Shown: positions 1 to 32,000 of the stretch, piece after piece
Layout of the letters: every line of letters begins with the position of its first letter
How positions within the stretch are numbered: the stretch's first letter is position 1
Position numbers and translations under genes: made by a program
Source: Trichodesmium erythraeum IMS101
GTDB lineage: Bacteria > Cyanobacteriota > Cyanobacteriia > Cyanobacteriales > Microcoleaceae
DNA: 32,000 nucleotides
Assembly: GCF_000014265.1 (NCBI RefSeq)
Contig: NC_008312.1
Span: 2,190,001 to 2,222,000, forward strand
Direction: 5' to 3'
Notes under the pieces: generated by a model
Databases searched by the model: none
The model's input: only the letters and a program-made list of their open reading frames with translations
Told to the model about the DNA's origin: nothing

Positions 1-1536
1 TTCTCTAGATGTTTCAGTTGAACTGACTGTTATATCGTCTAATCCATCATTGTTGACGTCTTCAATGGAGAGGAAGGGGAAACTATCTTCCTCAAAAGCA
101 ACTTCTGTATCCAGAGTAAATTTACCTTTACCGTCTCCCAGAAGTAAGGAAATTTTTTGCTTGCTGGGGCCAAGATCAGAATAATCATAATATCCCGAAG
201 ATCCCGAATATGACAGAATGGCTAGATCGAGGTTGCCATCGCCGTTAAATTCACCTACTCCTACCAGTCCATCATCTTCTAACATAATGCTGGATGTTTT
301 TAAGGGTTTAAACTTGCCATTTTTCTGCCCCAAGTCTATAGAAATTGTAGTTTTTCCAGAGGAGTAGTTGAAAACGCTCTTCACCCGATCCATCAAACCG
401 TCACCGTTGAAGTCTCCGAGCGCTACTGGATTAAATTTGGCGTCGAAAGCTGCAAAAGGAGAATTATCAACCGCCTCAAACTTTTGGTTTTTTCTTAATC
501 GTATCTCGATCTTGCTTGGGGTAGAGAATGAGGATGAGTAATTGCTTAAAGACAAATCATCTAAACCGTCGTTATTAACATCTGCAAAGGATATCAAATC
601 GGTATTTATGACATTAAGTTGGGTATCGACGGTTAGTTTCCCTGTATCGTCTACCTTTAAAGCCGTAATTTTGCCGAAAGTCTCATTAGTTTTTGTGTTA
701 TATGCACTGGTAACTGCTACTGCGTCTAGGTTGCCATTTCCGTCGAGTTCTCCTATTTGGATGTCAGTGGGATTACCTAGCAACTCCAGACTTTTGCTAC
801 GCTTTGGAAATTTGCCTTTTCCATTTCCGAATTCGATGAAGACTGTTGTAATGGGGGATAATGTATCTGGGTCTATAGATCCTTCCAGAACTATGCGGTC
901 TAATTTTTCATCTTTGTTGAAGTCTCCAAAGGCAAAATAAGCTGGTAGATCTTCGAATTCATAGAAGACTGGAGAGTCTTGGGATGGGATAAATTTTATC
1001 TCCAAAAGTCCCGGGTAGTTGGCGATCGCCTCTGATACAAGTTGATTTTCCCCTATTTGATTTTCCAGTTGAGAAGTTCCACCAAGAGCTATATTTCCCA
1101 CTTTGTCTCTGGATGCAGCTATATTCGCTCCCGTTAACTGCTGGAGGCGGCCTATAAATTCTTCATCTCTGGCAACGCTACAGGCATATAGTTGAATTTC
1201 CTTGACTCCCCATTCCGAGAGTAAGTAGTTGTATTCATCTATGTTGCTAGCTTTAAGCAGCTTGTTGCCAAGATACAAAGTACCAGGCTCGCCGTGACAG
1301 ATAATACTCAGACTTTCTGCATTTGTTTGGGATAGTGCTTCGGAGATTTGAGATATCGCGTCCCTATCTCCATCTAATAAAACTATAGACTTTTGCCCTG
1401 CTATCCCTCTGACTAATTGAGGGTAATGTTCTAGAGATTTATCTATTGCTACTAAAGACTTTTCCGTTCTTACTTCCTTAGTGAATGTTGATATAACTGA
1501 GGAAGCTGTAGCATTATTATTGTGAGCTACTATCAT
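1..1536 (-). CDS. DUF4347-like N-terminal domain protein with FG-GAP/VCBS-type repeats (N-terminal 512 codons; the C-terminus runs off the window)
   Basis: Absent from the ORF track because there is no stop inside the window. Hand translation of the minus strand from ATG 1536..1534 gives MIVAHNNNATASSVISTFTKEVRTEKSLVAIDKSLEHYPQLVRGIAGQKSIVLLDGDRDAISQISEALSQTNAESLSIICHGEPGTLYLGNK. The IICHGEPGTLYLG core is typical of DUF4347. Spot-checked segments (1261-1536, 901-960, 1-60) are stop-free in this frame. Downstream there are repeated GDFNGDG, GEFNGDGNLD, GELDGNGNLD and DVNNDGLDD motifs. Confidence 0.7.
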   Translation of the reverse strand, partial: MIVAHNNNATASSVISTFTKEVRTEKSLVAIDKSLEHYPQLVRGIAGQKSIVLLDGDRDAISQISEALSQTNAESLSIICHGEPGTLYLGNKLLKASNIDEYNYLLSEWGVKEIQLYACSVARDEEFIGRLQQLTGANIAASRDKVGNIALGGTSQLENQIGENQLVSEAIANYPGLLEIKFIPSQDSPVFYEFEDLPAYFAFGDFNKDEKLDRIVLEGSIDPDTLSPITTVFIEFGNGKGKFPKRSKSLELLGNPTDIQIGELDGNGNLDAVAVTSAYNTKTNETFGKITALKVDDTGKLTVDTQLNVINTDLISFADVNNDGLDDLSLSNYSSSFSTPSKIEIRLRKNQKFEAVDNSPFAAFDAKFNPVALGDFNGDGLMDRVKSVFNYSSGKTTISIDLGQKNGKFKPLKTSSIMLEDDGLVGVGEFNGDGNLDLAILSYSGSSGYYDYSDLGPSKQKISLLLGDGKGKFTLDTEVAFEEDSFPFLSIEDVNNDGLDDITVSSTETSRE

Positions 1537-1816
1537 TATACACTTAACCTCTAAACTTTATCTCTTTTTTTTTGACTAATTCAATCTAGCATATTTTTTT
1601 GTAGTTAGGGGGTTTTAATAAACTTTAACACTTTCTCATTTTTGGAGTTTAGACTAAATAGTTGTCTAATTTTGTTTCAGATATATTAACGGTCGCAGAA
1701 ACTGAACAAATATCAAAAGAACGACATGAGCATTGACTTAATCAAAAAATATAGGTTAAAAAGTATACTATTAGACCACTTTTCCCATTTATTAAACAAA
1801 TGTCAACAAACCGAAA

Positions 1817-3793
1817 TTATTCTAAACTTGAGTCGTTGAGTATATCACTTACAATGTCTGGGTCATTTTGAGTTAATAGACGGTGCTTAACGGGGTAAAC
1901 CTGATAATCTGCTCCGTCTATTTCTTTTCTCAAGACAGAAATTGTTGTTTTCACAGCCTCATAACCAATCTGAATACTAGACTGCTCAATAATCAACTGT
2001 AAAGGACTATTGGGATTAAGTAATTTTGTAGCTTTATTTCTTGAGAGGTCTAAAATTCCAAAAACCTTAACTTTATTCTTCAAGGCAGATTCTGCTACTG
2101 CTGCAACTGTAACCTCCGTTGCTATATTTGATCCCCCCCAAAGTATCTGAACATCAGGATTATCTTCAAGTAGTTTTTTAACTTTTATAATATCACTACC
2201 AAAAGCAATGCTAACAGAGTCAACAATTTGAAAAGGGATACCCGAATGGTTGATCGCTTTTAAGACTCCTTGAAGATAGGGATAGTAGCGATCATATACA
2301 GCACCATCAACTAAACCAATTTGAACCGATTTTGACTGTAAATTCTTTTGAGCCCATTCTGCTATATATTGGCCTGAATCATAGCCCATTTGAAAACTAT
2401 TTGTATTATAGCAAGCAATAGCTAAATCTTCTGCATCTATAGGATTAAAGCAGAAATCAACAGTGGTAATAGCTACTCCAGCATCCCTTGCCAGTTTCAG
2501 GGCATCAAGGGACTGAACAGGATCTTCAGGCGTTAAGATAATCCCATCCATGCCATCCTTAATCAACTGCCTAATTATTTTCGCTTCGTTCTTCACACCA
2601 CCGGGATAAGAAATACCCCAAATTTCCACACGACGGTTAGCAGCACGACGCATCCCAAATTCATAGGTATCAGAAATACTGTCAGCATTTTCTGGTTTGA
2701 GCAAAGCTATCCTTAAACGGGGTAAGCGTGCTTGTTTGATTTGCTGTTCCCAATTAGGCATCCTATTGGTTTCCTGCCAATTTTTAGCCTGTTTAATTTG
2801 AAATATTGACCACATTTTTGCTCCCCACAGATCAGCACCTTTTAACTGAGTTTCTCGGAAATTAGTGGGGTTTAATTTAGCTTCGATCACGTTAGTCGTG
2901 CTACCAAAATCGGTAAAACGCAAGGAGGCATTCTCTAGATTAGCTTTATAAAAATCAGCCCCTCTTAAATTTGCTCGATTAAAATTCGCTGATTCTAAGT
3001 TTGCCCGATGGAAAATAGCATTATGAAAATTAGCCCATAAAGCTTTCATATTGACGAGATTAGCTTCAGAGAAATCAGCTGCTTGAAGGTCAGATCCATA
3101 CAAATTACTATTATCTAAATTACTATTTTGAAGTATGGCTTTCTTTAAGTTAGCGCGTGCTAAATTAGCACCTTCTAAATTGACGTCCTTTAAATTCGCA
3201 CCTTCTAAATTAGCATTTACCAAGTTTGCACCTTGAAGATTACTCCCCTGTAAATTAATTCCGGCAAGATTAGCACCTGAGAGATTTGCTCCTGTTAAAT
3301 TTGAATAGGAGAGATCCATTGAATATTTATTAACCTTAAGTGAGCCTTGAGTGAAAGATAAAGATTGACAAGGACTAAGGGTAAGATTAGCCATATTCGC
3401 ACTAACTGCTTTTAATCCTGGATTACTTTTGCAGCCTTTATTTAAAACTTTCAGGGCAGCAATTCTGCTATCACTATACTCATAGCTAGATTCCTCCCGT
3501 AGAACTTTTCGAGCATTTTGTATCTCCTGTTTTTGTCGACTAGGTATGGTAATCACATAAGATACCACGGCAAACAACAGTGCGCTCTGACTTAAAATAG
3601 CTGCTAACTTAATTAAAGAAATATTTTGCAGCCATTCAACACAATCAGAAATTTTTGTATCTAAAAGAGAAATAGGCTTCAAGAGTGTAGATTTTTTGAG
3701 CCTAAGTTTTTGATAAATTCTTTGAGAATTTTCATGATTGATAAACTCAGAGTTACTCATTTCTTTTGGTAAGTTTTTTTCTTTTTTATCCAT
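1817..3793 (-). CDS. Membrane-anchored pentapeptide-repeat protein fused to a type-1 periplasmic-binding-protein (sugar-binding/RbsB-like) domain
   Basis: 658-aa ORF. It has one hydrophobic segment (LIKLAAILSQSALLFAVVSYVITI). A long run of A(N/D)LxG pentapeptides follows (ANLSGANLAGINLQGSNLQGANLVNANLEGANLKDVNLEGANL...). The C-terminal ~300 aa have a PBP1 pattern (IIRQLIKDGMDGIILTPEDPVQSLDALKLARDAGVAITTVD). Confidence 0.8.
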   Translation of the reverse strand: MDKKEKNLPKEMSNSEFINHENSQRIYQKLRLKKSTLLKPISLLDTKISDCVEWLQNISLIKLAAILSQSALLFAVVSYVITIPSRQKQEIQNARKVLREESSYEYSDSRIAALKVLNKGCKSNPGLKAVSANMANLTLSPCQSLSFTQGSLKVNKYSMDLSYSNLTGANLSGANLAGINLQGSNLQGANLVNANLEGANLKDVNLEGANLARANLKKAILQNSNLDNSNLYGSDLQAADFSEANLVNMKALWANFHNAIFHRANLESANFNRANLRGADFYKANLENASLRFTDFGSTTNVIEAKLNPTNFRETQLKGADLWGAKMWSIFQIKQAKNWQETNRMPNWEQQIKQARLPRLRIALLKPENADSISDTYEFGMRRAANRRVEIWGISYPGGVKNEAKIIRQLIKDGMDGIILTPEDPVQSLDALKLARDAGVAITTVDFCFNPIDAEDLAIACYNTNSFQMGYDSGQYIAEWAQKNLQSKSVQIGLVDGAVYDRYYPYLQGVLKAINHSGIPFQIVDSVSIAFGSDIIKVKKLLEDNPDVQILWGGSNIATEVTVAAVAESALKNKVKVFGILDLSRNKATKLLNPNSPLQLIIEQSSIQIGYEAVKTTISVLRKEIDGADYQVYPVKHRLLTQNDPDIVSDILNDSSLE

Positions 3794-3827
3794 TAGTAAT
3801 TTTTCCTATTAAATTAATCTATAAAAA

Positions 3828-5204
3828 TTAATAATTATTGAACAATTTTTCTGAATCATATTTATGGAAATCTTTAAATCCTTGAGGAGTTAAAATACTT
3901 ATTAAAACTAGATTAGAGGAATTATTTAGACCTTTAGTAAAATCAATTACAACACCACCTAAATCAAACTTTGACATAGCAGCTTGTTTTAAAAAACTCT
4001 CACGATTGATTTCTCCTGGTATTGCTTTGAGAATTTTTAAAGTCATTTTTCCTATAATATATCCTTCTAAAGATACATGATCAAACTTACTATTTAGCTT
4101 AGATTTTGCCTCCTGAACAATAGGTAGATCAGAATCTAATTGAGGAACAACTTCTGTAATAATTACTTGATCTGTGATCCCGTATTCTTCTAAATCAAAC
4201 TGTAATTCTTCTTTATGGGCAAATGATAGTGAGGAAATAACCCAAGGCTCTCCTTCCTTTTTAGCTACATTAATAAATCGTGCAGCATTAGTAGAAGTTG
4301 CTGCTGTTACGACTAATCTACAGTTTATTCCCGTATTTTTTTCCCACTGTTTTAATGAGTTATAACCTTCCTTTGTATAGGGAGTATTACGGGGATAAAA
4401 CCCTATGGGGCCAAGTAAAGAATTGCCTTGATTTCCTTTTTCTTTATACTCTAAAACTTTTTCATATGGGCGTAATATACTCTGATCAACTTCTGCTTTT
4501 ACTAAAGCATATATAAGCCCTTTTAATCCTGACATTCCATAGCTGTCATCTTGAACATAAGCACAAATTTCATAGGGTTTTACCCCAGCATTTAAAGCGA
4601 TTTTTACCACAGCTTCTATTTCCTCTGCATAAGTCGCACGATAATTAATGATTAGTTCAGATCGCGAACGCAAAAGTTCAGAACCTGTAAAAAAACCAAC
4701 GGCAGGAACATTGTTTTTCTTTAAAATTGGCAATGTTTCTTTTGCGGTCGGTGTACCAACATTTCCAATCATCAAAAAAATTCCAGACTTAATCAACCTT
4801 TGTGCTTTTTTACGAGCAACTAAAGGCTCATAATAATCATTTTTAAAGATTAATTGAATTTTTTTTTCCTGTACTAATTGACCATCAAGTGCAGCTTCTA
4901 AGCCAGATTTCATTCTATTGCCTAAAATCTCTTCTTGTCCTTCTAAAGCGAGGACAGAACCTAGTCGAATTGTTTGTTCAGTAATTCCTTCTGTGGAAAT
5001 TGTATGATCTGAATTTTTTGAACCTACATTTTCAGTTAATTCAACATTAAGAGTGAGGGGTTTAAAAGGGTTCGGACTACAAGCCCAAGCAAAAATAGTC
5101 ATAAAGCCCATACAACCAGCTAAGATGGTGGGACCTAAATTTCGTTGGTGATCTGTTTTTTTTTCTAAAGTCATGTCTAAAATATATCTCCAAACAAGGA
5201 ACAT
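3828..5204 (-). CDS. Type-1 periplasmic binding protein, Leu/Ile/Val-binding-protein-like (orphan ABC substrate-binding component)
   Basis: 458-aa ORF with an N-terminal hydrophobic signal/anchor (GPTILAGCMGFMTIFAWAC). The LIVBP-like pattern includes IRLGSVLALEG, LIFKNDYYEP, LMIGNVGTPTAKETLPIL and VPAVGFFTGSELLR. The true start may be the internal Met at 5174 (MTLEKK...). It lies 34 bp upstream of, and is co-oriented with, the pentapeptide-PBP gene. Confidence 0.8.
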   Translation of the reverse strand: MFLVWRYILDMTLEKKTDHQRNLGPTILAGCMGFMTIFAWACSPNPFKPLTLNVELTENVGSKNSDHTISTEGITEQTIRLGSVLALEGQEEILGNRMKSGLEAALDGQLVQEKKIQLIFKNDYYEPLVARKKAQRLIKSGIFLMIGNVGTPTAKETLPILKKNNVPAVGFFTGSELLRSRSELIINYRATYAEEIEAVVKIALNAGVKPYEICAYVQDDSYGMSGLKGLIYALVKAEVDQSILRPYEKVLEYKEKGNQGNSLLGPIGFYPRNTPYTKEGYNSLKQWEKNTGINCRLVVTAATSTNAARFINVAKKEGEPWVISSLSFAHKEELQFDLEEYGITDQVIITEVVPQLDSDLPIVQEAKSKLNSKFDHVSLEGYIIGKMTLKILKAIPGEINRESFLKQAAMSKFDLGGVVIDFTKGLNNSSNLVLISILTPQGFKDFHKYDSEKLFNNY

Positions 5205-5355
5205 TGAAGTTGCACTTCCATCGCCTAACTACTTGTCGGCTAAGGTAAAAAGGTTTCCGCGATATCGTCTCCTACTACCAAAACATTGATCTCCTTTCCT
5301 TAGTGCTTAACTGCTCTCGAAATCTAAGTTTTCTTTTTTTTGAGCCGAGAAAAGT

Positions 5356-5655
5356 TTAAAGGAATTTCGTTAAGCTCCCCAAATGTAATAATTTATTCAG
5401 GGTCTTAGGTATGTGGTAACTGTTTTCAAATCTGACTTGAGGGATCAAATCACAGTAGTCAGCTCCTATTAATATCTCTATCTCCGGAAAGCCTGTACCA
5501 TTAACATACATTTTCCAGCATATTTGACGAGCATCATCCCTATACTTTTTTTTTGAGTTTGAGGATAAGATACAAATTAAGGAGCACAATTTGTGTCCAT
5601 TGTGATTTTGCTTCCCAGATCAGCTTACTATTAGATCCAAATATGTTTGGACTGG
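5356..5655 (-). pseudogene. Possible remnant of an IS (IS1-like zinc-ribbon + HTH) transposase N-terminus
   Basis: The 77-aa ORF contains KKKYRDDARQICWKMYVNGTGFPEIEILIG, which resembles the HTH region of IS1-type InsA proteins. Immediately upstream in another frame there is C-Q-S-K-H-I-W (zinc-ribbon-like), implying a frameshift. No DDE catalytic region follows. The assignment is from memory of family motifs only. Confidence 0.3.
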
Positions 5656-6178
5656 CACCCTTGATATTCCATACTTTTTCCCTTTTATTCCCTTTGTCCT
5701 AACCTATAATTCACCCGATAAATATGTAGCGCACCCAATTAACTAAATTTTATTAATGGTTAGGATATTGAGATTCAAGTTGTTCTTAGGAGCTATATAA
5801 AAACAAGTTGTATAAATTTTACTTTAGATAAATTGTAAAATTGAGCCTTGATTAAATTTAGCTTCTATAAAAAAGCTCTCCAACTTACTTTTACACTAGC
5901 ATTTTATGCTAACAGGATTTTTTTTAATTAACAATATAAATTGTAATATTTTTTAAAATATTTTTCCAAACTTCTCTATATTCTCTTGATTTTTAGTAAA
6001 GTAAAATTTATTATTTTAACTCTATCCTCTCTTCTAAGCAAGGGTATGCTTTGAAGTTAAAAATATTGTTGAGTACCAGGAGTGATAATGATTTACAGAA
6101 ATTTAGTTACACTTCAAGTGTTTAGAGCGAGTAAACTGCAAGTCAAACAATAACTTAAGCATACTAGTCGGCACCCAG

Positions 6179-6230
6179 AAAAAAATAGCTACTTTTGCTT
6201 CAATATTGGAAAATATTCCAGCAAAAGTAG
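6179..6230 (-). terminator. Orphan Rho-independent-terminator-like hairpin (reads as a terminator on the minus strand)
   Basis: 6189-6230 forms CTACTTTTGCT / AGCAAAAGTAG (11 bp), then a 2x2 internal loop, then AATATT-GGAA-AATATT (6 bp with a tetraloop). On the minus strand it is followed by CTA and then T7 (complement of A 6179-6185). A HIP1 site abuts it at 6231-6238. There is no annotated gene upstream on the minus strand. Confidence 0.4.
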
Positions 6231-6695
6231 GCGATCGCTTCCTTAACTCTCTACAAAAATCTCTTATCAAATAATTCTTAACCACTTAAGCATTTGTAAA
6301 TGAGATATCAAAAAATATCAGACTTTTCAATACTAAGAAAACTGAATAACTTCAAGCCAACCAAAAGCTTAAATCAACCCTTAATAACATTAAAAATTAT
6401 ACTTTTCGATAACACCTTATCAGTAATTTTTTTAGCTGTAACCAAACTCCCTAAATCTGATTTTTTTCCGGAGCATTAGGAGAAAATAGTTAACAGATGA
6501 CTTTCCACTATTCCTCTCTCTGTTAAATTTTGATTCATACAACTAACTAATTCATGCATTTCTTTTCTTATGCTTGACCTACCAAAATATATATTTTTCC
6601 TGTCAAATAACAATTATATATTCTCATTATTGAATACATTATGCTTACATCCCCCCAAGAAACGCTATATTAGTAAATAGTCAACTAATACAACT

Positions 6696-7466
6696 ATGAA
6701 AAAACAACTGATCGCGGTCTCTAAAAAATTAATAACCCTAATATTAGGAATCATCCTTATTATTAATTTACCCATTCAACAGTCATTAGCAGCATCCCCA
6801 GAAGATTTACAGGAATTACAACAACTACTTGAAACCCAACTTGTACGATCCTATCAACAATCAGTTGAAGATGCTGTTGATGCAAGAATTGATGAAATAG
6901 ACAACTCCTTATGGTCAATTACTTTAGATAATACCGATCTAATATGGCAAAAAGTAGACGGAAAACCCCAGGTATTGATGGTAACCTGGACTTCCTGGGA
7001 TGGCTATGATGACAAAATAGGTGAAAAAATGCAGTTAACCCGAGAAGTCTGGACTACTCCTGTTCCCCAGTTACAAACCTTTATATCCCAATTTAACCTC
7101 AATGAAGATAATTTAACCCTCAGACTGGAACAATATCTGGGCTTACCTCCTGAAAATGGTAAAACCAAATTTGTGCAGATGTGGGTTGAACCTAAAGACT
7201 TATTCCGTCCTTGCCCAGATCCAGAAATTATCGATACTAGCTGTAGCTTGAAATTTCCTTCTAATGTTGAACCCCAATATCAGGAATGGGTAAATGAAAA
7301 AATACTCACTTCTTATGGCAAGAATGGTTATCCTTGGACAAGGTTAGGCTATACTTATGATTGGGGAAGTATTACTACAGAAATAGGAGCAAGTGAATAT
7401 GTAGTTCGCGTAGGTGCAGAGGTGGAGATAGATTCAGTTATTAATACTATTGAATATGTTCAATAA
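6696..7466 (+). CDS. Secreted hypothetical protein
   Basis: 256-aa ORF with a classic signal peptide (MKKQLIAVSKKLITLILGIILIINLPIQQSLA/ASPED). I recognise no family. Confidence 0.6.
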   Translation: MKKQLIAVSKKLITLILGIILIINLPIQQSLAASPEDLQELQQLLETQLVRSYQQSVEDAVDARIDEIDNSLWSITLDNTDLIWQKVDGKPQVLMVTWTSWDGYDDKIGEKMQLTREVWTTPVPQLQTFISQFNLNEDNLTLRLEQYLGLPPENGKTKFVQMWVEPKDLFRPCPDPEIIDTSCSLKFPSNVEPQYQEWVNEKILTSYGKNGYPWTRLGYTYDWGSITTEIGASEYVVRVGAEVEIDSVINTIEYVQ

Positions 7467-7560
7467 AATTAAACTTTGAGCTAAGTCTCAAACCAGCCCT
7501 AGTGCCCAGAAAAACTGTATAGTTTAAATCCAGTTGAATACTTATTTTATGGGTGGAAAG

Positions 7561-8010
7561 GTCCGGAGGTCCGGAGGTGGGAAGATTGAAGATTGAAGTA
7601 ATTATAGAATCATCAACACATACTATATAATTAGATTCTATAGTAATCCTAAATCCTACATCTAAAATCATGATTTATTAAAAAATAGCTCCAACTCCTA
7701 TTACTCCAGCTCAATTACCTCCTGCCTTCATGCAAACTATTTCTTTCACCCATCAGAAGGATGACTATCTGACCATTAGCACTCCCAAATATCTTAAGTT
7801 TTAGTAGATTTGCTGGTTTGGTGGTTTCAGGTTGAGAGCAAAGATAATTAGTAGGTTTAGTGGTTTCAGGTTTGGTGGTAGAGAGCAGAGATACAAAATA
7901 ATTGCAGTCAAAAGTTATCCATAAAAACCTAGGCAAAAATCAATTGATTTGGTAGTAAGTTGTGATCAACTTGTTAAATTTTTAACCTGACACCTGACAC
8001 TTGATACCTT
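7561..8010. repeat. Cluster of short tandem repeats in an intergenic spacer
   Basis: Four repeat elements are present. (1) GTCCGGAG x2 at 7561-7576. (2) GAAGATT x2.5 at 7581-7598. (3) GGTTT(G/A)GTGGTTTCAGGTT as a direct repeat at about 7815-7833 and 7854-7872. (4) CCTGACA CCTGACA CTTGATA CCTT at 7986-8010. Confidence 0.85.
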
Positions 8011-8109
8011 AAATTAACAACTAATTCTATTTTTGCGAGGACATCAGTTACTATATATAAATTATTGATTCAATCTACCCATCTTTACCAATAAAACTTA
8101 AAAAAAATT

Positions 8110-11106
8110 ATGAAAGTAGTTAAAATAACTACCCTCCATTATCAAGACGATCGCTCAGATAAAATTTATGAAGTCGAGCTATTTGAAGTTACCAAAAATC
8201 AGCATTATATGGTAAATTTTCACTACGGTCGTCGCGGTTCACGATTAAGAAATGGTATCAAAACAGATGGCTATGTTCCCTTGGTAGAAGCTGAAAAAGT
8301 TTTCCAGAAATTAGTACAAGAAAAAATTAAAGGTGGTTATCGTGACATTACTGGAGTTTCCCTAAATTCTCTCCCCAAAAAAACAGAAATTCCATCTCAA
8401 TATCACCTCCGCAAACAAGCAATTTTGCAACATTTAGCTAGAGAAAAAACTAGTCGTCCTCTGGAAAAAATTATTTGGCGAGCCGGAGAATTAAAAATAG
8501 CTGAAGCTACTCCCATGTTAATTAATTTTATCGGTACTGGTACAAATTTCAGAGATTATTGTATTGCTTGGTCTTTGGGTTGGTGTGGTGGAAAAGATGC
8601 CCTCGCAGCTTTAATTAAACTGTATGAAAATCCAGCAACTTCAGGGTTTGTTAGTCGGATAGTTTTTGAAGGAATTTTGAAATTGTCTGACCCTGAAGTT
8701 AGAGTAAAATTGCAGACAGAAATAATCAATTTTTTATCCCCAGAATTAAGAGATTTGGCTCGTCATGGAACGGCAGAAAAATTTGAGGAAGTATTTAACC
8801 AACTTCTGGGGGAAGGTAACAGTTTCTCTGACATAGAAAGGCTATATCAAATAGATAATAAATATGTGCGACCTGCACTTTTAAATTTTCTCCGCACCGC
8901 TCCATTTGAAGAAAACTTTTTTCAACCTATTCGTCATATTTTTAAAATAGCTGAATATCGTCGAGACCCAGATGTTTTTGCCATTCTTACTTATAGATTT
9001 GACAAAGAAAATACAACTGGCTGGAAAGTTTATACTGAAAAAACTCGTAATTATTTACGTAAACGAATTTGGCGAACTTTAGAGAAACTTGGCATAGATA
9101 ATGATATTGAATATATTAATTTGGCGGTAGGTGTTTTACTGCAATATTCTGATACTGATGCTATCTATTATTCTCAACTAGAAAATAAATTTGTTCATTT
9201 TTTAATCTTATCTCATATTCTTTACACAAATCATTCTCGTTATTATTTATCTTATGATCGACTAAATTGGTCCTTTGGTGGCTACTTTGGAAGAAGTAAT
9301 AAGGAGGTAAAACAACGGGGAGAAGCTTTTCCAGAATTATGGGAACAACAACCGGAAATATTGGTAAAATTATTATTGGAAAGTAACTGTCACGCCGTAC
9401 ATAATTTTGCTGTCAGAATATTGGAAAATTGCCACAGTTTTCATCCCAAATTTGATATTAAAACTCTCATAGAATTTATCAAAAAACCTTATGATGTTAC
9501 AGCTAGATTTGGATTTGAATTAGCTATAGAAAGATATAAAAAAATAGAACCAGATATTGACTTAGTTTTAGCATCAGCAAATAGTGTTTTACCTAAAGCA
9601 CATACAGCAGCTTATCGCTGGATAAATGCACAACCAAATAGATTTATGAATGCTAATTTTCTGGCGGGTTTAATCACTAGTCAAGAACCAGAAACTCGTG
9701 AATTTTCTGAAACATTACTCAGGTCACATAGTCTTACGGAGGGTACTGCTAAAGTATTAATTGGCAAGGTTATTGCTGAGTTATTAACTTTCAAAGAAGA
9801 AACCCCCTGGATAGAAGAAGTCGCCCTAGAAATTGCTAATATATTGTTGAGTTATTTCAGCGATCGCCTAAAACAATTAGGGATGGGAGTTATTATAGAT
9901 TTACTCCAACATCCACTAGTAGAAATTAAAGAATTAGGAGCAAATATTCTAGAAAAACATGAAACTCCTCCGGCTGAATTACCTACTAATTTAATTGAAT
10001 CATTGATTGAATCTCCCTATCCAAAAATTCGGGAAATTGGAATTAGAATATTTTGGCAGTTACCAGAGGAAGTTTTGATAAGTTCTCAAAGAGATTTAAT
10101 TATTGCTATGGCAGTTAGTTATGAGGAGGATATTCGGAGTTTAACTCAACCTATTATTCAGGATTTGACAAATAAATATTCAAATTTTGCCAATCACTTA
10201 GCCAGGGAATTTATTGATATTTTGGTAATACCAGAAAAGTCAGAAGGAGTTCACGATTATTTAGTGAATTTATTGAGGAATGATATTCCGGGATGGCAAG
10301 AGAATATTAGTTTAGAAAAAAATCTGCAGTTATTAAGAACTAAATCTGAACTCGCTCAAGAATTAGCAGGTTTAATATTAAAGGCAAATTATCGGCAATG
10401 GGCAGGAGATTTTAAAGCAATTGAAATTGTGAAGTTGGCAAATTATAAAGTTGTAGCAGTTAGACAAGCTGCATGGCAAATATTTTTGGAAAATATTCCT
10501 CATTTTCGGAGCAATTCTCAGGAGATGTTAGCTGCAGTTAAATTGTTAGAATCTGATTGGGAAGATTCTCGTAATTTTGCTTGGGAAATATTTCAATCTT
10601 ATTTTGATAAAATTGATTGGTCTCCGGAAATAATGGTGAGTATTTGTGATAGTTTACGAGATGATGTAAGAGAGTTTGGGCGTCAATTAGTGATTCGTTA
10701 TTTTGAGGATAGTTACGGTCAAGATTATTTGTTAAAGTTTAGCGAACATCCTTCAGGAGATATGCAGGTTTTTGCGACGAACTTTTTGTCAGATTATGCA
10801 GCAGATAATCTGGAAAGATTACGAGATTTACAACCTTATTTTATTAGTGTTTTGTGTCAGGTAAATAAGGGTCGGGTAGCAAAGCAGCGAGTATTTACTT
10901 TTTTAGAGCAGGAGGCAGAAAAAAGTGAGGCTGCGGCGCGAACTGTGGCTGAAATTTTAACTAGGCAATCTCTGACTATTGCTATTGGGGATAAGGCAAA
11001 GGCGATCGAAATTATGTTGAAAATTCATAATAGTTATCCAGAGGTTTCTTTGCCAATTTCTGTTAAGTCTGTTTCTGAGGTTCGGGGTTATAAAAGAAGT
11101 CAATAA
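8110..11106 (+). CDS. WGR-domain protein with a long HEAT/ARM-like helical-repeat body
   Basis: 998-aa ORF. The N-terminal ~80 aa fit the WGR fold pattern (LHYQDDRSDKIYEVELFEV..YMVNFHYGRRGSRLRNGIKTDGYVPLVEAEKVFQKLVQEKIKGGY). The rest is helical-repeat-like, for example a PBS-lyase HEAT-type segment AWSLGWCGGKDALAALIKLYENP. Confidence 0.75.
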   Translation: MKVVKITTLHYQDDRSDKIYEVELFEVTKNQHYMVNFHYGRRGSRLRNGIKTDGYVPLVEAEKVFQKLVQEKIKGGYRDITGVSLNSLPKKTEIPSQYHLRKQAILQHLAREKTSRPLEKIIWRAGELKIAEATPMLINFIGTGTNFRDYCIAWSLGWCGGKDALAALIKLYENPATSGFVSRIVFEGILKLSDPEVRVKLQTEIINFLSPELRDLARHGTAEKFEEVFNQLLGEGNSFSDIERLYQIDNKYVRPALLNFLRTAPFEENFFQPIRHIFKIAEYRRDPDVFAILTYRFDKENTTGWKVYTEKTRNYLRKRIWRTLEKLGIDNDIEYINLAVGVLLQYSDTDAIYYSQLENKFVHFLILSHILYTNHSRYYLSYDRLNWSFGGYFGRSNKEVKQRGEAFPELWEQQPEILVKLLLESNCHAVHNFAVRILENCHSFHPKFDIKTLIEFIKKPYDVTARFGFELAIERYKKIEPDIDLVLASANSVLPKAHTAAYRWINAQPNRFMNANFLAGLITSQEPETREFSETLLRSHSLTEGTAKVLIGKVIAELLTFKEETPWIEEVALEIANILLSYFSDRLKQLGMGVIIDLLQHPLVEIKELGANILEKHETPPAELPTNLIESLIESPYPKIREIGIRIFWQLPEEVLISSQRDLIIAMAVSYEEDIRSLTQPIIQDLTNKYSNFANHLAREFIDILVIPEKSEGVHDYLVNLLRNDIPGWQENISLEKNLQLLRTKSELAQELAGLILKANYRQWAGDFKAIEIVKLANYKVVAVRQAAWQIFLENIPHFRSNSQEMLAAVKLLESDWEDSRNFAWEIFQSYFDKIDWSPEIMVSICDSLRDDVREFGRQLVIRYFEDSYGQDYLLKFSEHPSGDMQVFATNFLSDYAADNLERLRDLQPYFISVLCQVNKGRVAKQRVFTFLEQEAEKSEAAARTVAEILTRQSLTIAIGDKAKAIEIMLKIHNSYPEVSLPISVKSVSEVRGYKRSQ

Positions 11107-11247
11107 GAGCTCAAAAGATGTTGAACCAGGACTTAGCGTTGGGAAGTAAAATTGACTTCGGAACTGAACTTGGAGAGATTCGAGTTGAAATTTCCTTTCA
11201 AATTTTTTGACACAGAAAACATTAAATAATATCAGGAGAAACAATTT

Positions 11248-11370
11248 ATGTGCGCACTTACTGGGAAGACATTAGCAACTGCTGTTTTAAAATCTGCTGC
11301 TGCATCAGGCAACGTTCCTATTGCTCCACCTCCCACAGTTGAAATATATTCTACAAGTGAGATTTGGTGA
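11248..11370 (+). CDS. Candidate 40-aa small protein
   Basis: AGGAGA lies 8 nt upstream of the ATG. Hand translation gives MCALTGKTLATAVLKSAAASGNVPIAPPPTVEIYSTSEIW*. It is below the ORF-track size cut-off. No homology is recognised. Confidence 0.25.
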   Translation: MCALTGKTLATAVLKSAAASGNVPIAPPPTVEIYSTSEIW

Positions 11371-12277
11371 AGTTTGTAGATTTTTAGCAGTTCTAGAACA
11401 GATCAATTATCAGTCCTTTAAGCAAATTAATCAAAAGCAGAAATCATCTATCTGCGCACTTCGAGTCGGAACATTATCTACTTGCACCCTGAATTTTATT
11501 TGGATTTGTTTATGACAAATCTGTTTCCATTTCAGTTATTAAGCAATTAACACAGAACGAAGAACCTTTTTAATAATTATGGGTGGATGATTAAATATCA
11601 AAGTATTGAAATATAAGTAAAGATTTTAGCTTTTTTGGAGCTTTGAAAAAGTTCCTGGTTTTGGGTCTAGTAAACTTCAAAAAAAATTAGTATTTTCTGC
11701 CATCCCATGGCAGTAGGGCATTTTTATTAAAGGCGATCGCAAAAAAAATCAAAGGGATCAATAAGAAGTGGTAAAATGAAAAAAGAGTGCTTAGTTTTTA
11801 CTGTAAAGATATTATAACTAACAATATATTTGATAACTTGAAAAAAGTAAATTATTTTCGTCAAAATATGGTAAAATACATCAAATTTTGGTAGTATCAA
11901 TCTTAAGTATTTTAACAATAAATAGTAGTTATAAACAGATTAATTGTTTAGTAACATTAATCGTTATAAAACTGATAAATAGCTTAAACCTACCATCAAA
12001 AAAGTAACCTTCATATAGTAAAACTAGGAGATTTATAATGGGAGCAAGAAAGTCAGAGATATTAATCAATTTTTCATGAAATAAACCTCAGTACCCACCT
12101 CCATCCCCAGTGTTGCTTTCAACTCAATAACAGAAAGAATATATTGGTTGGGTAATAATTGGGATCAAGTTTTAGCACTCTCTACTTAAATAGACAATAA
12201 AAATATATTTTTAATAAAAACTCAGGTGAGAAAAAAAATGAGAATAAAACCATAATCTCTTGTTTGAAAAGCCAGAA

Positions 12278-12303
12278 AACCGAGCTTTTAGTGAAACTCG
12301 GTT
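12278..12303 (-). terminator. Possible terminator hairpin downstream of the toxin-antitoxin operon
   Basis: AACCGAG (12278-12284) pairs with CTCGGTT (12297-12303) as a 7-bp stem with a 12-nt loop. On the minus strand it is followed by TTCTGGCTTTTC. It lies about 40-60 nt after the toxin stop. Confidence 0.3.
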
Positions 12304-12339
12304 CTGAACTGATATTAGATGAAGCGTAATCGCCATTAC

Positions 12340-12627
12340 CTACAAATTTAATAACCTTTTTCCATGAATAACTGCAGCCACTGTTACCAGATCACCTTTA
12401 ATCTTATAAAGGACTCGGTAACTGTAAGCATAATTTTGTCGATAACTGTCGTCACCAAACTCTTTGACTACCTCTCCCCCTAAAGGATTATTAATCAAAT
12501 TTCTAGTGACATTAATTACCCTGTGGACTACTGCCGCAGCATAGGAAACAGAGTCACGCGCTATATAGGAAGCGATCGCATCAACATCATCTATAGCTTT
12601 AGAAGACCAAACTACTTTATAACCCAT
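12340..12627 (-). CDS. Type II toxin, ParE/RelE family
   Basis: 95-aa ORF. The pattern W...A..D...I..YI......A......I......L...P..G is typical of ParE/RelE plasmid-stabilisation toxins, as is the tail YR.LYKI.GD.V.V.AVIHGKR. It overlaps the upstream small ORF by 16 nt. Confidence 0.8.
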   Translation of the reverse strand: MGYKVVWSSKAIDDVDAIASYIARDSVSYAAAVVHRVINVTRNLINNPLGGEVVKEFGDDSYRQNYAYSYRVLYKIKGDLVTVAAVIHGKRLLNL

Positions 12628-12809
12628 TTACTCAAAAGCCCTTCAGCTTCTTCTTGTGTAATTTTTCTTTCTTTATCAGCTACTTCTAAACCATGAAGAA
12701 CTTTTTCAATCACATATAAATGATATTGAACATCTTCAAGGGAGCAATTATCTGGCAATTTGCTTAATAGAGATTCTACTTTTTTCTTAGCGGTATTCAT
12801 AAAGTTCAT
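12612..12809 (-). CDS. Putative cognate antitoxin
   Basis: 65-aa acidic ORF immediately upstream of the ParE/RelE-like toxin and overlapping it. It carries an LPDNCSLEDVQYHLYVIEKV motif, as seen in small cyanobacterial addiction-module antitoxins. Confidence 0.6.
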   Translation of the reverse strand: MNFMNTAKKKVESLLSKLPDNCSLEDVQYHLYVIEKVLHGLEVADKERKITQEEAEGLLSKWVIK

Positions 12810-13646
12810 ATTATTAAGTCACTGTTCCTAGGTGTACATGATCCACTGGACAGCGACATTTAGTGTGTTCTATTATCTGGCTTTCCAGACATAAAAAAGC
12901 GAAAAACACACCTCCTCTCAGAGGAACCTTAAAGGTATTAATCGTTTTTAGTTGTAATTTTTTTATTTTGAAACCAGGAGGCCTCATATACTTCCTTTAA
13001 ATTAGATGCTTTCATGTTCCAGCGCCTTTCGCAAAAAAATAGTTCAGATTACCGCCCGCCTTGGCTCTAGATAATAAAATAGGAAATATAACTCATCAAA
13101 ACATACTCACATAAGATTCTATCTTTGTCTTGTCGGTTTGACCCAGACTAGGTGAACTATAACACCCTAATTTCCATAGCTCAAAGCATTTGGGACCATT
13201 TTTTTCATTATGTTTAAATAACCACTTATATCAGCATTAATTAATCTTCCACTTCCTGTACGATACAGTCCTCTTTTCAGTCTTTGGCCACTCCATCTTG
13301 ACTGATTTTCCTCAACCCATTACTGATTTAATGGCCAACAAACTAATCTGAGGTCAAAAGTTTCATATACTATCAAGAGCTTATCAAACAAAAGATCAAA
13401 TAAATAGACCTACTTTCAATTTTCAATTTGTCCAGAGGCGGATCAATGGTTATAAACATAGATTTTAAAACCTTAACTACTGAATCAGGTGAATAACCTC
13501 CTTTTAGATAGGGACTCAAAAATTAACTTCAGTATTTCAAATCAGAGTAATAATAACTGATAACTGAAATAACCTCATAAGGTTAGCTTCAAAGTATAAG
13601 GCAAAATTACCCTAGTTGAAGATTTAGATTTTCTGTATACATAGAC

Positions 13647-15473
13647 CTAGAAATTTTCATAATTGGCGATCGCCTTTGTCATCTTCTGAATTACCTCCAT
13701 CACAGGTATACTTCCCAATTCACCAGTACTACGAGTACGAATACTCAAACTATTAGACTCAACTTCCTTAGCACCCACAACAGCCATAATAGGAATTTTT
13801 GCCTTCTCAGCATTACGAATCAACTTACCCAAACGCTCATTACTCATATCCACTTCAGCACGAATACCTACTTGAAGCATCTGCTCCGCAACTTCTTGAG
13901 CAAAAGGCCAAAATTCAGAATTAACTGGTAAAAGTTTAACCTGGGTAGGAGCCAACCACACAGGAAAATCTCCTGCATACTCCTCAATTAAAATTCCAAT
14001 CAACCTTTCCAAGGAACCAAAAGGTGCCCGATGAATCATCACCGGACGTTTTCTTGTACCATCTTCTGCTACATATTCTAAATCAAATCGTTCCGGTAAA
14101 TTATAGTCTACCTGCACAGTCCCCAGCTGCCATTCTCGCTCCAAAGCATCCTGGAAAATAAAATCTAACTTTGGACCATAAAATGCAGCTTCACCAATAC
14201 CCTCAAAATGATCCATACCCATTTTTTCCACAGCTCGACGAATTGCACCTTCAGCTTTTTCCCAAGCTTCATCAGAACCAATATACTTATCTAAATTAGG
14301 GTCTCGGAAACTTAATCTAGCCTTAAAGTTCTGTAGTTGTAGACTTTTAAATACAAATAGAGTTAGGTCCACCACACTGAGAAACTCAGCATCAAGTTGT
14401 TCGGGTGTCACAAATAAATGAGAATCATCTTGAGTGAAACCCCGGACTCGGGTTAAACCACCTAATTCCCCAGATTTTTCATGGCGGTAAACAGTACCAA
14501 ACTCGGCAAGTCGTATTGGCAACTCTCGATAAGAACGTAGTTCATTTTTATAGATTTGGATATGAAAGGGACAGTTCATTGGTTTTAAAACAAAACCCTG
14601 TTCCAGAGCTTCTGCTTGTTCATCCTCAGCCATCATCGGGAACATATCCTCTTTGTACTTTTGCCAATGTCCGGAAGTTTTGAATAAATCTATTCTGGCA
14701 ATATGGGGAGTATCTACAGGTAAATAACCCCGTTTCAGTTGTTCTTGTTGAAGAAAGTCTTTCAGTGAATTTTTTAACATTGTACCTTTAGGAGTCCAAA
14801 GAGGCAACCCTGGTCCAACAAGATCGGAAAAAATAAATAGTCCTAATTCTTTACCTAGTTTACGATGGTTCCTTTTGAGAGCTTCTTCCTTACGTCTTTT
14901 ATACTCAGTCAGTTGTTCTGGAGTTTCCCAAGCAGTACCATAAATACGTTGCAATTGGGCTTTGGTTTCATCTCCACGCCAGTAAGCACCTGCCACAGTT
15001 TCTAACTCAATTGCCTTGGGATTAATTTGCTTTGTACTTTCAATATGAGGGCCTGCACATAAATCCCACCAGTCTTCACCAAGATGATAAATGGTAATTG
15101 GGTCTTCTAAATCTTCAAGAATTTCTAATTTATAAGGTTCTTTAATTTCTTCAATTCGACGTTTAGCCTCTTCCCGGCTGACTTCTTCTCTAATTACGGG
15201 TAGATTACGTTTAATGATTTTTACCATCTCTTTTTTGATGGCTTTTAGGTCAGCTTCTGTAAATGATTCTAGGGTATCAAAGTCGTAGTAGAAGCCATTT
15301 TCAATCCATGGACCGATTGTTACTTGGGCTTTGGGAAATAGCTTTTGTACCGCCATAGCCATGACATGAGATGTGGTATGACGAATTTTTTTGAGAGTTT
15401 GTGACTCGCTAGTGCGGGGTAAATGAATTTTTTCTGATTTTTCAGGGGAAGAACTAGATTCTGAACTGGACAT
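13647..15473 (-). CDS. thrS: Threonyl-tRNA synthetase
   Basis: 608-aa ORF with an HTTSHVMAMAV editing-domain motif. The class II core includes NHRKLGKELGLF, FVLKPMNCPFH, RVRGFTQDDSHLF, QLGTVQVDYNLPERFDLEYV and PVMIHRAPFGSLERLIGILIE. The anticodon-binding C-terminus is present. Confidence 0.95.
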   Translation of the reverse strand: MSSSESSSSPEKSEKIHLPRTSESQTLKKIRHTTSHVMAMAVQKLFPKAQVTIGPWIENGFYYDFDTLESFTEADLKAIKKEMVKIIKRNLPVIREEVSREEAKRRIEEIKEPYKLEILEDLEDPITIYHLGEDWWDLCAGPHIESTKQINPKAIELETVAGAYWRGDETKAQLQRIYGTAWETPEQLTEYKRRKEEALKRNHRKLGKELGLFIFSDLVGPGLPLWTPKGTMLKNSLKDFLQQEQLKRGYLPVDTPHIARIDLFKTSGHWQKYKEDMFPMMAEDEQAEALEQGFVLKPMNCPFHIQIYKNELRSYRELPIRLAEFGTVYRHEKSGELGGLTRVRGFTQDDSHLFVTPEQLDAEFLSVVDLTLFVFKSLQLQNFKARLSFRDPNLDKYIGSDEAWEKAEGAIRRAVEKMGMDHFEGIGEAAFYGPKLDFIFQDALEREWQLGTVQVDYNLPERFDLEYVAEDGTRKRPVMIHRAPFGSLERLIGILIEEYAGDFPVWLAPTQVKLLPVNSEFWPFAQEVAEQMLQVGIRAEVDMSNERLGKLIRNAEKAKIPIMAVVGAKEVESNSLSIRTRSTGELGSIPVMEVIQKMTKAIANYENF

Positions 15474-16085
15474 TAGTTATTTATTCTGAGGTTTTAATAT
15501 TGTATATTTTTACAGAGATGGACTTAGATTGAATTTTAGTTAGGTTATCACAATGTAGGAGTTTGAAGTTTTAAAAACTAATACATATATATTATAATAG
15601 AAGTTTTGATTACTATATCTAGAGCTTACTGAATAAATATAGAATCTTGATAATACATCAGTTTAAGTAGTGGTATCTTAATTTCAGAAAAGTACCAAAA
15701 ATATCAGTACTACGAATAGAAAATTTTTTACAAGAGGTAAAAGTTACTAACATACTGACTATAATTATTCCTCAAAAAAAAATTAGGTATTTTGGTTTCA
15801 TTTAAATTGGATTTAAAAAAAAATAGATGTGTAAGTACAACTAAATAACATAATATTTACAGCCTATTTTAGGATAGCAAACTCCATCTTAATATTCATC
15901 TATTTTACTTTTTTGCTGTTCCCTAATACCCCCAAATCGACAAAAAAATTAGCTTGAAAGCATCATATTTCCCAGGAATAAAAAAAGTTGCCATACATCC
16001 ATAAATATTGTAAGCATAATACTTCAGCTAAAGCGACTAATTAATGATAACTGAAATCAATTCCAAAACGACAAAAATTATGTCA

Positions 16086-17102
16086 TTAATTAGATGCTTG
16101 TCTAGCAATTTTTAACCAAGTATCATATTTTTCCTGATTATTTTTTACCCATTCTTGAGCATGACGCAAAATATCTTCTTCTTTGTCTTCACCCTCTTTA
16201 ATGCGTAAACTTTCCCTATTCATATCTGCTATTGGAATTTCTACTAATTCAAACCACTTTTTAGCTACTGGATTAGATTCTATAAACTTTTTATTAGCCA
16301 CAATGCTCTGTTTACTTCTTGGAAAACCAAGATTTTTTCCATCTACTGACGTATCTTTTTCACTTAGACTTGCCATATTATTTGGTAAAGATGTGAAAGG
16401 AACTGTTAACCAGACTACATCTTCCCCTGGTTTTAAAACTGCAGATATCCAGTGGGGATTATAGGCATAATAGAGAATAGATTCGCCTTTCTTATAACGA
16501 GTAATAGCATCTGCCAGAAGCACTGTATATTGTCCACTATTATGTTCTACTGTATCTTCCAGTTCATACTTTTCAAGTTGATGGTCTATATTTAACTCAC
16601 AAGCCCAACCAGGATTACAACCAACTAAATTTGCTTTGCCATTTTTATCTGAATCAAAAAGTTTGGCTATTTCTGGATCTTTTAATTGTTTAAGATTAGT
16701 AATATTATATTTATCTGCCGTTCTTTTGTCAATTTGATATCCTTGCTTTCCTGGGGGTGTTAAAAATCCAACTCCCTCTAATTTTTTTTCTCCACCAGCA
16801 TTTGTGAAGAATTTTTCATGCCCTGGTTGATAGTAAACTGTGCTGTATTCTAAGTCTCCATTGGCAATAGAAATATAAATTACTGGATAATCACTTTGTT
16901 TTGGTTTATTGACTTTGTAGCCTAATTGTTTTAGACCAATATTAACAATTTCAGTTTGAAATAATTCTTCTATCCAACCACTATTATAAGCACTACTAAT
17001 AATGACACTTGAGGGATTGGGTACTTGTTGACAGGAGGTAAAAATTATTAATAAGCTAGTTATAATTGTGCCTAAGATTATTTTTAGCGGTGTTTTTTTC
17101 AT
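16086..17102 (-). CDS. proX: Glycine-betaine/proline-betaine ABC transporter substrate-binding lipoprotein (ProX-like), copy 1
   Basis: 338-aa ORF with a signal peptide and lipobox-like IFTSC. It matches remembered E. coli ProX well (GYQIDKRTADKYNITNLKQLKDPEIAKLFD..NGKANLVGCNPGWACE..., KPGEDVVWLTVPF, IVANKKF...NP). Confidence 0.9.
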   Translation of the reverse strand: MKKTPLKIILGTIITSLLIIFTSCQQVPNPSSVIISSAYNSGWIEELFQTEIVNIGLKQLGYKVNKPKQSDYPVIYISIANGDLEYSTVYYQPGHEKFFTNAGGEKKLEGVGFLTPPGKQGYQIDKRTADKYNITNLKQLKDPEIAKLFDSDKNGKANLVGCNPGWACELNIDHQLEKYELEDTVEHNSGQYTVLLADAITRYKKGESILYYAYNPHWISAVLKPGEDVVWLTVPFTSLPNNMASLSEKDTSVDGKNLGFPRSKQSIVANKKFIESNPVAKKWFELVEIPIADMNRESLRIKEGEDKEEDILRHAQEWVKNNQEKYDTWLKIARQASN

Positions 17103-17729
17103 TTTGCTTAGATTAAATAAACTTCAAGATAACAATTTTATTTAGTAGTGAGAAATTTTGTTCCTGGTTATCAGAAAAGAAAGTCATTTCAGTTATCATT
17201 ATTGGCCCCTAAAGCCAGATGTTTGAAATACATAAGGCAAGTATTTTTTTCATCCCCTCAAAAGGACAGTCTTGAAACCTAATTTTTTTGTCATCAAAAA
17301 AAACTGCTATCTTAAGAAGATAATAAGTTCTATCTCCATATTATCAGGTTAAGCTCCGTACTTTGACAAAGCATAAATTAAAAATAACATAAAACCATTA
17401 TACAATAATTAATTATTTTACATTTTATCTACCTGTTTTCTGCTCTATCCTTTGTTTAAGCTATTTTTAGGAAAACCTGGATATTTCCTTAACTTCAAAA
17501 TATCAATGACTTCGTATTTTACCCCTTAAAAAAACAAATTCCTGATAGTTAAGATTCTCTTTATAAAATTATTATTAAGATATTATAAAAATAGTAAATA
17601 TCTTCAAGTGGAAAGACTTCAAGTGATTAAAATATCATTGCTTGACAAAGTATCATCTCATCCTCAATTTACAGTAAAAAATTATTATTTATCTTTTCTC
17701 CTAATCCCTTTTTTAGTTCACCAGGCAGC

Positions 17730-18740
17730 TTAATTAGCTGCTTTTTTTGCTATTTCTAACCAATTATTATATTTTTCTTGATTATTTTTTATCCACTCTT
17801 GAGCATGACGTAAAATATCTTCTTCTTTGTCTTCACCTTCTTTAATTCGTAAACTTTCAGTATTCATATCTGCAACTGGAATTTCTACTAATTCAAACCA
17901 CCTTTTAGCCACTGGGTTAGACTCTAAAAATTTTTTATTAGCCACAATGCTCTGTTGAGTTCTAGAAAAACCAATATTTTTTCCATCTAGTAATGTATCT
18001 TTTTTTGTGATATTTCTCATATCTGGTAAAGAGGTAAAAGGCACTTCTAACCAAACTACATCTTTACCTGGTTTTAAGATAGCAGATATCCAATGAGGAT
18101 TATAGGCAAAATAAAGAATAGGTTGCCCTTGTTTATAGCGAGTTATAGCATCTACTAATAGAATATTATATTGACCTCGACTATGTTCTACTGTATTTTC
18201 TAGTCCATAAGCTTCGATGTGATGGTCTATATTTAACTCACAAGCCCAACCAGGATTACAACCAACTAAATTTGCCTTACCGTTTTTATCCCAGTCAAAA
18301 AGCTTGGCTATTTCTGGATTTTTTAATTCTTTAATGTTAGTAATTTGATATTTATCCGCTGTTTTTTTGTCTATTTGATATCCAGCTATCCCATCAGGTG
18401 TCAAAATTCCAACTGCCTCTAACTTTTCTTCACCACCAGCTTTTTCAAAGAATTTTTCATGAGATGGTTGGTAGTAAATAGTACTATATTCTAAGTCTCC
18501 ATTAGCAATAGAAATATAGATAGCTGTGTATTCAATTTGTTTTGGTTCTTCGACCTTATACCCGAGTTTTTCTAGACCAATATTAACAATATTAGTTTGA
18601 AATGACTCTTCTATCCAAGTACTATGGGCAGTCCGAATAGTTACCGTTTGAGAATTAGGAACTTGTTGACAAGATGTAAAAATTATTAATATGCTCGTTA
18701 AAATTGTTCCTAAGATAATTTTTAGGTTTTTTTGTTTCAT
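17730..18740 (-). CDS. proX: ProX-like substrate-binding lipoprotein, copy 2 (tandem paralog)
   Basis: 336-aa ORF, roughly three-quarters identical by eye to copy 1. It has the same IFTSCQQVPN lipobox and the same ProX motifs. Confidence 0.9.
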   Translation of the reverse strand: MKQKNLKIILGTILTSILIIFTSCQQVPNSQTVTIRTAHSTWIEESFQTNIVNIGLEKLGYKVEEPKQIEYTAIYISIANGDLEYSTIYYQPSHEKFFEKAGGEEKLEAVGILTPDGIAGYQIDKKTADKYQITNIKELKNPEIAKLFDWDKNGKANLVGCNPGWACELNIDHHIEAYGLENTVEHSRGQYNILLVDAITRYKQGQPILYFAYNPHWISAILKPGKDVVWLEVPFTSLPDMRNITKKDTLLDGKNIGFSRTQQSIVANKKFLESNPVAKRWFELVEIPVADMNTESLRIKEGEDKEEDILRHAQEWIKNNQEKYNNWLEIAKKAAN

Positions 18741-19261
18741 TTCGATTTGATTGGGAAATTTTACTATTTATTAAATATTTAATTTTCTGATAATTTTTTG
18801 GTTGATAAACAGCTATCAGTTTTATAGTTTAGGGAACATAACTTAGAATTAAGCTTTAACTTAAAATCTTCAACTATAAAAAACAGCATAATGCTACTCA
18901 AACAATATGAATGAAAGACTAATAATTGATAGCTAAAATCACCTTTTTACTTCCTCGAAAACTTAATGATTGATAAATCATAGCTAATGGCTGATGGATG
19001 AATATTTAGCTTTTAATTATAACTTGATATAATTTTCGATATCTCAAACAGAATCATTATTTTTTATGGCTCGAAAAAATACCCAGAACGATATCATACA
19101 GTTACCTATTATCATATCCAGTATTTCCTAATTATTATTAGTCCTAGTTAATATTTCCAAAAGAAATACTATACCCTCAATTAATCTATAGTCAGCTCCT
19201 ATTCTATTCTTAAAATTAGGATATAATATAAATTTGCAGTAAAAGATTTATAATTATAGTC

Positions 19262-19720
19262 ATGGCCAAAAAATTACAGGTAGTATTGAATAAAGATGTT
19301 AACAAGTTAGGAAAATCAGGAGATGTTGTAGATGTAGCTCCTGGTTATGCCCGTAACTATTTGATTCCGAATAAAATTGCTTTTCGTACTACTCCAGGTG
19401 TTCTTAAACAAGTAGAACGTCGTCAAGAACAAGAGCGGCAAAGACAAATAGAATTAAAGCAGGGAGCATTAGCTCAAAAGACTGCTTTGGAAACAGTTGG
19501 TCGCTTTAAAATTGCCAAACAAGTAGGTGAAAATGATGCAATTTTTGGTACAGTTACTGATAGAGAATTAGTAGAAGTAATTAAGGAAAGTACAGGTCAA
19601 GAAATTGATAGACGCGGTGTTACTTTACCAGAGATTAGCAAAATTGGTTTTTACAAAGCTGAAATTAAACTTCATCCAGAGGTAATTGCTGAAGTGGAAA
19701 TTCAAGTAGTAGGTCATTAA
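19262..19720 (+). CDS. rplI: 50S ribosomal protein L9
   Basis: 152-aa [43 protein letters not shown] is the canonical L9 N-domain. The long connecting helix and the C-domain are present. Confidence 0.95.
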
Positions 19721-19721
19721 T

Positions 19722-19768
19722 AGTTATCAGTTATCAGTTATTGGTTGAATTATCAAAACGAATAACTG
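19722..19768 (+). repeat. STRR-like heptamer repeat forming a hairpin just after the rplI stop
   Basis: AGTTATC AGTTATC AGTTATT occupies 19722-19742. CAGTTATT (19735-19742) pairs with AATAACTG (19761-19768), enclosing an inner TTGA-ATTA-TCAA stem-loop. There is no clean U-tail, so a terminator role is uncertain. Confidence 0.6.
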
Positions 19769-19908
19769 ATATCTGATTGACTAGATATTAAAAATATTAA
19801 CCGTTATTAATAGTTGACTAACAACTTTTACTTTATAGATATATAGTATTTAGAACTAAAAAATGCGGAAGTTTTGTCTAAATAGGGCTTACTCAAAAAC
19901 ACTAACTA

Positions 19909-22056
19909 TCAGCTATTTTTCTCTATCGCCTGATAAACAAATTCACCGTAAATAATATTATTAGATACACTAGGACCATCAAGTTGCCCAACCTTTTCTT
20001 CACCATTTTCATATCTTAATACTAGCTCATCTTTTTGAGTAATATCCCAAGTACCAAAACGATTCGTTGAATAATCATAAATGTGATAAAATGAACGATC
20101 ATCGTCCAGGAAAATTCCTTCATATATGCTCCCATACGGAGCGTAAGCTAACCAATGATCACTAAAGAATTCTTCCCAGTCAGTAGGTTCAGGAAAATCT
20201 AGACTTTCAACTACATCATTTGCGATATCTTTATAGTCTTTTAGTTTATTAACAGAACCACCCACTGTCACAGTAGCAATTTCATCATTAGGCCCTACAG
20301 TACTAACCACATAATACTTTTCTTGAGATATTGAATTTTTGGCAGTATAAGTATTAGTAATTTGATTACCTTTTACCTTTGCTTTTCCTTGTGGTTCATA
20401 GGTGGTTTCGTCAATTGCCCAGGTATTAGCCAAGTTCTGTATAAGCCCTGTCAAATAATTCGATCTGACGCTTAATTCTACATAGACATCTGGATACTTT
20501 GTAGAGGTTAGTGTAAATGGAAAATACTGACCATCAACAAACGATCTTCCTTCAAATATTGTTTCAAACATTGATTTTTGTTTACCAACCCATCCTTCAG
20601 GTATTTCCAAAGAAACTCGGTTTTCAAACCCTACTCGTGTACCTGATTCATAAGTTTCTAATACCGATGGAAAAACTGTATTAACCTCCTGAGAACTCAA
20701 ACTAAGTTCATAATTTGTTTTAGCATTACCTTGAGCATAAACTTCTACATAATAAATTCCTGGTTCTAAAACTTCTGTAATTTTTTCTGAATTTTTACCC
20801 TTGTTAGTCGATTTATCCAAAACTGTTTCACCGTCTTCATCAATTAATCTTAGATTAGAGTTTTGCTTCAGTTTATTCAGATTAATATCTACTTCTTGTT
20901 CTTCGTTAATCTCAAAAAAATACAAATCTATTCCATCTCGTTTACCATTTTCTCTGTAGCCAATTTTATCATTAACTTTCAGTTCTTTCTGAGATAATTT
21001 TCCTAAATTATTCGCTCCATCTATACTTTTATCATCAGGAACGTTTTCTAAAATCAAGCGATAAGGAGTTTTTGCATTTCCCACAGCAGATACCCGCAGA
21101 TAATAATCTCCTGCATCTAAATATTCAGTAATATTTTCTGATTTTTTACCTCTTTTATTCGACTTTGCCAATACTTTTTTACCACTTTCATCAAATAAGT
21201 GAAGATTAGCATTTTTCTGGAGTTTATCCATCTCAATATTTACTTTCATATCTTCAGATATGCCGAAACTATAGTAGTCATATTTATCAACCTTGCCCTT
21301 TTTTTTGTAGCCAATTTTATCATTAAGTTTCAGTTCTTTCTGAGATAATTTTCCTAAATCATTCGCTCCATCTATATTTTTATCATCAGGAACTTTTTCT
21401 AAAATCAAGCGATAAGGAGTTTTTGCATTTCCCACAGCAGATACCCGCAGATAATAATCTCCTGCATCTAAATATTCAGTAATATTTTCTGATTTTTTAC
21501 CTCTTTTATTCGACTTTGCCAATACTTTTTTACCACTTTCATCAAATAAGTGAAGATTAGCATTTTTCTGGAGTTTATCCATATCAATACTTACTTCCAT
21601 ATTTTCAGATATGCCGAAACTATAGTAGTCATATTTATCAACCTTGCCCTTTTCTTTGTAGCCAATTCTATCGTTTATCTTAACTTTCTCACCAGAAACT
21701 ATATCTATTTCAGTTGCAGTATCAATCTTATTATCTGACTTTTGACCAGCTCTTAACTGAATATTTGTATCAAAATTATCACCTGTAATTTTATCAATTT
21801 CTTCTGTATTTTCAACACTTGCAGAATCTCTAATAGAGATAGATTCTAATTCATTTCCTAGGAAATTATAAGAACCAAGCGAATATTCAGTAGAGTTTAT
21901 ATTATCCTCTAAAGTTGAATTTTTTATGGTAATATCTGAAGTAGAATCGAAATAATTAATCTTATGATTTGAAAGTGAAAATAAATCACTTTTACTATCA
22001 GCTTTTGTGCCGAATAAATCAGAAAAAAATGAGTTTATCTCACGTTCAATATCCAT
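19909..22056 (-). CDS. Protein with three tandem pre-peptidase C-terminal (PPC)-type domains and an unassigned C-terminal domain
   Basis: 715-aa ORF. The pattern DKYDYYSFGISE...ANLHLFDESGKKVLAKS......ENITEYLDAGDYYLRVSAVGNAKTPYRLIL occurs three times (third copy diverged). It fits the PPC pattern DxYxF...L.L.D..G......I......G.YY..V......Y.L. I see no obvious signal peptide and no catalytic domain. Confidence 0.7.
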   Translation of the reverse strand: MDIEREINSFFSDLFGTKADSKSDLFSLSNHKINYFDSTSDITIKNSTLEDNINSTEYSLGSYNFLGNELESISIRDSASVENTEEIDKITGDNFDTNIQLRAGQKSDNKIDTATEIDIVSGEKVKINDRIGYKEKGKVDKYDYYSFGISENMEVSIDMDKLQKNANLHLFDESGKKVLAKSNKRGKKSENITEYLDAGDYYLRVSAVGNAKTPYRLILEKVPDDKNIDGANDLGKLSQKELKLNDKIGYKKKGKVDKYDYYSFGISEDMKVNIEMDKLQKNANLHLFDESGKKVLAKSNKRGKKSENITEYLDAGDYYLRVSAVGNAKTPYRLILENVPDDKSIDGANNLGKLSQKELKVNDKIGYRENGKRDGIDLYFFEINEEQEVDINLNKLKQNSNLRLIDEDGETVLDKSTNKGKNSEKITEVLEPGIYYVEVYAQGNAKTNYELSLSSQEVNTVFPSVLETYESGTRVGFENRVSLEIPEGWVGKQKSMFETIFEGRSFVDGQYFPFTLTSTKYPDVYVELSVRSNYLTGLIQNLANTWAIDETTYEPQGKAKVKGNQITNTYTAKNSISQEKYYVVSTVGPNDEIATVTVGGSVNKLKDYKDIANDVVESLDFPEPTDWEEFFSDHWLAYAPYGSIYEGIFLDDDRSFYHIYDYSTNRFGTWDITQKDELVLRYENGEEKVGQLDGPSVSNNIIYGEFVYQAIEKNS
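20957..21680. repeat. 351-bp (117-codon) near-identical tandem duplication inside the PPC-domain gene
   Basis: GTAGCCAATTTTATCATTAA... begins at 20957 and again at 21308. ATAAGGAGTTTTTGCATTTCCCACAGCAGATACCCGCAG occurs at 21061 and 21412. The period is 351 bp with only scattered substitutions. A partial third start lies at about 21659. Confidence 0.9.
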
Positions 22057-22408
22057 TGTCTTTGCCCTCCAAAATTATATAAATAATTGATTTTACATCG
22101 AAGTTATCATGATTATGTTTTTCTCGGGTTAATTTTAATTATTTGTTCAGTTTTTTGTGTACTCCAGAGGTTTAATATCCAAACCCTATTTTCTCTTTAG
22201 TTTGAAAACTAAACCGATAAATATTCAGACAAACATAATATTTTTTTATCTCTCCCCTGCTCTCCTACCCCCTCGTCAATAAAATGTAGAAAATTTTTTG
22301 ATAAATAGTATAATTATTAGCAATCTCTCAATTGCTTTTTCTTCTTTTAAAAGCAATGAAGCTGATAGTTGAATACTTACAAAATGATTTTTAGTAAATC
22401 TTAGATAA

Positions 22409-25400
22409 ATGCAGAGCGATCGCTTACCCCCCCAAAATATTGAATCAGAAGAAGCTATTTTAGGCGGTATTCTTCTTGATCCAGAAGCTATTAATCGAGT
22501 CACAGAATTGTTACACCCAGAATTTTTTGCTATTCAAGCTCATCAAATTATTTATAAAGCAATGTGCCAACTTTATAGTCAAGGCAAACCTACTGATTTA
22601 ATGACTGTTACCAGTTGGCTTTCTGATCATAATCAATTAGAAAAAATTGGTGGGCGAGTCAAAATAGTTCAACTATTAGAACGAACAGTTTCTGCAGTTA
22701 ATATTGACCAATATGCAGCTTTAGTTCTCGATAAATATATCCGTAGAAAATTAATTCAAGCTGGAAATGAAATTTTTGATTTAGGATTTCAAACCGCTAC
22801 TAAATTAGAAATTATTCTTGACCAAGCAGAACAAAAAATTTTTGCTCTGACTCAGGATAAACCACAACAAGATTTAGTTCCTATTTCTGAGACTTTAATT
22901 AATACTTTTCAGGAAATTGAAGATAGAAATGAAGGGGTTGCTTTACCTGGTCTTCCTTGTGGTTTTTACGATTTGGATGCAATGACTGGAGGTTTTCAAC
23001 GGTCTGATTTGATTATTGTTGCAGGTAGACCTTCTATGGGAAAATGTGCTGCTTATGATACTTTAGTTTTGCAAAAAGATGGTAGTTTAGTTACTTTAGC
23101 AGAGGTTTATAAAAGGCAGGAAATAGAATTATTAACTTTGGGAAAAAATAGCAAGTTTTATTTGACTAAACCTAGTGCTTTTATTGATGATGGAATTAAA
23201 CCTATATTTAGAGTAACCACAAAATTAGGAAGATTTGTAGAGACCACAATTACTCATCCTTTTTTGACGGTTAATGGTTGGAAACCTTTATCCAAATTAC
23301 AGGTTGGAGAAAAAATAGCTGTACCCCGTCGGTTAAATATTTTTGGTAATGAAACTATTTCAGAAAGTAAGTTTTCTTCCCTGATTAATTTTGACAATTT
23401 ATATCTTTTTCCTCTTGTATTTCAGTTAGAGAGATCCCAATTAGCTTTATTTATTAGATATCTATTTTCCTTAGATGGATGGGTGAAAATATATCAGAAC
23501 AAGATAGTATGTTTTGGTTATTCTACAGTTAGTGAAAAGTTGATTAGGCAAATACAACATATTTTGCTTAGGTTTGGAATTGTTAGTGGTATTGAAAAAT
23601 TTGAAGAGAAGAGAACTGAAAAAATAAAAGTCGTTAAAGAAGTTAAAAGTCAGAGGTCACATAGGGAGGAATTCACATTTGCAACCTACAGAAATTGTTA
23701 TTGTGATGGGAAATGGCATTTGACAATTACTGATGCTTTATCTCAGAAAAATTTGATGGAAGATATTGGTGGTTTTGATTCTAAAAATTTTTATCTATTC
23801 GATTTACTTCAACCCCATAATTCCGGAAATCAGGAATTAGAAAATCATCTAATTTTCTGGGATGAATTAGTGAATGTATTAGCCAAATTTGCCGCATCTA
23901 AAAATCAGTCTCTAAAAAATAGAACTGCCAAAGGAAAGTCTCCTAAAAATTCTGAGAACTTAACTACTACTGAGACTATCTGTAGAAAAAATATTCTGGC
24001 AAATATGGAGAACCTTCCATCAGACAATCAAAATTTTGACTCCGAAAAATTAGATTTATCTCAACCCCATAATTCCGGAAATCAGGAATTAGAAAATCAT
24101 CTAATTTTCTGGGATGAATTAGTGAATGTACTCGCCAAATTTGCCACATCTAAAAATCAGTCTCTAAAAAATAGAACTACCAAAAGAAATTCTCCTAAAA
24201 ATTCTGAGAACTTAACTACTACTGAGACTATCTGTAGAAAAAATATTCTGGCAAATATGGAGAACCTTCCATCAGACAATCAAAATTTTGACTCCGAAAA
24301 ATTAGATTTACCTCAACCCCATAATTCCGGAAATCAGGAATTAGAAAATCATCTAATTTTCTGGGATGAATTAGTGAATGTATTAGCCAAATTTGCCGCA
24401 TCTAAAAATCAGTCTCTAAAAAATAGAACTACCAAAAGAAATTCTCCTAAAAATTCTGAGAACTTAACTACTACTGAGACTATCTGTAGAAAAAATATTC
24501 TGGCAAATATGGAGAACCTTCCATCAGACAATCAAAATTTTGACTCCGAAAAATTAGATTTACCTCAACCCCATAATTCCGGAAATCAGGAATTAGAAAA
24601 TCATCTAATTTTCTGGGATGAATTAGTGAATGTACTCGCCAAATTTGCCACATCTAAAAATCAGTCTCTAAAAAATAGAACTACCAAAAGAAATTCTCCT
24701 AAAAATTCTGAGAACTTAACTACTACTGAGACTATCTGTAGAAAAAATATTCTGGCAAATATGGAGAACCTTCCATCAGACAATCAAAATTTTGACTCCG
24801 AAAAATTAGATTTATCTCAACCCCATAATTCCGGAACTCAGGAATTAGAAAATCATCTAATTTTCTGGGATGAATTAGTGAATGTATTAGCCAAATTTGC
24901 CGCATCTAAAAATCAGTCTCTAAAAAATAGAACTGCCAAAGGAAAGTCTCCTAAAAATTCTGAGAACTTAACTACTACTGAGACTATCTGTAGAAAAAAT
25001 ATTCTGGCAAATATGGAGAACCTTCCATCAGACAATCAAAATTTTGACTCCGAAAAATTAGATTTATCTCAACCCCATAATTCCGGAAATCAGGAATTAG
25101 AAAATCATCTAATTTTCTGGGATGAATTAGTGAATGTACTCGCCAAATTTGCCACATCTAAAAATCAGTCTCTAAAAAATAGAACTACCAAAAGAAATTC
25201 TCCTAAAAATTCTGAGAACTTAACTACTACTGAGACTATCTGTAGAAAAAATATTCTGGCAAATATGGAGAACCTTCCATCAGACAATCAAAATTTTGAC
25301 TCCGAAAAATTAGATTTACCTCAACCCCATAATTCCGGAAATCAGGAATTAGAAAATCATCTAATTTTCTGGGATGAATTAGTGAATGTACTCGCCAAAT

Positions 25401-28400
25401 TTGCCACATCTAAAAATCAGTCTCTAAAAAATAGAACTACCAAAAGAAATTCTCCTAAAAATTCTGAGAACTTAACTACTACTGAGACTATCTGTAGAAA
25501 AAATATTCTGGCAAATATGGAGAACCTTCCATCAGACAATCAAAATTTTGACTCCGAAAAATTAGATTTACCTCAACCCCATAATTCCGGAAATCAGGAA
25601 TTAGAAAATCATCTAATTTTCTGGGATGAATTAGTGAATGTACTCGCCAAATTTGCCACATCTAAAAATCAGTCTCTAAAAAATAGAACTACCAAAAGAA
25701 ATTCTCCTAAAAATTCTGAGAACTTAACTACTACTGAGACTATCTGTAGAAAAAATATTCTGGCAAATATGGAGAACCTTCCATCAGACAATCAAAATTT
25801 TGACTCCGAAAAATTAGATTTACCTCAACCCCATAATTCCGGAAATCAGGAATTAGAAAATCATCTAATTTTCTGGGATGAATTAGTGAATGTACTCGCC
25901 AAATTTGCCACATCTAAAAATCAGTCTCTAAAAAATAGAACTACCAAAAGAAATTCTCCTAAAAATTCTGAGAACTTAACTACTACTGAGACTATCTGTA
26001 GAAAAAATATTCTGGCAAATATGGAGAACCTTCCATCAGACAATCAAAATTTTGACTCCGAAAAATTAGATTTACCTCAACCCCATAATTCCGGAAATCA
26101 GGAATTAGAAAATCATCTAATTTTCTGGGATGAATTAGTGAATGTACTCGCCAAATTTGCCACATCTAAAAATCAGTCTCTAAAAAATAGAACTACCAAA
26201 AGAAATTCTCCTAAAAATTCTGAGAACTTAACTACTACTGAGACTATCTGTAGAAAAAATATTCTGGCAAATATGGAGAACCTTCCATCAGACAATCAAA
26301 ATTTTGACTCCGAAAAATTAGATTTATCTCAACCCCATAATTCCGGAACTCAGGAATTAGAAAATCATCTAATTTTCTGGGATGAATTAGTGAATGTATT
26401 AGCCAAATTTGCCGCATCTAAAAATCAGTCTCTAAAAAATAGAACTACCAAAAGAAATTCTCCTAAAAATTCTGAGAACTTAACTACTACTGAGACTATC
26501 TGTAGAAAAAATATTCTGGCAAATATGGAGAACCTTCCATCAGACAATCAAAATTTTGACTCCGAAAAATTAGATTTACCTCAACCCCATAATTCCGGAA
26601 CTCAGGAATTAGAAAATCATCTAATTTTCTGGGATGAATTAGTGAATGTATTAGCCAAATTTGCCGCATCTAAAAATCAGTCTCTAAAAAATAGAACTAC
26701 CAAAAGAAATTCTCCTAAAAATTCTGAGAACTTAACTACTACTGAGACTATCTGTAGAAAAAATATTCTGGCAAATATGGAGAACCTTCCATCAGACAAT
26801 CAAAATTTTGACTCCGAAAAATTAGATTTACCTCAACCCCATAATTCCGGAAATCAGGAATTAGAAAATCATCTAATTTTCTGGGATGAATTAGTGAATG
26901 TATTAGCCAAATTTGCCGCATCTAAAAATCAGTCTCTAAAAAATAGAACTACCAAAAGAAATTCTCCTAAAAATTCTGAGAACTTAACTACTACTGAGAC
27001 TATCTGTAGAAAAAATATTCTGGCAAATATGGAGAACCTTCCATCAGACAATCAAAATTTTGACTCCGAAAAATTAGATTTACCTCAACCCCATAATTCC
27101 GGAAATCAGGAATTAGAAAATCATCTAATTTTCTGGGATGAATTAGTGAATGTACTCGCCAAATTTGCCACATCTAAAAATCAGTCTCTAAAAAATAGAA
27201 CTACCAAAAGAAATTCTCCTAAAAATTCTGAGAACTTAACTACTACTGAGACTATCTGTAGAAAAAATATTCTGGCAAATATGGAGAACCTTCCATCAGA
27301 CAATCAAAATTTTGACTCCGAAAAATTAGATTTACCTCAACCCCATAATTCCGGAAATCAGGAATTAGAAAATCATCTAATTTTCTGGGATGAATTAGTG
27401 AATGTACTCGCCAAATTTGCCACATCTAAAAATCAGTCTCTAAAAAATAGAACTGCCAAAGGAAAGTCTCCTAAAAATTCTGAGAACTTAACTACTACTG
27501 AGACTATCTGTAGAAAAAATATTCTGGCAAATATGGAGAACCTTCCATCAGACAATCAAAATTTTGACTCCGAAAAATTAGATTTACCTCAACCCCATAA
27601 TTCCGGAAATCAGGAATTAGAAAATCATCTAATTTTCTGGGATGAATTAGTGAATGTACTCGCCAAATTTGCCACATCTAAAAATCAGTCTCTAAAAAAT
27701 AGAACTACCAAAAGAAATTCTCCTAAAAATTCTGAGAACTTAACTACTACTGAGACTATCTGTAGAAAAAATATTCTGGCAAATATGGAGAACCTTCCAT
27801 CAGACAATCAAAATTTTGACTCCGAAAAATTAGATTTACCTCAACCCCATAATTCCGGAAATCAGGAATTAGAAAATCATCTAATTTTCTGGGATGAATT
27901 AGTGAATGTACTCGCCAAATTTGCCACATCTAAAAATCAGTCTCTAAAAAATAGAACTACCAAAAGAAATTCTCCTAAAAATTCTGAGAACTTAACTACT
28001 ACTGAGACTATCTGTAGAAAAAATATTCTGGCAAATATGGAGAACCTTCCATCAGACAATCAAAATTTTGACTCCGAAAAATTAGATTTACCTCAACCCC
28101 ATAATTCCGGAAATCAGGAATTAGAAAATCATCTAATTTTCTGGGATGAATTAGTGAATGTACTCGCCAAATTTGCCACATCTAAAAATCAGTCTCTAAA
28201 AAATAGAACTGCCAAAGGAAAGTCTCCTAAAAATTCTGAGAACTTAACTACTACTGAGACTATCTGTAGAAAAAATATTCTGGCAAATATGGAGAACCTT
28301 CCATCAGACAATCAAAATTTTGACTCCGAAAAATTAGATTTACCTCAACCCCATAATTCCGGAAATCAGGAATTAGAAAATCATCTAATTTTCTGGGATG

Positions 28401-30226
28401 AATTAGTGAATGTACTCGCCAAATTTGCCACATCTAAAAATCAGTCTCTAAAAAATAGAACTACCAAAAGAAATTCTCCTAAAAATTCTGAGAACTTAAC
28501 TACTACTGAGACTATCTGTAGAAAAAATATTCTGGCAAATATGGAGAACCTTCCATCAGACAATCAAAATTTTGACTCCGAAAAATTAGATTTACCTCAA
28601 CCCCATAATTCCGGAAATCAGGAATTAGAAAATCATCTAATTTTCTGGGATGAATTAGTGAATGTACTCGCCAAATTTGCCACATCTAAAAATCAGTCTC
28701 TAAAAAATAGAACTACCAAAAGAAATTCTCCTAAAAATTCTGAGAACTTAACTACTACTGAGACTATCTGTAGAAAAAATATTCTGGCAAATATGGAGAA
28801 CCTTCCATCAGACAATCAAAATTTTGACTCCGAAAAATTAGATTTACCTCAACCCCATAATTCTGGAACTCAGGAATTAGAAAATAGCGATATTTTCTGG
28901 GATAAAATTGTTTCTATAGAACCAGTAGGAGAAAAGCAAGTATATGATCTGACTGTGCCAGAAACTCATAATTTTGTAGCTAATGATATTTGCCTACATA
29001 ATACTAGCTTCGCTGTGAATATTGCTCATAGTATTGCAGCTAATCTAAAGTTGCCAATTGCTATTTTTAGTTTGGAAATGTCTAAGGAACAATTGGTATT
29101 AAGACTATTAGCTAGTGAGGCAAGAATTGAAAGTAATAGGTTACGAGCTGGGCGTATTAGTCAGAATGAATGGGAACCTTTAACTTCAGCTATTACTAAT
29201 CTTTCTGAAATGCCAATTTTTATTGATGATACTCCTAATATTACTGTTAATGAAATTCGTTCAAAAACTAGACAACTTCAGAGTGAACAAGGTGGGAAAT
29301 TAGGATTAATTTTATTAGATTATTTACAGTTAATGGAGGGAAATAATAGTGATAATAGAGTTTTAGAGTTAGCAAGAATAACTAGGAATTTGAAGGGTTT
29401 AGCACGGGAACTTTCGGTGCCTATTATTGCTTTATCTCAACTTAGTAGAAGTGTAGAAGCTCGAACTAATAAAAGACCGATGATGTCTGACTTGAGAGAG
29501 TCTGGTTGTTTGACTGGGGAAAGTCTAATTTGTTTAGCTGATGGTAAGAAAATTCCTATTTCTTGTCTGGTTGGTAATTCTAATTTTGCTGTTTTGGCTT
29601 TGAATGAAAATACTTGGAAATTTGAGTCGGCGATGGTCAGTCGAGTATTTTCTACTGGGGTTAAACCTATCTTTTCTCTGCAAACTTCTTCAGGAAAATT
29701 GATTAGGGCAACGGCTAATCATCCTTTCTTTTCTATGGGGGGTTGGAAACAATTAAATACTCTGAATATTGGGGATTCTCTTGCTATTTTGAACCAAAAA
29801 ATGCTTAAATGTTCAATATTGTATGATGGTCATTTTTTGTCTCAAAGTGATTTTGGGCCAAAATATGGTAGAAATTTAGGGTCTATAGTTAAGTCTCATG
29901 AGTGGGAAAAGTCTACTGAAATTGATGTAGAATGGGATGAAATTGTCGAAATAATGCCTCATGGAGAGGCGGAGGTTTTTGATTTAACTGTGCCTGGTCT
30001 GCATAATTTTGTGGCAAATGAGATTGTTGTTCATAACTCTATTGAACAGGATGCCGATCTAGTTATTATGCTTTATCGAGATGAGTATTATTCCCCAGAT
30101 ACTCCCGACCAAGGTATTGCTGAGGTTATTATTACTAAGCATCGGAATGGTCCGACTGGTACGGTTAAGTTATTGTTTGACCCTCAGTTTACTAAGTTTA
30201 GAAATTTGGCGGTTGATAAAAGATAA
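22409..30226 (+). CDS. dnaB: Replicative DNA helicase DnaB precursor carrying two inteins
   Basis: The exteins are 22409-23044 (212 aa), 29003-29506 (168 aa) and 30038-30223 (62 aa), totalling 442 aa. The N-terminus LPPQNIESEEAILGGILLDPEAI is canonical DnaB. After splicing the Walker A reads GRPSMGK-TSFAV, Walker B is LILLDYLQLM, and there are also LARELSVPIIALSQLSR and RESG-SIEQDADLVIMLYRDEYY. All junction coordinates were checked to be in frame with 22409. Confidence 0.95.
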   Translation: MQSDRLPPQNIESEEAILGGILLDPEAINRVTELLHPEFFAIQAHQIIYKAMCQLYSQGKPTDLMTVTSWLSDHNQLEKIGGRVKIVQLLERTVSAVNIDQYAALVLDKYIRRKLIQAGNEIFDLGFQTATKLEIILDQAEQKIFALTQDKPQQDLVPISETLINTFQEIEDRNEGVALPGLPCGFYDLDAMTGGFQRSDLIIVAGRPSMGKCAAYDTLVLQKDGSLVTLAEVYKRQEIELLTLGKNSKFYLTKPSAFIDDGIKPIFRVTTKLGRFVETTITHPFLTVNGWKPLSKLQVGEKIAVPRRLNIFGNETISESKFSSLINFDNLYLFPLVFQLERSQLALFIRYLFSLDGWVKIYQNKIVCFGYSTVSEKLIRQIQHILLRFGIVSGIEKFEEKRTEKIKVVKEVKSQRSHREEFTFATYRNCYCDGKWHLTITDALSQKNLMEDIGGFDSKNFYLFDLLQPHNSGNQELENHLIFWDELVNVLAKFAASKNQSLKNRTAKGKSPKNSENLTTTETICRKNILANMENLPSDNQNFDSEKLDLSQPHNSGNQELENHLIFWDELVNVLAKFATSKNQSLKNRTTKRNSPKNSENLTTTETICRKNILANMENLPSDNQNFDSEKLDLPQPHNSGNQELENHLIFWDELVNVLAKFAASKNQSLKNRTTKRNSPKNSENLTTTETICRKNILANMENLPSDNQNFDSEKLDLPQPHNSGNQELENHLIFWDELVNVLAKFATSKNQSLKNRTTKRNSPKNSENLTTTETICRKNILANMENLPSDNQNFDSEKLDLSQPHNSGTQELENHLIFWDELVNVLAKFAASKNQSLKNRTAKGKSPKNSENLTTTETICRKNILANMENLPSDNQNFDSEKLDLSQPHNSGNQELENHLIFWDELVNVLAKFATSKNQSLKNRTTKRNSPKNSENLTTTETICRKNILANMENLPSDNQNFDSEKLDLPQPHNSGNQELENHLIFWDELVNVLAKFATSKNQSLKNRTTKRNSPKNSENLTTTETICRKNILANMENLPSDNQNFDSEKLDLPQPHNSGNQELENHLIFWDELVNVLAKFATSKNQSLKNRTTKRNSPKNSENLTTTETICRKNILANMENLPSDNQNFDSEKLDLPQPHNSGNQELENHLIFWDELVNVLAKFATSKNQSLKNRTTKRNSPKNSENLTTTETICRKNILANMENLPSDNQNFDSEKLDLPQPHNSGNQELENHLIFWDELVNVLAKFATSKNQSLKNRTTKRNSPKNSENLTTTETICRKNILANMENLPSDNQNFDSEKLDLSQPHNSGTQELENHLIFWDELVNVLAKFAASKNQSLKNRTTKRNSPKNSENLTTTETICRKNILANMENLPSDNQNFDSEKLDLPQPHNSGTQELENHLIFWDELVNVLAKFAASKNQSLKNRTTKRNSPKNSENLTTTETICRKNILANMENLPSDNQNFDSEKLDLPQPHNSGNQELENHLIFWDELVNVLAKFAASKNQSLKNRTTKRNSPKNSENLTTTETICRKNILANMENLPSDNQNFDSEKLDLPQPHNSGNQELENHLIFWDELVNVLAKFATSKNQSLKNRTTKRNSPKNSENLTTTETICRKNILANMENLPSDNQNFDSEKLDLPQPHNSGNQELENHLIFWDELVNVLAKFATSKNQSLKNRTAKGKSPKNSENLTTTETICRKNILANMENLPSDNQNFDSEKLDLPQPHNSGNQELENHLIFWDELVNVLAKFATSKNQSLKNRTTKRNSPKNSENLTTTETICRKNILANMENLPSDNQNFDSEKLDLPQPHNSGNQELENHLIFWDELVNVLAKFATSKNQSLKNRTTKRNSPKNSENLTTTETICRKNILANMENLPSDNQNFDSEKLDLPQPHNSGNQELENHLIFWDELVNVLAKFATSKNQSLKNRTAKGKSPKNSENLTTTETICRKNILANMENLPSDNQNFDSEKLDLPQPHNSGNQELENHLIFWDELVNVLAKFATSKNQSLKNRTTKRNSPKNSENLTTTETICRKNILANMENLPSDNQNFDSEKLDLPQPHNSGNQELENHLIFWDELVNVLAKFATSKNQSLKNRTTKRNSPKNSENLTTTETICRKNILANMENLPSDNQNFDSEKLDLPQPHNSGTQELENSDIFWDKIVSIEPVGEKQVYDLTVPETHNFVANDICLHNTSFAVNIAHSIAANLKLPIAIFSLEMSKEQLVLRLLASEARIESNRLRAGRISQNEWEPLTSAITNLSEMPIFIDDTPNITVNEIRSKTRQLQSEQGGKLGLILLDYLQLMEGNNSDNRVLELARITRNLKGLARELSVPIIALSQLSRSVEARTNKRPMMSDLRESGCLTGESLICLADGKKIPISCLVGNSNFAVLALNENTWKFESAMVSRVFSTGVKPIFSLQTSSGKLIRATANHPFFSMGGWKQLNTLNIGDSLAILNQKMLKCSILYDGHFLSQSDFGPKYGRNLGSIVKSHEWEKSTEIDVEWDEIVEIMPHGEAEVFDLTVPGLHNFVANEIVVHNSIEQDADLVIMLYRDEYYSPDTPDQGIAEVIITKHRNGPTGTVKLLFDPQFTKFRNLAVDKR
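23340..23808 (+). other. Partial LAGLIDADG-type homing-endonuclease remnant within intein 1
   Basis: There is a single LAGLIDADG-like motif, LALFIRYLFSLDGWV (about 23440-23490). It is followed by YSTVSEKLIRQIQHILLRFGIVSGI and WHLTITD...NLMEDIGG. No second LAGLIDADG motif is visible before the repeat array starts. Confidence 0.5.
23811..28850 (+). repeat. 20 tandem copies of a 252-bp (84-codon) unit, in frame inside intein 1
   Basis: AACCCCATAA recurs at 23811, 24063, 24315, 24567 ... 28851, and 28851-23811 = 5040 = 20 x 252. The unit peptide is QPHNSGNQELENHLIFWDELVNVLAKFATSKNQSLKNRTTKRNSPKNSENLTTTETICRKNILANMENLPSDNQNFDSEKLDLP. Units differ at only four small polymorphic blocks. Degenerate homology continues into both flanks (about 23776-23810 and 28851-28915). 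Confidence 0.97.
29507..30037 (+). mobile_element. Intein 2 (177-aa mini-intein, no endonuclease domain) at the RESG/SIEQDAD site of DnaB
   Basis: It starts CLTGESLICLADGKKI, has a TxxH-like ATANHPFFSMGGW and ends VFDLTVPGLHNFVANEIVVHN/S. The flanking exteins rejoin as DLRESG-SIEQDADL. I recall the Synechocystis DnaB mini-intein using the same position. Confidence 0.9.
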
Positions 30227-30270
30227 GCTATCAGCGGTCAGCTTTAGGTTAGAGCGATCGCTCAATCCAT

Positions 30271-31520
30271 AATATTTTCATTTTGGGAAGCTCTTTAAAT
30301 GGTTGTTTTTCCCTTATTAATTTTTTTATCCATCCTGACTCAATGAACAGCCACAAATATTTTCATTCTGTGGAGCTCCGAGAAAAACAGCGGGTCAAAA
30401 TATTTTCCTCCCCATTCTCAGATTTTTTGTGATATTATTAATGTTATAGGGGGTTACTTGCCTATATGCATGACTTTTTGTTCAACAAAATAAGTTTCCA
30501 GGCGATCGCCTTTTCAGTTATTAGCTATCAGCTAAAAAAAATCAAATAATTAATTGTAGGCTGGGTTGAACCAAGTGATACCCAACAGAACCATAATTTC
30601 GAGTCATAGAAAAGTTGGAGATACTTAAGAGTCAAAAAAAACACTAAGATTTTCATTCTGTGGAGCTCCGAGAAAAACAGCGGGTCAAAATATTTTCCTC
30701 CCCATTCTCAGATTTTTTGTGATATTATTAATGTTATAGGGGGTTACTCGCCTATATACATGACTTTTTGTTCAACAAAATAAGTTTCCAGGCGATCGCC
30801 TTTTCAGTTATTAGCTATCAGCTAAAAAAAATCAAATAATTAATTGTAGGCTGGGTTGAACCAAGTGATACCCAACAGAACCATAATTTCGAGTCATAGA
30901 AAAGTTGGAGATACTTAAGAGTCAAAAAAAACACCAAGATTTTCATTCTGTGGAGCTCCAAGAAAAACAGCGGGTCAAAATATTTTCCTCCCCATTCTCA
31001 GATTTTTTGTGATATTATTAATGTTATAGGGGCTTACTTGCCTATATGCATGACTTTTTGTTCAACAAAATAAGTTTCCAGGCGATCGCCTTTTCAGTTA
31101 TTAGTTATCAGCTAAAAAAAACAAATAATTGTAGGCTGGGTTGAACCAAGTGATACCCAACAGAACCATAATTTCGAGTCATAGAAAAGTTGGAGATACT
31201 TAAGAGTCAAAAAAAAACACCAAGATTTTCATTCTGTGGAGCTCCAAGAAAAACAGCGGGTCAAAATATTTTCCTCCCCATTCTCAGATTTTTTGTGATA
31301 TTATTAATGTTATAGGGGCTTACTTGCCTATATGCATGACTTTTTGTTCAACAAAATAAGTTTCCAGGCGATCGCCTTTTGAGTTATTAGTTATCAGCTT
31401 TCTACTTAAATTACGAATATCTAAAGGATGAAATATGACAGAGCGATCGCTGCTTTCATACATAAAAAAATCGGATAATTGTAGGTTGAGTTGAAGAAAG
31501 TGAAGCCCAACAAAATTGAT
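30271..31520. repeat. Non-coding tandem array of a ~290-bp unit (3 full and 1 partly diverged copy, plus degenerate flanking fragments)
   Basis: TTTCATTCTGTGGAGCTCC starts at 30361, 30651, 30941 and 31227, giving periods of 290, 290 and 286 bp. The copies are nearly identical with a handful of SNPs and small indels. A degenerate partial copy lies at about 30271-30360, and the last unit diverges after about 31400 with a recognisable tail to about 31520. No ORF of 60 aa or more occurs in any frame. Confidence 0.9.
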
Positions 31521-31743
31521 GAATATTTTCAGTCTTATATCTACACATTGAAAGTTAAAATATGAGAAAAGGAAAGAGTAAGATATAAAGATATAAATAG
31601 CGATCGGCTCTTCAATATTTTGATAAAGTAAGTTAAATCAAGCAATATTTTCATCCGGAGTAATTTCAGCTTTTGAACTTTAATATTTATTCTATTTTCA
31701 GATTTAGAATAATTGTTTAGTTACTAATCTTCAGCAGCTAAAT

Positions 31744-31944
31744 CTATTGAGCTTTGCTAAATTCCGAGAAATATTTATTATATTTTAAAATATTCTTCAT
31801 CTTCTTAAGAGGATTATGAACTTTGCGTTCTAAATTTTGTGCGTAAATCCACAAAATTGAGGAAACAATTAACATAATTGCCCAGATTAATAAGGTTGTT
31901 TTCCAAGGGAAAGAAAACGTTAATAACCCATAAAATAGCAACAT
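31744..31944 (-). CDS. Possible small two-helix membrane protein
   Basis: 66-aa ORF with two hydrophobic stretches (LLFYGLLTFSF, TTLLIWAIMLIVSSILWIY) followed by a basic tail. There is no clear RBS and no homology is recognised. Confidence 0.3.
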   Translation of the reverse strand: MLLFYGLLTFSFPWKTTLLIWAIMLIVSSILWIYAQNLERKVHNPLKKMKNILKYNKYFSEFSKAQ

Positions 31945-32000
31945 ATATCCATTTAATCTAAATATTAATCTAAATAGTTCTAACAGACTGTTGACAGCAT

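What the first reader, a model, noticed from the sequence alone, without database searches (positions are those of the whole stretch)
23045..29002. 1,986-aa intein splitting the DnaB Walker-A loop, about 85% of it made of 20 in-frame 252-bp tandem repeats
The 7,818-nt ORF encodes only about 442 aa of recognisable helicase. At 23045 the P-loop GRPSMGK is interrupted by a Cys and resumes at 29003 as TSFAVNIA. Rejoined, GRPSMGK-T is the canonical GxxxxGKT. The insert has textbook intein ends: Cys1, a TITH block, and ...HNFVANDICLHN followed by Thr+1. Between the two splicing halves sit 20 units of 84 aa (1,680 aa) that are almost identical at the DNA level. More than 80% of the translation product of an essential replication gene must therefore be removed post-translationally. 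A 5-kb near-perfect repeat is kept open in exactly one frame. Nothing in the sequence says what the array does. It could be a neutral passenger shielded from selection by splicing, a delay or regulator of helicase maturation, or a functional Asn/Ser/Lys-rich protein once excised. Caveat from memory: a tandem-repeat-harbouring DnaB intein has been reported for Trichodesmium erythraeum. If this is that locus its existence is known, but its role and dynamics are not.
Basis: partly seen in the sequence, partly recalled or inferred. Interest (0 to 1): 0.85.

Follow-up and report, generated by a model that had tools for sequence, protein, structure and literature searches.

The report
Known repeat-stuffed intein in Trichodesmium DnaB
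The replication helicase gene of the marine cyanobacterium Trichodesmium erythraeum carries a self-removing protein insert (an intein) swollen by 20 near-identical 84-residue repeats; it is real and striking, but I recall it being described in 2004, and the repeats look like tolerated, almost neutrally evolving passengers.

Summary
ORF 22409-30226 (2,605 aa) is dnaB of Trichodesmium erythraeum IMS101 (Tery_1462, an exact match).

- **Intein 1.** A 1,986-aa intein (23045-29002) splits the Walker A loop. It holds 20.3 in-frame copies of a 252-bp unit.
- **Intein 2.** A second, 177-aa mini-intein lies at 29507-30037.
- **Spliced product.** Removing both inteins in silico gives a 442-aa DnaB that aligns end to end with solved DnaB structures.

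This is the named Ter DnaB-1 intein. From memory, its repeats were published in 2004, so the finding is already known.

- The array also sits in the orthologous intein of other Trichodesmium and of Okeania (about 1-10 units). It is absent from more distant inteins at the same site.
- The unit is a duplicated piece of the intein itself: the tail of its decayed endonuclease plus the first C-terminal splicing strand.
- Units evolve almost neutrally (dN/dS about 0.7, against about 0.1 for the helicase) and are homogenised within each genome.
- A scan of 1.84 billion proteins found the unit only in these DnaB precursors.

Best reading: a tolerated in-frame minisatellite that splicing hides from the mature helicase. 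A regulatory role is not excluded.

The parts
22409..30226 (+). dnaB precursor ORF (2,605 aa, about 296 kDa); T. erythraeum IMS101 Tery_1462 / ABG50752.1 / WP_011611129.1
   Evidence: exact sequence match; mass; TIGR00665 640 bits, cut-off 385
22409..23044 (+). N-extein, aa 1-212: DnaB N-terminal domain and the start of the ATPase domain, ending in GRPSMGK of Walker A
23045..29002 (+). Intein 1 (Ter DnaB-1), 1,986 aa, about 227 kDa, at DnaB site b (P-loop); Cys1 ... His-Asn, followed by Thr+1
   Evidence: site naming from PMC4760082
23045..23335 (+). N-terminal splicing lobe of intein 1 (aa 213-309), with block B TITH at nt 23246-23257
   Evidence: TIGR01445 at aa 213-287; Pfam Intein_splicing; dN/dS about 0.2
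23336..23836 (+). Decayed homing-endonuclease remnant. A single LAGLIDADG motif (LALFIRYLFSLDGW, nt 23441-23482) is left. Its tail WHLTITD...DIGGFDSKNF (nt 23714-23791) is the native 'zeroth' copy from which part of the repeat unit derives
   Evidence: LAGLIDADG_3 hit at intein aa 132-242. First motif and about 150 aa are missing compared with L021-L023. dN/dS about 0.5. The unit profile hits this tail
23797..28903 (+). Tandem array: 20.3 copies of 252 bp (84 aa), in frame, 98% identical. In the LEN register the 20 full units span 23837-28876
28877..29002 (+). C-terminal splicing lobe of intein 1 (aa 2157-2198): LENSDIFWDKIVSIE...HNFVANDICLHN
   Evidence: TIGR01443; Pfam; dN/dS 0.06-0.16 in most pairs
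29003..29506 (+). Middle extein, aa 2199-2366 (TSFAVNIA ... RESG): core of the DnaB ATPase domain
   Evidence: dN/dS 0.04-0.22
29507..30037 (+). Intein 2 (probably the one named Ter DnaB-2): a 177-aa mini-intein at DnaB site a (H4 motif); Cys1 ... His-Asn, followed by Ser+1
   Evidence: (Intein_splicing 5.9e-28); site from PMC4760082
30038..30226 (+). C-extein, aa 2544-2605 (SIEQDAD...), plus the stop codon

Best explanation
This is dnaB of Trichodesmium erythraeum IMS101, interrupted by two class-1 inteins.

How it works (inferred unless marked). The gene is translated as one precursor of about 296 kDa. Intein 1 sits in the Walker A loop (DnaB site b). Intein 2 sits in motif H4 (site a). Each excises itself and ligates its flanks, leaving a 442-aa, 49.6-kDa DnaB with GRPSMGK-T restored. 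In intein 1 the two lobes of the splicing fold, about 97 aa at the N end and about 42 aa at the C end, are separated by roughly 1,850 aa. That stretch lies where a homing endonuclease normally sits. The lobes must find each other much as the halves of a split intein do.

What the insert is (shown). It is a decayed half of a LAGLIDADG endonuclease followed by 20.3 in-frame copies of an 84-aa unit. The unit is home-made: it duplicates the endonuclease tail, a linker and the first C-terminal splicing strand.

Why it persists (inferred).
- Copy number changes by slippage or unequal recombination between copies.
- Units are homogenised within each genome.
- Units drift almost neutrally at the protein level.
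- The frame stays open only because a stop or frameshift would cut off the essential C-terminal part of DnaB.
- The array is tolerated because splicing removes it from the mature enzyme and because DnaB is made in small amounts.
- Recombination between units can shrink the array to one unit but cannot remove it cleanly.

So the array is a trapped coding minisatellite, not a functional module.
For: - Identity: exact match to Tery_1462.
- Intein status: N- and C-terminal splicing HMMs score above cut-off. The full Intein_splicing profile matches once the repeats are removed. Cys1, TITH and HN/T are present in all five orthologues. The spliced sequence aligns end to end with Geobacillus DnaB 2vye, E 6e-131, across both junctions.
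- The gene is functional: the extein downstream of the array has dN/dS 0.04-0.22.
- The endonuclease is decayed: one LAGLIDADG motif is left, against two in full-length inteins at the same site. Its dN/dS is about 0.5.
- Near-neutral units: pooled dN/dS is 0.73 (range 0.54-0.96 between genomes). Ten single pairs give 0.54-1.06; none differs from 1 (P 0.07-0.87) and all differ from the exteins (P 0.015 to 7e-10). Unit dS is about equal to extein dS. Codon position 3 is as conserved as positions 1+2 (0.83 vs 0.84), unlike the extein (0.90 vs 0.975).
- Copy number is not conserved: 20 in IMS101; 3 in two T. thiebautii-type assemblies; 1 in other assemblies; at least 2 in MAG_R03; about 9-10 in two Okeania. 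Unit lengths of 77, 84 and 96 aa occur.
- Concerted evolution: each unit's nearest relatives are in its own genome.
- Recent expansion in IMS101: 9 variable sites forming a mosaic of four linked blocks.
- Origin: the unit profile hits the native endonuclease tail (55 bits in Okeania, 19-38 bits in the others) and the native LENxDIFWDxIVSI strand. Against repeat-free relatives the best hhalign match is that same strand.
- Restricted distribution: 5 hits among 1.84 billion representative proteins, all DnaB precursors or fragments of this lineage. There is no Pfam family for the unit.
- Literature: PMC3620165 says splicing of the natural inteins it used, Ter DnaB-1 among them, had been shown earlier in E. 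coli.
Against: - The array has survived since before the Trichodesmium-Okeania split (extein dS about 0.4-0.5), and no orthologue seen here has lost it. A few columns are at least 90% conserved (L1, I6, F7, F18, L42, T43, T47, K51, N52, P61, N79). Pooled dN/dS is below 1, so weak constraint on part of the unit is not excluded.
- A Ter DnaB-1 mini-intein, with the endonuclease region replaced by a short linker, did not splice in a foreign context (PMC3620165 Table 1). Some of the insert may therefore matter for folding.
- All orthologous copy numbers come from short-read assemblies, which collapse or break such arrays. One related MAG has a 100-N gap there.
- No splicing, expression or proteomic data could be examined here.
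- The structure prediction of three units was uninformative (pLDDT 39).
Confidence: 0.8

Rival explanations
1. The array is a selected timer or dosage control. It adds about 1,700 codons before the C-terminal splicing lobe is made, and it supplies 20 decoy copies of the first C-lobe strand (LENxxIFWDELV). Both would delay or throttle DnaB maturation, and copy number would set the delay.
For: - The array is retained in every Trichodesmium and Okeania orthologue examined.
- The LENxxIFW motif is among the best-conserved parts of the unit.
- P-loop DnaB inteins in mycobacteria are reported as conditional splicing sensors, going by the titles and abstracts of PMC6195587 and PMC7360933 listed.
- The repeat-less mini-intein failed to splice in a foreign context.
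Against: - Copy number ranges from about 1 to 20 between close relatives.
- dN/dS is about 0.7 and not distinguishable from 1. The segment holding the decoy strand is no more constrained than the rest (0.67 vs 0.73).
- Third codon positions are as conserved as positions 1 and 2.
- Homogenisation from the selected terminal copy can explain the conserved motif.
- Persistence is explained by the lack of a clean deletion route.
Confidence: 0.07
2. The excised 227-kDa intein, rich in Asn, Ser, Lys and Leu, is itself a functional protein, for example a scaffold or a nucleic-acid binder. DnaB would serve only as its delivery vehicle.
For: - The unit descends partly from an endonuclease segment.
- Helical propensity appears in a low-confidence model.
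- The array is long-lived across two genera.
Against: - The sequence evolves almost neutrally.
- No homologue exists outside these DnaB precursors among 1.84 billion proteins.
- No domain family matches; the weak Mago_nashi and DUF hits are below cut-off.
- Output is tied one-to-one to a low-abundance helicase.
- Unit number and length vary.
Confidence: 0.04
3. The count of 20 is an assembly artefact. A real but shorter or longer array was mis-assembled in the reference genome.
For: - Short-read assemblies of close relatives break at the array, leave a 100-N gap, or show only one unit.
- Near-identical 252-bp units are hard to assemble.
Against: - The units carry an aperiodic mosaic of four variant blocks, not a clean assembler loop.
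- The source is a single 7.75-Mb finished record.
- Arrays with more diverged units, which assemble reliably, exist at the same place in Okeania.
- Two independent T. thiebautii-type assemblies agree on 3.3 copies.
- From memory, the 2004 paper worked with the cloned intein.
Confidence: 0.05
4. The gene is a disrupted pseudogene, and a second dnaB elsewhere does the work.
For: None found. I could not scan the rest of the genome.
Against: - The 7.8-kb frame is intact.
- Exteins on both sides of the array are under strong purifying selection (dN/dS about 0.1).
- Splicing residues are conserved in five genomes.
- The spliced product is a complete DnaB.
Confidence: 0.01

Closest known systems
Ter DnaB-1 intein of T. 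erythraeum IMS101. Named in PMC3620165. From memory, described by Yang, Meng and Liu 2004, Mol Microbiol 51:1185, 'Intein harbouring large tandem repeats in replicative DNA helicase of Trichodesmium erythraeum'; that paper is not in the held library
   Same: It is this very locus: an exact match to Tery_1462, in the same host protein, and the first of two inteins.
   Different: Nothing differs in the object itself.
DnaB site-b (P-loop) inteins, e.g. Mycobacterium smegmatis DnaBi1 (PMC6195587, PMC7360933; site scheme in PMC4760082)
   Same: Same insertion point in Walker A, with Thr+1. Same class-1 splicing residues. They often occur together with a site-a intein.
   Different: Those inteins carry no tandem repeats. 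Conditional, stress-responsive splicing is reported for the mycobacterial intein and is untested here.
Repeat-free inteins at the same site in metagenomes and MAGs: L021-L023 (492-496 aa, two LAGLIDADG motifs), L019 (347 aa), L004 (223 aa), L006 (494 aa)
   Same: They share 30-56% identity with the non-repeat parts, the same site, and the same HNF(V/I)A(N/A/D)D(I/V)CVHN/T end.
   Different: None has a tandem repeat. The full-length ones keep the first LAGLIDADG motif and a C-terminal endonuclease region of about 95 aa, both of which the Trichodesmium/Okeania intein has lost.
Natural split inteins (e.g. cyanobacterial DnaE; Ter DnaE-3)
   Same: They work alike in one respect: the N and C lobes of the splicing fold must associate without a short covalent link, at the same loop where endonucleases insert.
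   Different: Here the lobes are still joined, by a tether of about 1,850 aa. This is cis-splicing, not trans-splicing.
In-frame coding minisatellites (VNTRs) in bacterial genes
   Same: The unit length is a multiple of three, copy number varies, and units are homogenised within a genome.
   Different: In my recollection such repeats usually lie in surface or contingency genes and stay in the mature protein. Here they sit in an essential replication gene and are removed after translation.

Membership tests
Intein (class 1, Hint-fold protein-splicing element) | Nucleophile (Cys/Ser/Thr) as the first residue | tested here: met
   Cys213 at nt 23045; conserved in five orthologues
Intein (class 1, Hint-fold protein-splicing element) | Block B T-x-x-H | tested here: met
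   TITH at aa 280-283; conserved in the orthologues
Intein (class 1, Hint-fold protein-splicing element) | C-terminal His-Asn followed by Cys/Ser/Thr at +1 | tested here: met
   ...ICLHN / T at 29002/29003
Intein (class 1, Hint-fold protein-splicing element) | Curated HMMs for the N- and C-terminal splicing regions match above cut-off | tested here: met
   TIGR01445 38 bits (cut-off 24.5) and TIGR01443 38.4 bits (cut-off 15.6) on the isolated flanks. Pfam Intein_splicing covers profile 2-155 of 155, E 2.5e-26, on the repeat-deleted sequence
Intein (class 1, Hint-fold protein-splicing element) | Removal restores a contiguous, conserved host protein | tested here: met
   The 442-aa product aligns at residues 3-437 with DnaB 2vye, E 6e-131, with GRPSMGKT and RESGSIEQDAD restored
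Intein (class 1, Hint-fold protein-splicing element) | Protein splicing demonstrated | not testable with these tools
   PMC3620165 states that splicing of the natural inteins it used, including Ter DnaB-1, had been shown earlier in E. coli model proteins. The engineered mini-intein did not splice
DnaB site-b (P-loop) intein allele | Insertion between the Lys and Thr of Walker A GxxxxGK/T | tested here: met
   GRPSMGK | C...N | TSFAVNIA. Site b is the P-loop according to PMC4760082. Relatives at the same site: L004, L006, L019-L025
Bifunctional intein with an active LAGLIDADG homing endonuclease | Two LAGLIDADG motifs or half-domains in one chain | tested here: not met
   Only LALFIRYLFSLDGW is present. 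The first motif (LLGYLIGDGCL in L021-L023) and about 150 aa are absent, as is the C-terminal region of about 95 aa. dN/dS is about 0.5
Ter DnaB-1 intein (named entry) | Same protein, same organism | tested here: met
   Exact 2,605-aa match to ABG50752.1 / WP_011611129.1 / Tery_1462 of T. erythraeum IMS101
Known protein repeat or domain family (for the 84-aa unit) | Significant match to a curated family, or homologues in other protein contexts | tested here: not met
   All Pfam hits on two units are below cut-off. The Mago_nashi signal on the whole protein sums weak repeated hits. Two word-index searches found nothing outside this lineage. A full HMMER scan of 1.84 billion proteins gave 5 hits, all DnaB precursors of this lineage
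Protein-coding sequence under purifying selection (for the unit) | dN/dS well below 1; third codon positions less conserved than first and second | tested here: not met
   Pooled dN/dS is 0.73; single pairs give 0.54-1.06, none different from 1. Position 3 conservation is 0.83 against 0.84 for positions 1+2
Mini-intein at DnaB site a (intein 2) | Splicing domain without an endonuclease, inserted in RESG/SIEQDAD | tested here: met
   177 aa; Intein_splicing covers profile 1-155 of 155, E 5.9e-28, with no endonuclease hit; coordinates

The most novel reading that the evidence does not exclude
The array is not junk but a maintained, copy-number-tunable module. It has been retained since before the Trichodesmium-Okeania split. 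Each unit carries a decoy of the first C-lobe splicing strand. The array could therefore set the delay or yield of DnaB maturation, and so replication capacity, in these slow-growing cyanobacteria, which I recall being polyploid. Slippage would provide a heritable dial. Alternatively, the free 227-kDa intein could have a role of its own.
Probability: 0.08. Interest if true: 0.7.

Novelty: already known. Interest (0 to 1): 0.3.

Why it matters
As far as I know, this is one of the largest inteins known: 83% of an essential protein's translation product is thrown away. It shows how protein splicing can shelter otherwise lethal sequence growth inside an essential gene.

The existence of the locus is not new.
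- The array is an old, lineage-wide feature of the Trichodesmium/Okeania DnaB intein, not a quirk of one strain.
- It arose from the intein's own endonuclease and splicing-lobe junction.
- Its units evolve close to neutrality. This shifts the burden of proof onto any functional hypothesis.

There is also a practical point. Short-read genomes and MAGs break, gap or collapse at this locus, so dnaB is often mis-annotated as fragments in these taxa.

Tried and rejected
- **The 2004 paper.** Ten full-text searches and one PubMed-id look-up did not find it. It is cited from memory only.
- **Pfam hits on the unit.** Mago_nashi, DUF7272 and SWT1_3rd are below cut-off. The E value of 1.6e-9 on the whole protein comes from summing 20 weak copies. 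Rejected.
- **Structure prediction.** AlphaFold2 on three units as a single sequence gave pLDDT 39, pTM 0.21. This is uninformative, so I ran no fold search.
- **Word-index protein searches with the unit.** A single sequence gave 0 hits and a profile gave 1 fragment. Cluster representatives are mostly fragments, so I replaced these with the full HMMER scan.
- **Exact look-up of the precursor.** Nothing was on record in the contig index. Identity came from the cluster look-up instead.
- **An alternative origin for the unit.** I considered the lost C-terminal endonuclease region of about 95 aa, because 'ILATTLDNLP' resembles 'ILANMENLP'. I rejected it: the Okeania zeroth copy links the unit to the WxLxITD...IGxF tail at 55 bits, and hhalign ranks that region second after the splicing strand.
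- **Antisense promoter-like site in every unit.** The match is TTGCCA-16-GATAGT, 9 of 12. The total count in the region is no higher than in shuffles. Rejected.
- **Other checks.** Rfam found nothing in the window. The downstream 290-bp repeat shows no RNA structure signal.
Full report
**1. The observation**

The window holds a single 2,605-aa ORF at 22409-30226 on the + strand.
- GRPSMGK ends at nt 23044, and a Cys follows at 23045.
- ...HNFVANDICLHN ends at 29002, and TSFAVNIA starts at 29003. The insert is therefore exactly 1,986 aa.
- Tandem Repeats Finder reports 20.3 copies of a 252-bp unit at 23797-28903, with 98% matches and no indels.
- Only nine nucleotide positions vary among the 20 full units. 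They form four linked blocks in mosaic combinations, and ten units equal the consensus.
- One frame of the array is open over 1,702 codons. The other five frames hold 102-182 stops each.

**2. Identity**

The translated ORF is an exact match to ABG50752.1 / WP_011611129.1 / Tery_1462. That entry is the 'primary replicative DNA helicase' of Trichodesmium erythraeum IMS101, on the 7.75-Mb chromosome record. Four neighbouring ORFs match the same genome.

[quoted passage not shown] From memory, the tandem repeats were described by Yang, Meng and Liu in Mol Microbiol in 2004. I could not retrieve that paper, so that citation rests on recollection.

**3. Anatomy and membership**

NCBIfam intein_Nterm matches aa 213-287 and intein_Cterm matches aa 2178-2199, both above their curated cut-offs. 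The exteins match the DnaB equivalog model.
- With the repeats removed in silico, the 306-aa intein matches the full Pfam Intein_splicing profile (E 2.5e-26) and one LAGLIDADG_3 domain.
- With both inteins removed, the 442-aa product aligns end to end with Geobacillus DnaB (2vye, E 6e-131). GRPSMGKT and RESGSIEQDAD are both restored.
- In the published site scheme, the P-loop site is DnaB site b and the H4-motif site is site a. Cyanobacterial DnaBs that carry both are known (PMC4760082).
- The endonuclease is decayed. Full-length inteins at the same site from metagenomes (L021-L023, 492-496 aa) have two LAGLIDADG motifs and a further C-terminal region of about 95 aa. This intein keeps only the second motif, and that region evolves at dN/dS of about 0.5.

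**4. Relatives**

Orthologous dnaB genes with both inteins were found in five other genomes:
- Trichodesmium MAG_R03 (L001);
- Trichodesmium MAG_R02 (L002);
- T. thiebautii H9-4 (L015);
- Okeania sp. KiyG1 (L003);
- Okeania sp. SIO3B5 (L007).

All carry tandem units of the same 252-bp family at the same place. Counts are at least 2 in MAG_R03, 3.3 in each of the two T. thiebautii-type assemblies, and about 10 and about 9 in the two Okeania. Unit variants of 77 and 96 aa occur.

Other assemblies show a single unit. Others break at the array or carry a 100-N gap there. Short-read copy numbers are therefore soft.

More distant inteins at the same site (30-56% identity: L004, L006, L019-L025) have no tandem repeat. 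The array is thus a shared feature of the Trichodesmium/Okeania lineage. It is older than the split of those genera, whose extein dS is about 0.4-0.5.

**5. Origin of the unit**

A profile of the units, written as a dimer so that any register can match, hits two native parts of the intein:
- the endonuclease tail just upstream of the array (55 bits in Okeania KiyG1, 38 in MAG_R03, 19-22 in the others);
- the C-lobe strand LENxDIFWDxIVSI (10-13 bits).

The tail lies inside the Pfam LAGLIDADG_3 match. Against repeat-free relatives, the best profile-profile match of the unit is the same splicing strand (P 0.0014). The second best is the same endonuclease segment, which is not significant on its own (P 0.24).

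So the unit is a tandem duplication of about 84 codons running from the end of the endonuclease remnant into the first strand of the C-terminal splicing lobe. The first, degenerate copy is the original tail. The last, partial copy is the working splicing strand.

**6. Selection**

All figures below use the same Nei-Gojobori method.

| Region | dN/dS |
|---|---|
| Exteins | about 0.1 |
| N-terminal splicing lobe | about 0.2 |
| Endonuclease remnant | about 0.5 |
| Intein 2 | 0.25-0.6 |
| Repeat units, between genomes | 0.54-0.96 (pooled 0.73) |

- In ten single comparisons the unit ratio is 0.54-1.06. It never differs from 1 (P 0.07-0.87), and it always differs from the exteins of the same genome pair (P 0.015 to 7e-10).
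- Unit dS is close to extein dS.
- Third codon positions are as conserved as positions 1 and 2 in the units (0.83 vs 0.84). In the extein they are not (0.90 vs 0.975).
- Each unit's nearest relatives lie in its own genome, and the 5' units of the Okeania arrays are the most diverged. This is the usual picture of concerted evolution with recent growth.
- Within IMS101 the units differ by about 1%, so the expansion to 20 is recent.

**7. Distribution of the unit**

A full HMMER scan of 1.84 billion representative proteins with two units found five hits. All are DnaB precursors or fragments from Okeania, a Cyanobacteriota MAG, or T. thiebautii-type contigs. No curated family matches the unit.

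**8. Most likely mechanism**

Shown:
- the intein architecture;
- the restored host protein;
- strong constraint on the exteins on both sides of the array;
- near-neutral drift and homogenisation of the units;
- variable copy number.

Inferred:
- The precursor is translated in full and both inteins splice.
- The two lobes of intein 1 meet across a tether of about 1,850 aa, much as split-intein halves do.
- The array changes length by slippage or unequal recombination. This may be helped by the many genome copies per cell that I recall being reported for Trichodesmium.
- The frame is kept open only by selection on the downstream extein.
- The cost is small because little DnaB is made.
- Recombination between units can reduce the array to one unit but cannot excise it cleanly, which explains long persistence without function.
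- The genome is known for abundant non-coding and repeated DNA (PMC4143802). This window alone holds two other large tandem repeats.

**9. Rivals**

- A timer or dosage role, or a function for the free 227-kDa intein, is not excluded. The array has never been lost, some columns are at least 90% conserved, and the repeat-less mini-intein failed to splice in a foreign context. The selection data and the unstable copy number argue against both.
- An assembly artefact could affect the number 20 but not the existence of the array.
- The pseudogene reading is contradicted by extein constraint and the intact frame.

**10. Verdict**

The comparative results here are a modest extension. They favour the neutral-passenger reading at about 0.75-0.8.

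Noticed in passing
window 29507-30037 (+): A second intein sits in the same gene: a 177-aa mini-intein at DnaB site a (RESG | CLTGES...VVHN | SIEQDAD). It is conserved in all five orthologues, with dN/dS of 0.25-0.6. The finding used it implicitly in its count of 442 aa but did not describe it.
   Followed up: yes
window 30352-31507; L002 13417-14752: An intergenic 290-bp tandem repeat of four copies lies just downstream of dnaB. Copies 1-2 are 99% alike; copies 3-4 are 70-74% alike to the reference copy. A 293-bp array with a similar consensus, 4.6 copies, sits downstream of dnaB in Trichodesmium MAG_R02 (the two were not formally aligned). There is no Rfam hit, no ORF over 66 aa, and no RNA-fold signal (z -0.2 and -0.6).
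   Followed up: partly
window 20948-21672, inside ORF 19909-22056 (-): An in-frame 351-bp tandem repeat (2.1 copies, 96% alike) lies inside the PPC-domain 'peptidase-like' gene. In this window, and in the close T. erythraeum relative GBRTRLIN201 (L016), this gene lies between rplI and dnaB. In T. thiebautii-type and Okeania loci rplI is directly upstream of dnaB.
   Followed up: partly
L016 11729-11828; proteins P0002, P0003, P0004, P0008, P0065; L015 3291-6733: Public short-read genomes and MAGs of close relatives mis-handle this locus. One has a 100-N scaffold gap in the array. In others dnaB is split into 477-aa and 576-aa fragment genes, or the array appears as a single unit. The T. thiebautii H9-4 draft has frameshifts, probably sequencing errors.
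   Followed up: partly
window 23975-28790 (-), once per unit: Every unit carries the same weak antisense sigma-70-like match (TTGCCA, 16 nt, GATAGT; 9 of 12). It lies in the stretch of the unit that is best conserved at the DNA level. The number of promoter-like sites in the region is not above that in shuffles.
   Followed up: partly
L007 9649-10071; L003 12106-13316: The Okeania arrays contain sub-arrays with other in-frame periods: 231 bp (77 aa) and 288 bp (96 aa, carrying an internal 36-bp duplication). Unit length itself therefore drifts, always in multiples of three.
   Followed up: partly
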